In this document: positions 1 to 32,952 of the stretch, in pieces
Layout of the letters: the number at the start of each line of letters is the position of its first letter
Position numbering within the stretch: position 1 is the stretch's first letter
NCBI GenBank assembly: GCA_030430875.1
Contig: JAUIKI010000001.1
Location: forward strand, 1 to 32,952
Direction of reading: 5' to 3'
Length of the DNA stretch: 32,952 nt
DNA from: Gammaproteobacteria bacterium
GTDB taxonomy: Bacteria > Pseudomonadota > Gammaproteobacteria > Pseudomonadales > JAUIKI01
Made by a program: the position numbers and the translations under genes
The notes under the pieces: generated by a model
Seen by the model: only the letters and a program-made list of their open reading frames with translations
Told to the model about the DNA's origin: nothing
Database searches by the model: none

Positions 1-1287
1 GAAGCACAGGCGTTGCGCCAGCAGCAAATTGAATTTCTGCCATAGAGAGAAAAGAGCGACGCACTCCATCCCATAAGTAATCTGTCATGGGGTAATCTAA
101 AACTGGGGAGCCGTCACTGCGAAGCTCGACAGTCCCACCTTGACTTTGTTCATGAAAGCCGTCGCGAAGCAATCCAATAATCGCGTGGATATATGGAAAT
201 TTCTTCATATTCTCGGTTAATGTTTTTCCATGATAGCCAAGTGATGCTGCACTGAGTGCTGGGTGTAGTGGTGGAACTTCGAGTTTATAACCTGCTGGTC
301 CAGTGACGCCTTGCTTCCATTGAAATTCGTCACTATAAATTGATTGAGGTGCACCGTAATAGCCTTCAACTTTTTCAGGCATCACCGCAAACGCAAGATT
401 GACTGGATGTAGAAATGTACGTTTACCAATTTGTTTATGAGGATCAGGTATTTTTGATCGCAGAAGTATGCCAGGATTGTTGATGGCACCGCCTGCAAGA
501 ATAAAGTGATTTGCTTTGATGGTGAGTCGAGCAGTTGCTGGGCTGCCTGCTTGATTCATTGGTGAGCATACTAAGTGGCTAACATTTTTTTCATCAAAGC
601 TTAGTGTATCAACTCGGGCATGATGAATTAATGTTGCGCCATTAGCTAATGCAGTTGGTATGGTTGTGACCAGCATGGATTGTTTTGCGTTAGTTGGGCA
701 TCCCATTCCACAGTAACCTAAATTCCAACAGCCTTTGACATTGCGAGGAATTACTTGCCAATCATAACCTAGTTTTTCACATCCTTGCTGTAAAACATCA
801 TTATTTTTGTTTGGTGTTACTTGCCACTTTTCAATATTTAGGCGTTGCTCACGTTCACTAAACCACGGTGCCATTTCTTCATCTGAAAACCCTTTGAGCT
901 GGAAATTATCAGTCCAGTGATCTAATGTTTCAGCAGGAGTTCGAAAACTTGATGTCCAGTTGACTGTTGTGGAACCGCCGACACTACGCCCTTGTAATAT
1001 CGAAATGGCATTATCTTTTGTCGCACGAGCGGAGGCTTCTTGATAAAGTGATCCGTAAGCTGTGAGCTCGTCCATGTTGAAGTCACTTGATGTTTTCAAT
1101 GGGCCTTCTTCTAGCATGATAACCTTAATGCCACGGCTGGAAAGAATTTCCGCAGCTGTGCCTCCACCTGCGCCTGTCCCGACAATCACCACATCAGCTT
1201 CATAGGTTGTTGGTGTATTCAGTGCAGATGCATCAATGATCTTCCAACCTTGTTGAATGCCATCAGAATAAATATTATTAATTGCCA
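1..1287 (-). CDS. GMC-family FAD-dependent oxidoreductase (dehydrogenase flavoprotein subunit); 3' end lies beyond the window
   Basis: It is absent from the ORF track because there is no stop inside the window. My minus-strand translation from the ATG at 1287 reads MAINNIYSDGIQQGWKIIDASALNTPTTYEADVVIVGTGAGGGTAAEILSSRGIKVIMLEEG. This contains a GxGxxG FAD fold, and ...AISILQGRSVGGSTTVNW... follows later, which is typical of GMC enzymes. The frame is open for all 429 codons to base 1 and starts 8 nt after the Tat-signal subunit gene. Confidence 0.8.
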
Positions 1288-1294
1288 TAGTATA

Positions 1295-1879
1295 TTACGT
1301 GATTTTAGGTGGGCCAGCATAGCCAATAGAGGCCCAGTTTTCTGAACTACCATACCAGATGGATGGAATGAGTTGAGCCAAGGCGTTATATGCAAGATTC
1401 AGTTGTCCAATCCGGCTGTTGCGCCAGTTAAATAAAAACTGATCAATTCTTTCTGGAGGAGTTTTCTCCCATCGTGACCAAATGCCTGCCGCAAGTATGC
1501 GAGTAATTGGCATACTGAGTAAATCAAATAGCTGCATAATTTGTTGTCGATTCGCTGGTGAAAAATTATTCAGAGCTGTTTCAAGATTATGAATAAGTAT
1601 ATCGATAGATTGGACCTGTTTCGCTTTCGAAACAGGGAGTGCCCCAGCTAGAATTACTGGAATTAACGCTTGTAATATAATGACGTCCATGGGACGAAAT
1701 AAGCTGAAGTTATTGGTTGCATCAGGCTGTTGTTTGACTTGGTTTAGGTATTGAATGGTAGCTGTTGAAGCAACTGCAGCCGTTGTTCCCCAAAAACTGT
1801 ATTTTAAAAAGCGTCTGCGTGAAACAAGCTTACGGTTGAGTGACGTTTTTCCGGGTCTTATCACGTTTTTTTTGTTCAT
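1295..1879 (-). CDS. Tat-signal small subunit of a GMC-type dehydrogenase (gluconate 2-dehydrogenase subunit 3-like family)
   Basis: The 194-aa ORF has a twin-arginine motif, SRRRFLKYSFWGTTAAVASTA, near the N-terminus. It sits immediately upstream of and is co-oriented with the GMC flavoprotein gene, which is the usual pairing. Confidence 0.65.
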   Translation of the reverse strand: MNKKNVIRPGKTSLNRKLVSRRRFLKYSFWGTTAAVASTATIQYLNQVKQQPDATNNFSLFRPMDVIILQALIPVILAGALPVSKAKQVQSIDILIHNLETALNNFSPANRQQIMQLFDLLSMPITRILAAGIWSRWEKTPPERIDQFLFNWRNSRIGQLNLAYNALAQLIPSIWYGSSENWASIGYAGPPKIT

Positions 1880-2128
1880 TGATGGTTGCTATGTTTATTA
1901 TTTAAGTCCGAATGTGTCTAATTCTGCCATAATTATTAAATTCGCTTCAAGCAAAGTTTTGGAGACTACATTTAAAATTGTGAGTTGAAAGAGGTAAACT
2001 ATTTGTGCAATGATTATACGTTTGTTGCATGTAAGCTTATAAATTGCGGTACAATTGCCGGCCAAAACCTCTAGAATGGTTGACAAAATTAAGATGTTTT
2101 TCCCAATAATGAGACGCTGTTACCATAC

Positions 2129-4600
2129 ATGAAAGACATATTTTTTCAAACATTTCGTCGTATTCTGTTTTTCTGGGTCAGAACCAAAGTTGCGGATGAT
2201 GCCATTCAGTCGCTGGGGTTAGATCCAGAAAAACCCATTTGTTATGTGTTGGAGCGACGGTCCCTGTCGGATTTAGCAGTCTTGGAGCAAGAATGCATTA
2301 AGGTTGATGTTCAGCGGCCTTACGCAGGGCTAGATAGGGATGGCTTATCAGAAAAGCATGCTTTTTTCTTCCTGCATGAGCCTGAAAAGATGCTTCGTTT
2401 TTCTACGCAAAAATCGAACAAAAGATATTCAGATCGACTGGTTAATCTATTGGAGCTAGTGCAATCAACTGAGCATCTTGATGTTAAGCTTGTTCCGGTT
2501 TCTATATTTTGGGGACAAGCGCCGCAAAAAGAGAATTCTATTTTAAAAGCATTGTTGTCAGATAATTGGCGTGTTACTGGCCGGTTGAGAAAATTTTTTG
2601 TTATTTTGTTCCAAGGAAGAAATGTTTTTGTTGAGTTTAATAAAGCTATTTCATTGAAACAATTACTAGATGATGGGCTTGAACTTGAGCATACAGCGAG
2701 GAAACTCAGTCGAGTTTTGAGAGTGCATTTTCGGCGTACCCGAACAGCTGTCTTGGGTCCGGATTTGTCGCATCGACGCACATTGATGAATGAACTTTTA
2801 CAAGCAGATCTGGTGCAAGCTGCAATTGAAGAGCATGCACAACAAGAGGCAGTTACAATCCAAGATGCCGAGAAAAAAGCGCGTCGTTATGCGAATGAAA
2901 TTGCTTCAGATATATCTCATGGCGTCGTACGTTTTTTTGATATTTTACTAACGTGGCTTTGGAACCGTCTTTATGCTGGAATTGAAGTTAATTATATTGA
3001 TCGAGTAAAAGCTGTTGCAAAAGAGTATGAAATTGTTTATGTGCCATGTCATCGCAGTCATATGGATTATCTCTTAATGGGGTATGTTTTATATTATAAC
3101 GGCTTGAGTCTTCCTCATATTGCAGCGGGAAAAAATTTAAATATGCCTATTGTTGGATCACTTTTACGGCGTGGTGGTGCTTTTTTTATGCGTCGTAGTT
3201 TCAGCGATGATGCACTTTACAAAGTAGTATTTAACGAATATTTACACTTAGTATTCAGCAAAGGTCATTCAATTGAATATTACATTGAAGGAGGACGTAG
3301 TCGAACGGGTCGATTATTGAATCCGCGAACAGGTATGTTGATGATGACGTTGCAGAGTTTTCTACGCGACCCAAAAAGACCCATTGCTTTTGTGCCAGTA
3401 CATTTGGGATATGAGAAAGTTTTTGAAGGTAGAACTTATTTAAATGAATTAAAAGGAAAAACGAAAAAGAAAGAATCAATTACTGGTATCTTTCAAGCGA
3501 TGCGTAGATTAAAAATTTCTCTTGGAAAAGTTCGAGTGAATTTTGCTGAGCCTATATTGCTTGATCAGTTTTTACAGCAGCATCAAGCCGATTGGCCTGC
3601 TTTGCGACAAGATATGGTTGCTAATCCTGCTGAAAACCAACATCCAGAATGGGTTGCTGCGTTAAGCAAACAATTGGCAATAGAAATTGTTAAACGAATT
3701 AATCAGTCAGCTGCGATGACGCCAATATCTTTAGTGGCTTTAGTGTTGCTATCGATGCCCAAACAATCCATGGATGAAAGGGCTCTGATTCATCGCTTAG
3801 ATGAGTTGGTAGGATTATTTCGAGCAATACCTTATCATTCAGATGTGACATTGCCAGAGGGGAATGGTCGTGAATGGTTAGATTATGTAGAAACAAAAAT
3901 GAAAGTTGTTGTTCGTCAAGAGCATGAATTGGGTGATATCATTTGCCTTGAAGGCACAAATGCAGTGTTAATGACGTATTACCGCAATACTATTTTGCAT
4001 CTTTTCGCACTGCCGGCGCTACTTGCTTGTTTTTTTCTGCAAAATCGTTCGGTGTCTAGACAAAAAATTGTTGCGACCAGTGCTTCAATTTATCCTTATC
4101 TTCAAGCAGAGCTATTTTTGCCTTGGACAATTGAAGAAGCAACTGCTTTGTTTGAACAATGGCTGGATTGTTTTGTTGAAAAAAATCTTTTGTGCTATGA
4201 AGATGGTAAGCTGCGACGCGCCCCGACAAATTCTGTCGAATTCTCACTGATTTTAGTATTGGGTCAAACAGTTATTCAAACCTTAGAGCGTTATTACATC
4301 ACGTTGTCATTAATTCAGAACAGTGACAATGGTAAAATTAAAGCAGAAGATTTAGAAAACCAATGTCATATGATGGCCCAGCGCATGTCAATGCTCCACG
4401 GATTCAATGCGCCAGAATTTTTTGATAAATCGTTATTTAAAAATTTTATTTTAATGCTGAAGAAAACCCAGGTGTTACAAGAAAATTCACAGGGTTATTT
4501 GGTCTACGCGGATGAGTTAGCTGAAATGGTTAAAAGCGCAAAACTGATTTTGCGCTCTGAAGTTCGGCAAAGTATCAAGCAAGTAACCAGTTTGCGCTAA
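2129..4600 (+). CDS. plsB: Glycerol-3-phosphate acyltransferase
   Basis: The 823-aa ORF is the typical PlsB size. It carries the acyltransferase H(X)4D motif VPCHRSHMDYLL, followed by FFMRRSF and YYIEGGRSRTGRLL blocks. Confidence 0.9.
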   Translation: MKDIFFQTFRRILFFWVRTKVADDAIQSLGLDPEKPICYVLERRSLSDLAVLEQECIKVDVQRPYAGLDRDGLSEKHAFFFLHEPEKMLRFSTQKSNKRYSDRLVNLLELVQSTEHLDVKLVPVSIFWGQAPQKENSILKALLSDNWRVTGRLRKFFVILFQGRNVFVEFNKAISLKQLLDDGLELEHTARKLSRVLRVHFRRTRTAVLGPDLSHRRTLMNELLQADLVQAAIEEHAQQEAVTIQDAEKKARRYANEIASDISHGVVRFFDILLTWLWNRLYAGIEVNYIDRVKAVAKEYEIVYVPCHRSHMDYLLMGYVLYYNGLSLPHIAAGKNLNMPIVGSLLRRGGAFFMRRSFSDDALYKVVFNEYLHLVFSKGHSIEYYIEGGRSRTGRLLNPRTGMLMMTLQSFLRDPKRPIAFVPVHLGYEKVFEGRTYLNELKGKTKKKESITGIFQAMRRLKISLGKVRVNFAEPILLDQFLQQHQADWPALRQDMVANPAENQHPEWVAALSKQLAIEIVKRINQSAAMTPISLVALVLLSMPKQSMDERALIHRLDELVGLFRAIPYHSDVTLPEGNGREWLDYVETKMKVVVRQEHELGDIICLEGTNAVLMTYYRNTILHLFALPALLACFFLQNRSVSRQKIVATSASIYPYLQAELFLPWTIEEATALFEQWLDCFVEKNLLCYEDGKLRRAPTNSVEFSLILVLGQTVIQTLERYYITLSLIQNSDNGKIKAEDLENQCHMMAQRMSMLHGFNAPEFFDKSLFKNFILMLKKTQVLQENSQGYLVYADELAEMVKSAKLILRSEVRQSIKQVTSLR

Positions 4601-4606
4601 GTCTCT

Positions 4607-5734
4607 TTATTTAATTTCGAGTGTAATCTCATCAGTTAAGAACTTATGTATATTCTCAAAAAAATAGACATAAAATGGAGCCATTTCTACATGCTTAAGT
4701 TGTGCATGATATTGATACGATTTTTCACCAAGTGTATCAACACAGCCATTGAATAATAAAACCTGTCTATCATGGATTTCGGTTTGATGAAAAATGCCAT
4801 ATCTATTCTTGTTAAATGGCGGTTTGTGGAAGAGTGTGAACCCATTTTTTGATGATGAGATCACCTTTATTTCATCGGTAAGGATATGCATGAAAGGCGA
4901 TATTGTATTTTGACCAAAAATTTCTTCTGCAAGCACAGTAGTTTGAGGGTTTGTCGGTAGCTTTTTAGCGCCATTCATAACAGCAGCTATTTTTTTCTGA
5001 TCAGTGGTGAGTGAAAATAAGCATTCCTCTTGATAGGTTTCAAAGTGATAGGTTTTGTTATCGTCTAAGTCATCAATAATTGCTTTCAGCTGATTAGTCG
5101 CCGAGAAAAGAACTTTTCTTTCGACATTAGACAGAGATTCCCAGTAATCATCCCAAGTAGGGGAGCTTGATGTTTTATCAGCCAGTAAATTTTTTGCCAT
5201 GCGAATTTTTTTGAGATTATGTTTGATCCGTTCAGTTTGATTGCTTTTAATGTCTTTATTAAAAGATTCCTCAGAGATATAAATTAAAAAACTTGTTTGT
5301 TCAGGTAAATATTTGAAATATATGGTATTTGTTTCTCTGAAACTATCTTCAAAAATCACACTATGGTCATCAAAGTAGACGATGTCATAGTCTGTAAGTT
5401 GGCTTTTAAGTCCTTCGATGGCGATTGCAGTGGGATCATCCGTTTGAATGAGTAAGATTTGTGACAGATTTCCATAAGGATGAATATGATTTTCTAGCTC
5501 GATGTTGAATAAAATATTGGGGTTGCCATAAAGTTCTAGTTTATCTAATTGATAGAAAAACATTCTGTCATCATAAGAAGCTTCATAGTGAAATGGCAAA
5601 TATAGTTCAAGATTAGTAACTGTGACCGGGTATGAAACCGTTGGTTTCGCAAAAAATGCGTCAAGCTCAGCTGGATCAAGTTTGACAGTATCAACTGGTT
5701 CATTGTTCACACGCATTTCAATGTTGTTCAGCAA
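4607..5734 (-). CDS. Hypothetical protein with no family I recognise; an orphan inserted between plsB and rsmJ
   Basis: This is a 375-aa uninterrupted ORF. The track start at 5734 is TTG, and an ATG (MRVNNEP...) lies at 5716. There is no signal peptide or TM segment. It is convergent with plsB, with only 6 bp between the two stop codons. Confidence 0.6.
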   Translation of the reverse strand: MLNNIEMRVNNEPVDTVKLDPAELDAFFAKPTVSYPVTVTNLELYLPFHYEASYDDRMFFYQLDKLELYGNPNILFNIELENHIHPYGNLSQILLIQTDDPTAIAIEGLKSQLTDYDIVYFDDHSVIFEDSFRETNTIYFKYLPEQTSFLIYISEESFNKDIKSNQTERIKHNLKKIRMAKNLLADKTSSSPTWDDYWESLSNVERKVLFSATNQLKAIIDDLDDNKTYHFETYQEECLFSLTTDQKKIAAVMNGAKKLPTNPQTTVLAEEIFGQNTISPFMHILTDEIKVISSSKNGFTLFHKPPFNKNRYGIFHQTEIHDRQVLLFNGCVDTLGEKSYQYHAQLKHVEMAPFYVYFFENIHKFLTDEITLEIK

Positions 5735-5992
5735 TTCATTTGTTGGTGTTGTCGATTGTAAACGTTAGCTTATTTTTATGCATAGTGGCTTCTTTTGGAT
5801 AGATTTAAGGAATATGGTGACGTTAGCATTTAAATATGCAGAAAATATTATGCAAGCTATGAATGTTTGAGACATGATGGCAAATAAATTGAGGTTTTTG
5901 CACTAAAACAACAGTGATAAAAAATTAGGTAACATTTTTTTGATGAAGATAAATTTAGGTTCAAATGTCTTGAAAATCTCATACTCTGCTAG

Positions 5993-6055
5993 ATATTCCT
6001 GATAGTTGAGCAATATTCCTGAATTCCAGCAAAATATTCCTGAGTATTCTATTTG
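5993..6055 (+). promoter_or_regulatory. Three phased direct repeats of ATATTCCTGA plus a TATTCTATTTG box (putative transcription-factor operator array)
   Basis: The copies lie at 5993-6002, 6013-6022 and 6034-6043, spaced 20 and 21 bp apart, and the spacers are unrelated. The box is at 6045-6055. The same architecture occurs at 28160-28200. Confidence 0.5.
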
Positions 6056-6059
6056 GCTA

Positions 6060-6170
6060 TCATAGTAATTCGACGTATAGTAATGTCATCGAGGATGTGG
6101 CGACAATGTTGATAAAATCTTTGAGCAGTTCTCTCCCTTAGCCGTGCACTTAGGTGTGCGGCTTTTTATA
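6060..6170 (+). ncRNA. Candidate small RNA (orphan transcription unit; TSS not determinable from sequence)
   Basis: The + strand carries a strong intrinsic terminator at 6140-6168. No + strand ORF precedes it; the longest is a 9-codon ATG frame at 6083. Both flanking genes are on the minus strand. The repeat array and AT-rich -10-like hexamers (TATCAT at 6058, TAGTAAT at 6063) lie just upstream. Confidence 0.35.
6140..6168 (+). terminator. Rho-independent terminator, oriented on the + strand
   Basis: The stem is AGCCGTGCAC / GTGTGCGGCT, 10 bp including two G-U pairs, with a TTAG loop. It is followed by TTTTTATATTTT. The minus-strand reading lacks a U-tract. Confidence 0.7.
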
Positions 6171-6269
6171 TTTTCCCATTTGTGACATGTCATTTAACGA
6201 TCAGTTAACTACCAGTTTTCTGAGAAAATCTATTTGCTGTGTATCAATAGTTATCTCAAAAGTCTCTTG

Positions 6270-7028
6270 TTATGAATATGGCAGATAAATATCAAATCGT
6301 GTTGTTTTACCATAGAGCTGAAAATTAGGTTTTTCATCAATTGCGAGCGGTGCTTTTTTCGGGCGTTTTATTACTACACGTTTTTTCGCGATGCTTCTTC
6401 CTGATTGAATCAGTGATTGAATGGCTTGATCGGCTCCTAAAAAATGTTTCAGGTACTGCATGTCTTTGTTTACAAGCGCCGATTTTTTGGTATCAGGAAA
6501 CATGGGGTCAATGTAGACGACATCAGGGCAGTTGTGTGCTTCTAAGAGGGTTGGCAGATAATCGGTAGAATCAGCATGAACCAATGTCATCCGACTGATG
6601 ATTGGTTCAAATTCAGGATTGGCAGATGCTCGTGTGAATGCATCGTCAAGAAGCGCAAATATGACTGATGAGCGTTCAATTAAGGTAACCTTGCAGCCAA
6701 GACTTGCAAGAATAAAGCTATCTTTGCCAAACCCTGCAGTGGTATCGAGGATGTTTGGTTTGTCTGAGGACCTAATGCCTATGGCTTTTGCCAAGGACTG
6801 GTTTAAACCACCGCCATGCAAGCGGCGATACTGAAGTTGCTTATCACTAAAGTCAATGATCAGCTTACTACCATCAGGTTGTTGCAGAGCCAGTCCTTCT
6901 GTATCGAGACTTAGCCAGAAATCTTGGCGTGGCGTGCCGGTTTTTTGTGATAGGCAGCTGAACTCAAAACGATCTGCTAATCGGTTTGCTTCCTCCAAAA
7001 AATGATCGGATGCTGGAATAATTTGCAC
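6270..7028 (-). CDS. rsmJ: 16S rRNA (guanine1516-N2)-methyltransferase
   Basis: The 252-aa ORF has blocks I recall from E. coli RsmJ/YhiQ: LDTTAGFGKDSFILASLGCKVTLIERS, VVYIDPMFP..KKSALVNKDM and KRVVIKRPKKAP. Confidence 0.85.
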   Translation of the reverse strand: MQIIPASDHFLEEANRLADRFEFSCLSQKTGTPRQDFWLSLDTEGLALQQPDGSKLIIDFSDKQLQYRRLHGGGLNQSLAKAIGIRSSDKPNILDTTAGFGKDSFILASLGCKVTLIERSSVIFALLDDAFTRASANPEFEPIISRMTLVHADSTDYLPTLLEAHNCPDVVYIDPMFPDTKKSALVNKDMQYLKHFLGADQAIQSLIQSGRSIAKKRVVIKRPKKAPLAIDEKPNFQLYGKTTRFDIYLPYS

Positions 7029-7048
7029 TGTTGGTGAAATCTAACCCA

Positions 7049-8386
7049 TTAGAGAATATATCGACTTAAATCTTCATCCTCTGCTAGTTCTCCTAATTGC
7101 TGATCAACATAGTCTGCAGTGATTTCGAAAGGTTCCCCTGCTTGTTTCGCGACCAAGTCGGTAGCATCGTAAGAAATTTCTTCTAGTAGACGTTCCATTA
7201 CCGTATGTAGTCGTCTTGCACCAATATTTTCAGTGGTTTCATTCACCTGCCAAGCAATTTCAGCAACACGTTTGATGGCATCCTCAGTAAATGAAAGCGT
7301 TAAATCTTCTGTTGCAATTAATGCTTGATATTGTTTGGTAAGTGACGCGTTTGGCTCCGTTAAAATGCGCTCAAAATCTTCAGGTGAGAGTGCTGTTAAC
7401 TCCACACGAATGGGTAGTCGCCCTTGCAGTTCAGGAATTAAGTCGGATGGTTTGGCAAGATGGAAGGCACCCGATGCGATAAACAGAATATGATCTGTTT
7501 TAATCATGCCATATTTAGTGTTGACAGTAGAGCCTTCAATTAATGGGAGTAAATCGCGTTGTACCCCTTCTCGGGAAACATCAGCACCTGCGTATTCAGA
7601 GCGCTTGGCAACTTTATCAATTTCGTCGATAAATACAATGCCATTTTGTTCGACAGATTGAATGGCTTCACTGCGTAATTCTTCTTCGTTAACAAGTTTG
7701 GCTGCTTCTTCATCAGTCAGTCGTTTTAAGGCTTCTTTAATGTTCATTTTGCGTTGTTTGCGTCGACCAGTGTTCATGTTTGAAAACAAGTTTTGTAATT
7801 GACTGGTCATTTCCTCCATGCCTGGAGGGGCCATAATTTCGATACCAGCGGGATTGTCAGCGATATCTATCTCAATTTCTTTATCATCCAAATCACCTTC
7901 ACGCAATTTTTTTCGAAACAGTTGTCGAGTGGCGCTTTCTTTTTGGGTGTCATCATCAGTGTGTTCCCTTGCTTGAGGCAGTAGCTCATCAAGAATACGT
8001 TCTTCTGCAGCATCTTTTGCATGATGCAGCATTTTTTGCATCTTATCTTCACGTAGCATTTTAATAGCGTAGTCAATTAAGTCGCGAATGATTGATTCAA
8101 CATCGCGACCCACATAACCAACTTCAGTAAATTTAGTGGCTTCTATTTTAATAAAAGGCGCATTGGCGAGCTTAGCTAATCGACGAGCAATTTCTGTTTT
8201 TCCAACGCCCGTTGGTCCAATCATTAAAATATTTTTAGGTGTCACCTCATTCCCTAATGTTTCATCAATTTGCATGCGGCGCCAACGGTTTCGTAATGCA
8301 ATCGCAACCGCACGTTTTGCTGCTGTTTGGCCAATAATATATTTATCCAATTCATGGACGATCTCACGAGGGGTCATATTTGACAT
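7049..8386 (-). CDS. hslU: ATP-dependent protease ATPase subunit HslU
   Basis: The 445-aa ORF begins [32 protein letters not shown]. It has the Walker A motif [15 protein letters not shown] and the C-terminal DLSRYIL. Confidence 0.95.
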
Positions 8387-8402
8387 AATTAGTCAGTCAC
8401 TC

Positions 8403-8948
8403 TTAGTAAGTTAATGTTTCGATGGTGTGATTTTGATTCGTGTAGATGCAGATATTGCCTGCAATGCCTAAGGATTTCTCCACAATAGATTTTGCATCTA
8501 ATTCGGTGTTTTCGATCAGAGCACGAGCAGCTGATTGAGCATAAGCGCCACCTGATCCAATAGCAATTAAGTTGTCTTCTGGTTCCACAACATCACCATT
8601 ACCAGTGATAATCAGAGAATTAACCTTGTCAGCCACTGCAAGTAGCGCTTCAAGACGTCGCAACATGCGATCAGTTCGCCAATCTTTAGCAAGTTCGACC
8701 GCAGCACGCAGTAAATTACCCTGGTGTTTTTCAAGTTGGGCCTCAAAGCGTTCAAATAGCGTGAACGCATCTGCTGTGCCGCCTGCAAATCCTGCTAAAA
8801 TTTTGTTTTGATAAAGTCGTCGGACTTTTTTGGCATTAGATTTCATGACGATGTGACCGAGTGTGACTTGTCCGTCACCGCCGATAACGACGGTATTATT
8901 GCGTCTGACTGAGACGATGGTAGTACCATCAAATTGGGGTAGGCTCAT
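8403..8948 (-). CDS. hslV: ATP-dependent protease subunit HslV
   Basis: The track ORF (to 9050) is over-extended. Homology starts at [18 protein letters not shown]..., with the ATG at 8948. The GDGQVTLG and [10 protein letters not shown] blocks are present. Eight residues precede the catalytic Thr. Confidence 0.93.
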
Positions 8949-9234
8949 AGTGATTTCATATTGAGTTAGATTGATGAATAGTATGTAATGAGATTCCTGT
9001 AGCAAAGTTATAACGATAAAAAATGGTTGAAAAGTGCCGGTCTTGTGCATTAGGTTGGCTATTTTTTCTGATTTTTTCTTTCACTGTCCTTTACTGCAAA
9101 TGTCTCAGTTTGATTACATTAGCTTTCAAGAAGTTCTGCATTTTATCGCTTATTTTTGCGGAAATTTTGATTTTTAAGTCAAAATTCACTAGAAATGGCG
9201 TAAATGGAAAATTATCAAGCTGATAAGCTGAAAG

Positions 9235-9262
9235 TTATGGGGATGATTTTGCAGAGTTCAAG
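9235..9262 (-). promoter_or_regulatory. Sigma32 (heat-shock) type promoter upstream of hslVU
   Basis: The minus strand reads CTTGAAC (9262-9256), then 13 nt, then CCCCATAA (9242-9235). The E. coli RpoH consensus is CTTGAAA-N13-15-CCCCATNT. The element lies directly after the ftsN-like stop and about 285 nt upstream of the hslV ATG. Confidence 0.5.
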
Positions 9263-9919
9263 TTATGGCTTGAGTTTTAGTAGTAATGTTTCAATATTGG
9301 CATTGGTCAACATCGTTTGAGCTTTTTGAGTCGTTTGAGTTGTTTTAAATGGACCGACTTGAACGCGATGCCAAGTTTCACCTTGTCTGACAGAAACAGT
9401 TTGCACTTTGGCTTCCAGGCCCATGAGTAGTAGTCTTGCTCTGAGTCGATCCGCATCTGCAGCATTGCGAAATGAGCCTGCTTGTAGCATGTAAGTGATT
9501 GATTCTGTTGATTCTGGTGTGCTAGGAGTTGTAACCATTTCATCATGGCTTGGGACAATCACCTCACTTTCTGGTAATAGTGTATAGAATTCAAAATAAG
9601 TCTCTTCCGCTTGTTTATCTGGTGTGGGTGCATCTGGTTCGGGGTTTTTTGTTGCTTGAGTCTCGGTTTCTGTGGAGGAGGGTTTTTTGTTATCCACCTT
9701 TGGTTGATTTTGTGTACTAGATTGCTGATTTTGGGCAACAATAGTTTGGCTGCTAGGCTTATCATCAGATGATGAGATAATAAAAAAGGCCAAAATAGCA
9801 ACGATGAAGCCACTGGCCATGCCATACATCAACATTAGCCAATTTGGAGTGGATTTCTTTACAGGTTTCCGGGTAGTTGGTTTCTTCTTTTTGGAACGTT
9901 TTACGTAATCATGCGCCAC
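9263..9919 (-). CDS. ftsN: SPOR-domain cell-division protein (FtsN-like)
   Basis: The 218-aa ORF has a basic N-terminus, one TM segment (WLMLMYGMASGFIVAILAFFII) and a Q/S/T/P-rich linker. Its C-terminal SPOR-like block reads YMLQAGSFRNAADADRLRARLLLMGLEAKV...WHRVQVGPF. It sits next to hslVU as ftsN does in E. coli. Confidence 0.7.
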   Translation of the reverse strand: MAHDYVKRSKKKKPTTRKPVKKSTPNWLMLMYGMASGFIVAILAFFIISSSDDKPSSQTIVAQNQQSSTQNQPKVDNKKPSSTETETQATKNPEPDAPTPDKQAEETYFEFYTLLPESEVIVPSHDEMVTTPSTPESTESITYMLQAGSFRNAADADRLRARLLLMGLEAKVQTVSVRQGETWHRVQVGPFKTTQTTQKAQTMLTNANIETLLLKLKP

Positions 9920-10229
9920 AGAGTGTTTCTCTATATGTTAAGGGTTAACAATTGCATTATCACAGCTATCTTCAAAATTAGGGTTTCTACTCAATTCATG
10001 CTTGTTGAGACGATTGCACTCAGACTATGATAGAAAAAACTGTCCGGAATACATGCTATATAAGAATGACTGTTGCTCTTATTCTGGCTATCTCAAAAAT
10101 GCTTTTCTAAAGAGGGCACTAGTCTGCCTTCATCATTGATTTTTTTCAACCGTTTTGCCTTTATATTTTGCTTTAAATCCATAATCAAACCATTTGGGAT
10201 CCCTATAATGAAACGATAACGGCAAAAAT

Positions 10230-10246
10230 AGAGATTAAAAATCTCC
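10230..10246 (-). terminator. Weak hairpin plus T-run downstream of argS
   Basis: The minus strand reads GGAGATT-TTT-AATCTCT followed by ATTTTTG. The stem is short and AT-rich. Confidence 0.3.
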
Positions 10247-10308
10247 GTGTTTTTTGTAAAGTTGACTATATAGTTGGCTATTGTCTGTGTTTTTTGCTGG
10301 AATGTTAG

Positions 10309-12051
10309 CTACATTACCTCAGGAGCAGAAACCCCTAAAATCGCAAGACCATTCGCAATCACTTGTTGAATTGCCATGATTAACAGTAATCGCGCATCGC
10401 GAATTTTTTGGTCCTCGACTAAGACTTTGTGAGTGTTGTAGTAGGCATGAAATTGAGCTGACAGTTCTTGTAGGTAGTGAGCAATGATGTGAGGGTCACA
10501 TTGATTTGCTGCGCTTTCTATGTGCTCAGGGTATTTTGCAATGAGACGCATTAACGAATTTTCCTCTTCTTCAGAAAGCACATTTAGATCATTAATTTGT
10601 TCCCAATGCCAGTTGGGGGCAGTGGTCGCGAGGTTGCGCACCACACTTGCAATGCGAGCATGGGCATATTGTATGTAATAAACCGGATTATCTTTGGTGT
10701 GTTTTTTTGCAAGTTCGAGATCAAAGTCCAAATGCTGATCAGGTTTTCGCATGACATAGAAAAAACGTGCGGCATCGTTGCTGACTTCTTCTCGCAGTTG
10801 ACGCAACGTTACGAATGATCCACTGCGTGTTGACATGGATAATCGTTCATTACCACGATAGAGAATGGCAAATTGTACTAGGCGTACATTTAGTTTGTCA
10901 GAGCTGCCTGTTAATGCCTGTAATGCAGCTTGAATTCGAGGAATATAACCATGATGATCTGCACCCCAAATATTGACGAGTTGATCATAGCCTCGAGATA
11001 ATTTATCAAAATGGTAGGCAATATCTGAGGCAAAATAGGTGGGTTGACCGTTTTCGCGAATTACCACACGGTTTTTTGTGTCGCCAAAATCTGTTGCACG
11101 AAACCACCATGCGCCTTCTTTTTGATAAAGATAATCAGCTTTTTTGAGCGCAGCAATTGCTGTTTCAAGCTTGGTATTTGTGAGTGATCTTTCCGAAAAC
11201 CAATGAGTGAAGTCAACACCAAACTCCGTTAAATCTTGTCGAATATCATCCAGAATATTAGAGAGTCCAGCATTAAAAACCACCTGGTAGTTTTCTGCGC
11301 CTAAGGTTGATTTTGCCAATGCAATGAGTTGATCCATTGTGCCTTCAGGATCATTCTGAGTAGCTGCTTCACTGGTTAATTCTTCTGGAAAAATATCAGG
11401 TGTTGTCATCAATTGTTTGCCATGTTTTTCTGACAGCTCATGCGCAATATCTCTGACATAATCTCCTTGATAAGCATTGTTTGGAAAAGGCACTAGGCAG
11501 TGATTACTTTGTAAATAGCGTAGCCAGATACTCAACGCAAGAATATCCATTTGTCGCCCGGCATCATTGACATAATATTCAGTTTCAACATTAAAGCCGA
11601 CAGTTTTTAATAAGTTAGCTAGGCTGGCTCCGTATGCTGCTCCGCGACCGTGACCAACATGTAGTGGTCCAGTTGGGTTAGCAGAAACAAATTCGATCAG
11701 CACTTTTTTATTGTTGCCAACTGTTGATGTTCCAAATTGAGTTTGTTGCATTAATATAGTTTTTAAAAGCTGGTGATAGCTGCTCTTGGCTAAATAGAAA
11801 TTAATAAAACCTGGTGGTGCAATGTCAATACGTTCGATAGCATCGTTTGCTGGAATATGGTTTTTTATTATCTCTGCAATTTCCAGTGGATTTTTTTTAA
11901 GCGGTTTGGCAAGCATCAATGCGATATTGCAGGCAAAGTCGCCATGTTCTTTTGATCTAGTGCGTTCAATAGAAATTTTAGGTAGATCATTTTGATCCAG
12001 TGCTAAAGATTGCAGTGATTGGGTGATTAAATTGATAAGTTGTTGTTTCAT
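10309..12051 (-). CDS. argS: Arginine--tRNA ligase
   Basis: The 580-aa ORF has the class I HIGH-type motif SANPTGPLHVGHGRGA, an MSTRSG (KMSKS-like) motif, and a C-terminal anticodon-binding region ending in M. Confidence 0.95.
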   Translation of the reverse strand: MKQQLINLITQSLQSLALDQNDLPKISIERTRSKEHGDFACNIALMLAKPLKKNPLEIAEIIKNHIPANDAIERIDIAPPGFINFYLAKSSYHQLLKTILMQQTQFGTSTVGNNKKVLIEFVSANPTGPLHVGHGRGAAYGASLANLLKTVGFNVETEYYVNDAGRQMDILALSIWLRYLQSNHCLVPFPNNAYQGDYVRDIAHELSEKHGKQLMTTPDIFPEELTSEAATQNDPEGTMDQLIALAKSTLGAENYQVVFNAGLSNILDDIRQDLTEFGVDFTHWFSERSLTNTKLETAIAALKKADYLYQKEGAWWFRATDFGDTKNRVVIRENGQPTYFASDIAYHFDKLSRGYDQLVNIWGADHHGYIPRIQAALQALTGSSDKLNVRLVQFAILYRGNERLSMSTRSGSFVTLRQLREEVSNDAARFFYVMRKPDQHLDFDLELAKKHTKDNPVYYIQYAHARIASVVRNLATTAPNWHWEQINDLNVLSEEEENSLMRLIAKYPEHIESAANQCDPHIIAHYLQELSAQFHAYYNTHKVLVEDQKIRDARLLLIMAIQQVIANGLAILGVSAPEVM

Positions 12052-12830
12052 GATGACTTCGTTTCGTTAAATTGTCCGTGGTGACCCATACCTTGTGTGA
12101 ATTGTTTGGCGCCTTGTTGAGATTCAAGGCTCGCAATGGTTGCTAGCCCATGGTTGAATTCGTTGGCAAGCGCTGCAGAAAGGTCAAGATTGTGTTGTTC
12201 ATATGCGCTTTTCCTATCACTTCGCAAGCAGTTTTGCGGGAATGCTTGTAATTGTTTTGCCAATTTTTTTGCTGCTATTAATGCTTGTCCAGTTGGGACT
12301 AATCGATTAGCAAGACCTATATTATACGCTTCAAGACTTTCAACCGCACGTCCAGTTAAAATTAGATCCATGGCTCGACTTAAACCGATTAACCTTGGCA
12401 GACGTATCGTGCCACCATCTATTAATGGCACACCAAAACGCCGACAAAAAACCCCAAGAATGGCTGATTCATCAATGATTCGCAGGTCGCACCAAAGGGC
12501 TAATTCTAGTCCTCCGGCAACTGCATAGCCTGAAATAGAAGCAATGACAGGTTTAGATAATGATAAATGGGTTGGACCCAGTGGGCCGCTGTTTTTTTCA
12601 TTAAGCGTTGATTGAAATTTGCCATTGGCGACCGTGTTTAAATCTGCACCGGCACAAAAATGTTCGCCTGCACCGGTTAGAATAGCAACTGTTGAATCTT
12701 TGTCTTGGTCAAAAGCCAAAAATGCACTGTGTAATGCTTCTGCTGTTTGTGGGCAGATAGCATTCCTTACATCTGGACGATTAATGGTAATTGTCCAGAT
12801 GCCTTTCTGCTTTTCAATTTGAACCAACAT
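12048..12830 (-). CDS. Enoyl-CoA hydratase/isomerase (crotonase) family protein
   Basis: The 260-aa ORF has the crotonase signatures FCAGADL and GYAVAGGLELALWCDLRI. Its stop overlaps the argS ATG in an ATGA. Confidence 0.85.
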   Translation of the reverse strand: MLVQIEKQKGIWTITINRPDVRNAICPQTAEALHSAFLAFDQDKDSTVAILTGAGEHFCAGADLNTVANGKFQSTLNEKNSGPLGPTHLSLSKPVIASISGYAVAGGLELALWCDLRIIDESAILGVFCRRFGVPLIDGGTIRLPRLIGLSRAMDLILTGRAVESLEAYNIGLANRLVPTGQALIAAKKLAKQLQAFPQNCLRSDRKSAYEQHNLDLSAALANEFNHGLATIASLESQQGAKQFTQGMGHHGQFNETKSS

Positions 12831-12855
12831 AAAATTTCATTTCTCTAATTAAGGG

Positions 12856-15036
12856 TTACACGACATCAAGAGGGTCTATATCAATGGAGCAGCGGACACT
12901 CTTTGCGTTACTTTTGGTTATTTTAGCATGGATGTTGGCGATTAAACGTAGCAGTAATTGACGTTTTTTGGATTGTAGTAATAAATTTGCTCGATACCTT
13001 CCTGCGCGTTTCTCCATGAGAGCAGAAACTGGCCCAAGAAGCTCTATACCATCATGTTTTGCTTGATGTATGATATGTTTTTTGAGTTCAAATAAAAATT
13101 GTTTAGCATGTTCTGGCTTGCTAGATTCAGCTCGAATGAGTGCTTGAAAACTAAATGGGGGTAACCCAGCTTCTCGTCGCTCTGTTAATAAATTTTTGGC
13201 AGCAGATTTATAGTCATGTTGACGTAGAAAATTAAACAATGGATGTGATGGGTGGTGAGTTTGGACCAAAACTGTCCCAGGATGTTTGCCACGACCAGCT
13301 CGCCCAGCTGTTTGGAGAAAAAGCTGAGCCATTTTTTCTGTGCCGCGAAAATCTGCACTAAATAGCCCCGTGTCAATATTCAAGATAACCACGAGTGAAA
13401 TGGTGGCAAAGTCATGGCCTTTGGCTAGCAATTGCGTTCCAACTAAAATAATTGGTTTTGGTTGCTGCATACGTGCGACGATATTGCCCATCGACTGCTT
13501 TTTACGAATAGTGTCTCGATCTACTCGAATAATCTCAGTGGTTGGAAATTGTTTTTTTAGCTCTTCTTCGCAGCGTTCAGTTCCGTGACCAAAGGGACCA
13601 ACATCATTTTTTTGACAACTTGGACAATGAGTAGGAATAGATTGACGAGCATCACAATGATGGCATTGTAGTTCTAATGGAGAAAAATGTACGGTTAGAT
13701 TGGCATCACAAAAGTTACATTTTGCTACCCATCCGCAGTGGTGACATAAGAAAATTGGTGCAAAGCCGCGACGATTAATCAACACAAGCACATGTTGTTG
13801 ATCTTCTAGCTGTATTTTGATGGCTTTGAGTGTGGACTGCGTAAATCCTTCAATCAGTTTTTGATTGCGGATATCAACTAATTGAACAGTGGGTAAGTTA
13901 GCATTATTTGCTCGTTTGTCTAAAAAAAGTTGTTGAAATCTTCCTTGCTGAGCATTATGGATACTTTCAAGAGAGGGTGTTGCTGAGCCTAAAATAATGG
14001 GAATATTTTCAAGTTGAGCTCGTTTAATGGCGCTATCTCTGGCCGAATAACGCAGTCGATCTTGTTGTTTGAATGAGCTGTCATGCTCTTCATCAATGAT
14101 GATTAAACCAAGTTGAGGTATAGGTAAAAAAACTGCCGATCGAGTGCCGATCAAAATAGCAAGATTTCCAGTAAAAAGTTCAACCCAGGTGTCATAACGC
14201 TCAGTATCATTCAGGTTTGAATGATAAACACCAACGCTTGCGCCGAAACGCTGTTTGAAACGTTGAACAGTTTGTGGAGTCAATCCAATTTCAGGGACTA
14301 ATATTAAGACTTGTTGCTTGCGAGCAACAATTTGATCAATAACGGAAAAGTACACTTCTGTTTTGCCGCTGCCGGTCACGCCTTGTAGTAATGTACATGA
14401 GAATTTAGTTAGTTGCGTTGAAATAGCAATTACGCAGTTTTGTTGCTCGTCAGTGAGTTGCTTTTTTTCACCAGTTAAAGAAATAATTACAGGACTTTTT
14501 GGTGTTTCATAAAAACGGACATAGCCTTTTTTTTGCAGTATTTTTAGTGTCTTGAGCTCAATTTCATAGTGTTTTAATTGATCTTGCTCTATGTCATGTT
14601 GTTCTTTTAATGTGACCAAGGTTTTTTTTTGTAATAACGCATTAGCGCGAATTTTCGGTAGCATGTCACAGCCCTGCTCAGTGATTTGCCACATTTTATT
14701 CATTTGCGGTTGGATGGGTTTCTCGATATTTAGTTTCTTTGGAAGAGCGTAACGAAAAATTTCTCCCATAGGGAAAAAATAGTAATGTGATTGCCATTGA
14801 TAAAAAGCAATGAGTTCAGGGGAGAAAAGGGGCAACTGATCGATAATTTTTTCTATGGGCTTGAGTTTTTCTGTGCTGATTTGAGAGTTTTCTGTGATAT
14901 CGGTAATGACACCGACAATTTTTCGCCTGCCAAATGGTGCGATTACACGAACACCTGGTTGTGCCGGCTGAGGAAGAAGGTAATCAAACAGCCGATTCAG
15001 GTGCGTTAAAACGGCAACTTTTGCAATTTTTGTCAT
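12856..15036 (-). CDS. priA: Primosomal protein N' (replication restart helicase PriA)
   Basis: The 726-aa ORF has Walker A (GVTGSGKTEVY) and a DEEHD box. Its Cys-rich zinc region reads CHHCGW..CNFCD...CHHCD...CPSC. Confidence 0.95.
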   Translation of the reverse strand: MTKIAKVAVLTHLNRLFDYLLPQPAQPGVRVIAPFGRRKIVGVITDITENSQISTEKLKPIEKIIDQLPLFSPELIAFYQWQSHYYFFPMGEIFRYALPKKLNIEKPIQPQMNKMWQITEQGCDMLPKIRANALLQKKTLVTLKEQHDIEQDQLKHYEIELKTLKILQKKGYVRFYETPKSPVIISLTGEKKQLTDEQQNCVIAISTQLTKFSCTLLQGVTGSGKTEVYFSVIDQIVARKQQVLILVPEIGLTPQTVQRFKQRFGASVGVYHSNLNDTERYDTWVELFTGNLAILIGTRSAVFLPIPQLGLIIIDEEHDSSFKQQDRLRYSARDSAIKRAQLENIPIILGSATPSLESIHNAQQGRFQQLFLDKRANNANLPTVQLVDIRNQKLIEGFTQSTLKAIKIQLEDQQHVLVLINRRGFAPIFLCHHCGWVAKCNFCDANLTVHFSPLELQCHHCDARQSIPTHCPSCQKNDVGPFGHGTERCEEELKKQFPTTEIIRVDRDTIRKKQSMGNIVARMQQPKPIILVGTQLLAKGHDFATISLVVILNIDTGLFSADFRGTEKMAQLFLQTAGRAGRGKHPGTVLVQTHHPSHPLFNFLRQHDYKSAAKNLLTERREAGLPPFSFQALIRAESSKPEHAKQFLFELKKHIIHQAKHDGIELLGPVSALMEKRAGRYRANLLLQSKKRQLLLRLIANIHAKITKSNAKSVRCSIDIDPLDVV

Positions 15037-15209
15037 TACACTACAAGGGGTTGAGGGTTGTCACGGTTCAATAACAAAGCAAGACCGGATTGAAATATAA
15101 CTCAAGACAGGAGTCTGTGCGACGCTAATTGAGGAGTATAACACGGGTGACTATTTTAAAAGATCGCGTAACAGTTTGAGTTGAATCGCAGACATTTTGT
15201 TTGAGTTAT

Positions 15210-15218
15210 TGTTATAAT
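15210..15218 (+). promoter_or_regulatory. Extended -10 element (TGTTATAAT), candidate gmk promoter
   Basis: TGnTATAAT lies at 15210-15218, about 30 nt upstream of gmk in the priA/gmk divergent spacer. There is no convincing -35. Confidence 0.3.
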
Positions 15219-15247
15219 ACACTTAACTTGATAATTAAGCATAGTCC

Positions 15248-15865
15248 ATGATTATGAGAGGAACCTTATACATCATTTCCGCACCATCTGGTGCTGGGAA
15301 AACAAGCCTTGTTCACGCACTTTGTGAGCATATGCCTAATTTGCAAATATCTGTTTCTAGTACGACCCGAGCAAGGCGGGCCAATGAAGTTGATGGTCAG
15401 GATTATCATTTTGTCTCGAAAGACCTGTTTTTAGAACGGGTCAAAGCCGGTGATTTTTTGGAATATGCAGAAGTGTTCGGTCATTTTTATGGCACATCAC
15501 AATCATGGGTTGAATCGATACTTGATCAGGGACAAGATGTGGTTCTAGAGATTGACTGGCAAGGAGCAGCTCAGGTCCGCAAAAAATGGCCTGGCAGTGT
15601 GAGTGTGTTTATTCTTCCGCCATCAAAGGCTGCATTATTAGCACGCCTTAACGCCAGAGGCCAAGACGATGAAACTATCATTCAGGCAAGAATGGCATCC
15701 GCTTTGGATCAGATGTCACATTATGCTGAATTTAACTATTTAGTAGTTAATGATGATTTCAGTGTTGCCTTAGCTGATCTTGAAGCGATTGTTCGAGCAG
15801 AAAGAATGACTTTGGCGCGCCAACAGTGGAGATTTCAGCCTTTGTTACAGGTATTATTGAACTGA
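15248..15865 (+). CDS. gmk: Guanylate kinase
   Basis: The ORF reads M(IM)RGTLYIISAPSGAGKTSL, a P-loop. Alignment with my memory of E. coli Gmk favours the second ATG at 15254 as the start. Confidence 0.93.
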   Translation: MIMRGTLYIISAPSGAGKTSLVHALCEHMPNLQISVSSTTRARRANEVDGQDYHFVSKDLFLERVKAGDFLEYAEVFGHFYGTSQSWVESILDQGQDVVLEIDWQGAAQVRKKWPGSVSVFILPPSKAALLARLNARGQDDETIIQARMASALDQMSHYAEFNYLVVNDDFSVALADLEAIVRAERMTLARQQWRFQPLLQVLLN

Positions 15866-16191
15866 TTTGTTAATAAAGCGCAGATTTTATATTGAATGCT
15901 TAATGGGTCTCAATATGATTTAATGTTGCCGTTTGTTCCTTCAGACCGACCAATTGTTAAATGAATAATTGCAATTTAATCGTAATCTTTGCTTCAAAGT
16001 GGACGACCGTTCCCGATGACTGTTATGTCAACAGTTAGTTGTTATTAACTCCCTTACTGCTGATTGTAACTTGTTTCTTAATGATTTCAGCACAAACTTA
16101 TCAGCAATCAATTTCTTTTCTGTCAAAAATTCGCTAGAATCAAACTGTGACTAAATAAATGAAGTCTAAACTCGATTGAGAAGGTGTTTTT

Positions 16192-16485
16192 ATGGCTAGA
16201 ATTACTGTAGAAGATTGCTTAGATAATGTAGACAATCGCTTTGAGTTAGTTTTGTTGGCAACCAAGCGAGCTCGAAATCTTGCAAATCGAGGGGCAACTC
16301 CCAAAGTCCCTGAAGATAACGATAAACCAACCGTGATTGCCTTGCGAGAAATTGCATCAGGTTTGATTGATTCAAATACTGTTGATAAACAAGACGTATC
16401 CGTAAGCGATGAAAGCGAGCATGTCGAAGAAGAGCAGATCATTGAGTTTTCTCCAAGACCAACTCCAAAAACTGAGAGTGAGTAA
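16192..16485 (+). CDS. rpoZ: DNA-directed RNA polymerase subunit omega
   Basis: The ORF starts [30 protein letters not shown]. An SD-like GAAGG lies upstream. The gmk-rpoZ-spoT order is conserved. Confidence 0.95.
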
Positions 16486-16537
16486 TCGAGAGTCTTTTGC
16501 AAAGCGCTTGATTGTAATCCTGCTAATGAGGTGAGCT

Positions 16538-18673
16538 TTGCTGCCTGCCGAAGAAGATTTTTTCAAAAATCGTATCAATTATATTTCACCTGAGCATATC
16601 GATCAGGTGAAATCTGCCTATCTTTACGCAAAAGAAGCACACGAAGGTCAACAGCGTCGCAGTGGTGAGCCATATATTACTCACCCACTTGCCGTTGCCG
16701 AAATTTTGGCAAATATGAATATTGACTACCAAAGTCTGATGGCTGCTATGTTGCATGATGTCATAGAAGATACTGCTGTGACCAAGCATACATTAGCAAA
16801 GTTGTTCGGCGAAAAAGTAGCAGAATTAGTGGATGGTGTGAGTAAGCTAGATCGTTTGCAATTTGAGTCATTAGCAGAAGCTCAAGCTGAAAATTTGCGA
16901 AAAATGACGATGGCAATGGCAAAAGATTTACGTGTAATTTTAATCAAACTTGCTGATAGACTTCATAATATGCGCACGTTGCATGTATTAACATCTGAAA
17001 AGCGTCGTAGAATTGCTCGAGAAACGCTAGAAATTTATGCGCCTATTGCAAATCGATTAGGGATGAATGATGTGCGGGTTGAGTTAGAAGATTTGTGTTT
17101 TGCGGCAATTTATCCCATGCGTGCTGAGCGTATTCGACGCGCTGTGAAGTTGGCGCGTGGTAATCGTAGGGAATTACTTGAAAAAATCAAAAAGTCTATT
17201 GAAAACTGCCTGCAACGCGAAACATTACAAGCTGAAGTATGTGGGCGAGAAAAGCATCTTTATAGCATGTATCAAAAAATGAAAAGCAAGCACAAATCAT
17301 TTGCCGAAATTATGGATGTTTACGCATTTCGCATCATTGTCGATTCTGTTGATATGTGCTATCGAGTTTTAGGCGCGGTACACAATCTTTATAAACCGGT
17401 TCCTGGGCGTTTCAAAGACTACATTGCAATTCCAAAATCAAATGGTTATCAATCCTTGCACACTATTTTGTTTGGAATGCATGGTGTACCCATTGAAATT
17501 CAAATTCGCACACATGCCATGGAGGCTATGGCAAATTATGGAATTGCTGCACATTGGTTGTATAAATCAGAAGAAAAATTAGACGTCAATCATGTTCGTG
17601 CACGTGAATGGCTAAAAGGCTTGTTGGATATGCAAAAACAAGCAGGGAATTCACTGGAATTTATCGAGCACATGAAAGTGGATTTATTTCCAGATGAAAT
17701 TTATGTGTTTACTCCAAATGGAGAAATACTAGAACTTCCAAAAAATTCAACTGCTGTTGATTTTGCTTATGCTGTACATACAGGAATTGGTAATAGCTGT
17801 GTGGCATGTCGAATTGATCGAAGGGTGGCGCCATTGAGTACGCAATTACAGAATGGCCAAACTATTGAAGTAATGAGATCAGATAGCGCTCATCCAAATC
17901 CAGCGTGGTTAAATTTTGTCGTGACGGCTAAAGCGCGCAGTCATATTCGGCATTACTTGAAGCAAAAACATCAATCTGAAGTGGTAAATCTTGGCAAGCG
18001 CATGTTAAGCAATGCCTTAGCGAGTTTTCACAAGGAAATCCATCAACTAGATGAGCAGCATACAAAAAAAGCATTAATACAATTTAATGTTAAGTCACTT
18101 GATGAGTTATGTGCTGAAATTGGACTGGGTGTTCGTATGGCCTATTTGGTTGCTATGGCTTTAGTGAATAAATCAGAAACCTCTCAAGAAAAAGCAGCTG
18201 CAGCTAAAACTAAACCACTTGCGATTAAAGGTACAGAAGGGTTGGTTATCAGTTATGCAAAATGTTGTCATCCAATTCCAGGTGACCCTATTACTGGACA
18301 TTTAAGTGTGGGACGTGGCTTGGTGGTGCACACATCTAACTGCAAAAATATTTTGGGAATACTTGAAAACAAAGAAAAATGTTTGGAGATCACTTGGGAT
18401 GAAGCAGTTTCTGGTGAATTCACGATTGAATTGAAAGTTGAATTAGAAAATGCACGCGGTATCATTGCAGAACTAGCCACCATCATCACTAGCTATGATG
18501 CGAGTATTGAAAAAATTGATTTGGCTGAAAAAGATGAAAGAATTAGTAGTGTTCGCTTGACATTGGGAGTGAAAAATCGAGTTCATTTAGCTAATGTTAT
18601 TAAAAAAATTCGCACATTAAATGTTGTTGAGCGTGTTAGTCGTATCAAAAATTATTCTCAAAAAAAACTGTAA
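16538..18673 (+). CDS. spoT: Bifunctional (p)ppGpp synthetase/hydrolase (SpoT/Rel)
   Basis: The 711-aa ORF has a TTG start preceded by GAGGTG. The HD hydrolase block GEPYITHPLAVAEIL...HDVIEDT is present. The synthetase region (YRVLGAVHNLYKP..FKDYIA.PK.NGYQSLHT) and the TGS and ACT-like C-terminus follow. Confidence 0.9.
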   Translation: MLPAEEDFFKNRINYISPEHIDQVKSAYLYAKEAHEGQQRRSGEPYITHPLAVAEILANMNIDYQSLMAAMLHDVIEDTAVTKHTLAKLFGEKVAELVDGVSKLDRLQFESLAEAQAENLRKMTMAMAKDLRVILIKLADRLHNMRTLHVLTSEKRRRIARETLEIYAPIANRLGMNDVRVELEDLCFAAIYPMRAERIRRAVKLARGNRRELLEKIKKSIENCLQRETLQAEVCGREKHLYSMYQKMKSKHKSFAEIMDVYAFRIIVDSVDMCYRVLGAVHNLYKPVPGRFKDYIAIPKSNGYQSLHTILFGMHGVPIEIQIRTHAMEAMANYGIAAHWLYKSEEKLDVNHVRAREWLKGLLDMQKQAGNSLEFIEHMKVDLFPDEIYVFTPNGEILELPKNSTAVDFAYAVHTGIGNSCVACRIDRRVAPLSTQLQNGQTIEVMRSDSAHPNPAWLNFVVTAKARSHIRHYLKQKHQSEVVNLGKRMLSNALASFHKEIHQLDEQHTKKALIQFNVKSLDELCAEIGLGVRMAYLVAMALVNKSETSQEKAAAAKTKPLAIKGTEGLVISYAKCCHPIPGDPITGHLSVGRGLVVHTSNCKNILGILENKEKCLEITWDEAVSGEFTIELKVELENARGIIAELATIITSYDASIEKIDLAEKDERISSVRLTLGVKNRVHLANVIKKIRTLNVVERVSRIKNYSQKKL

Positions 18674-18685
18674 GGAACGTTGATT

Positions 18686-19084
18686 ATGCCAAAAGAAATT
18701 ATTAATACAGTAAATGCTCCGAGTGCTATTGGCACTTATTCTCAAGCTGTGAAAGTCGGGAAAATAGTTTATTTGTCCGGACAAATTCCATTGGTTCCTG
18801 ATACTATGGAAATGATTAGCAATGATATTGAGCAACAAATTCATCAAGTGTTTAAAAATCTTTCTGCTGTGGCCGAGGCAGCAGGTGCTGATTTGCAGGC
18901 AATGGTTAAACTGAATATTTATCTTACAAATCTTGCTCATTTTCCAGCAGTCAATGAAATCATGAGTCAGTATTTCAAAGAACCTTATCCAGCGCGTGCT
19001 GCCATTGGTGTGGCAGCACTGCCGAAAAATGCGCAAGTAGAAATGGATGGCATCATTGATTTAAATGAAGATTATAGCTATTAA
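18686..19084 (+). CDS. ridA: RidA/YjgF-family reactive-intermediate deaminase
   Basis: The ORF reads [22 protein letters not shown]...[21 protein letters not shown]. The ATG at 18686 is better placed after AAGGA than the TTG at 18680. Confidence 0.85.
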
Positions 19085-19105
19085 CCAGTAAATTTTTTTG
19101 CTGGT
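19084..19105. terminator. Hairpin between convergent ridA and the rhodanese gene (possible bidirectional terminator)
   Basis: ACCAGTAAA-TTTT-TTTGCTGGT forms a 9-bp stem including one G-U pair. The flanks are T-rich and A-rich. Confidence 0.4.
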
Positions 19106-19122
19106 TATTGATTGCTTGAATC

Positions 19123-19620
19123 TTAGTTTGAAACAAATTCTAGCGCCGTTTCATTTTCATCAACTGCTGGGCCTAATTCATATAAATTACGGTAACCATA
19201 TTCATATAATGTAATGAAAGTAGGCACGTTTAATGAAACGGCTGTTTTTGTTAGAAAGGCTGGGCTGTTATTCGTGAAATTGTTATTGCAATAAATTAAA
19301 ATTTTTGTATCTTTGCTAGGAAATATGTCCGCTAAATCGTTTTCAGTGAAATCAGAATAATTCAAATGAACAGCACCTTTGATATGTTTTTGGTTGTAAC
19401 GATGTTCGCTGCGTGCATCCAAAATAATCGTGCCAGGCTCTTTTGATAACGCAATAAATGTCTCGACATCGACGCGACGTTTTTCCCGAAACGGTTCAAC
19501 CTCTTTGACAGCTTCAGTAAATCGACCAAAATCAATCTGGGGATTATCTATTTTTTCTTCTCCAAAAGTGTGGGTGCAAACGAACAGTAAAGCCGTGCAT
19601 AAAATTAGTGATCGTTTCAT
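19123..19620 (-). CDS. Exported rhodanese-like domain protein
   Basis: The 165-aa ORF has a signal peptide, MKRSLILCTALLFVCTHTFG|EEK. The rhodanese-like core reads ILDARSEHRYNQKHIKGAVHL...ILIYCNNNF. Confidence 0.7.
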   Translation of the reverse strand: MKRSLILCTALLFVCTHTFGEEKIDNPQIDFGRFTEAVKEVEPFREKRRVDVETFIALSKEPGTIILDARSEHRYNQKHIKGAVHLNYSDFTENDLADIFPSKDTKILIYCNNNFTNNSPAFLTKTAVSLNVPTFITLYEYGYRNLYELGPAVDENETALEFVSN

Positions 19621-19768
19621 TTGAACTCCTAATCAGGTTTGATCTAAAAGTGATTGACCGGATAACTATAACCAGAATCAAAGAAACAATTGTCAGCAGA
19701 ATGTCAAAAAATGTAAAAAGAGTGTAATGTTTTCTGTGATTTCACATCGTTCTTCCTTATAATGCCGC

Positions 19769-21673
19769 ATGATTAATCTTCGTGAAGTTTCTCTCAGGCG
19801 TGGAACGCAATGCCTGTTAGATCATATCAATTTAATATTTTATCCTGGGCGTCATATTGGCCTAATTGGGCAGAATGGCTGTGGAAAATCCAGTTTATTT
19901 CAGCTGCTTTTGGGTAAATTGCAGGTAGATAGCGGTGAACTGTCCATTCCGAACAATTGGCGAATTGCGCACATGGCGCAAGAAGTCTCAGCCAGCACGC
20001 GATCAGCAGTGGACTATGTGTTGGATGGTGATCTCAGGTTGCGAGAAATCCAGGCATTGATTGCCAAAGCCGAAGCATCGGGTGATCATGACGCTTTAGC
20101 GCATGCCTATTCTGATTTAGATGAAGTTGATGGATTTAATGCGCATTATCGTGCTGAACAATTGCTTCATGGTCTGGGTTTTACTCAAGATCAAGTGAAT
20201 GATTCGGTTAACAGTTTTTCCGGTGGATGGCGGATTCGATTGAATCTAGCACAAGCACTCATGAGTCCTTCTGATTTAATGCTGCTTGATGAGCCCACAA
20301 ACCATTTAGATATGGATGCGATTGTTTGGCTAGAGCAGTGGCTGAAAGTCTATCAAGGTACCTTGATTTTAATTTCACATGATCGGGATTTTCTGGATAA
20401 TATCGCTGATGATATTGTGCATATTGAAAAACAAAATGCCATCAGTTACAGCGGTAATTATTCAGATTTTGAACGACAACGTGCAGCGCGTCTTGCCGAA
20501 CAGCAATCAATGTTTGTGAAACAACAGCGCAGAATTGAAGAAATTGAACAATTCGTTAATCGTTTCAAAGCAAAAGCAAGCAAGGCTAAGCAAGCACAAA
20601 GTCGAATCAAAGAATTGGAGCGTATGGAGCTGATTGGCCCTGCGCATGTCGATTCACCGTTCCATTTCCGTTTTCGTGAAGCAGACAAACAATCCACGCC
20701 ATTAATTAATTTGTCACAAGCATCATTGGGCTATAAAGAGGCGCCTATTTTGACAAATATTAACGTAAGTGTTGCACCTGGTGCGCGCATTGGTTTACTG
20801 GGTCCGAATGGGGCAGGGAAATCAACGCTGATTAAGTCTTTGGTGGGTGAGCTTGACTTATTAGCTGGTGAGCGTATTTGTGGCGAACATTTGAAAATTG
20901 GTTATTTTGCCCAGCATCAACTGGAAGCACTCGATGTGAATGCCAGTGCAATGCTGCATATTCAGCGGTTGTCACCACGAGCTACTGAGCAATCGATTCG
21001 TGCGTTTTTGGGTGGTTTTAATTTTCAAGGTGATAAAGCCTTGGAGCCGATCATGCCGTTTTCTGGTGGAGAAAAAGCGCGGTTAGCCTTGGCCTTAGTC
21101 GCTTGGGAAAAGCCTAATTTATTGTTGCTTGATGAACCTACGAATCATCTGGATTTAGAAATGCATTATGCCTTGTGTGAAGCCTTACAAGATTATGCTG
21201 GTGCGTTGATTATCATCTCTCACGATAGATATTTGTTGCGTAACACGGTGGATGAATATTGGCGAGTATATGGTGGAGAAGTTGTGCCATTTGATGGTGC
21301 ATTGGAAGATTATCATCAATGGATACAAAAAGAATTGCAGCAAACACAAGCAGTGAAACAAAAAAAGATAGCATCATCTGATAATAAGAAATTGGATAAA
21401 AAAGCGCAGCGACAGCAAAAATCACAGCATCGCGAATCATTATCTGTTGCAAAAAAGCAACTTAAAAAACTTGAACATCAAATGGAAAAAGCAAAGCAAG
21501 AAAAAGAAGCAGTTGACGCTGAGCTTTCTGTTGAGGATATTTATCAAGCTGAAAATAAAGTACAACTACAAAATTTGCTGAAAACACAAGCCAATATTAC
21601 TGCTCAAATGGCAAAATTTGAAGATCAATGGGTTGCATTAAATCTAGATATTGAGACTCTAGAAAAAGAATAG
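19769..21673 (+). CDS. yheS: ABC-F family ATPase (YheS type)
   Basis: The 634-aa ORF has two ABC cassettes (GQNGCGKSS, GPNGAGKST and two LSGG-type signatures). The linker KAKQAQSRIKELERMEL and the charged coiled-coil tail follow my memory of E. coli YheS closely. Confidence 0.88.
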   Translation: MINLREVSLRRGTQCLLDHINLIFYPGRHIGLIGQNGCGKSSLFQLLLGKLQVDSGELSIPNNWRIAHMAQEVSASTRSAVDYVLDGDLRLREIQALIAKAEASGDHDALAHAYSDLDEVDGFNAHYRAEQLLHGLGFTQDQVNDSVNSFSGGWRIRLNLAQALMSPSDLMLLDEPTNHLDMDAIVWLEQWLKVYQGTLILISHDRDFLDNIADDIVHIEKQNAISYSGNYSDFERQRAARLAEQQSMFVKQQRRIEEIEQFVNRFKAKASKAKQAQSRIKELERMELIGPAHVDSPFHFRFREADKQSTPLINLSQASLGYKEAPILTNINVSVAPGARIGLLGPNGAGKSTLIKSLVGELDLLAGERICGEHLKIGYFAQHQLEALDVNASAMLHIQRLSPRATEQSIRAFLGGFNFQGDKALEPIMPFSGGEKARLALALVAWEKPNLLLLDEPTNHLDLEMHYALCEALQDYAGALIIISHDRYLLRNTVDEYWRVYGGEVVPFDGALEDYHQWIQKELQQTQAVKQKKIASSDNKKLDKKAQRQQKSQHRESLSVAKKQLKKLEHQMEKAKQEKEAVDAELSVEDIYQAENKVQLQNLLKTQANITAQMAKFEDQWVALNLDIETLEKE

Positions 21674-21792
21674 CCATCAAAAAGACTCAATCATTTTTCA
21701 TTGAATTCTCGATGGTAGGGGATGAGTTTTTTGCAAAAGGGGCGGTGGAGTGTTGCTATGAAACCATTGCAATAAAAGGCAGTGATTTTGGC

Positions 21793-21834
21793 ATAAAAAT
21801 ATTGCTAGTTAGAAAAAACCAACAATATTTTTAT
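21793..21834. repeat. Perfect 12-bp inverted repeat ATAAAAATATTG / CAATATTTTTAT with an 18-nt spacer
   Basis: I read it directly in the spacer between convergent yheS and rph. It is AT-only, so it would make a poor canonical terminator. Its function is unknown. Confidence 0.6.
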
Positions 21835-21863
21835 GGGATTGATTCAATAGGATTAAAATCTGA

Positions 21864-22631
21864 TTATTCTTGATGAGATAATCCAACAGCCTCTTGCTGT
21901 TTTACCAATAGCTGCTGGATACCTGATTTAGCAAGCCCTAACATGGATTGAAACTGTTCTTCAGAGAATGGTCCGGCTTCGGCAGTGCCTTGCACTTCGA
22001 TAAATCCACCGTGGCCTGTCATGACGACATTCATGTCAGTTTCAGCAGTGGAGTCTTCGGCATAATCAAGATCAAGCACTGCTTCACCTTTGTAAACACC
22101 CACTGAGACAGAGGCAATCCATTGTAAAAATGGTTCACGCTTGAATTTGAATTTTTGTTTCAGAAAATTGACAGCATCAAATAGGTCAACACAGCCACCA
22201 GTGATTGATGCAGTACGTGTGCCTCCATCAGCTTGAATGACATCACAATCAATCGTGATTGTGTTTTCGCCGAGTCGTTTCAAATCAACAGCGGCTCGCA
22301 ATGAACGACCAATGAGGCGTTGAATTTCCATGGTTCGTCCTGTCTGTTTGCCTCGAGCAGCCTCTCGATCTGTGCGTGAACCAGTAGCACGTGGCAACAT
22401 GCCATATTCTGCTGTTACCCAACCTTGCCCTTGTCCTTTTAAAAATCGTGGTATGGAGTGATCAACGCTGGCAGTGCAAATTACTTTCGTGTCACCGAAT
22501 TCAACCAACACAGAGCCTTCAGCATGTTTGGTATATTGTCGTGTGATTTTGATGTCTCGCAAATCACCAGGTTCTCGGGTACTTGGGCGTAAAAATGCCT
22601 TATTTAGTTCGTTTTTCCAATCAGTTGTCAT
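21864..22631 (-). CDS. rph: Ribonuclease PH
   Basis: The 255-aa ORF has [39 protein letters not shown] and [18 protein letters not shown]. It has about 13 extra N-terminal residues relative to E. coli Rph as I recall it. Confidence 0.95.
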
Positions 22632-22641
22632 TTTTTTACTC

Positions 22642-23127
22642 TTACTGGGAATTTTTATTTAAATTTTTTGCGGCAGTGAGGACCTCGTCAACATGCCCTT
22701 CGATTTTCACTTTGCGCCATTCTTGTCTCAAAACACCTTTTTGATCGATTAAGAATGTACTGCGCTCAATGCCGCGGACTTGTTTGCCATACATGTTTTT
22801 CATTTTCATCACATCAAACAATTGACAGAGCTCTTCATCTGGATCACTGATCAAATCAAAAGGAAAACAATGCTTGGTTTTGAAATTTTCATGTGATTTT
22901 GTGCTGTCACGTGAAATACCAAAAATCACTGTGTTTGCACGCTTAAATTTCGCATGATTATCACGGAATTCTTGACTCTCAGTTGTGCATCCTGGGGTGT
23001 TGTCTCGCGGGTAAAAATATAAGACGACTTGTTTGCCCTGAAAATCGCTGAAATCAATCGATGTATCTGCCCCAATTTTAGCACTAAAATTGGGGATGGC
23101 TTGATCTAACTGGATTGCTTTCGTCAT
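22642..23127 (-). CDS. bcp: Thiol peroxidase / peroxiredoxin Bcp
   Basis: The 161-aa ORF has [13 protein letters not shown] with the peroxidatic Cys. It lies 10 nt upstream of rph. Confidence 0.9.
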
Positions 23128-23142
23128 GATTTTTCCTCACAG

Positions 23143-24402
23143 TTAAAACTCGTTAGGTGGAAGGGGGTAGAAATCAGGGTAGTCTTTGCGATTGACCCCG
23201 GTGTCAACGGCTGCTCTGGCAACGGCTGCTGAAACCACAGAAATGAGTCGACCATCTAATGGTTTTGGAATGATGTAATCACGGCTAAATTCCAGATGAT
23301 CAAGCTCATAGGCGTCTAGTACAGCTTGTGGAACCGGCTCTTTTGCAAGGTTTCTCAGCGCATGAACGGCAGCAATTTTCATGGCGTCATTAATGCGAGT
23401 TGCGCGAACATCCAAAGCGCCTCTGAAAATGAAAGGGAACCCAAGCACATTGTTGACCTGATTGGGGTAATCTGATCGACCGGTTGCCATGATCAAATCA
23501 TCTCGCGCTTTTAGCGCCAGTTCTGGTTTAATTTCTGGGTCAGGGTTTGAGCAAGCAAAAACAATGGGTTTATCAGCCATGGTTTTTAACATGTTCGGTG
23601 TTAATAAATTAGCACCAGACAAACCAATGAAAACATCGGCGCCATCAATAGCGTCTGTCAAACTGCGCTTGTCAGTTTTATTGGCGAAGGCTGCTTTATA
23701 TTGATTTAAGTCATCGCGCTCTGAGTGAATCACTCCTTTACGATCTAGCATATAAATATTAGTTGGCTTTGCTCCTAAATTAACCAATAGCTTCATACAA
23801 GCAATGGCAGCAGCACCAGCACCAAGACACACAATTTCGGCATCCATGAGTTTTTTACCTTGTAATTCCAAGGCATTAATGAGACCTGCAGCAGTTACAA
23901 TAGCGGTACCATGTTGATCATCATGAAAAACAGGGATATTGCAATTTTCAATGAGCGCTTTTTCAATTTCAAAGCATTCGGGCGCTTTGATGTCTTCCAA
24001 ATTGATGCCACCAAAGGTATTAGCAATTCGGCTGACGGTGTCAATAAATGCTTGTGGGCTTTCAGAATCCACCTCTATGTCAAACACATCGATATTTGCG
24101 AAACATTTGAATAGCACGCCTTTACCTTCCATCACCGGTTTGCTGGCCAATGCACCAAGCTTTCCTAAGCCTAAAATGGCACTGCCATCTGAAATAACAG
24201 CGACTAAATTGCCTTTGCTGGTGTAGGTATAAGCATTTTCAGGGTCTTTGGCAATTTCCCAAACAGGTTCTGCAACACCTGGACTGTAGGCCAGTGCCAG
24301 ATCACGTGCAGTTTTAGTCGGTTTGGTGATTTCAACGGAGATTTTTCCGGGTTTTGGTTTGGCATGGTAGTCCAATGCTGCTTGACGAAGGTCGTTACTC
24401 AT
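23143..24402 (-). CDS. NAD(P)-dependent malic enzyme, short form without the PTA-like C-terminal domain
   Basis: The 419-aa ORF has LALAYSPGVAEP, FGGINLEDIKAPECF, FHDDQHGTAIV and GAGAAAIAC blocks. Confidence 0.9.
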   Translation of the reverse strand: MSNDLRQAALDYHAKPKPGKISVEITKPTKTARDLALAYSPGVAEPVWEIAKDPENAYTYTSKGNLVAVISDGSAILGLGKLGALASKPVMEGKGVLFKCFANIDVFDIEVDSESPQAFIDTVSRIANTFGGINLEDIKAPECFEIEKALIENCNIPVFHDDQHGTAIVTAAGLINALELQGKKLMDAEIVCLGAGAAAIACMKLLVNLGAKPTNIYMLDRKGVIHSERDDLNQYKAAFANKTDKRSLTDAIDGADVFIGLSGANLLTPNMLKTMADKPIVFACSNPDPEIKPELALKARDDLIMATGRSDYPNQVNNVLGFPFIFRGALDVRATRINDAMKIAAVHALRNLAKEPVPQAVLDAYELDHLEFSRDYIIPKPLDGRLISVVSAAVARAAVDTGVNRKDYPDFYPLPPNEF

Positions 24403-24991
24403 ATAAAGATTCCATTTGAAGTTAAACGAAGACCGTAAAGGATATAGAAAAGCAGCTTTTCCAGCAAGTGTTTGTCAAGTGCTTATCTGGATGAAATCTT
24501 GACACTAAACAGGGTAAAGCATATAGAATGTATTTTCCAACGCTTCTTTTTGGGAGCGTCGAAAGCATCTTGCCACTGATATTATTTGGCTCAGTATGCT
24601 ATTTGATGGCCATTTCTATTAAATGACAGGATCAAGATGATTGAGAACAACATCATGTTAGCCAAGAATTGCGTTGTGTCCTATAATTCTGGGTGTTTAC
24701 TTCAGAAGATACATAACTTTTTCTTTTGAGTGTTTCTGAAATTGGAGTCATGTTGATGATGCCTTGGTGCTGATTCAGGCTTATATCGTCGATGTGGCTA
24801 TGTTGGTGGCAACTCATGATTCACCGAATGTCCGGCAGATGAGCGATATTGCGCGCACGCTAAATTTGGGTATTGAGATTGTTTTGTGTCTTAGCCAGTT
24901 TCAATGAGTATTATATGTGCATACTATGAATATAGCTTGTTAAGTAAATCTAATTATAGATTTTCTCTAATATTATAAGATAAAGGTTGAG

Positions 24992-26590
24992 ATGACTATT
25001 TCAGACAAAAGTAATGTTTCTGATGCATTTAGTGCTTGGGGGAAGCTTTTGGGTGCCAAGTACGCTCGTAATTCTGAAGAAGCTATATCGGAATATTCTG
25101 CTTCATTAATTCCAGAATCAGCTTCGAATTGTGGTGTTGTGCTACCTAAAACATTTTCTGAACTTCAGGAAGTTCTTTCTATTGCAACCAAGAACAAGGT
25201 TTCTCTTTATCCAATAAGTTGTGGGAAAAATTGGGGTTATGGAGCTTCTTGTCCGGTGCAAGAGGGGAATGTGATTCTCGATTTGAGCCGAATGAATCAA
25301 ATTTTAGAATATGATGAAACTCTTGGTTATGTTGTTGTCGAGCCAGGCGTTACACCTGAACAGCTTTATAATTACCTTGAAGACCACGGTGGGAAATTTA
25401 TCATTGATACAATAGGTGGGCCTTCCGATTCTAGTTTGTTAGGTAATATTTTAGAGCGTGGTTACGGGCTTGGTAATTTAGGTGATCACTTCTTACATAG
25501 TTCTGGAATAGAGGCTTTGCTTGCAGATGGAACCCATTATTCTAGAGTTAATAAAGGGGGTGCGTCTTCTAAGTTTGCTAATATCTACAAATGGGGAGTA
25601 GGACCATATCTCGACGGCATTTTTACGCAGTCAAATTTTGGAGTTGTAACTAAACTGGCTATTTGGCTTGCAACTAAGCCTGAATCGTATGGGATAGTAA
25701 TAATAAAGGCTGAAGAGGAGCGTCAACTTTCGGGAATCATCGAGAGTATACGTGCTTTGAAACTAAATGGGGTGATACCACAGCTGCTTCATTTATATAA
25801 TGACGTCCGAATACTAAGTTCACTACAGCAATTCCCTAGTTCGCAAACGGATAAAAAACCTTTATCCGAAGAAGTCAAAGCCAAGCTTCGAAAGCGTCAC
25901 GGAATTTCATTGTGGAATGGAGTCACTGCTATATCAGGAACAAAACAAGAGGTGCGTCTACGCGCTAAAATGATTAAAAAATCCTTGCGAGGAAAAGCTC
26001 AAGTTCAATATGTTTCAGGAACTCTGATTGACTTTTTGATAAAACATACATGGTTGGTGAGGTTTATAGGGCTGAGTTCTGTTGCCACAAAAGTTAAAAG
26101 CCTGCAGATTTTTAAAGGAATTCCAAGTTACACAGGCATCAAATCAGTTTATTGGAGAAGTAAGAATCCACTGCCTGATATGAACGACAAGCCACAGCCG
26201 CAGTTTGATAATTGTGGAACCATATGGTGTTCACCTTTAACTCCAATGATAGCAAAGGACTGTTTTGAGGTGATCAGAATTACAAGAGATATATGTGAAT
26301 CACATGGATTTGAATTTAATACTGCAATGAACTTTATTTCTTCAAGAGCTATTAATTTTATTAATGCAATATCATTTGACAAAAGTAATGCTTTGGAAAC
26401 TCAAAATGCGTTGAATTGTTATAATGAGCTCAATGAGATATTGCTCAAGAAGGGATATGTATCATACCGATCCAGCACAATTGGAATGCAGTACGTAATT
26501 GACGACAGCCCGTACTGGGATGTTTGCAAGAAAATTAAAATAGCTCTTGATCCTAATGGCATAATAGCGCCTGGTCGATATGAAAAGTGA
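24992..26590 (+). CDS. FAD-linked oxidase (PCMH / vanillyl-alcohol-oxidase-like fold)
   Basis: The 532-aa ORF has an N-terminal FAD_binding_4-like region: LYPISCGKNWGYGAS...VILDLSRMNQILEYDETLGYVVVEPGVT..QLY.YL. Its size is typical of VAO / 4-cresol dehydrogenase-type enzymes. The substrate is unknown. Confidence 0.7.
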   Translation: MTISDKSNVSDAFSAWGKLLGAKYARNSEEAISEYSASLIPESASNCGVVLPKTFSELQEVLSIATKNKVSLYPISCGKNWGYGASCPVQEGNVILDLSRMNQILEYDETLGYVVVEPGVTPEQLYNYLEDHGGKFIIDTIGGPSDSSLLGNILERGYGLGNLGDHFLHSSGIEALLADGTHYSRVNKGGASSKFANIYKWGVGPYLDGIFTQSNFGVVTKLAIWLATKPESYGIVIIKAEEERQLSGIIESIRALKLNGVIPQLLHLYNDVRILSSLQQFPSSQTDKKPLSEEVKAKLRKRHGISLWNGVTAISGTKQEVRLRAKMIKKSLRGKAQVQYVSGTLIDFLIKHTWLVRFIGLSSVATKVKSLQIFKGIPSYTGIKSVYWRSKNPLPDMNDKPQPQFDNCGTIWCSPLTPMIAKDCFEVIRITRDICESHGFEFNTAMNFISSRAINFINAISFDKSNALETQNALNCYNELNEILLKKGYVSYRSSTIGMQYVIDDSPYWDVCKKIKIALDPNGIIAPGRYEK

Positions 26591-26702
26591 TTCAGATCCG
26601 CTGTAAGTTAAGGAGTTGATCATTAATCTAGACTTTAAATTGATCGTTCAAAGATACGGTGAAAATGCAGTTAATAATAGACTTGTGGTTCGGGCCTTTG
26701 CA

Positions 26703-27389
26703 CTAAAAACTTGCCCTACGAGAGACATGAGAATTATGAAAACTCATTGCGGAGATCAACAAACCACCCAAAGAAAATAATTGCACTCCAACCCAGACTA
26801 ACCAATGATTGACTGTGCGTTTCACTTGTTTAGTTTCAAGCAATTCAAATTTCCGGGTTTCACCATCTTGGAACTTTTCAGTTTTAATCCCCAAATTTTC
26901 GTAGCTGACAAAAAAAGTTCCATCTCCATTACCACCATAGATATTTAGCGCATTATCTCTATTGTCACTAAAATAAACATAGGCTGTTTCTGGGAAAAAA
27001 ATATTAAATTGCCCAATAGCTATGCATAAAACACCTGAAAACATTAATGCGACTAACAGCAATAAATATTGCTTCTTTTTATGTGTTTGATTTTTTTTCA
27101 GATCAAACGCACCATAATTCTCAATGGCGATGTGCTTGAAATATTTGCGAATGATCAGAGGGTCTAAACCGACTAATAGCTCAGTTCGATTAAGTTTAAA
27201 AACAGCTGCAATTCGATCAAAAACTTCAACCGATGGAATGGCTTTATCTTTTTCCAATTTAGAGAGATAAGAGGCATCGATTTTAAGACTCTCAGCAAGC
27301 TCTGCTTGGGTATATTGTTTATCAAGACGCAGCGTTCTGAGTTTTTCTCCGAAACTAATAAATGTACTTTGATTGACGACTGATAACAT
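26703..27389 (-). CDS. Membrane-anchored XRE-family HTH regulator (HTH, TM, roughly 65-aa extracytoplasmic segment, TM)
   Basis: The 228-aa ORF has the HTH FGEKLRTLRLDKQYTQAELAESLKIDASYLSKLEKDKAIPSVEVFDRIAAVF. Hydrophobic spans are YLLLLVALMFSGVLCIAIGQF and HWLVWVGVQLFSLGGLLISAMSF. It starts 3 nt after its paralog. Confidence 0.75.
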   Translation of the reverse strand: MLSVVNQSTFISFGEKLRTLRLDKQYTQAELAESLKIDASYLSKLEKDKAIPSVEVFDRIAAVFKLNRTELLVGLDPLIIRKYFKHIAIENYGAFDLKKNQTHKKKQYLLLLVALMFSGVLCIAIGQFNIFFPETAYVYFSDNRDNALNIYGGNGDGTFFVSYENLGIKTEKFQDGETRKFELLETKQVKRTVNHWLVWVGVQLFSLGGLLISAMSFHNSHVSRRASF

Positions 27390-27392
27390 ATT

Positions 27393-28064
27393 TTATTCCT
27401 CAGCCCCGATCAAAGAATCCTTGCCATCAATTCGGTATATAACTTTCACATAGCAAAAATACCCTATTCCCATCAACATCAATATGCCTCCCATCAATAT
27501 TAGCCAAGGATGGTGACTTTGCTCATATTTTTCCAACAAAAAGAACTCTTTAAAGTCTGCTGTTTTTTTCTCAAGAATTTCTCCGGCGTAATAATCCAGC
27601 TCAATTGTTTCTCCAGTGGATGCAAAACCATATCTAGGCTCCTCATATTTTTCCAACCATTGCTTGGTATAAAAACGTGGACCAGACTGGAGGTAGTGGT
27701 AATGCTGAGTTGGCAGCAACACTCCGCCACTCAAAAGCGCTAAACCGATCCATATCGACACAAGCGCTACCCAAGACCTATGCAGTTTTTGCGCGAGTTT
27801 CTTTAATTGTCGTTCTTTTGCGGAAATACCGATATTGCCAAAATTTTCAGATAAAAAATTTGTATCTACTCCTTCAATCAGCTCCATTAAGCTAATGTTA
27901 TAAATAGTGGCTAATTTTTCTAATATATCAATCGTTGGAATAGCACGATTATTTTCTAGTTTGGATAAGTATGACTGCTCAATATCGCTGTGAAGCGCCA
28001 ATTCTTTTTGAGTCCACTGTGTTGTTGCTCTTAAGGCGCGTAATCTTTCACCTAATTTCATCAT
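27393..28064 (-). CDS. Membrane-anchored XRE-family HTH regulator, paralog of the downstream gene
   Basis: The HTH reads LGERLRALRATTQWTQKELALHSDIEQSYLSKLENNRAIPTIDILEKLATIY. Hydrophobic spans are WVALVSIWIGLALLSGGVLLP and WLILMGGILMLMGIGYFCYV. The track start at 28073 is TTG, and ATGs lie at 28064 and 28061. Confidence 0.75.
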   Translation of the reverse strand: MMKLGERLRALRATTQWTQKELALHSDIEQSYLSKLENNRAIPTIDILEKLATIYNISLMELIEGVDTNFLSENFGNIGISAKERQLKKLAQKLHRSWVALVSIWIGLALLSGGVLLPTQHYHYLQSGPRFYTKQWLEKYEEPRYGFASTGETIELDYYAGEILEKKTADFKEFFLLEKYEQSHHPWLILMGGILMLMGIGYFCYVKVIYRIDGKDSLIGAEE

Positions 28065-28159
28065 GATCAGCAATATTTTTAATGTTAAAAACGCAGTATA
28101 GCGAGTTTCTTTTCTTTCTCAACTCCTTTTAAGTGATTGATAGTTAAGGAAAGGCAGCG

Positions 28160-28200
28160 ATATTCCTCAATAGGCATGATCATTCCTCATATTCTATTTG
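28160..28200 (+). promoter_or_regulatory. Two phased ATTCCTCA repeats plus a TATTCTATTTG box in the divergent XRE / secreted-cluster promoter region
   Basis: ATATTCCTCA is at 28160-28169 and TCATTCCTCA at 28180-28189, 20 bp apart. The identical 11-mer TATTCTATTTG follows at 28190-28200. The layout matches 5993-6055. Confidence 0.45.
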
Positions 28201-28295
28201 TGTTTCTTTGCCACAAACTGAAAATAGGCCACACAGCTTGCAGGACAACTTCAACTTGCAGCTGTATCAACAAATCAACCTAACCGGAGACAGTT

Positions 28296-28763
28296 ATGAA
28301 ACTAAAACACTTGATTGCAATATTAAGTATCACATTAACCACACCACTGGCTGCAAATGAAGTCGTTAAAACAGGAGTGGCCATCCCATTAGATTACACC
28401 GCGCTTTATCTTGTTGATAAAACATTGGCAGATTCAAAAGCTGGTGAAATTGATAAAAAACCTTATTTTGTCAAGTTAGTAGGCCTGAAACCAGGTGAAC
28501 AATATGGCAAGAATGAATCACAACTTTGGGAAGCATTGACTGATTTAGTTCAACTGGGTAGTGGCAACTCAGCAGAAGCAAGCTGTCAGATAGTTAGTAG
28601 TTTATTTCATCATGATGATTATGCTCGTGCAGCTATTTGTTCAATCGATGGTAAAGATCTTGGTGAGCAATTAATTGCAACTGGGTTTTATTCAGTGAAT
28701 CGTGATGAGACTTATGCCAAGGGAATGGATATTGCATTGGCTAAACGAAAAACAAGCGCGTGA
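28296..28763 (+). CDS. Exported staphylococcal-nuclease-like (SNase/thermonuclease fold) protein with a probable 3' frameshift
   Basis: The signal peptide is MKLKHLIAILSITLTTPLAA|NE. SNase-like blocks are LVDKTL..., YFVKLVGLKPGEQYGK and DDYARAAICSIDGKDLGEQLIATGF. The family-typical tail EKQAREKKLGIWS is encoded in a different frame at 28747-28827. Confidence 0.5.
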   Translation: MKLKHLIAILSITLTTPLAANEVVKTGVAIPLDYTALYLVDKTLADSKAGEIDKKPYFVKLVGLKPGEQYGKNESQLWEALTDLVQLGSGNSAEASCQIVSSLFHHDDYARAAICSIDGKDLGEQLIATGFYSVNRDETYAKGMDIALAKRKTSA

Positions 28764-28909
28764 GAAAAAGCTGGGGATTTGGAGTAACGTAGAAGCACCA
28801 TCATCAAGTGGTGTCATTAATCAATGACGACACGCTCTGAGATCTTTGCGCTAAAGACTCAACGATAAAAAATGGTTAAGACATTGATTTTTAATAAGGG
28901 AGAAAACAC

Positions 28910-29410
28910 ATGAAATCAATTGCTCGTTATACCCTGATCAATTTACTGCTGATGATCATGACAACCGTTGTCAATGCGGAAACTGATGCCAATTCTGGTA
29001 TTCCAAACTTGGAACCTGTCGCACTCGTTGCAACGCTTTACACTCAATCCCAAAAGACAGATAACGCGATGTTTTTTGATGAAAATGGTCTTGAGTTGCT
29101 CAAACAATATTTCACTGAAAATCTTGCAGAATTAGTCATTGCAGATCTGAAAGCAACTCAACCAGGAGATTCTGGTCGTTTAGGTTTTGATCCTTTATAT
29201 GCTGCCCAAGATTTTGAAGTAACGAATTTTGCATTGCGATTAGACGCTGTTGAAAACAGTCAGGCAAAAGTCATTGCAACTATTAAGAATTTTGGAGAGA
29301 CAGTGGAAGTAATCTTTTCATTACAACAGCGTGTAGGCCAATGGCGCATTGTAAACATTGAATATCATGAACATGAAGATTTGCTGACAATTCTCACACA
29401 AAGTAAATGA
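28910..29410 (+). CDS. Exported protein, DUF3828/YbjP-like (NTF2-like); family assignment is tentative
   Basis: The signal peptide is MKSIARYTLINLLLMIMTTVVNA|ETD. The motif GFDPLYAAQDFEV...VGQWRIVNIEY resembles my memory of DUF3828. There is a strong SD, GGGAG. Confidence 0.5.
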   Translation: MKSIARYTLINLLLMIMTTVVNAETDANSGIPNLEPVALVATLYTQSQKTDNAMFFDENGLELLKQYFTENLAELVIADLKATQPGDSGRLGFDPLYAAQDFEVTNFALRLDAVENSQAKVIATIKNFGETVEVIFSLQQRVGQWRIVNIEYHEHEDLLTILTQSK

Positions 29411-29479
29411 AACTATTTCATCATATAAATCACGGTCTATTACGGTAATTTATATTTAGAAAACTCACAGGAAAACCAA

Positions 29480-29866
29480 ATGAAAAAATTATTAGCCCTA
29501 TTGTTTATTAGCCCGCTAGGTGTCCCAATAGCATGGTGTCTTTATATGCTTATATCTAGTGGAAGTTTAAAAATTTCTGACATAAGTCTAATTTTTGCAG
29601 GTTATTTAAGTGGATTAATTGGTGCAACAACTCTTGGTGTTCCATTCTATTTTGCTCTCAAGAACTACCATAAAGAACAATCTCTTTGGCTGGTTTTATT
29701 AGGATTCTTGAGTGGCTTTTTAATGGCATTTCCAATGGTGGAGGTTGGTGGACTTGAATTTATTAATTTGACATTGATGGGGGGGGTTTCAGGGTTTACA
29801 GTGGCATTAATCGCTTGGGTTTTAATAAACGTACTTAAGATAAATAAGCCGAGACCTTTGTGCTAA
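29480..29866 (+). CDS. Small integral membrane protein with about 4 TM segments, hypothetical
   Basis: The 128-aa ORF is almost entirely hydrophobic helices. It contains the G8 tract. Confidence 0.6.
   Translation: MKKLLALLFISPLGVPIAWCLYMLISSGSLKISDISLIFAGYLSGLIGATTLGVPFYFALKNYHKEQSLWLVLLGFLSGFLMAFPMVEVGGLEFINLTLMGGVSGFTVALIAWVLINVLKINKPRPLC
29779..29786 (+). repeat. Homopolymeric G8 tract inside a coding sequence
   Basis: I read it directly as ttgatGGGGGGGGtttc, encoding M-G-G-V. It is the only long G/C run I saw in this AT-rich window. Confidence 0.9.
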
Positions 29867-30015
29867 AAATCAATGCAAGAAAAATGAGGAAAAAACTTCA
29901 GATTGAGGCGAAAAATTCAGGTAATAACGAGCTATTAACCATTTTTTATCGTTGTAGTTTTAGTGCAAAAGTCTCAGATTATTATTTCAAATTAAAACAT
30001 TCAAAGGAGCAGATA

Positions 30016-31773
30016 ATGAAACAATATTTACGAGCAATTTCAATCTTCACATTTTTACTGACGTCAGGAGCAGTATTTGCTGAAACGATAATAGTTGACA
30101 CTACGAAAGATAAATTTTCGGATTCTAAAACTGCACAATACAACTGCTTATTAGGCGAATTAAGCCCCGACTGCTCTTTACGTGAAGCTGTGCAGACAGC
30201 CAATGACCTTCCAGGAGATGACACAATCATTTTGGGTGAAGGCACTTATAAACTGACCTTGCATGGCATGGATGAAGAATACAACAAAACAGGTGATTTA
30301 GATATTAAAGACACCCTTACAATCACCGGTATTGCAGCAGAAAAAACATTCATTGATGGTGACCTTGCAGACCGAATTTTTCACCATCATAAAGGTAACT
30401 TAACTTTAAATAAGTTAACACTGATAAACGGGATAATCGTATATTCAAAAACGTTGAATACCTTTGGTACTGGAGGTGCAGCAATACTCAGTAATTTAGT
30501 GGGTAAATTAAGTATCAATCAAGTGATAGTACGAAACAATACAACTGAGTTTACAGATGAAATCTATTGCCAAATCGAAGGCATTCCATTTGAACCAAGC
30601 ATTGGAGAAGGCAATACCATTTTTTATCACGGCAACGATCTTTCCCTCACAGGATCAGCTATTATAAACAATCAATTTACCTGTTTAGGTGAACCTGCCA
30701 ATCATTTCATCTTTGGTAAAGGCTATGCTCTCTTTGCAAAAACAGATAAATTAAGGTTAGAAAATGTCTTGATTGCTAATAATGTAACTGAAGAAAGTGC
30801 TGAAAACAGGCATGCAACTGTACTGCTTGACTGTTATGGACAATCAACCTGTCAACATACTATCGATAAAGTCACTATGAGCCACAATGGTGAGCTAAAT
30901 ATCATGTTTGATTTCAATTTTGAAGAACTTAATGATGTATCGATTAATATTAACGAACTCAAATCTTCTATGGGTAGGGTATTAATCGATGCAATCAACT
31001 TTTCTGAGAATGGTGAACATAACATTGATCTCGTCATTAAAAATAGTTCATTTGAAAATTCGGAGCTCTACGGATTACAATATCAATCTTATGAAAGATA
31101 TGATGATAGCGAGCAAAAAAGTCTGATCATCGTCAATGCATCAATTGAACATTCTACATTCGCCAAAAATGGTATTGGAGTTAAATTATTTAAAAATATA
31201 GAAGATCAAAATTTTTGGTTGCTACGCAATAATACCATTAGTGGAAATACACAAGGTGGTATTGATGTAGGTGGCTTCAATGCATTGGATTTGACTTATA
31301 ACACCATTGCCTTTAATGGTGATCCAAGTAAGGATATAGATGGCGTTAATATTTTTTATGGTAGTTCGGTAACAAATGTCAATCTACTAGGCAATATTAT
31401 CAGCAATCCACAAGGTGGAAAAAGCTGTGCTGGACATACTTACCAAATGTATTCACAAACATACAATCTAGATAGCGATGGAAGTTGTTTATTCTATCAT
31501 CCAGCAGAAGGTGACATAATCGGCTTTGATCCATTATTAAAGTCACTTGCTCATAACGGCGGAAAAACTAAAACTCACGCTTTGAAAATAGGCAGTCCTG
31601 CCATTGATGCCGCTAAGGTTACTGAAAAGGATACTGGCACGGTGTTTGATCAGCGTTATGTTTCGAGAACAGGCAATGGTGTTGGCAATAATCCTGACAT
31701 AGGGTCTTTTGAACTATTTACTCCACCATCTTTGTCTTGCGATATTATCACCTGTGGTGGGCCGGAAAACTAA
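30016..31773 (+). CDS. Secreted right-handed parallel beta-helix protein with an N-terminal CSLREA motif
   Basis: The track start at 29860 (GTG) is over-extended. The ATG at 30016 follows AAGGAG and gives the signal peptide MKQYLRAISIFTFLLTSGAVFA|ETI. A literal CSLREAVQTANDLPGDDTIILGEGTY is present, followed by many N/G/I-rich beta-helix-like repeats. The C-terminus reads FDQRYVSR...NPDIGSFE. Confidence 0.75.
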   Translation: MKQYLRAISIFTFLLTSGAVFAETIIVDTTKDKFSDSKTAQYNCLLGELSPDCSLREAVQTANDLPGDDTIILGEGTYKLTLHGMDEEYNKTGDLDIKDTLTITGIAAEKTFIDGDLADRIFHHHKGNLTLNKLTLINGIIVYSKTLNTFGTGGAAILSNLVGKLSINQVIVRNNTTEFTDEIYCQIEGIPFEPSIGEGNTIFYHGNDLSLTGSAIINNQFTCLGEPANHFIFGKGYALFAKTDKLRLENVLIANNVTEESAENRHATVLLDCYGQSTCQHTIDKVTMSHNGELNIMFDFNFEELNDVSININELKSSMGRVLIDAINFSENGEHNIDLVIKNSSFENSELYGLQYQSYERYDDSEQKSLIIVNASIEHSTFAKNGIGVKLFKNIEDQNFWLLRNNTISGNTQGGIDVGGFNALDLTYNTIAFNGDPSKDIDGVNIFYGSSVTNVNLLGNIISNPQGGKSCAGHTYQMYSQTYNLDSDGSCLFYHPAEGDIIGFDPLLKSLAHNGGKTKTHALKIGSPAIDAAKVTEKDTGTVFDQRYVSRTGNGVGNNPDIGSFELFTPPSLSCDIITCGGPEN

Positions 31774-31841
31774 TCGCAGATTTTATTAACCACTTGAGGC
31801 CATTGGCTTTTGATGCAATGGTCTCACAGTGGACCGACAAT

Positions 31842-32234
31842 TTAGATAATGCCCTTTTTTATATTGCGCACTGTGAATATAGTCACAATAACACGACCTA
31901 GCTCTAGAATAGCAGCAATAAATATCAGTGCTTGATAGGCTGCCATGTCTCCAAAAAACAAATAATTTATCTTAGTAATGAAACCAAAAGTTAATAAAAA
32001 AAACATTAGCCTAAAAGGAAACTGAAAATATACAAGATAATAAGACCATCGTTTTCCAAGTAGAAGTCCAATGCCTGAAATGAACAAACTGATGACCGTA
32101 ATGGCAGTTAATATGGATAAAACTCCTTCAAGAGGCATATTGAAAGAGATATTTGTTATATGCGTGTAAAATCTTACAGCTAGAATAATATCTAAGAGGC
32201 CAAATAGTTTTTGTATTTTTAAATAGTTATGCAT
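31842..32234 (-). CDS. Small integral membrane protein, hypothetical
   Basis: The ORF has about 4 hydrophobic helices. The track start at 32246 is TTG, and an ATG lies at 32234 (MHNYLK...). Confidence 0.5.
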   Translation of the reverse strand: MHNYLKIQKLFGLLDIILAVRFYTHITNISFNMPLEGVLSILTAITVISLFISGIGLLLGKRWSYYLVYFQFPFRLMFFLLTFGFITKINYLFFGDMAAYQALIFIAAILELGRVIVTIFTVRNIKKGII

Positions 32235-32321
32235 GTTTTTTCTCAACGAGATAACGTTCTATATCACTGGGTCAAGAAGTGTTAGTGTGCTGAGTTCAGT
32301 GATGATATTGTTAGCCAACAA

Positions 32322-32762
32322 TTATCGATACTCTAAACTAATAATTTCTTCTAACCCTGCAATGTGTATTTGAGGGTTATGTTTAACTCGGACTTCCTTT
32401 GTGCCTAATGGTAATTGTTTGTTAAGAGCTATAGACGTATTGCTAAATAATAAAGAAAGCCAGTTTGTTTCATTTGTAGAATTACAAAGTCTCCAAATAA
32501 CAACATTTATTTTTTCATCATTTTCTTTTTCCAAAGTAGTTGACTTAAGCGTAACTTGTTCTTCTGGAGACCCACTGAACAAGGTTATTCCTGAGAGCAA
32601 ATTTGATTGTTTCGTATCTGACGCTTGCCATCCATCAGGGATAGAGAGCTTTTCTTGCTTAGTATTAATGTCAGATGGCAAAGTCAATTCTTTCCATTTG
32701 TCACTCGCTTGTAATGATATCGGTAAGATTAAAAATAAGATTAATAGGCTTTTAAATTTCAT
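32322..32762 (-). CDS. Exported hypothetical protein
   Basis: The 146-aa ORF has the signal peptide MKFKSLLILFLILPISLQA|SDK. I recognise no family. Confidence 0.55.
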   Translation of the reverse strand: MKFKSLLILFLILPISLQASDKWKELTLPSDINTKQEKLSIPDGWQASDTKQSNLLSGITLFSGSPEEQVTLKSTTLEKENDEKINVVIWRLCNSTNETNWLSLLFSNTSIALNKQLPLGTKEVRVKHNPQIHIAGLEEIISLEYR

Positions 32763-32780
32763 AGTTATTTCCTAGTTATT

Positions 32781-32805
32781 AAAAAAGTATGCTTTTAAAA
32801 GCACT
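32781..32805 (-). terminator. Weak palindromic hairpin plus T6 after the upstream partial gene
   Basis: The palindrome TGCTTTTAAAAGCA lies at 32790-32803. On the minus strand it is followed by ACTTTTTT. The stem is short and AT-rich. Confidence 0.3.
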
Positions 32806-32865
32806 TGTCTATGCGATTGCTAAGCTGCTATTTTTATCGTTTCTTTTCTATTATTCAAGATAAAC

Positions 32866-32952
32866 TTACTGCAATATGATTCCAAACAAGGTGTTATCCC
32901 ATTTCTCTCGGGCTTCACCTTCAAAATAGAAATAGCCGTCTTCGCCAAGGAT
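32866..32952 (-). CDS. 3' end of an unidentified gene that enters from beyond the window
   Basis: The minus-strand frame is open from the window edge and reads ILGEDGYFYFEGEAREKWDNTLFGIILQ*, with the stop at 32868-32866. It is too short to identify. Confidence 0.3.
   Translation of the reverse strand: MLGEDGYFYFEGEAREKWDNTLFGIILQ

Follow-up and report, generated by a model that had tools for sequence, protein, structure and literature searches.

Helically phased ATTC-unit arrays as candidate operators of a membrane-anchored XRE-type regulator family in Gammaproteobacteria

Repeat arrays, genes and transcription signals in the contig

The stretch of DNA analysed here (the window, 32,952 bp) is a MAG contig of ~40% GC carrying core genes of gammaproteobacterial type, namely plsB, rsmJ, hslUV, argS, priA and the gene of a SPOR protein. 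The Logan contig L119 matches the window at 100% identity and represents the same strain, and the organism is also present in SRR24442558. The closest relatives of its RsmJ are 45-49% identical, so that this genome has no close relatives, and exact-protein look-ups of RsmJ, HslU and a 155-aa protein described below returned no record.

Two intergenic loci lying 22 kb apart carry the repeat units (Table 1). Locus 1 occupies a gap (5735-6269) flanked by an orphan 375-aa gene and by rsmJ, both on the minus strand. It contains three plus-strand copies of the 10-mer ATATTCCTGA, spaced by 20 and 21 bp, the third of which is followed by a single G and the 11-mer TATTCTATTTG; two more ATTC cores are found at 6023 (GAATTCCAG) and at 6068. 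Locus 2 lies in the divergent gap between tandem XRE genes (26703-28061, minus strand) and the 155-aa gene (starting at 28296, plus strand) and is a two-site version in which ATATTCCTCA and TCATTCCTCA precede the identical 11-mer. The first-pass annotation had described the triplicate 10-mer with its 11-mer and a matching layout 22 kb away, and the sequence does read so, except that the 1-base gap in front of the 11-mer is present at locus 1 only, the 11-mer of locus 2 abutting the second 10-mer. The likeness of the two loci is restricted to the units, their spacers and flanks being unrelated. In both arrays the units are in direct orientation only, without the inverted half-sites and two-fold symmetry of a classical XRE/Cro palindromic operator, and both arrays point away from the XRE genes.

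With up to one mismatch allowed, the 10-mer was found nine times in the window against 2.77 ± 1.56 times in shuffled sequences, none of 100 shuffles reaching nine. Three exact copies fall inside 51 bp at locus 1, and clusters of at least three units numbered 0.39 on average in shuffled windows. Repetition of the 10-mer by chance is excluded. The 11-mer by itself is unremarkable (3 matches with up to one mismatch, 1.5 expected), and what counts is its position straight after the last 10-mer at both loci. An inverted 9/10 copy at 5806-5815, noted earlier ~70-90 nt upstream of the orphan 375-aa gene and in the sense orientation of that gene, is present in the sequence, but no role for it is supported, since single one-mismatch matches occur at about the chance rate. 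Two other single matches, also at chance rate, lie close to the XRE genes: a 9/10 copy, ATATTGCTGA (28067-28076, minus strand), directly before the ATG of XRE-TM regulator 1 and within its predicted 5' UTR, in which the invariant core C is changed to G, and a unit-like 12-mer, TTTATTCCTCAG (27392-27403, plus strand), at the junction of the two XRE genes.

The 10-mer pair is not diagnostic in a 596-Gb genome collection, in which the pattern ATATTCCTSAN{10,11}WYATTCCTSA gave at least 118 scattered matches in unrelated phyla; the matches listed are due to chance. Some of them were repeated within a genome or genus, namely in the Chitinophagaceae MAG C1_MAG_00011 (L006, L021 and L103; three contigs, one with two matches 84 bp apart), in Nostoc spp. 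(L015, L052, L084, L086 and L114) and in Paucisalibacillus (L039, two matches 82 bp apart), which suggests unrelated repeat families containing the pattern by accident.

Table 1 Features of the two array loci, the XRE-TM regulator genes and other elements of the window.
Feature	Coordinates	Strand	Remarks
Operator unit 1 (distal), putative, ATATTCCTGA	5993-6002	+	ATTC core at 5995, 81 bp before -10 hexamer; family-derived matrix score 14.0-15.0, among top 4 in window
Operator unit 2, putative, ATATTCCTGA	6013-6022	+	Core at 6015, 61 bp before -10 hexamer; matrix top 4
Operator unit 3, putative, ATATTCCTGA	6034-6043	+	Core at 6036, 40 bp before -10 hexamer, corresponding to family site B; matrix top 4
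11-mer TATTCTATTTG, putative promoter-proximal unit	6045-6055	+	Core at 6046, 30 bp before -10 hexamer, corresponding to family site C (ATATTCATCT); 3' end overlaps -35-like hexamer
Sigma70-like promoter TTGGCT-17-TATAGT	6053-6081	+	Generic scan, 9/12 matches; probable transcription start near 6088; register agrees with family
Candidate small RNA, ~85 nt	6088-6172	+	5' hairpin, single-stranded UUCUCUCCCUU stretch, intrinsic terminator (stem 6140-6163 and U run)
XRE-TM regulator 2, 228 aa, tandem paralogue	26703-27389	-	Variant recognition helix IDASYLSKLEK
XRE-TM regulator 1, 222 aa	27393-28061	-	HTH (recognition helix IEQSYLSKLEN); small beta domain enclosed by two hydrophobic helices (98-116, 187-205)
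Sigma70-like promoter TTGAGA-16-TATACT of XRE operon	28095-28122	-	Divergent from locus 2
Locus 2 distal unit ATATTCCTCA	28160-28169	+	Core at 28162, 58 bp before GAAAAT; matrix 14.5, top 4
Locus 2 unit TCATTCCTCA	28180-28189	+	Core at 28182, 38 bp before GAAAAT; matrix 10.5
Locus 2 11-mer TATTCTATTTG, putative promoter-proximal unit	28190-28200	+	Core at 28191, 29 bp before GAAAAT
Weak promoter candidate TTTGTG-17-GAAAAT of 155-aa gene	28197-28225	+	Read from sequence; below generic-scan threshold; presumably activator-dependent
155-aa gene, ORFan	28296-28763	+	N-terminal signal-peptide-like segment
44-nt repeat copies	5883-5925; 8989-9028; 28836-28879	+
44-nt repeat copy	29935-29978	-
ORFan regions	28296-28763; 29480-31773	+
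ORFan regions	4607-5734; 31842-32762	-

The array of locus 1 leads into a predicted sigma70-like promoter that is followed by an intrinsic terminator (Table 1). Because no plus-strand gene lies upstream of this terminator and the interval has no credible ORF (just one of 9 codons, without RBS), promoter and terminator define a non-coding unit of ~85 nt. The unit, whose fold has an MFE of -25.9 and a z-score of -2.73, has the predicted attributes of Hfq-type, trans-acting sRNAs, being non-coding, preceded by a promoter of its own and closed by a Rho-independent terminator that ends in a U tail, and the product of locus 1 may be a functional sRNA. Rfam gave no match for 6088-6172 at gathering or permissive thresholds, and no homologue of the candidate sRNA was detected in Rfam, the window or the family loci described below. 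Searches of the intergenic regions with tblastn and blastn detected neither a remnant XRE gene nor a second copy of the sRNA, and duplex predictions against 27 translation-initiation regions scored no better than those of a shuffled sRNA.

At locus 2, the array ends at a weak promoter candidate, and the GGAG-N8-ATG of the 155-aa gene follows 70 nt beyond it. Among 1.84 billion representatives, the 155-aa protein had no homologue except itself. The sigma70-like promoter of the XRE operon runs in the opposite direction, and the array, centred ~75-105 bp upstream of it and in opposite orientation, may be shared by this divergent promoter.

XRE-TM regulators and the promoters of their relatives

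The two XRE proteins of the window (XRE-TM regulators 1 and 2) both consist of an HTH_3/HTH_19 domain and two strongly hydrophobic 19-mers (~98-116 and ~187-205). They combine a DNA-binding domain and predicted transmembrane segments in one polypeptide, as transmembrane transcription regulators (TTRs) do. In an AF2 model (pLDDT 79.8), residues 1-74 form the HTH and residues 118-181 a small beta domain, which is flanked by a long helix (77-115) and a further helix (185-215). Likeness to solved structures was confined to the HTH and involved DdrO, SinR (PDB 1b0n, 3zkc and 3qq6) and C.AhdI, and searches of Pfam and NCBIfam with the C-terminal part of the regulators and with the two orphan proteins gave nothing at the curated cut-off.

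Distant relatives of ~235-248 aa have the architecture in common and share the recognition helix IEQSYLSKLEN. The string IEQSYLSK occurs in every relative retrieved, an invariance that is partly a matter of ascertainment, both search tools having been seeded on it. A profile search detected more than 1,100 sequence clusters of XRE-TM relatives, which bear generic names only, with carriers in Colwellia, Shewanella woodyi, S. nanhaiensis, Cellvibrio, Woeseia and Steroidobacteraceae. Literature searches on the motif strings and on membrane-bound XRE regulators returned primers and unrelated papers only. The XRE-TM family and its motif are without a curated description and, to our knowledge, no member has been characterised.

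For comparison, we used 80 metagenomic loci with XRE-TM relatives, of 25-42% protein identity and 32-65% locus GC. As they were chosen by coding sequence only, the selection has no bearing on any conservation upstream. At 77 of these loci, ATTC units in sense orientation form a phased array 60-110 nt upstream of the gene. Within 300 nt upstream and in sense orientation, ATATTCATCT was exact at 52 of the 80 loci and present with one mismatch at 25 more; 400 control windows contained no exact match, and at the family loci no exact copy was seen in antisense orientation. The density of ATATTCCTGA at these loci was 0.52 per kb upstream of the gene and 0.004 per kb elsewhere, an enrichment of ~130-fold, and TATTCCTGA was present in 18 of 68. 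The family loci (347 kb) contained 48 unit clusters, of which 46 were sense-upstream of the regulator gene, and in 20.7 kb of Shewanella woodyi the array in the regulator-gene promoter was the sole cluster. Motif and regulator gene thus co-occur across genomes, as is expected of a TTR and its operator. Given protein identities of 25-45% and a 33-point range in GC, neutral inheritance cannot explain this conservation. No neighbour gene was conserved at the 80 loci, including any response regulator or other DNA-binding gene, so that no other conserved protein is available as binder.

A sequence logo of 66 non-redundant loci placed ATTC cores at -27 (weak), -18, -8, +2 and +14, followed by an inverted GAAT at +24 to +27 and by AAGAAT at +32 to +37. 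The spacing of successive ATTC cores at the family loci peaks at 9-12 and 20-22 bp, corresponding to a single or a double turn of the helix. As majority consensus we obtained ATAATTCCTT ATATTCCTCA ATATTCCTGA ATATTCATCT TCC TATTCCTGA AAGAATAGCC AAGAAT, and the unit consensus is ATATTCCTSA / ATATTCATCT. As the majority consensus contains ATATTCCTCA and ATATTCCTGA verbatim, both 10-mer variants of the window are consensus units of the family. When a 12-nt unit matrix built solely from the family loci was applied to both strands of the window, its four best positions (28159, 5992, 6012 and 6033, all on the plus strand) were the four ATATTCCT[GC]A sites.

The window arrays also share the promoter register of the family. 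In the family, the distances from the cores of sites C, B, A and Z to AAGAAT are 30, 40, 50 and 60 bp; the corresponding distances are 30, 40, 61 and 81 bp to TATAGT at locus 1, and 29, 38 and 58 bp to GAAAAT at locus 2. On account of these matching distances the 11-mer, which had been set apart as a box, keeps its reality as a sequence but loses its status as a separate element, being the promoter-proximal ATTC unit that corresponds to family site C. The alternative assignment of the 11-mer to family site D, with AGTAAT (6064) as -10, fits locus 1 and fails at locus 2, and was rejected in favour of site C. Judged by this alignment, the 20/21-bp spacing in the window corresponds to the family register with alternate units missing. 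Neither site D nor the inverted GAAT copies are present in the window promoters, and the ATTC-N6-GAAT inverted pair of the family promoters is absent from both loci. A rigid 59-nt matrix of the family promoter had no match in the window, whose XRE genes are without a canonical family promoter; the two loci agree with the family in units and register but lack the contiguous architecture as a whole.

The S. woodyi homologue lies in CP171410 at about 286,522-287,241 on the reverse strand, and its array occupies L203 9831-9900. No sigma70-like promoter was called at this locus, and AAGAAT could be an inverted half-site instead of a -10 hexamer. In the family promoter (L123-L202; L203 9831-9900) the half-sites converge at intervals of 10 bp, with five direct ATTC cores and then GAAT in inverted orientation at +24 and +34; given this arrangement, AAGAAT may be both -10 and operator. 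GC-rich members of the family keep a hairpin-like GCCGG..CCGGCGGC in the 5' UTR. In one marine lineage (L120, 3857-5729) a DUF3450-ExbB-ExbB-ExbD-TonB-TPR operon is oriented divergently to the XRE-TM gene, and because the neighbours differ in other lineages, this link to ExbB/ExbD/TonB is probably not conserved functionally.

Interpretation of the arrays and comparison with known systems

From these sequence comparisons we consider it probable that the arrays are same-face operator arrays of the XRE-TM regulator, of which the window encodes two members. The presence of the units at 77 of the 80 homologue loci and the transfer of the family matrix to the window strongly support, at the comparative level, the first-pass proposal, which had preferred same-face sites of an oligomerising transcription factor, possibly the two XRE proteins, to a mobile element or a repeat acting as RNA. 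Overlooked at that stage were the promoter and the terminator-bounded unit of locus 1, the candidate sRNA, and the wider distribution of the motif, which appears to be a property of the whole regulator family. We infer from the same comparisons that an XRE-TM protein is the binder and that its effect is activation. The most likely binder of the units is XRE-TM regulator 1, which has the family helix; paralogue 2, with IDASYLSK, may be reading something else.

According to this proposal, the 10-mers and the 11-mer would be half-site-sized operator units (core (T)ATTC, full unit ATATTCCTSA) of membrane-anchored, XRE-type one-component regulators. The units would lie on one face of the helix, ~30, 40, 60 and 80 bp upstream of the -10 hexamer, with the promoter-proximal unit abutting or overlapping the -35 position. 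Several HTH domains, kept parallel by their membrane anchors, would fill successive units head to tail and would recruit or stabilise RNA polymerase at promoters with a poor -35, as in class-II activation. The locus 1 array would drive the ~85-nt transcript with its intrinsic terminator, the candidate sRNA, and the locus 2 array the gene of the orphan, putatively secreted 155-aa protein, divergent from the regulator genes. In most other members, the units stand before the regulator's own gene, whose core promoter also contains GAAT in inverted copies, an arrangement that would amount to autoregulation, and the inverted copies (ATTC-N6-GAAT and AAGAAT) would add autorepression. The broader proposition is one on which we are evenly divided, namely that a gammaproteobacterial XRE-TM family of more than 1,100 clusters reads a head-to-tail 10-bp ATATTCCTSA code, mostly for autoregulation with inverted core-promoter copies, and that the code, reduced to every other turn of the helix, has moved before a new sRNA and an orphan secreted protein in the deep-branching MAG studied here.

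TTRs are represented by ToxR, which recognises direct repeats close to -35, and by TcpP, CadC and PsaE; BcrR is the representative of XRE type. The XRE-TM proteins would resemble them as one-component regulators whose cytoplasmic DNA-binding domain is tethered to the inner membrane and acts at promoters from there. They differ from them in the XRE HTH, in a predicted two-helix hairpin topology with a periplasmic beta domain of ~70 residues that has no Pfam or NCBIfam match, and in a putative operator of up to five head-to-tail 10-bp units plus inverted copies. TTRs are widespread, and the HTH is the commonest DNA-binding domain among those predicted (PMC10269533). SinR of Bacillus subtilis has a homologous HTH fold, and the TTC-containing core of its site resembles ATTCCT. 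The SinR monomer site, GTTCTYT, spans 7 bp and occurs in several copies at target promoters, both tandem and inverted (PMC3163267). SinR differs in being a soluble tetrameric repressor with a preference for inverted repeats, whereas the sites described here are strictly helically phased, mostly direct and placed like activator sites, and the XRE-TM proteins are predicted to be membrane-anchored.

The controller (C) proteins C.AhdI and C.Esp1396I, which were structural matches, are likewise small XRE HTH proteins. C proteins autoregulate through multiple adjacent operators upstream of their own gene, of which the distal ones activate and the proximal ones repress, and by analogy a similar logic may apply to the XRE-TM family promoter. 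Unlike the phased direct repeats described here, their operators are pairs of palindromes, and the proteins are soluble and encoded in R-M cassettes. A further parallel is OmpR, which binds hierarchically and on the same face to three contiguous, phased 20-bp sites ending beside -35 (F1-F2-F3 and C1-C2-C3) and has an envelope protein gene and sRNAs (MicF, OmrA/B) among its targets. Phased sites next to -35 and the combination of an envelope-protein gene with a small RNA, here as candidate outputs, are shared with OmpR; its winged-helix fold and its motif are different, and no OmpR-type gene is associated with the window loci or the family loci.

OmpR/PhoB-type regulators typically read direct repeats phased at 10-11 bp beside -35, whereas XRE/Cro-type HTH proteins usually bind palindromes as dimers. 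The sites could therefore be real and yet be read by another protein, such as an OmpR/PhoB-type response regulator, the XRE-TM gene being a conserved target only. We regard this as unlikely, although the geometry of window and family fits the classic winged-helix layout of direct repeats with a ~10-bp period abutting -35, and the purely direct window arrays sit awkwardly with the preference of XRE HTH domains for palindromes. The behaviour of SinR, which binds tandem sites ~10-fold more weakly than inverted ones (PMC3163267), weighs in the same direction. Against another binder stands the observation that the neighbours of the 80 loci include no conserved gene of a response regulator or other DNA-binding protein, that no such gene adjoins the window arrays, and that the window has no response-regulator gene. 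Moreover, the arrays are nearly exclusive to the XRE-TM upstream region (46 of the 48 clusters), the family promoter has the ATTC-N6-GAAT inverted pair typical of HTH dimers, and both motif and recognition helix are invariant over 32-65% GC, the helix partly by search seeding on IEQSYLSK.

Action at the RNA level appears very improbable. On the minus strand the units read UCAGGAAUAU, with AGGA in each of the three, and such GGA motifs might be CsrA/RsmA sites in a leader or sponge RNA; a minus-strand sigma70-like match, ATGACA-16-TACTAT (6089-6062), could drive a leftward transcript through locus 1. The best-conserved family unit, ATATTCATCT, however, has no GGA on either strand, which sets it apart from CsrA/RsmA repeats. 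The units are spaced by the DNA helical repeat and in fixed register to a -10-like hexamer on the plus strand, the divergent neighbours at family loci are not conserved, and the GGA-repeat reading found no match in Rfam. Even less credible, and already effectively refuted, is the reading in which a 22-kb mobile element has its ends or attachment sites at the two loci, or in which the loci are iteron-like replication or partition repeats. It would account for direct-orientation copies 22 kb apart, and iterons are likewise phased at ~20 bp, but the interval between the loci is core chromosome and thus not a mobile element or island: it holds rsmJ, hslUV, argS, priA and other core genes, is uniform in GC and has no integrase, transposase or rep/par gene, beside which iterons would be expected on a replicon or island. 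Flanks and spacers of the two loci are unrelated, only the units being alike, and the same units stand upstream of one gene family at 77 unrelated loci.

If the arrays are indeed operators of XRE-TM regulators, they would reveal downstream targets for this family for the first time. TTRs as such are already known, and the new elements would be the XRE-TM family, its unit and array architecture, and two putative targets. An anonymous DNA repeat would be tied to a widespread regulator family with generic names only, which in turn would gain a testable recognition code made up of unit, phasing and promoter register. HTH-bearing transmembrane one-component regulators are predicted to be very common, and few have known operators or targets (PMC10269533). 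A promoter signature that survives from 32% to 65% GC would be an unusually clean entry point, both for regulon prediction by matrix scanning and for work in the culturable S. woodyi. In the MAG itself, the candidate sRNA and the putatively secreted ORFan protein are nominated as outputs of what may be an envelope-sensing circuit.

A second repeat and the ORFan regions

A second, unrelated repeat of ~44 nt, cTGAGAyyTTTGCrCTAAAr..CAACGATAAAAAATGGTTAA, was found in four intergenic copies (Table 1). One of them precedes the locus 1 array by 70 bp, and another is located upstream of hslV. The mechanically called hslV ORF (215 aa, 8403-9050, minus strand) overextends, and with its likely ATG near 8948 the copy at 8989-9028 falls in the upstream region of hslV and not in coding DNA. 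Together, the copies at 28836 and 29935 make an 84% inverted pair; between them lie 1,055 bp with a DUF3828 gene and a 128-aa gene. The repeat could be a shared promoter or operator, or belong to a small mobile or invertible cassette.

Pfam had no match for the 375-aa, 128-aa, 637-aa, 134-aa and 146-aa ORFs of the window. The ORFans are concentrated where the GC content of the contig is lower (35-37% against 40-42%), and both arrays are located there too.

Follow-up and report, generated by a model that had tools for sequence, protein, structure and literature searches.

A tandem pair of divergent membrane-anchored XRE-type regulators with putative TATTC operator arrays in an uncultured gammaproteobacterium

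Two adjacent genes, each coding for a protein with an XRE-type helix-turn-helix (HTH) domain and two membrane-spanning segments, raise the question of what such proteins might regulate from the membrane and whether their position in tandem means that they act together. They lie in a stretch of 32,952 nt, here called the window, which is present in only two sequencing runs, both of metagenomic DNA and none of RNA. The features of the locus are listed in Table 1.

Table 1. Features of the paralogue pair and of its putative target regions in the window (TM, transmembrane segment).
Feature	Position	Strand	Description	Basis
Upstream paralogue (P0001)	27393..28073	-	226 aa from TTG	ORF list
Downstream paralogue (P0053)	26703..27389	-	228 aa	ORF list
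P0001 parts	HTH ~27864-28052; TM1 27714-27770; periplasmic loop 27504-27713; TM2 27447-27503	-		Pfam, Kyte-Doolittle
P0053 parts	HTH ~27171-27350; TM1 27012-27068; loop 26802-27011; TM2 26745-26801	-		Pfam, Kyte-Doolittle
GAGGAA Shine-Dalgarno sequence of the downstream gene	27397..27402	-	Within the 3' end of the upstream gene	Read from sequence
Predicted sigma-70-like promoter for the pair, best match	28095..28122	-	TTGAGA-16-TATACT, 10/12	
Site B, putative operator	28161..28200	+	ATATTCCTCA at 28161, cATTCCTCA at 28181, TATTCTATTTG at 28190	
Site A, putative operator	5994..6055	+	ATATTCCTGA x3, spacing 20 and 21 bp, plus TATTCTATTTG	
Exported/membrane protein cluster, putative target	28296..31773	+	Divergent from the pair	
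Candidate small RNA	6057..6172	+	Downstream of site A	

Both ORFs are present exactly as a sequence-only reading of the window had claimed, in tandem and 3 nt apart, with the stop codon of the upstream gene (TAA, 27393-27395) followed by 'aat' and then by the ATG of the downstream gene at 27389. ATG 28061 is the likelier start of the upstream gene, being both the called start and the one that fits the alignment of the family, and gives a protein of 222 aa that begins MKLGERLR. The two proteins are paralogues by BLASTP (31% identity over 134 aa, E-value 4e-19), with weak similarity between their loops past TM1. The Shine-Dalgarno sequence of the downstream gene sits 7 nt ahead of its ATG and inside the upstream gene, and this position, along with the 3-nt gap, suggests that the pair forms a single operon with coupled translation.

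The 26-32 kb part of the window is of lower GC content. A mobile element was considered for the locus and rejected, as the window has no tRNA gene and those of its genes that were scanned with Pfam belong to the core genome (plsB, rsmJ, hslUV, rph, bcp).

Both proteins carry an N-terminal five-helix HTH domain that scores above the gathering thresholds of the Pfam models HTH_19, HTH_3, and HTH_31 (E-values 3e-13 to 1e-11; 45-50 bits against cut-offs of 23-30), which places them in the XRE / Cro-C1 HTH superfamily. By Kyte-Doolittle analysis, both contain two hydrophobic segments and no more, at residues 98-116 and 187-205 in the upstream and 108-126 and 197-215 in the downstream paralogue, and these 19-mers have mean values of 1.9-2.5. 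Each protein has five K/R within the 15 residues ahead of TM1, an acidic loop of 70 aa and a tail of 13-17 aa. By the positive-inside rule, two transmembrane segments with basic residues before the first imply an N-in, loop-out, C-in arrangement, and this is the predicted topology of both proteins, with the HTH in the cytoplasm and not outside it. The layout that had been read from the letters (HTH, basic linker, TM1, a loop put at about 65 aa, TM2, short tail) is thus borne out by Pfam, Kyte-Doolittle and AlphaFold2, as is its interpretation as a membrane-tethered one-component regulator, for which the HTH, the two transmembrane segments and the positive-inside pattern speak. The shared block ahead of TM2 (...F.LLE..Q...W) that it had pointed out is real in both proteins (FFLLEKYEQSHHPW and FELLETKQVKRTVNHW) and corresponds in the family alignment to a conserved 'G.R.Y.L' strand.

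In the AlphaFold2 models (pLDDT 83 and 85), the HTH is followed by a long helix that takes in linker and TM1, by a small four-stranded sheet and by the TM2 helix. The HTH fold superposes on the HTH domains of DdrO, SinR, 434 Cro, and C.AhdI at 0.8-1.8 Å, with structure 3zkc among the Foldseek matches, and matches of the full-length model in the PDB are confined to this domain. Foldseek searches of the PDB with the TM-beta-TM part of the model alone gave nothing significant (best E-value 0.93, probability 0.2), and the C-terminal alignment, used as a profile against PDB sequences, had no match below E 0.03. The TM-beta-TM module has no relative in Pfam or the PDB by Pfam, Foldseek and profile searches.

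A paired version of the HTH-TM-loop-TM arrangement, divergent to an exported-protein cluster, had been noted as one not known to have been described. The layout itself is not a singular one, as it defines a large, annotated but uncharacterised family of transmembrane regulators (cf. PMC10269533). The family comprises 453 confirmed loci in species-representative genomes and 252 clusters at 50% identity (E<1e-30), and occurs in marine Gamma- and Alphaproteobacteria, including types of Kangiella, Colwellia, Marinicella, and Maricaulis, with "helix-turn-helix protein" as its sole annotation. The two-TM layout is found throughout (80/82 and 120/132 members). Both paralogues match the family profile over its full length (HTH, linker, TM1, Y.Y.S.G, beta domain, G.R.Y.L, TM2), with hmmsearch E-values of 5.4e-61 (profile positions 1-236) for the upstream and 5e-62 (positions 1-234) for the downstream protein, the profile having been built from a 16-row alignment that includes both paralogues themselves. 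Independent support for membership comes from homologues at 88-94% coverage. A search of 5.8 billion proteins found nothing nearer to the pair than 37% and 34% identity.

Elsewhere, in some 80 genomes, the family gene is a single gene with no constant neighbour, so the tandem pair appears particular to this uncultured gammaproteobacterium. All-against-all clustering of ORFs in the 3.5 kb around 80 family genes revealed no family-wide partner or target, and no neighbour gene of the window recurred beside other family genes at these loci. Synteny is only lineage-specific, involving SapC/DUF416 in the Colwelliaceae and proBA/isc in Kangiella. Some genomes do have a second paralogue, of another clade and unlinked to the first (L049/L054, and L052 with two copies), and split or truncated family genes are seen at other loci (L053, L083, L043). 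From the sequence comparisons, the pair is made up of highly divergent, long-branch members of the family, and what sets this locus apart is the tandem pairing alone.

A possible operator for the family is found upstream of its genes. Clusters of TATTC/GAATA occur in this position at 68 of the 80 loci, as against 1.9% of 3534 background windows, with a mean count of 3.7 compared to 0.46 in the background. Of 78 TATTC clusters, 67 lie at family gene starts and four more at truncated family genes, and such arrays are otherwise almost absent from approximately 800 kb of flanking DNA. The k-mer ATATTCATCT is present in 33 of the 80 upstream regions and in none of the controls, and CAGGAATA in 32 of the 80 and in two controls. 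The half-site TATTC(C/A/T)T is arranged in phased arrays, mostly direct repeats with some inverted, with dominant spacings of 10, 12, 20, and 22 bp, located 50-130 nt upstream of start codons, where promoters sit. A scan of metagenomes for ATATTCCTGA-N10/11-ATATTCCTGA returned 95 matches, mainly coding DIPE/DIPD repeats and satellite-like arrays, and no informative orphan operator was among these.

This association assigns the array to the promoter of the family gene, and does not tell which protein binds it. The recognition helix of the family, IEQSYLSKLE, is nearly invariant (130-132 of 132 representatives, picked by HMM search without a word index), and from these alignments we infer that it reads the TATTC(C/A/T)T half-sites. 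As the arrays cover the family gene's own promoter region in nearly all of the other genomes, autoregulation is implied.

The window has such arrays at two places, both of which had been put forward as operators (28160-28200 and 5993-6055) and find support in the like arrays of the other genomes. The pattern ATTCCTSA-N11-13-ATTCCTSA occurs three times at these two sites, while none of 100 shuffles contained any match. Site B is a family-type array of half-sites in the divergent intergenic region, lying 100-140 nt upstream of ATG 28061 and so within the 200 nt upstream by which family arrays were defined. It faces the + strand cluster, an orientation opposite to that at most family loci, and has one imperfect half-site (cATTC) among its three. 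Site A is the one intergenic TATTC cluster, across the window and the loci, without a family gene beside it.

The cluster facing site B encodes a protein of 155 aa with a signal peptide, a DUF3828 protein, a multi-TM protein of 128 aa, and one of 637 aa that has CSLREA and choice-of-anchor-Q domains. The neighbours of the pair comprise exported proteins and an FAD oxidase, without ABC transporter genes. That the pair is divergent to an exported-protein cluster, as had been noted, is true of the window, but elsewhere the family genes are single and have no such cluster beside them. The candidate small RNA after site A is predicted to form two hairpins and to leave a UCUCCCUUA stretch unpaired, and its intrinsic terminator, at 6140-6163, precedes a T-run. 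On the + strand, 6057-6172 contains no ORF that reaches 20 aa, and Rfam gave no family match anywhere in the window, this candidate included.

The two paralogues differ in what they have kept of the family's conserved positions. The upstream protein has the exact IEQSYLSKLE helix, while the downstream one has IDASYLSKLE (E38D, Q39A), in which the change of Q to A is unique among the 132 representatives and that of E to D is shared by one other. Of the 17 HTH positions conserved in at least 90% of 130 unbiased representatives, the upstream protein keeps 15 and the downstream 13; of six C-terminal/periplasmic positions (Y, S, E, G, R) conserved at that level, the upstream keeps two and the downstream four. 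Other members of the family keep 7-9 of nine periplasmic positions conserved at the 80% level, and the pair has lost several positions of 95-100% family conservation. The branch lengths of the paralogues are 2.76 and 1.82 against a median of 0.25, and their loops, at 70 aa, are the shortest in the locus set (median 96). The proteins stand apart in the free tree, but their monophyly is not rejected (p-AU 0.17), so that the tandem could go back to a local duplication or to two family clades having come to lie side by side.

With a canonical reading head and a degenerate loop upstream, and an altered head and a better-kept loop downstream, the pair hints at a mixed oligomer, though the complementary-loss pattern is modest and rests on few residues. 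Such a heteromer had been suggested from the pairing, and draws indirect support from the signals of co-transcription as well. The long branches and short loops could alternatively reflect relaxed selection.

The explanation that best accounts for the locus, to which we give a probability of roughly 0.6, is that membrane-anchored XRE paralogues act on the TATTC arrays at sites A and B. In an uncultured marine-type gammaproteobacterium (biofloc metagenome), so far seen in metagenomes alone, an operon would encode two fast-diverging transmembrane regulators, in each of which a cytoplasmic XRE HTH would be tethered through a basic linker to a module of TM1, a small periplasmic beta-sheet domain and TM2. 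Their IEQSYLSKLE-type helix would read the phased half-sites. Since the motif occurs in this genome at site B and site A, the pair would most likely control from the membrane the two transcription units there, the exported cluster and the candidate small RNA. The trigger would be an envelope or periplasmic cue, and repression by promoter occlusion is slightly preferred over activation. Counting against this explanation, XRE dimers usually read palindromes, whereas the family arrays are mostly direct repeats. Site B also faces away from the pair, whereas in other genomes array and family gene are co-oriented.

As to how the paralogues would work together, a mixed oligomer in which the two divide the labour in part appears to be the likeliest single arrangement, if at somewhat less than even odds, and the singleton state of the family gene elsewhere makes homo-oligomers the default. 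They may instead be two independent homo-oligomeric regulators that answer separate periplasmic cues, with both or only the upstream one acting on TATTC arrays and the tandem being a relic of duplication. This is the strongest of the competing accounts, though an unlikely one. It agrees with the family acting as single genes in some 80 other genomes, with the unlinked pairs already mentioned, which indicate that copies need not be partners, and with the weak similarity of the two loops. However, the short gap and internal Shine-Dalgarno sequence point to co-expression, the unique Q39A is hard to square with an independent canonical DNA reader, and both proteins have undergone accelerated and partly complementary divergence.

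Going beyond partial division of labour, the paralogues might form an obligate hetero-oligomer through subfunctionalisation, with the reading head in one subunit and the periplasmic sensing residues in the other. They would run from the membrane a small feed-forward circuit in which one and the same TATTCC operator governs the exported operon and also a trans-acting small RNA, and the small RNA would pair through its CU-rich seed with the ribosome-binding site (28895-28903) of the second gene in that operon. The family as a whole would then be an envelope-signalling pathway that had gone unrecognised, with one operator code conserved in marine Gamma- and Alphaproteobacteria. Such a scheme is a speculative one, and taken whole is rather doubtful.

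It is improbable that the downstream copy, or both, is decaying or does not bind DNA, serving to modulate the upstream regulator by titration or being in the course of loss. The long branches, the shortest loops of the locus set, the loss of highly conserved positions and the split or truncated family genes elsewhere would all suit such a fate, but both ORFs run intact over their full length and encode two clean transmembrane segments, their HTH domains score well over the Pfam thresholds and retain most of their core, and the downstream gene has a good Shine-Dalgarno sequence. Least probable is that another factor binds the TATTC arrays or that these are membrane-tethering or centromere-like iterons, the family being a DNA-membrane tether comparable to the non-regulatory RodZ: phased direct repeats beside the gene of their binder also typify partition sites such as parC/ParR, the arrays and the family are linked by co-occurrence only and no regulon is defined, but an invariant helix and an invariant half-site in two proteobacterial classes are the signature of a cognate protein-DNA pair, and the arrays sit at promoter positions and, in the window, precede transcription units.

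The locus is of interest as a member of a "dark" family of transmembrane transcription regulators kept in hundreds of marine proteobacterial species. A concrete candidate operator and an invariant helix make DNA binding, topology, and regulon open to test, and cultured relatives suited to this exist in Kangiella, Colwellia, Thalassotalea, and Maricaulis. In itself, the pair is a natural experiment in the divergence of such a regulator after duplication, with a possible XRE heteromer in the membrane, and it may connect a membrane regulator to a small RNA.

Transmembrane transcription regulators are defined by a DNA-binding domain and at least one transmembrane segment on one polypeptide, as both paralogues have (PMC10269533). 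A survey counted 50,302 of these, with the HTH as the commonest DNA-binding type and approximately 57% without any other recognisable domain (PMC10269533). Some 25 examples have been studied compared to about 50,000 predicted, more than half of which lack a recognisable sensor domain (PMC10269533, 2023). Like BcrR of Enterococcus faecalis, an XRE-type example, the pair are one-component proteins with an N-terminal cytoplasmic XRE HTH and transmembrane segments. BcrR reportedly has four C-terminal transmembrane helices and no sizeable extracytoplasmic domain, and is said to control a bacitracin ABC transporter. The pair differ in having two such segments around a beta domain (70-100 aa) and no transporter neighbour, with similarity confined to the HTH; a BcrR-type sensor was rejected, there being two segments instead of four and no adjacent bcrABD-type ABC transporter operon.

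ToxR, TcpP, CadC, and VtrA are likewise anchored in the membrane, being activators that have a periplasmic sensor, and regulate exported or envelope functions, and several such regulators are paired or have an adjacent partner gene (ToxR-ToxS, TcpP-TcpH, VtrA-VtrC). However, the ToxR type has an OmpR-type winged helix, a single transmembrane segment and a partner that does not bind DNA, whereas the pair is of XRE type, with two segments and an HTH in both members. As only XRE-type HTH families were matched, and no OmpR-type winged helix (Trans_reg_C), a ToxR/CadC-like receptor was also rejected. RodZ is similar in its N-terminal XRE HTH, basic juxtamembrane linker, transmembrane segment and single chromosomal gene, but is an MreB-associated cytoskeletal protein with one such segment and a C-terminal DUF4115. 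The paralogues have two segments and no DUF4115 match, and their scores for rodZ_Strepcoccus (NCBIfam), 20.5 and 15.1 bits over HTH and linker, are far under its cut-off of 375, so RodZ was discarded. Anti-phage and toxin-antitoxin XRE regulators (CapH, C-proteins, HipB) were also set aside, since PADLOC and NCBIfam matches cover only the HTH of about 60 aa and fall below cut-offs, and the neighbours have no defence-family matches.

The closest solved HTH is that of DdrO from Deinococcus (42-44% identity over 66 residues, rmsd 0.9-1.0 Å), a soluble, cleavage-controlled repressor whose likeness is limited to this domain. In Bacillus subtilis, the XRE paralogues SinR and SlrR combine into a heteromer whose DNA targeting is altered, and the half-sites of SinR are both direct and inverted. 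Although they are soluble, with a C-terminal helical oligomerisation hook, no membrane segments and another operator, SinR and SlrR provide a precedent both for a heteromer of XRE paralogues and for the reading of direct repeats.

Both tandem ORFs proposed in the sequence-only reading were found, and its description of their products as HTH-TM-loop-TM proteins held in every detail by Pfam, hydropathy analysis and AlphaFold2; the F.LLE...W block said to be shared ahead of TM2 is present in both. The upstream gene most likely starts at the ATG rather than the TTG, since the resulting MKLGERLR agrees with the family consensus M.LGEKLR and with the gene call in the protein collection. Its TAA stop (27393-27395) is separated by three bases from the downstream ATG, and the GAGGAA Shine-Dalgarno sequence of the downstream gene sits within its end, an arrangement that makes co-transcription almost certain and translational coupling possible. 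Pfam HTH_19, HTH_3 and HTH_31 match both proteins well over gathering scores, and the two are 31% identical to one another over 134 residues. Each possesses exactly two segments of TM grade (hydropathy analysis); the 15 residues preceding TM1 include five K/R, the loop is acidic and 70 residues long, and the tail is short. In AlphaFold2 models based on family alignments (pLDDT 83 for the full-length protein and 85 for the C-terminal module), the HTH is followed by one long helix that spans the linker and TM1, then by a four-stranded sheet accompanied by a short helix, and finally by the TM2 helix.

Coordinates of the pair, its putative operators and associated features in the window
Feature	Position	Strand	Remarks
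Upstream ORF	27393..28073	-	Likely start ATG 28061, not TTG 28073
Downstream ORF	26703..27389	-	
Predicted promoter, best match for the pair	28122-28095	-	TTGAGA-16-TATACT
Site A half-sites (motif reading)	5994, 6014, 6035		ATATTCCTGA at each, then TATTCTATTTG
Site B half-sites (motif reading)	28161, 28181, 28190		ATATTCCTCA, cATTCCTCA and TATTCTATTTG, respectively
Candidate sRNA	6057-6172	+	Downstream of site A; two hairpins, terminator 6140-6163 and T-run
Complementary 9-mer, candidate sRNA	6132-6140	-	
Complementary 9-mer, DUF3828 gene	28895-28903	+	ATG of gene at 28910
Exported/membrane cluster		+	155-aa signal-peptide protein, DUF3828 protein, 128-aa multi-TM protein, 637-aa protein
637-aa ORF	29860-31773	+	CSLREA domain N-terminal, choice-of-anchor-Q domain C-terminal

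A search with the upstream protein returned some 50 proteins of 220-255 residues (e.g., from Kangiella and Thalassotalea), aligned across 88-94% of its length and annotated merely as "helix-turn-helix transcriptional regulator". Alignment of 16 sequences gave a family signature consisting of an HTH with IEQSYLSKLE, a juxtamembrane HIPEVA motif, TM1, Y.Y.S.G, a variable beta domain with Y.G..F and G.R.Y.L, and TM2. The architecture is thus shared with other species: 453 confirmed loci came from a scan for the single peptide pattern IEQSYLSKL across prokaryotic species, each represented by one genome, and 252 clusters at E<1e-30, mainly full-length (225-280 aa), from a profile search run exhaustively against 1.8 billion representatives at 50% identity. 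The gammaproteobacterial members are marine or saline (Kangiella, Colwellia, Thalassotalea, Marinicella, Cellvibrionaceae, Pseudohongiella, Rheinheimera and Aliikangiella), with alphaproteobacterial members in Maricaulis, Oceanicaulis, Kordiimonadales and Erythrobacter. The two-TM layout is kept in 80 of 82 proteins of the locus set and 120 of 132 representatives, with a median loop of 96-97 residues, the loops of the pair being the shortest of the former set and among the shortest of the latter. The TM-beta-TM module has no covering entry in Pfam, NCBIfam or PDB, and structural relatives are HTH domains only, the nearest being DdrO (42-44% identity).

Within the recognition helix IEQSYLSKLE, the residues E, Q, S, S, K and E are each conserved in 130-132 of the 132 representatives, which were picked by HMM independently of any peptide word, and from such near-invariance a conserved DNA target is to be expected. 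Counting k-mers de novo in the 250 nt upstream of 80 family genes yielded ATATTCATCT (33 of 80 upstream regions versus no control segment), CAGGAATA, the complement of TATTCCTG (32 of 80 versus two controls), and ATTCTTGG (22 of 80 versus none). At least three TATTC/GAATA pentamers occur in 68 of the 80 regions as against 1.9% of background windows (3534 windows of 200 nt taken from these loci); the mean numbers are 3.7 and 0.46, respectively. Half-sites follow the consensus aTATTC(A/C/T)T(c/g); adjacent half-sites are mainly direct with a spacing of 10, 12, 20 or 22 bp, an inverted copy lies 21-23 bp downstream and GAATATTC palindromes are frequent. These arrays are located about 50-130 nt ahead of the start codon in both proteobacterial classes, and at both copies in two-copy genomes. 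Of the 78 tight TATTC clusters detected in the window and about 800 kb of loci, 67 mark the starts of family genes and another 4 accompany truncated ones. Six others fall within long ORFs and look fortuitous, and the sole remaining intergenic one is site A of the window (5994-6049). From the co-occurrence of array and family gene, together with the invariance of helix and half-site, we infer with a probability of roughly 75% that the family protein binds TATTC arrays and autoregulates. That the arrays are not operators of this family is improbable.

Split or truncated family genes, either two ORFs covering consecutive parts of the profile or a partial match, were seen in the compared loci L053 (4926-5872), L083 (1055-1921) and L043 (5136-5630), still with a TATTC array upstream. 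The motif scan also brought up three marine metagenome contigs (L123, L154 and L164) on which a unit of approximately 20 nt, GAATATTCCTGAATATTTTG, is repeated in long tandem arrays holding 8-18 TATTC pentamers; the contigs are short and show no family gene.

By its sequence, the motif previously noticed in the window is the family half-site, and the operators then guessed at 28160-28200 and 5993-6055 gain support from the family-wide arrays. The paired half-site pattern has three occurrences over sites A and B and never appeared in shuffled sequence. Site B lies within the 222-bp divergent region, at approximately -70 to -110 relative to the predicted promoter of the pair, and on the plus strand its array aims at the four-gene exported/membrane cluster. 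Site A is flanked by two minus-strand genes. In several lineages TATTCT fills the slot held by TATGAT in Colwelliaceae promoters. With the TATTCT after the last repeat as the -10 element, the protein would cover the core promoter and repress it; with the TTGGCT-17-TATAGT match farther downstream at site A as the promoter, the array would instead be placed for activation. We lean slightly towards repression.

The roughly 110 nt after site A contain no ORF of at least 20 aa on the plus strand and would plausibly give an sRNA, with two predicted hairpins (z about -2), a strong intrinsic terminator and no match in Rfam. The unpaired CU-rich UCUCCCUUA of this candidate is exactly complementary to TAAGGGAGA, which is the RBS of the DUF3828 gene; the 9-mer is confined to these two places in the window, and two matches were reached in 0 of 100 shuffles. 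As anti-SD seeds are not very specific, a possible pairing is only a lead. Regarding the other cluster members, the 637-aa ORF probably has its true start at an internal ATG opening MKQYLRAISIFTFLL, a signal peptide, and not at the GTG, which overlaps the preceding gene. The 155-aa ORF as called has no Pfam match to SNase; beyond its stop (28763) another frame encodes EKKLGIWSNVE (28747-28830, +).

The window is ordinary chromosome, its genes including plsB, rsmJ, hslUV, rph, bcp and a malic enzyme gene. Positions 26000-32952, where the pair and the exported cluster lie along with several small orphan proteins of membrane or secreted type, have a GC content of 0.35-0.38 versus 0.40-0.43 over most other parts, and may represent an accessory region that was acquired or is under less constraint; no tRNA was detected in the window. 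The host is an uncultured gammaproteobacterium whose HslU shares no more than 82% identity with any known protein (75-78% with Aestuariirhabdus, Endozoicomonas and Zooshikella), and the stretch is present in two metagenome runs only, one labelled biofloc.

The family gene is a singleton in the 80 other loci, only L052 having a second copy, non-adjacent and 2.8 kb away (4968-5684 and 8464-9210). Two paralogues of different clades, unlinked or 2.8 kb apart and each with its own TATTC array, were seen in several genomes (L052; L049 and L054, from one Psychrobium MAG; Colwellia loci of two clades), and two copies per genome may be a recurrent family state. There is no conserved neighbour across the 80 loci, and the neighbours of the pair recur in none. 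The branch lengths of the pair are 2.76 and 1.82 substitutions per site versus a median of 0.25, and in a set of 5.8 billion proteins the nearest relatives reach 37% identity to the upstream protein and 34% to the downstream one. As the two are not sisters in the free tree, yet a tree forcing them together is not rejected (p-AU 0.17), either local duplication with rapid divergence or juxtaposition of two older clades is possible.

The earlier suggestion that the two proteins function as a heteromer is tentative, though we hold it ahead of its rivals. Co-expression is enforced by the operon structure, and the fast evolution of both copies counts as indirect evidence. Of the positions conserved to at least 90% across 130 unbiased representatives, 17 lie in the HTH and 6 in the membrane/loop module. 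The upstream protein retains 15 of the former, the entire recognition helix included, and 2 of the latter; the downstream protein retains 13 and 4, with its recognition helix changed by E38D and Q39A, the latter found in it alone among the 132 representatives. This complementary loss, modest and involving few residues, is what subfunctionalisation within a mixed oligomer would yield. XRE paralogue heteromers have a precedent in SinR-SlrR. The family default is evidently a homo-oligomer, as two independent regulators would also be, and such independence is rather unlikely alongside the enforced co-expression. A decaying or modulatory downstream copy would accord with the altered helix, but is quite improbable with most of its conserved HTH positions kept.

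With an HTH and two TMs, the reading of these proteins as membrane one-component regulators stands, and on predicted architecture both are transmembrane transcription regulators by definition. A 2023 survey of such regulators listed 50,302 predicted members, with the HTH as the commonest DNA-binding domain and approximately 57% lacking another recognisable domain; about 25 have been characterised, none of this family (PMC10269533). The pair appears to represent duplicated, fast-evolving members of an unstudied family. A proposed operator makes this uncharacterised, widely conserved group experimentally tractable, although the finding would not astonish a specialist. Membership of known groups was ruled out for RodZ by the lack of a DUF4115 hit, TM number and score, and for toxin-antitoxin or defence regulators by a likeness limited to the generic HTH. 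BcrR and ToxR/CadC share the working principle of the pair, but it belongs to neither family, differing from BcrR in TM number and gene context and from ToxR/CadC in the DNA-binding fold.

Follow-up and report, generated by a model that had tools for sequence, protein, structure and literature searches.

Genes and features of the locus

Two genes for membrane-anchored XRE regulators, XRE1 and XRE2, lie in tandem on the minus strand of the window, the whole 32,952-nt stretch of DNA that was analysed. Four co-oriented plus-strand genes diverge from them, an array of phased repeats occupies the spacer between the two groups, and a second array heads an ORF-less unit 22 kb from the cluster (Table 1). 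The source genome is a MAG, 75% complete in 306 contigs, and no close relatives of it were found in the collections.

Table 1. Positions of the features discussed
Feature	Position	Strand	Basis or remark
Operator array at ORF-less unit	5993..6055	+	3 x ATATTCCTGA (5993, 6013, 6034; spacing 20 and 21) + TATTCTATTTG
ORF-less unit, candidate sRNA of ~115 nt	6057..6172	+	ends in intrinsic terminator
XRE1, paralogue of XRE2 with like architecture	26703..27389	-	Pfam HTH_19 E 7e-12
XRE2, membrane-anchored XRE regulator	27393..28073	-	Pfam HTH_19 E 2.9e-13; AF2 pLDDT 86
Predicted sigma-70-like promoter of XRE operon	28095..28122	-	TTGAGA-16-TATACT; consensus scan, 10/12 matches
Operator array in divergent spacer	28160..28200	+	ATATTCCTCA-N10-TCATTCCTCA (28160, 28180); abuts TATTCT (-10) + ATTTG
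SNase-like exported protein gene, frameshifted	28296..28827	+	ORF stop at 28763
MITE solo end (TIR + ~25 nt)	28836..28880	+	between SNase-like and DUF3828 genes
DUF3828-family exported protein	28910..29410	+	Pfam PF12883 E 8.4e-7, 29.7 bits, cut-off 26
4-TM membrane protein	29480..29866	+	four hydrophobic segments
Complete short MITE, both TIRs	29851..29985	-	blastn to 160-bp family
CSLREA N-terminal / choice-of-anchor-Q secreted beta-helix-type protein	30016..31773	+

Both XRE proteins matched Pfam HTH_3/HTH_19 over residues 8-70 (E 1e-11 to 3e-13), share the order HTH, TM, small periplasmic domain, TM, and are 27% identical. Since XRE1 starts only 3 nt after XRE2, the two genes probably form one operon. 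The two hydrophobic segments of XRE1 were read directly from its sequence. XRE2 is laid out as HTH 1-70, TM1 ~95-119, periplasmic beta domain 122-186 and TM2 189-215, and its AF2 model comprises the HTH, a long helix 83-119, the beta domain and a helix 189-224. Foldseek searches with this model matched DdrO, SinR and C.AhdI over the HTH only; the beta domain, confidently modelled and bearing the family-conserved motifs Y.Y.S.G..GE and G..R.Y, gave no fold match and no ligand clue in these searches. The recognition-helix motif (I/V)xQSYLSKLE is kept across the family of such proteins (XRE-TM) and the paralogues of this MAG. Judged by the domain matches and the model, XRE1 and XRE2 are predicted to unite a DNA-binding domain and a membrane anchor in one polypeptide, the combination expected of a transmembrane regulator.

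The operator consists of phased copies of the 10-mer ATATTCCTSA, which occurs 16 times at up to one mismatch against 5.5 +/- 2.1 in shuffled sequence. The spacer array points at the SNase-like gene, and its proximal site abuts the -10 hexamer, as it does in the conserved XRE-TM promoter described below; TATTCTATTTG follows both arrays of the window. In the ORF-less unit the array is followed by a promoter-like -10 (TATTCT) at 6045-6050, and a terminator at ~6140-6172 consists of a 10-bp GC-rich stem (6140-6163) and a U run. Direct reading of the unit gave ORFs of 9-11 codons only. Rfam searches of the whole window, with a permissive scan of 5740-6270, gave nothing above noise, and no paralogue of the unit was found in the MAG. 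From its layout the unit is probably an sRNA, which may be expressed and linked to the cluster.

The ORF of the SNase-like gene as read (28296-28763) carries a signal peptide and has no family match. A frameshift lies at an A5 run (~28745-28752), and the +1 frame, which contains the KQAREKKLGIWS motif, ends with a stop at 28825-28827; the corrected protein matched Pfam SNase PF00565 over its C-terminal half only, with E 1.1e-3 and a score of 19.8 bits where the cut-off is 21. The SNase fold that had been proposed thus gains sub-threshold support if the frameshift is read through and fails for the ORF as read. In S. aureus numbering, the catalytic and Ca-binding residues of SNase are D21, R35, D40, E43 and R87. 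The R87 equivalent is the R of ...DDYAR... in the half that aligns. The N-terminal half could not be aligned by HMMER; apparent K-for-D/R substitutions were noted by visual inspection only. No homologue besides the ORF itself was found in 5.8e9 or in 1.84e9 proteins, a PDB sequence search returned only noise, and the AF2 single-sequence model (pLDDT 43) was unusable. The DUF3828 protein has a signal peptide by direct reading and by heuristic, and its match spans profile positions 6-123 of 125. The 4-TM gene contains a G8 run at 29779-29786. The CSLREA gene starts at 30016 (MKQYL..., signal peptide) and not at 29860; its product scored 27.9 bits with NCBIfam TIGR04214 and 58.9 bits with NF041518 (cut-off 25 for each) and is 30% identical to a paralogue on contig C76 that matches Pfam Beta_helix. 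In A. baumannii, one CSLREA protein counts as a candidate T2SS substrate (PMC9245377).

Two of the three intergenic gaps of the four-gene cluster contain material of a non-coding MITE family (consensus ~160 bp, TIR TGAGACCATTGCATTAAAA, at least 45 copies in the genome). The complete copy supplies the last 6 codons and the stop of the 4-TM gene, and in the plus-strand transcript it forms a TIR-closed hairpin before the CSLREA gene (-31.4 kcal/mol, z -2.7). A 40-nt repeat present four times in the window, considered as a promoter, a sigma-factor site or a second operator, turned out to be the end of this 160-bp MITE. The inventory of the original prediction was largely borne out: two membrane XRE regulators, a phased operator common to their spacer and the remote ORF-less unit, DUF3828-like and CSLREA proteins scoring above their cut-offs, and four co-oriented genes whose products are all exported or membrane proteins by signal peptides, family matches and hydrophobic segments. 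The gaps between these genes had been called short; at 146, 69 and 149 nt they are not very short.

The array in this genome and in other genomes

The array marks at least ten promoters on at least nine contigs of the MAG (C284 and C293 with two each, C15, C76, C135, C235, C256, C228 and possibly C301), and the MAG encodes at least six XRE-TM family members. Arrays adjoin XRE-TM genes at two of four such loci (C284 and C256). They are always intergenic, directed toward a gene and abut a -10-like hexamer. Among the first genes downstream, seven of eight encode signal-peptide proteins against 15.7% of all ORFs, an enrichment obtained with a crude heuristic on few genes. The genes headed by arrays include the SNase-like gene, a second CSLREA protein, a BTRD1-repeat protein and three small cysteine-rich secreted peptides. 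In a FastTree tree of the paralogues the branches were long, and orthology between the two tandem pairs could not be assigned reliably.

Outside this lineage, 80 distant XRE-TM loci were sampled (Kangiella, Thalassotalea, Colwellia, Marinicella, Cellvibrio and others). At 46 of these loci, which come from many families, the 220 nt upstream of the gene contain a phased TATTC[ACT] pair in gene orientation; a pair in reverse orientation was seen a single time, against a background of 0.001 per 220 nt. Gapless alignment of 29 homologue promoters gave the consensus AtATTC-N14-ATATTCAtCT-N3-TATTCCTGaTATGAT...AAGAAT, with half-sites ATATTC(C/A)T. The strict pattern ATATTCATCT-N2-4-TATTCYTG stands upstream of 13 of the 80 homologues; the 1.1 Mb of flanks contain it at two further places, and 400 other genomes of the class lack it. 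A search for a wider regulon with the strict pattern in 11 whole genomes carrying the family mainly returned autoregulatory sites: three matches are XRE-TM promoters, and the other five, lacking a plausible downstream gene start, look like chance or coding matches. Beyond within-genus synteny, no conserved neighbours of the XRE-TM homologues were found. The XRE-TM family is widespread and uncharacterised in marine Gammaproteobacteria, and on this phylogenetic footprint the phased repeats are a genuine cis-element tied to it.

A probable dispersed regulon and the alternatives to it

As an overall explanation, it is fairly probable that XRE-TM one-component regulators act through the array on a dispersed exoprotein regulon. 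XRE1 and XRE2 would be one-component transmembrane transcription regulators, each with a cytoplasmic HTH that two helices anchor in the inner membrane, and the periplasmic beta domain between the helices would presumably be the sensor. Binding of the ATATTC(C/A)T half-sites by the XRE-TM family is the most likely reading. The sites extend over the -35 region and the spacer as far as the -10, so that repression lifted by a periplasmic signal seems slightly more likely than activation. Within this MAG the family has grown to at least six genes and the array has come to stand at ten promoters or more, nearly all of them before genes for signal-peptide proteins. The window therefore probably contains two nodes of an exoprotein regulon that is dispersed and specific to the lineage, the locus at 26703-31773 being its local part and not a conserved self-contained module. 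On this reading the four genes downstream of the spacer array evolve fast and are cargo in partial decay, with a frameshift and MITE insertions, and do not make up a conserved operon. Several sensors might then converge on one operator type, forming a multi-input secretome switch over cysteine-rich peptides, beta-helix proteins and a regulatory RNA, an idea that we put forward tentatively and with slightly less than even confidence. Since the array promoters are strongly enriched for exported proteins, a regulon of envelope, surface or secreted proteins under a transmembrane sensor is a reasonable reading of the sequences; this part of the original prediction gains from the enrichment, whereas its confinement to the cluster in the window does not hold.

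It is unlikely that positions 26703-31773 form a self-contained module, in which the XRE pair, on sensing a signal, would govern a single four-gene operon whose products act together at the envelope, the sRNA being a dedicated accessory. The pair and the four genes are adjacent and divergent with one array between them, the products are uniformly exported or membrane proteins, no strong plus-strand terminator separates the four genes, which might be co-transcribed, and a C/U-rich stretch of the sRNA can pair with the RBS of the DUF3828 gene. However, this pairing ranked 35th of 1639, with 34 other genes pairing better, and is therefore generic anti-SD complementarity. At none of the 80 homologue loci is one of the four genes found nearby, and three other window proteins (FAD oxidase, TM134 and STY0301) are absent from these loci as well; CSLREA is lacking in 10 of 11 XRE-TM genomes, and 299 of the 300 further genomes drawn from the order lack the DUF3828-like protein. 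As far as could be tested, the co-conservation with the regulators on which the module depended is contradicted, and the four genes do not travel with one another either. Furthermore, the four genes are ORFans or rare, and the frameshift in the SNase-like gene and the MITE insertions, one with its hairpin before the CSLREA gene, make the integrity of an operon doubtful. Self-containment also conflicts with the array at no fewer than eight other promoters and with the six paralogous regulators.

Some points speak against binding of the arrays by XRE proteins: XRE dimers usually bind inverted repeats and the arrays are direct repeats, the spacer array is oriented away from the XRE operon, unlike at the homologue loci, and the XRE-TM paralogue loci on C162 and C296 have no clear arrays. 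A soluble regulator, for example a single LytTR-type response regulator, could bind the arrays instead, the XRE-TM genes being merely conserved members of its regulon, which we consider quite improbable. LytTR operators, as for AgrA, ComE and BtsR, are typically 9-bp direct repeats ~21 bp apart, and the arrays resemble them, with a 10-mer at intervals of 20-21 bp that lies upstream of the -35 and overlaps it. The MAG has one LytTR gene (C133), and LytTR genes occur in all 11 XRE-TM genomes tested, so that gene absence gives no argument against such a regulator. Yet no array lies near the LytTR gene of the MAG, and in other genomes the strict array is practically confined to the XRE-TM gene itself, a pattern that marks autoregulation and not a wider regulon. 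Here the arrays have multiplied with the XRE-TM paralogues and not with LytTR genes, and SinR-type XRE proteins use direct as well as inverted half-sites.

The C76 and C135 arrays resemble local 21-bp tandem duplications. That the repeats are non-functional, as such duplications or mobile-element debris whose similarity at two sites is coincidental, could draw on these two arrays and on the repeat-rich, MITE-laden genome, but is highly improbable and already strongly disfavoured by a half-site array kept upstream of orthologous regulators in many genera, absent from 400 other genomes, and by the invariably intergenic, gene-directed placement against a -10-like hexamer.

Comparison with known systems

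To our knowledge, only ToxR/CadC-type proteins and BcrR have been studied well among one-component regulators tethered to the membrane; a whole XRE-type membrane family now has a phylogenetically footprinted operator. Cultured hosts exist (Kangiella, Colwellia, Thalassotalea, Pseudoalteromonas), so that DNA binding, signal and regulon are directly testable. In the uncultured lineage, the array serves as a computational tag for otherwise unannotatable ORFan secreted proteins and a candidate sRNA.

The HTH fold is that of SinR and phage 434-type XRE repressors (Foldseek TM-score to target 0.84-0.93), and SinR likewise recognises a 7-bp half-site in direct and inverted arrangements overlapping promoters; those proteins are soluble and regulated by antagonist proteins or cleavage, whereas XRE1 and XRE2 are predicted to be membrane-anchored. 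LytTR operators share the 9-10 bp direct repeats with ~21-bp periodicity just upstream of the -10, but their half-site sequence differs, and the motif here goes with XRE-TM genes. ToxR, TcpP and CadC combine a membrane-tethered DNA-binding domain with a periplasmic sensor, putative here, and have direct-repeat elements near the -35 and exported or surface targets, to which the arrays would correspond if bound by XRE-TM proteins. Their domain is winged-helix OmpR-type with a single TM and often a partner (ToxS, TcpH), whereas the proteins here have an XRE-type domain and two TM helices, and no gene for a partner is apparent.

BcrR is a membrane-bound XRE-type one-component bacitracin sensor, and no sequence relationship with XRE1 or XRE2 was seen beyond the HTH. 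The Enterococcus faecalis protein is counted among transmembrane transcription regulators (PMC10269533). Like XRE1 and XRE2, it joins an N-terminal XRE HTH and a membrane anchor in one polypeptide; it also acts on a promoter beside its own gene, as the XRE pair may do, and involves neither a kinase nor a partner response regulator. Its four C-terminal TM helices come without a periplasmic domain, whereas the proteins here have two TM helices around a conserved beta domain of ~65 aa, and their neighbours are exported ORFans with no ABC transporter. The repeats bound by BcrR are inverted, and its target is a single ABC-transporter operon (bcrABD-type) next to its gene; here direct-repeat arrays adjoin the genes, and the motif stands at ten or more promoters in a genome with tandem paralogues of the regulator.

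Membrane-anchored regulators and their predicted operator

The tandem genes XRE1 and XRE2, separated by 3 nt, both matched XRE helix-turn-helix (HTH) families at E 3e-13 to 1e-11. In an AF2 model of XRE2 built on a 37-sequence alignment (pLDDT 86), the HTH has five helices and is followed by two long helices (83-119 and 189-224) with a small beta domain (122-186) between them. The original observation of two membrane XRE regulators was thus borne out. Foldseek matches covered the HTH alone (DdrO, SinR, C.AhdI, ClgR and 434 Cro). Six paralogues of this type, here called XRE-TM, are encoded in the MAG: two tandem pairs (that of the window and another on contig C162) plus lone genes on C296 and C256. 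The recognition-helix motif QSYLSKLE hardly varies among these or across the family.

In the 222-bp divergent spacer upstream of the pair, ATATTCCTCA (28160) and TCATTCCTCA (28180) are followed immediately by TATTCTATTTG. Three exact copies of ATATTCCTGA, at 5993, 6013 and 6034, precede the same TATTCTATTTG box in a remote ORF-less unit, so that the operator proposed as common to both places is indeed found at each. Both window arrays and the family consensus place the proximal site directly against the -10 hexamer (TATTCCTGA-g-TATTCT and TCATTCCTCA-TATTCT in the window versus TATTCCTGA-TATGAT in the consensus), and the next site is two helical turns further upstream.

Using an alignment of the six MAG paralogues, 80 loci encoding relatives of about 27-40% identity were fetched from Kangiella, Thalassotalea, Colwellia, Marinicella, Cellvibrio, Rheinheimera, Pseudoalteromonas, Alteromonas, Microbulbifer and many MAGs. 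Two gene-oriented TATTC[ACT] sites 19-23 bp apart lie within 220 nt upstream at 46 of the 80 loci, whereas a reverse-oriented pair occurs at one, against a background frequency of 0.001 per 220 nt at these loci. The promoters of 29 of the 46 align gap-free to AtATTC-N14-ATATTCAtCT-N3-TATTCCTGaTATGAT-N5-AAGAAT. A strict core, ATATTCATCT-N2-4-TATTCYTG, was found upstream of 13 of the 80 homologues, twice outside XRE-TM promoters in 1.1 Mb of flanking DNA, and not once in a class-wide sample of 400 further genomes. Of the matches to a strict array pattern in 11 family-bearing genomes (complete or draft), three were XRE-TM promoters; the five others had no plausible gene start downstream of them and had the appearance of chance or coding sequence. 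No neighbour gene was conserved above genus level at the 80 loci. When a motif tracks a transcription-factor gene through many families and no other partner is conserved, this classically marks an autoregulatory operator. Since the array accompanies the XRE-TM gene in this way, it is, on comparative sequence grounds, the family's own predicted autoregulatory operator. XRE-TM is a membrane-anchored XRE one-component regulator family with a conserved operator; no published description of the family or its operator was found in a full-text literature search.

An array-linked set of genes across the MAG

Arrays were searched throughout the MAG (1.71 Mb, 306 contigs, about 75% complete, 38.6% GC) by motif and profile scans (table).

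Coordinates of genes, operator arrays and MITE copies (window contig, C284)
Feature	Contig	Position	Strand	Remark
XRE1 ORF	C284	26703-27389	-	HTH_19/HTH_3 match
XRE2 ORF	C284	27393-28073	-	HTH_19/HTH_3 match
SNase-like ORF	C284	28296-28763	+	signal peptide; no family match
DUF3828 protein	C284	28910-29410	+	above Pfam cut-off
4-TM protein	C284	29480-29866	+	four hydrophobic segments
CSLREA/choice-of-anchor-Q protein	C284	start 30016	+	signal-peptide Met, not GTG at 29860
MITE solo ends	C284	5883-5925, 8989-9028, 28836-28880
MITE complete copy	C284	29851-29985
Arrays (two)	C284	28160-28200, 5993-6055		both window arrays
Array	C76			directly before second CSLREA/beta-helix paralogue, 30% identical to window CSLREA protein
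Array	C15			nearly identical to canonical promoter; precedes signal-peptide ORF
Array	C235			precedes secreted BTRD1-repeat protein
Array	C135			contig end
Array	C256	3540-3625	+	five ATATTC half-sites; divergent from XRE-TM paralogue, toward ECF-sigma operon
Array	C228	~6330-6460	-	paralogous unit
Array	C293	~1170-1300	+	paralogous unit
Array	C293	~2800-2930	+	paralogous unit
Array	C301			possible only

All three paralogous units, to which the positions in the table refer, combine a ATATTCATCTAGGTATTCTTG array with a conserved leader, about 125 nt long and 5' to the gene, that contains a CGCATC...GATGCG hairpin; the gene behind it encodes a secreted cysteine-rich peptide (58-70 aa), different in every unit. 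Behind the C256 array come about 300 nt lacking an ORF, then a MITE (a short repeat element bounded by terminal inverted repeats, TIRs) and then the ECF sigma/anti-sigma-like operon. The long XRE-TM paralogue (392 aa) is preceded, at C296:3560-3640, by a different direct repeat, TTCAT(T)GAACTCAATG, which occurs twice about 43 bp apart and may be a distinct operator. Most isolated exact 10-mers elsewhere are intragenic, encoding Asp-Ile-Pro-Asp/Glu, and were scored as background.

Of the eight genes that come first after an array, seven passed a crude signal-peptide heuristic, versus 15.7% of all ORFs (binomial probability about 2e-5 by our own arithmetic), which supports the proposed regulon of secreted or surface proteins; its members, however, are dispersed over contigs and would be served by a family of six putative sensors. 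The exported theme also fits the CSLREA protein of Acinetobacter baumannii, a candidate type II secretion substrate (PMC9245377). As judged from these sequences, the XRE-TM family has expanded in the MAG lineage into a dispersed, predicted exoprotein regulon.

The ORF-less unit, proposed as a remote sRNA, has no ORF longer than 11 codons downstream of its array and ends in a strong intrinsic terminator (10-bp stem plus U run). This promoter-plus-terminator anatomy, with an unpaired C/U-rich segment immediately before the terminator, marks a candidate sRNA, for which there was no Rfam match and no paralogue within the MAG. A predicted duplex with the DUF3828 ribosome-binding site (RBS) exists, but 34 other translation-initiation regions of the genome pair better, so the pairing is generic anti-Shine-Dalgarno complementarity and the DUF3828 RBS was rejected as a specific target. 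Between plsB and this unit lies a 375-aa ORF (4607-5734, minus strand) without a Pfam family, and about 70 nt upstream of it a lone 9/10 copy of the operator 10-mer (5806-5815, minus strand).

The four-gene cluster and its MITE insertions

The description of the cluster was accurate apart from three corrections, namely a frameshift in the SNase-like gene, MITE repeats and the lack of conservation. Past an A5 run near 28745-28752, the +1 frame of the SNase-like ORF runs ...KQAREKKLGIWSNVEAPSSSGVINQ* to 28827 and restores the characteristic C-terminal SNase motif; of the catalytic residues, an arginine equivalent to R87 is kept. Pfam SNase is touched by the read-through sequence only, in its C-terminal half (19.8 bits against a cut-off of 21 bits, E 1.1e-3), and comparison of the read-through with a thermonuclease structure gave E 1.1. 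The ORF has no homologue among 5.8e9 or 1.84e9 proteins, and its single-sequence structure model was unusable. SNase ancestry of this proposed SNase-fold protein is plausible.

A 40-nt repeat (5883, 8989, 28836 and, inverted, 29935-29983) proved to be the end of a 160-bp MITE. This element (about 160 bp, TIR TGAGACCATTGCATTAAAA) is present in at least 45 copies in 1.7 Mb, many at contig ends. The complete copy supplies the final six codons (KPRPLC) and the stop codon of the 4-TM ORF (29846-29866), so that the 3' end of that gene was either replaced or created by the insertion. In plus-strand RNA this copy is predicted to form a hairpin (-31 kcal/mol) shortly ahead of the CSLREA RBS, while a solo end lies 30 nt before the DUF3828 start. 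These two copies, inverted relative to each other, bracket the DUF3828 and 4-TM genes, with no evident target-site duplication. The 4-TM gene also holds a G8 homopolymer (29779-29786), which could be a site of slipped-strand variation or a source of assembly error.

Co-conservation of the four genes with XRE-TM, whose absence had originally been named as refuting the module, was checked as far as the sampled genomes allowed, with a negative outcome: none of the four proteins was found in the 80 homologue loci, CSLREA relatives were absent from 10 of 11 XRE-TM genomes, and the DUF3828-like protein gave one marginal match across a sample of 300 further genomes of the order. Because the MAG, sole representative of its GTDB family, has no close relatives, these results speak only weakly against local co-function. 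Overall, the features first described are confirmed and their interpretation is supported in part. Given the unconserved cluster, the frameshift, the MITE insertions and the dispersed arrays, the idea of a self-contained module is not supported; the four genes are a lineage-specific, partly decayed group that is not demonstrably an operon. Elsewhere the window, which is the whole of the 32,952-bp contig C284, carries ordinary gammaproteobacterial chromosomal genes (plsB, rsmJ, hslUV, ftsN, argS, priA, spoT, an ABC-F protein and malic enzyme). At its end, a secreted STY0301-family protein (32322-32762, minus strand; NCBIfam E 4e-15) with a weak GapS4b-like match adjoins a 134-aa multi-TM ORF.

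Proposed mechanism and comparison with known systems

In the best-supported reading, XRE-TM proteins would bind the ATATTC half-sites while membrane-bound. Because these sites span -60 to -14 (and +1 as well, by the inverted AAGAAT, in the canonical autoregulatory promoter), repression that a periplasmic signal would relieve is slightly favoured; class-II-type activation, which the poor -35 hexamers would allow, is the less favoured alternative. The main rival holds that another regulator, such as the MAG's single LytTR protein, binds the arrays. LytTR operators have the same 21-bp periodicity, and gene absence gives no argument against this rival; it is nevertheless disfavoured, since no array lies near that LytTR gene and the array in other genomes is essentially private to the XRE-TM promoter.

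BcrR is the nearest system in domain type. It differs, however, in having four TM helices, in lacking a periplasmic domain, in its inverted-repeat sites and in acting on one neighbouring ABC-transporter target only, so that membership of the BcrR family was rejected. HigX of Caulobacter is a membrane LytTR protein and unrelated. With ToxR and CadC the logic is common, whereas their DNA-binding domain is winged-helix. By analogy, XRE-TM proteins would function like the class of transmembrane transcription regulators (PMC10269533).

Follow-up and report, generated by a model that had tools for sequence, protein, structure and literature searches.

The intergenic spacer between the regulator genes XRE1 and XRE2 and a divergently oriented cluster of genes for exported proteins carries a set of short repeats, which raises the questions of which factor recognises these repeats and which of the two flanking transcription units they serve. 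The spacer lies in a stretch of 32,952 nucleotides (the window) from a gammaproteobacterial genome assembly of 1.71 Mb (306 contigs, 38.6% G+C, 75% complete). An earlier note on this DNA had described the repeats as an operator shared by both units, in the classic position for an autoregulating local regulator. The claimed elements were read from the sequence and are present on the + strand: the distal repeat ATATTCCTCA, with the core TATTCCT, at 28160..28169 (29 bp 5′ of the proximal ATTCTA element), the second repeat TCATTCCTCA at 28180..28189 (20 bp, or two helical turns, after the first) and the TATTCTATTTG box at 28190..28200, for which the best reading is a degenerate third repeat (TATTCTA) joined directly to a -35-like hexamer. 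The array stretch as a whole has the sequence gcgATATTCCTCAataggcatgaTCATTCCTCATATTCTATTTGtg, the spacer sequence includes ...gcgATATTCCTCAataggcatgaTCATTCCTCATATTCTATTTGtgtttc..., and the copies of ATTCCTCA at 28162 and 28182 (+ strand) are phased by exactly 20 bp. The + strand distances that had been given were correct (repeats 134 and 114 nt, and box 106-96 nt, from the ATG at 28296), and on the other side the elements do lie about 89-136 nt from the start of XRE1. Alignment with homologue N-termini made ATG 28067 or 28064 a more likely start of XRE1 than TTG 28073, and the spacer therefore measures 222-231 bp, according to the start chosen.

Two bare counts in the window were non-significant: the 8-mer ATTCCTCA occurred 4 times against 1.5 expected (8 of 100 shuffles reached 4), and the 11-mer TATTCTATTTG with one mismatch allowed was likewise not over-represented. 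Spacing and combination were more distinctive. Same-strand pairs of ATTCCT in the 1.71-Mb genome were found twice at 20 bp and four times at 21 bp, with about 0.3 expected in each spacing bin, that is, a sharp peak with roughly 10-fold over-representation at 20-21 bp. The composite ATTCCTSA(K)TATTCTATTTG, 19-20 nt in length, has exactly two genomic copies, one at 28182 in the focal array and the other at 6036, at a remote small RNA (sRNA) locus in the same window. The third genomic copy of TATTCTATTTG (C162:2484) and the extra copies of ATTCCTCA at 5266 and 27395 are solitary and lie inside coding sequence. The focal repeats are real and non-random in arrangement. Footprinting of the focal spacer found no close relatives: a search of genome contigs with a single protein gave no match, the 40 nearest genomes all belonged to other families, with best matches there at E values of at least 4e-10, and a search of metagenome contigs returned one distant match.

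On the + strand side, the candidate target is a cluster of four co-oriented genes (28296..31773), encoding a 155-aa protein with a signal peptide (28296-28827), a DUF3828 protein, a protein with four transmembrane (TM) segments and a 585-aa secreted protein with a CSLREA motif (30016-31773). No convincing + strand terminator was detected between the cluster genes, and one weak hairpin was located inside the second gene. The label 'SNase-like', which had been attached to the product of the first gene, was dropped after neither the 155-aa product nor the alternative-frame tail gave a Pfam match at E <= 1; the 155-aa product also had no PDB sequence match at E <= 1. The window copy of the 585-aa protein matched no Pfam family. 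It has a paralogue of 525 aa elsewhere in the genome (C76:1184-2761; 30% identity over 356 aa, E = 1e-29), the gene for which lies directly behind another TATTCCT array.

On the - strand side, XRE1 (27393..28067) consists of an N-terminal XRE-type helix-turn-helix (HTH) domain with the helix IEQSYLSKLE, followed by TM1 (99-117) and TM2 (188-206) with a loop of some 70 aa between them. XRE2 (26703..27389, - strand) is a paralogue of XRE1 with about 30% identity, the same architecture and the helix IDASYLSKLE; it starts 3 nt after XRE1, and the two genes, whose products are 223-228 aa long, are probably co-transcribed. In Pfam, XRE1 scored 50 bits with HTH_19 (cut-off 30.2) and 46.2 bits with HTH_3 (cut-off 23), which places it in the XRE class, and XRE2 scored 45.5 and 45 bits, respectively, again above the curated cut-offs. 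The HTH is the sole Pfam domain in either protein, and no receiver or kinase domain was found. Hydropathy prediction gave two hydrophobic 19-mers in each (99-117 and 188-206 in XRE1; 108-126 and 197-215 in XRE2), and both proteins combine a DNA-binding domain and a predicted TM helix in one polypeptide, as is characteristic of transmembrane transcription regulators.

Six such membrane XRE genes were found in the genome, two on the window contig (C284), two on C162 and one each on C296 and C256; one of the C162 paralogues (C162a) has a recognition helix identical to that of XRE1. At C284 and C256, two of the four loci, the divergent spacer contains an array, and the distances are almost equal; with about 10-11 arrays in the genome, the probability of at least two of four by chance was estimated, rather than computed, to be well under 1 in 1,000. 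At the C256 locus (C256:2778-5460), the third membrane XRE paralogue has a TATTCAT array in divergent orientation at 97-133 nt; next come about 440 bp without a clear ORF, which may hold another small RNA or small peptide gene, and then three genes, the first of which we take by eye to encode an ECF-type sigma factor and the next two membrane proteins.

To place XRE1 and XRE2 in a wider family, 80 homologous loci in named genomes were fetched by means of the conserved helix peptide, and the paralogues were aligned with the distant matches. The loci come from gamma- and alphaproteobacteria, including Kangiella, Marinicella, Colwellia, Thalassotalea, Aliikangiella, Cellvibrio, Pseudohongiella, Steroidobacteraceae, Maricaulis and Kordiimonas. 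The presence of 6-mers was counted, without bias, in the 260 bp upstream of the regulator gene, with 1,270 windows of the same loci as controls. The top upstream 6-mers (n=80; observed versus expected) were ATATTC (76 vs 13.4), TATTCC (62 vs 10), ATTCCT (63 vs 11.4) and TATTCA (70 vs 15.1). The heptamer TATTC[ACT]T reached 10.3 per kb upstream, the remaining intergenic DNA of these loci having 0.68 per kb (15-fold), and at least two copies were present in 55 of 80 upstream regions as opposed to 2 of 143 controls. A TATTCYT-type motif is thus enriched upstream of the genes of this family across taxa. When flanking ORFs were clustered, the regulator gene was the only gene common to the 80 loci, the next ORF family being found at 9 of them. 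A profile search gave 148 family representatives at E <= 1e-30, and among the 135 top representatives with at most 300 aa, 85 have exactly IEQSYLSKLE, to which the helix of XRE1 is identical. Co-variation of helix and motif was uninformative: the helix is nearly invariant, and in the one subfamily that varies (Y to W) the ATTCC core is retained. A literature search for this membrane XRE family found nothing, and NCBIfam returned generic HTH matches only, all below cut-off; the family is without a name.

The homologous loci share a promoter layout. In them, the sense strand of the regulator gene carries the repeats, which are found 50-120 nt ahead of the start and flank a weak -35 (a 3/6 match in 26 of 32 strictly anchored loci). 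R1 precedes R2 ((T)ATTCAT) by 20 bp, R3 (ATTCYT) follows R2 by 12 bp, and further repeats occur at R2-10, -30 and -40. In 29 of the 32 anchored loci the hexamer AANAAT is found exactly 18 bp after R3 (AAGAAT 18, AACAAT 8, AAAAAT 2, GAGAAT 1). It is most probably the -10, because usually just 25-60 nt are left to the ATG, and this assignment would centre R2 near -41 and R1 near -61. Many homologues also have an inverted GAATA copy that coincides with the likely -10. In a sister subfamily with the helix VEQSWLSKIE, ATTCC/GGAAT elements were present upstream in 5 of 6 loci, four of which show the tight palindrome ATTCC-N4-5-GGAAT/AGAAT, a classic layout for an HTH dimer; at the sister-subfamily loci L117-L122 (Pseudohongiella and related MAGs), the palindrome is followed by GGTAATACT or CGGTAATGG. 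Another arrangement was observed at five loci of the Colwellia/Thalassotalea type (L059, L069, L072, L082 and L091), where a large palindrome, TATTCNN-N3-TATTCNN ... AGGAATA-N3-AAGAATA, lies 150-430 nt 5′ of the start codon, which implies long leaders. What had looked like an antisense array at L091 is actually the inverted arm of such a canonical operator with a long leader.

These comparisons give good support for assigning the motif to the family of membrane-anchored XRE regulators. The strongest candidate for the binding factor is a membrane XRE protein, because the motif is enriched family-wide, the regulator gene is the sole gene common to the loci, and the helix of XRE1 matches that of the family exactly. 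The proposal that the XRE pair itself recognises the motif was upheld as far as the family link and the exact helix of XRE1 go; adjacency and the helix match make this pair the tentative choice among the paralogues.

In motif, in 10/20-bp phasing and in -35/-10 offsets, the focal repeats agree with those of the family. The proximal ATTCTA (28191) was taken as the equivalent of the family R2, and the other two repeats lie 9 and 29 bp 5′ of it. Counted from this element, TTGTGT is found at +7 and GAAAAT at +29, the corresponding family R2 offsets being +7 and +30, so that the focal site is 1 bp off. These hexamers form a putative activator-dependent promoter, TTGTGT-16-GAAAAT (28198..28225, + strand, 7/12 match), which was assigned by analogy with the promoter of the sRNA locus; the + strand transcript would then start near 28232 and have a 5′ UTR of about 64 nt. 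The proximal spacing at the focal site is 9-10 bp versus 12 bp between R2 and R3 in the family, and the usual family -10 at +18 is absent. An alternative promoter-like site, TTGATA-16-GATATT (28137..28164, + strand, 9/12 match), has a -10 that overlaps the distal repeat. A sigma-54 or LuxO-type reading of the box was rejected by eye, there being no GG/GC pair at -24/-12. For the XRE1-XRE2 operon, the probable promoter is the sigma-70-like TTGAGA-16-TATACT (28095..28122, - strand, 10/12 match), which stands apart from the array: its -35 is 38 bp from the nearest repeat, it overlaps no repeat, and it reads away from the array. The spacer contains no sense-strand repeat for XRE1, and the array reads the opposite way.

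The earlier note had also placed the motif at a remote sRNA locus, and the same directional array does precede the sRNA there. At this locus (5993..6170, + strand), ATATTCCTGA is present three times, at 5993, 6013 and 6034 (phased by 20 and 21 bp), and is followed by TATTCTATTTG at 6045. A predicted promoter, TTGGCT-17-TATAGT (6053-6081, + strand), and a strong terminator with a T-run (6140-6163, + strand), about 60 nt past the promoter, come after the repeats, and the array therefore reads toward the downstream unit. There is no ORF between promoter and terminator, and the predicted product is an ORF-less RNA of about 80 nt, which is left unclassified because an Rfam scan of the whole window matched no family. 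Counted from ATTCTA (6046), TTGGCT is at +7 and TATAGT at +30, which are exactly the offsets from R2 to the -35 and -10 in the family. A second promoter-like site, TTGAAA-16-GATATT (5970-5997, + strand), has the same layout as that at 28137-28164. TTGAnA stands exactly 16 bp before the GATATT of the distal repeat at both loci, and as a promoter it would put the repeats inside the transcript.

When the genome was scanned for clusters of TATTC[ACT]T / ATTCCT, about 10-11 array loci were obtained, two of them on the window contig (the focal and sRNA arrays). The others are at C15:4126, C76:1116, C135:2487, C175:11156, C256:3552, C293:1174, C293:2802 and C301:3806, together with a doubtful one at C250:6587. 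Arrays precede genes for signal-peptide proteins and for Cys-rich secreted peptides of 70-73 aa (C175, C293), and a TAnnnT hexamer follows the start of the proximal repeat by 17-18 bp in 8 of 8 arrays outside the window contig. The C175 array lies 3′ of a gene that, as read by eye, presumably encodes a peptide-exporter ABC protein with a C39-type peptidase N-terminus. All ten clear arrays are on the + strand of their nine contigs (chance about 0.4% if contig orientation is random), and four arrays lie within 450 bp of a contig 3′ end; repetition of the downstream genes, through its effect on assembly, may account for this bias of strand and position. In eight other genomes, matches to TATTCATN{3,6}TATTCYT beyond the regulator loci looked like chance two-copy occurrences. 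Expansion of the regulon seems specific to the present genome, because in those eight the matches mark essentially the regulator loci.

Taken together, the focal array is one-directional and most likely controls the + strand exported-protein operon, with the sRNA as the controlled unit at the second locus. We favour, with confidence somewhat above even, a model in which the three elements are candidate sites for a membrane XRE protein (likeliest XRE1, possibly with XRE2) that activates the exported-protein cluster and the sRNA. XRE1 and XRE2 would each expose the HTH to the cytoplasm, and the segment of about 70 aa between TM1 and TM2 would form a loop outside the membrane. The sites would be head-to-tail TATTCYT-type half-sites, 20 and 9 bp apart, which form a directional array and, given this spacing, should lie on one helix face. 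TATTCTA would be centred near -41 of the weak + strand promoter and the two other copies near -50 and -70, and the bound regulator may recruit RNA polymerase to the cluster at 28296-31773. The same protein or proteins could drive the small RNA at ~6.09 kb through the near-identical array, while the XRE operon would be read from its own near-consensus promoter (28095-28122), on which any effect of the array would be secondary. The repeats with their phasing and statistics, the family-wide association of motif and regulator gene and the conserved offsets were observed directly; the identity of the paralogue, the transcription starts, the choice of activation over repression and the signal sensed are what we infer here. 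Several points count against the model: the + strand promoter is a 7/12 match, the proximal spacing is 9-10 bp instead of the 12 bp of the family and the -10 at +18 is missing, XRE HTH dimers normally favour inverted repeats, and the genome has six paralogues with nearly the same helix, so that the choice of XRE1/XRE2 depends on adjacency. In addition, TTGAnA-16-GATATT overlaps the distal repeat at both loci on the window contig, and if it were a real promoter, the repeats downstream of it would be repressor sites.

That last possibility forms an explanation of its own, in which TTGATA-16-GATATT (28137-28164) is the promoter in use, the regulator, once bound, covers it and also stops elongation, and the sRNA is a repressed RNA, about 165 nt long, from a start near 6004. 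Most characterised XRE regulators are repressors, both loci on the window contig have a 9/12 site with a 16-bp spacer ending in the GATATT of the first repeat, and the inverted GAATA copy falls on the likely -10 in many homologues. No such upstream promoter was seen, however, at the other eight arrays or at the homologous loci, the match to GATATT follows in part from the repeat sequence itself, and the downstream -35 and -10 stand, at both loci, at distances from ATTCTA that follow the family layout. We rate repression below activation and regard it as quite improbable. It is also unlikely, though a little less so, that the array acts in both directions, as an operator shared by the two units, and lets the XRE pair autoregulate its own operon along with the exported-protein cluster, as had originally been proposed. 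The family does seem to be autoregulated, since most of the 80 loci have the motif in front of the regulator gene; the C256 paralogue has its array at 97-133 nt in the same divergent orientation, and activators at -70 to -110 can influence divergent promoters. However, the layout does not support a classic autoregulatory position: the homologues carry sense-strand repeats that flank the -35 at -50 to -120, and XRE1 has none. The XRE operon has a separate 10/12 promoter, 38 bp off, that should need no activator and overlaps no repeat, and the layout of the array fits the + strand promoter. No feature was seen that favours a bidirectional effect on the XRE promoter, and the minus-strand XRE promoters of C256 and C284, when compared, had no common layout relative to their arrays.

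Two further explanations concern the motif itself. Direct repeats with a 10-bp or 20-21-bp phase that flank a -35 are typical of OmpR/PhoB-type and LytTR-type response regulators, and the genome encodes one LytTR and four OmpR-type proteins, any of which might bind the repeats, with the XRE genes being members of the regulon. This we consider very unlikely: none of those genes is located on an array contig, the XRE gene is the only constant neighbour of the motif across the 80 loci, and the tight palindrome of the sister subfamily is typical of HTH dimers. That the resemblance arose by chance in AT-rich intergenic DNA would agree with the non-significant bare 8-mer count and one-mismatch 11-mer count, but it has to be set against the 20-21 bp spacing peak, the 19-20-nt composite unique to two loci, the family-wide enrichment and the conserved offsets, and it can hardly be entertained.

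Beyond activation of the cluster and the sRNA by a membrane XRE protein, which remains the preferred reading, a broader scheme may be put forward tentatively, as one that we would sooner doubt than accept. The family might be purely autoregulatory elsewhere, whereas here it may have expanded to six paralogues, and its arrays could have moved from its own promoters to about ten promoters of genes for secreted proteins, Cys-rich peptides and the sRNA. Such a system might sense the envelope or peptides, with the XRE HTH bound head-to-tail to direct repeats on one helix face, and activate through a PhoB/ToxR-like substitution of the -35, perhaps with a peptide-autoinduction loop and the sRNA as a feed-forward arm. 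Membrane one-component regulators are abundant and few have been studied, none of them from the XRE1/XRE2 family; the motif, the conserved promoter layout and a small candidate regulon (the exported-protein operon, the sRNA, the secreted peptides and the paralogous CSLREA-motif proteins) make this family directly testable, and the palindrome of the sister subfamily offers a compact operator suited to a binding test. For annotation of the locus, the simple picture of a local autoregulator is corrected, as the array points at the neighbouring operon. The locus also provides a case of an XRE HTH that would use direct-repeat arrays in a layout typical of activators.

Transmembrane transcription regulators such as ToxR, TcpP and CadC, with BcrR as an XRE-type example, have been surveyed, and the HTH is their commonest DNA-binding domain (PMC10269533). 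XRE1 and XRE2 resemble this class in having a cytoplasmic DNA-binding domain that is predicted to be tethered to the membrane, without a kinase or receiver, and the candidate targets here are likewise exported or envelope proteins. They differ from ToxR and CadC in carrying an XRE-type domain instead of a winged helix, and from BcrR in having two TM helices, separated by a short loop of about 70 aa, where BcrR has four. ToxR recognises direct repeats 5′ of, or overlapping, the -35 (cited in PMC10269533), and in the pho box of PhoB, as in class II activation (lambda cI at PRM), direct repeats on one face of the helix lie on either side of a poor -35 or take its place, the distance to the -10 being fixed, as the present repeats appear to do. 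PhoB has another protein fold, no phosphorelay is evident here, and the mechanism proposed for XRE1/XRE2 was deduced from layout alone; the resemblance to the pho box and to ToxR sites is accordingly an analogy of mechanism and not of family membership.

Among proteins of solved structure, the closest relatives of the XRE1 HTH included DdrO (E = 1.6e-9), ImmR and then SinR (E = 2e-5). DdrO, an XRE repressor of Deinococcus and the best solved-structure match to XRE1, is alike in HTH sequence; unlike XRE1, it is soluble, is cleaved by a metalloprotease, has no membrane anchor and binds a palindrome with another motif. SinR and SlrR of Bacillus subtilis share the XRE-type HTH, and the paralogue pair XRE1-XRE2 could form mixed oligomers as SinR-SlrR do. 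SinR recognises GTTCTYT, a 7-bp site that occurs in varying number and orientation (PMC3163267). A similarly short monomer site (TATTCYT vs GTTCTYT) would occur here in tandem and inverted arrangements at different promoters, the half-sites in the family sequences being arranged as direct arrays, as direct plus inverted copies or as a tight palindrome. SinR is, however, a soluble repressor that forms tetramers through its C-terminal domain and is antagonised by SinI; its tetramerisation domain was not detected by Pfam in XRE1 or XRE2, which are predicted to be anchored in the membrane and whose site layout suggests activation.
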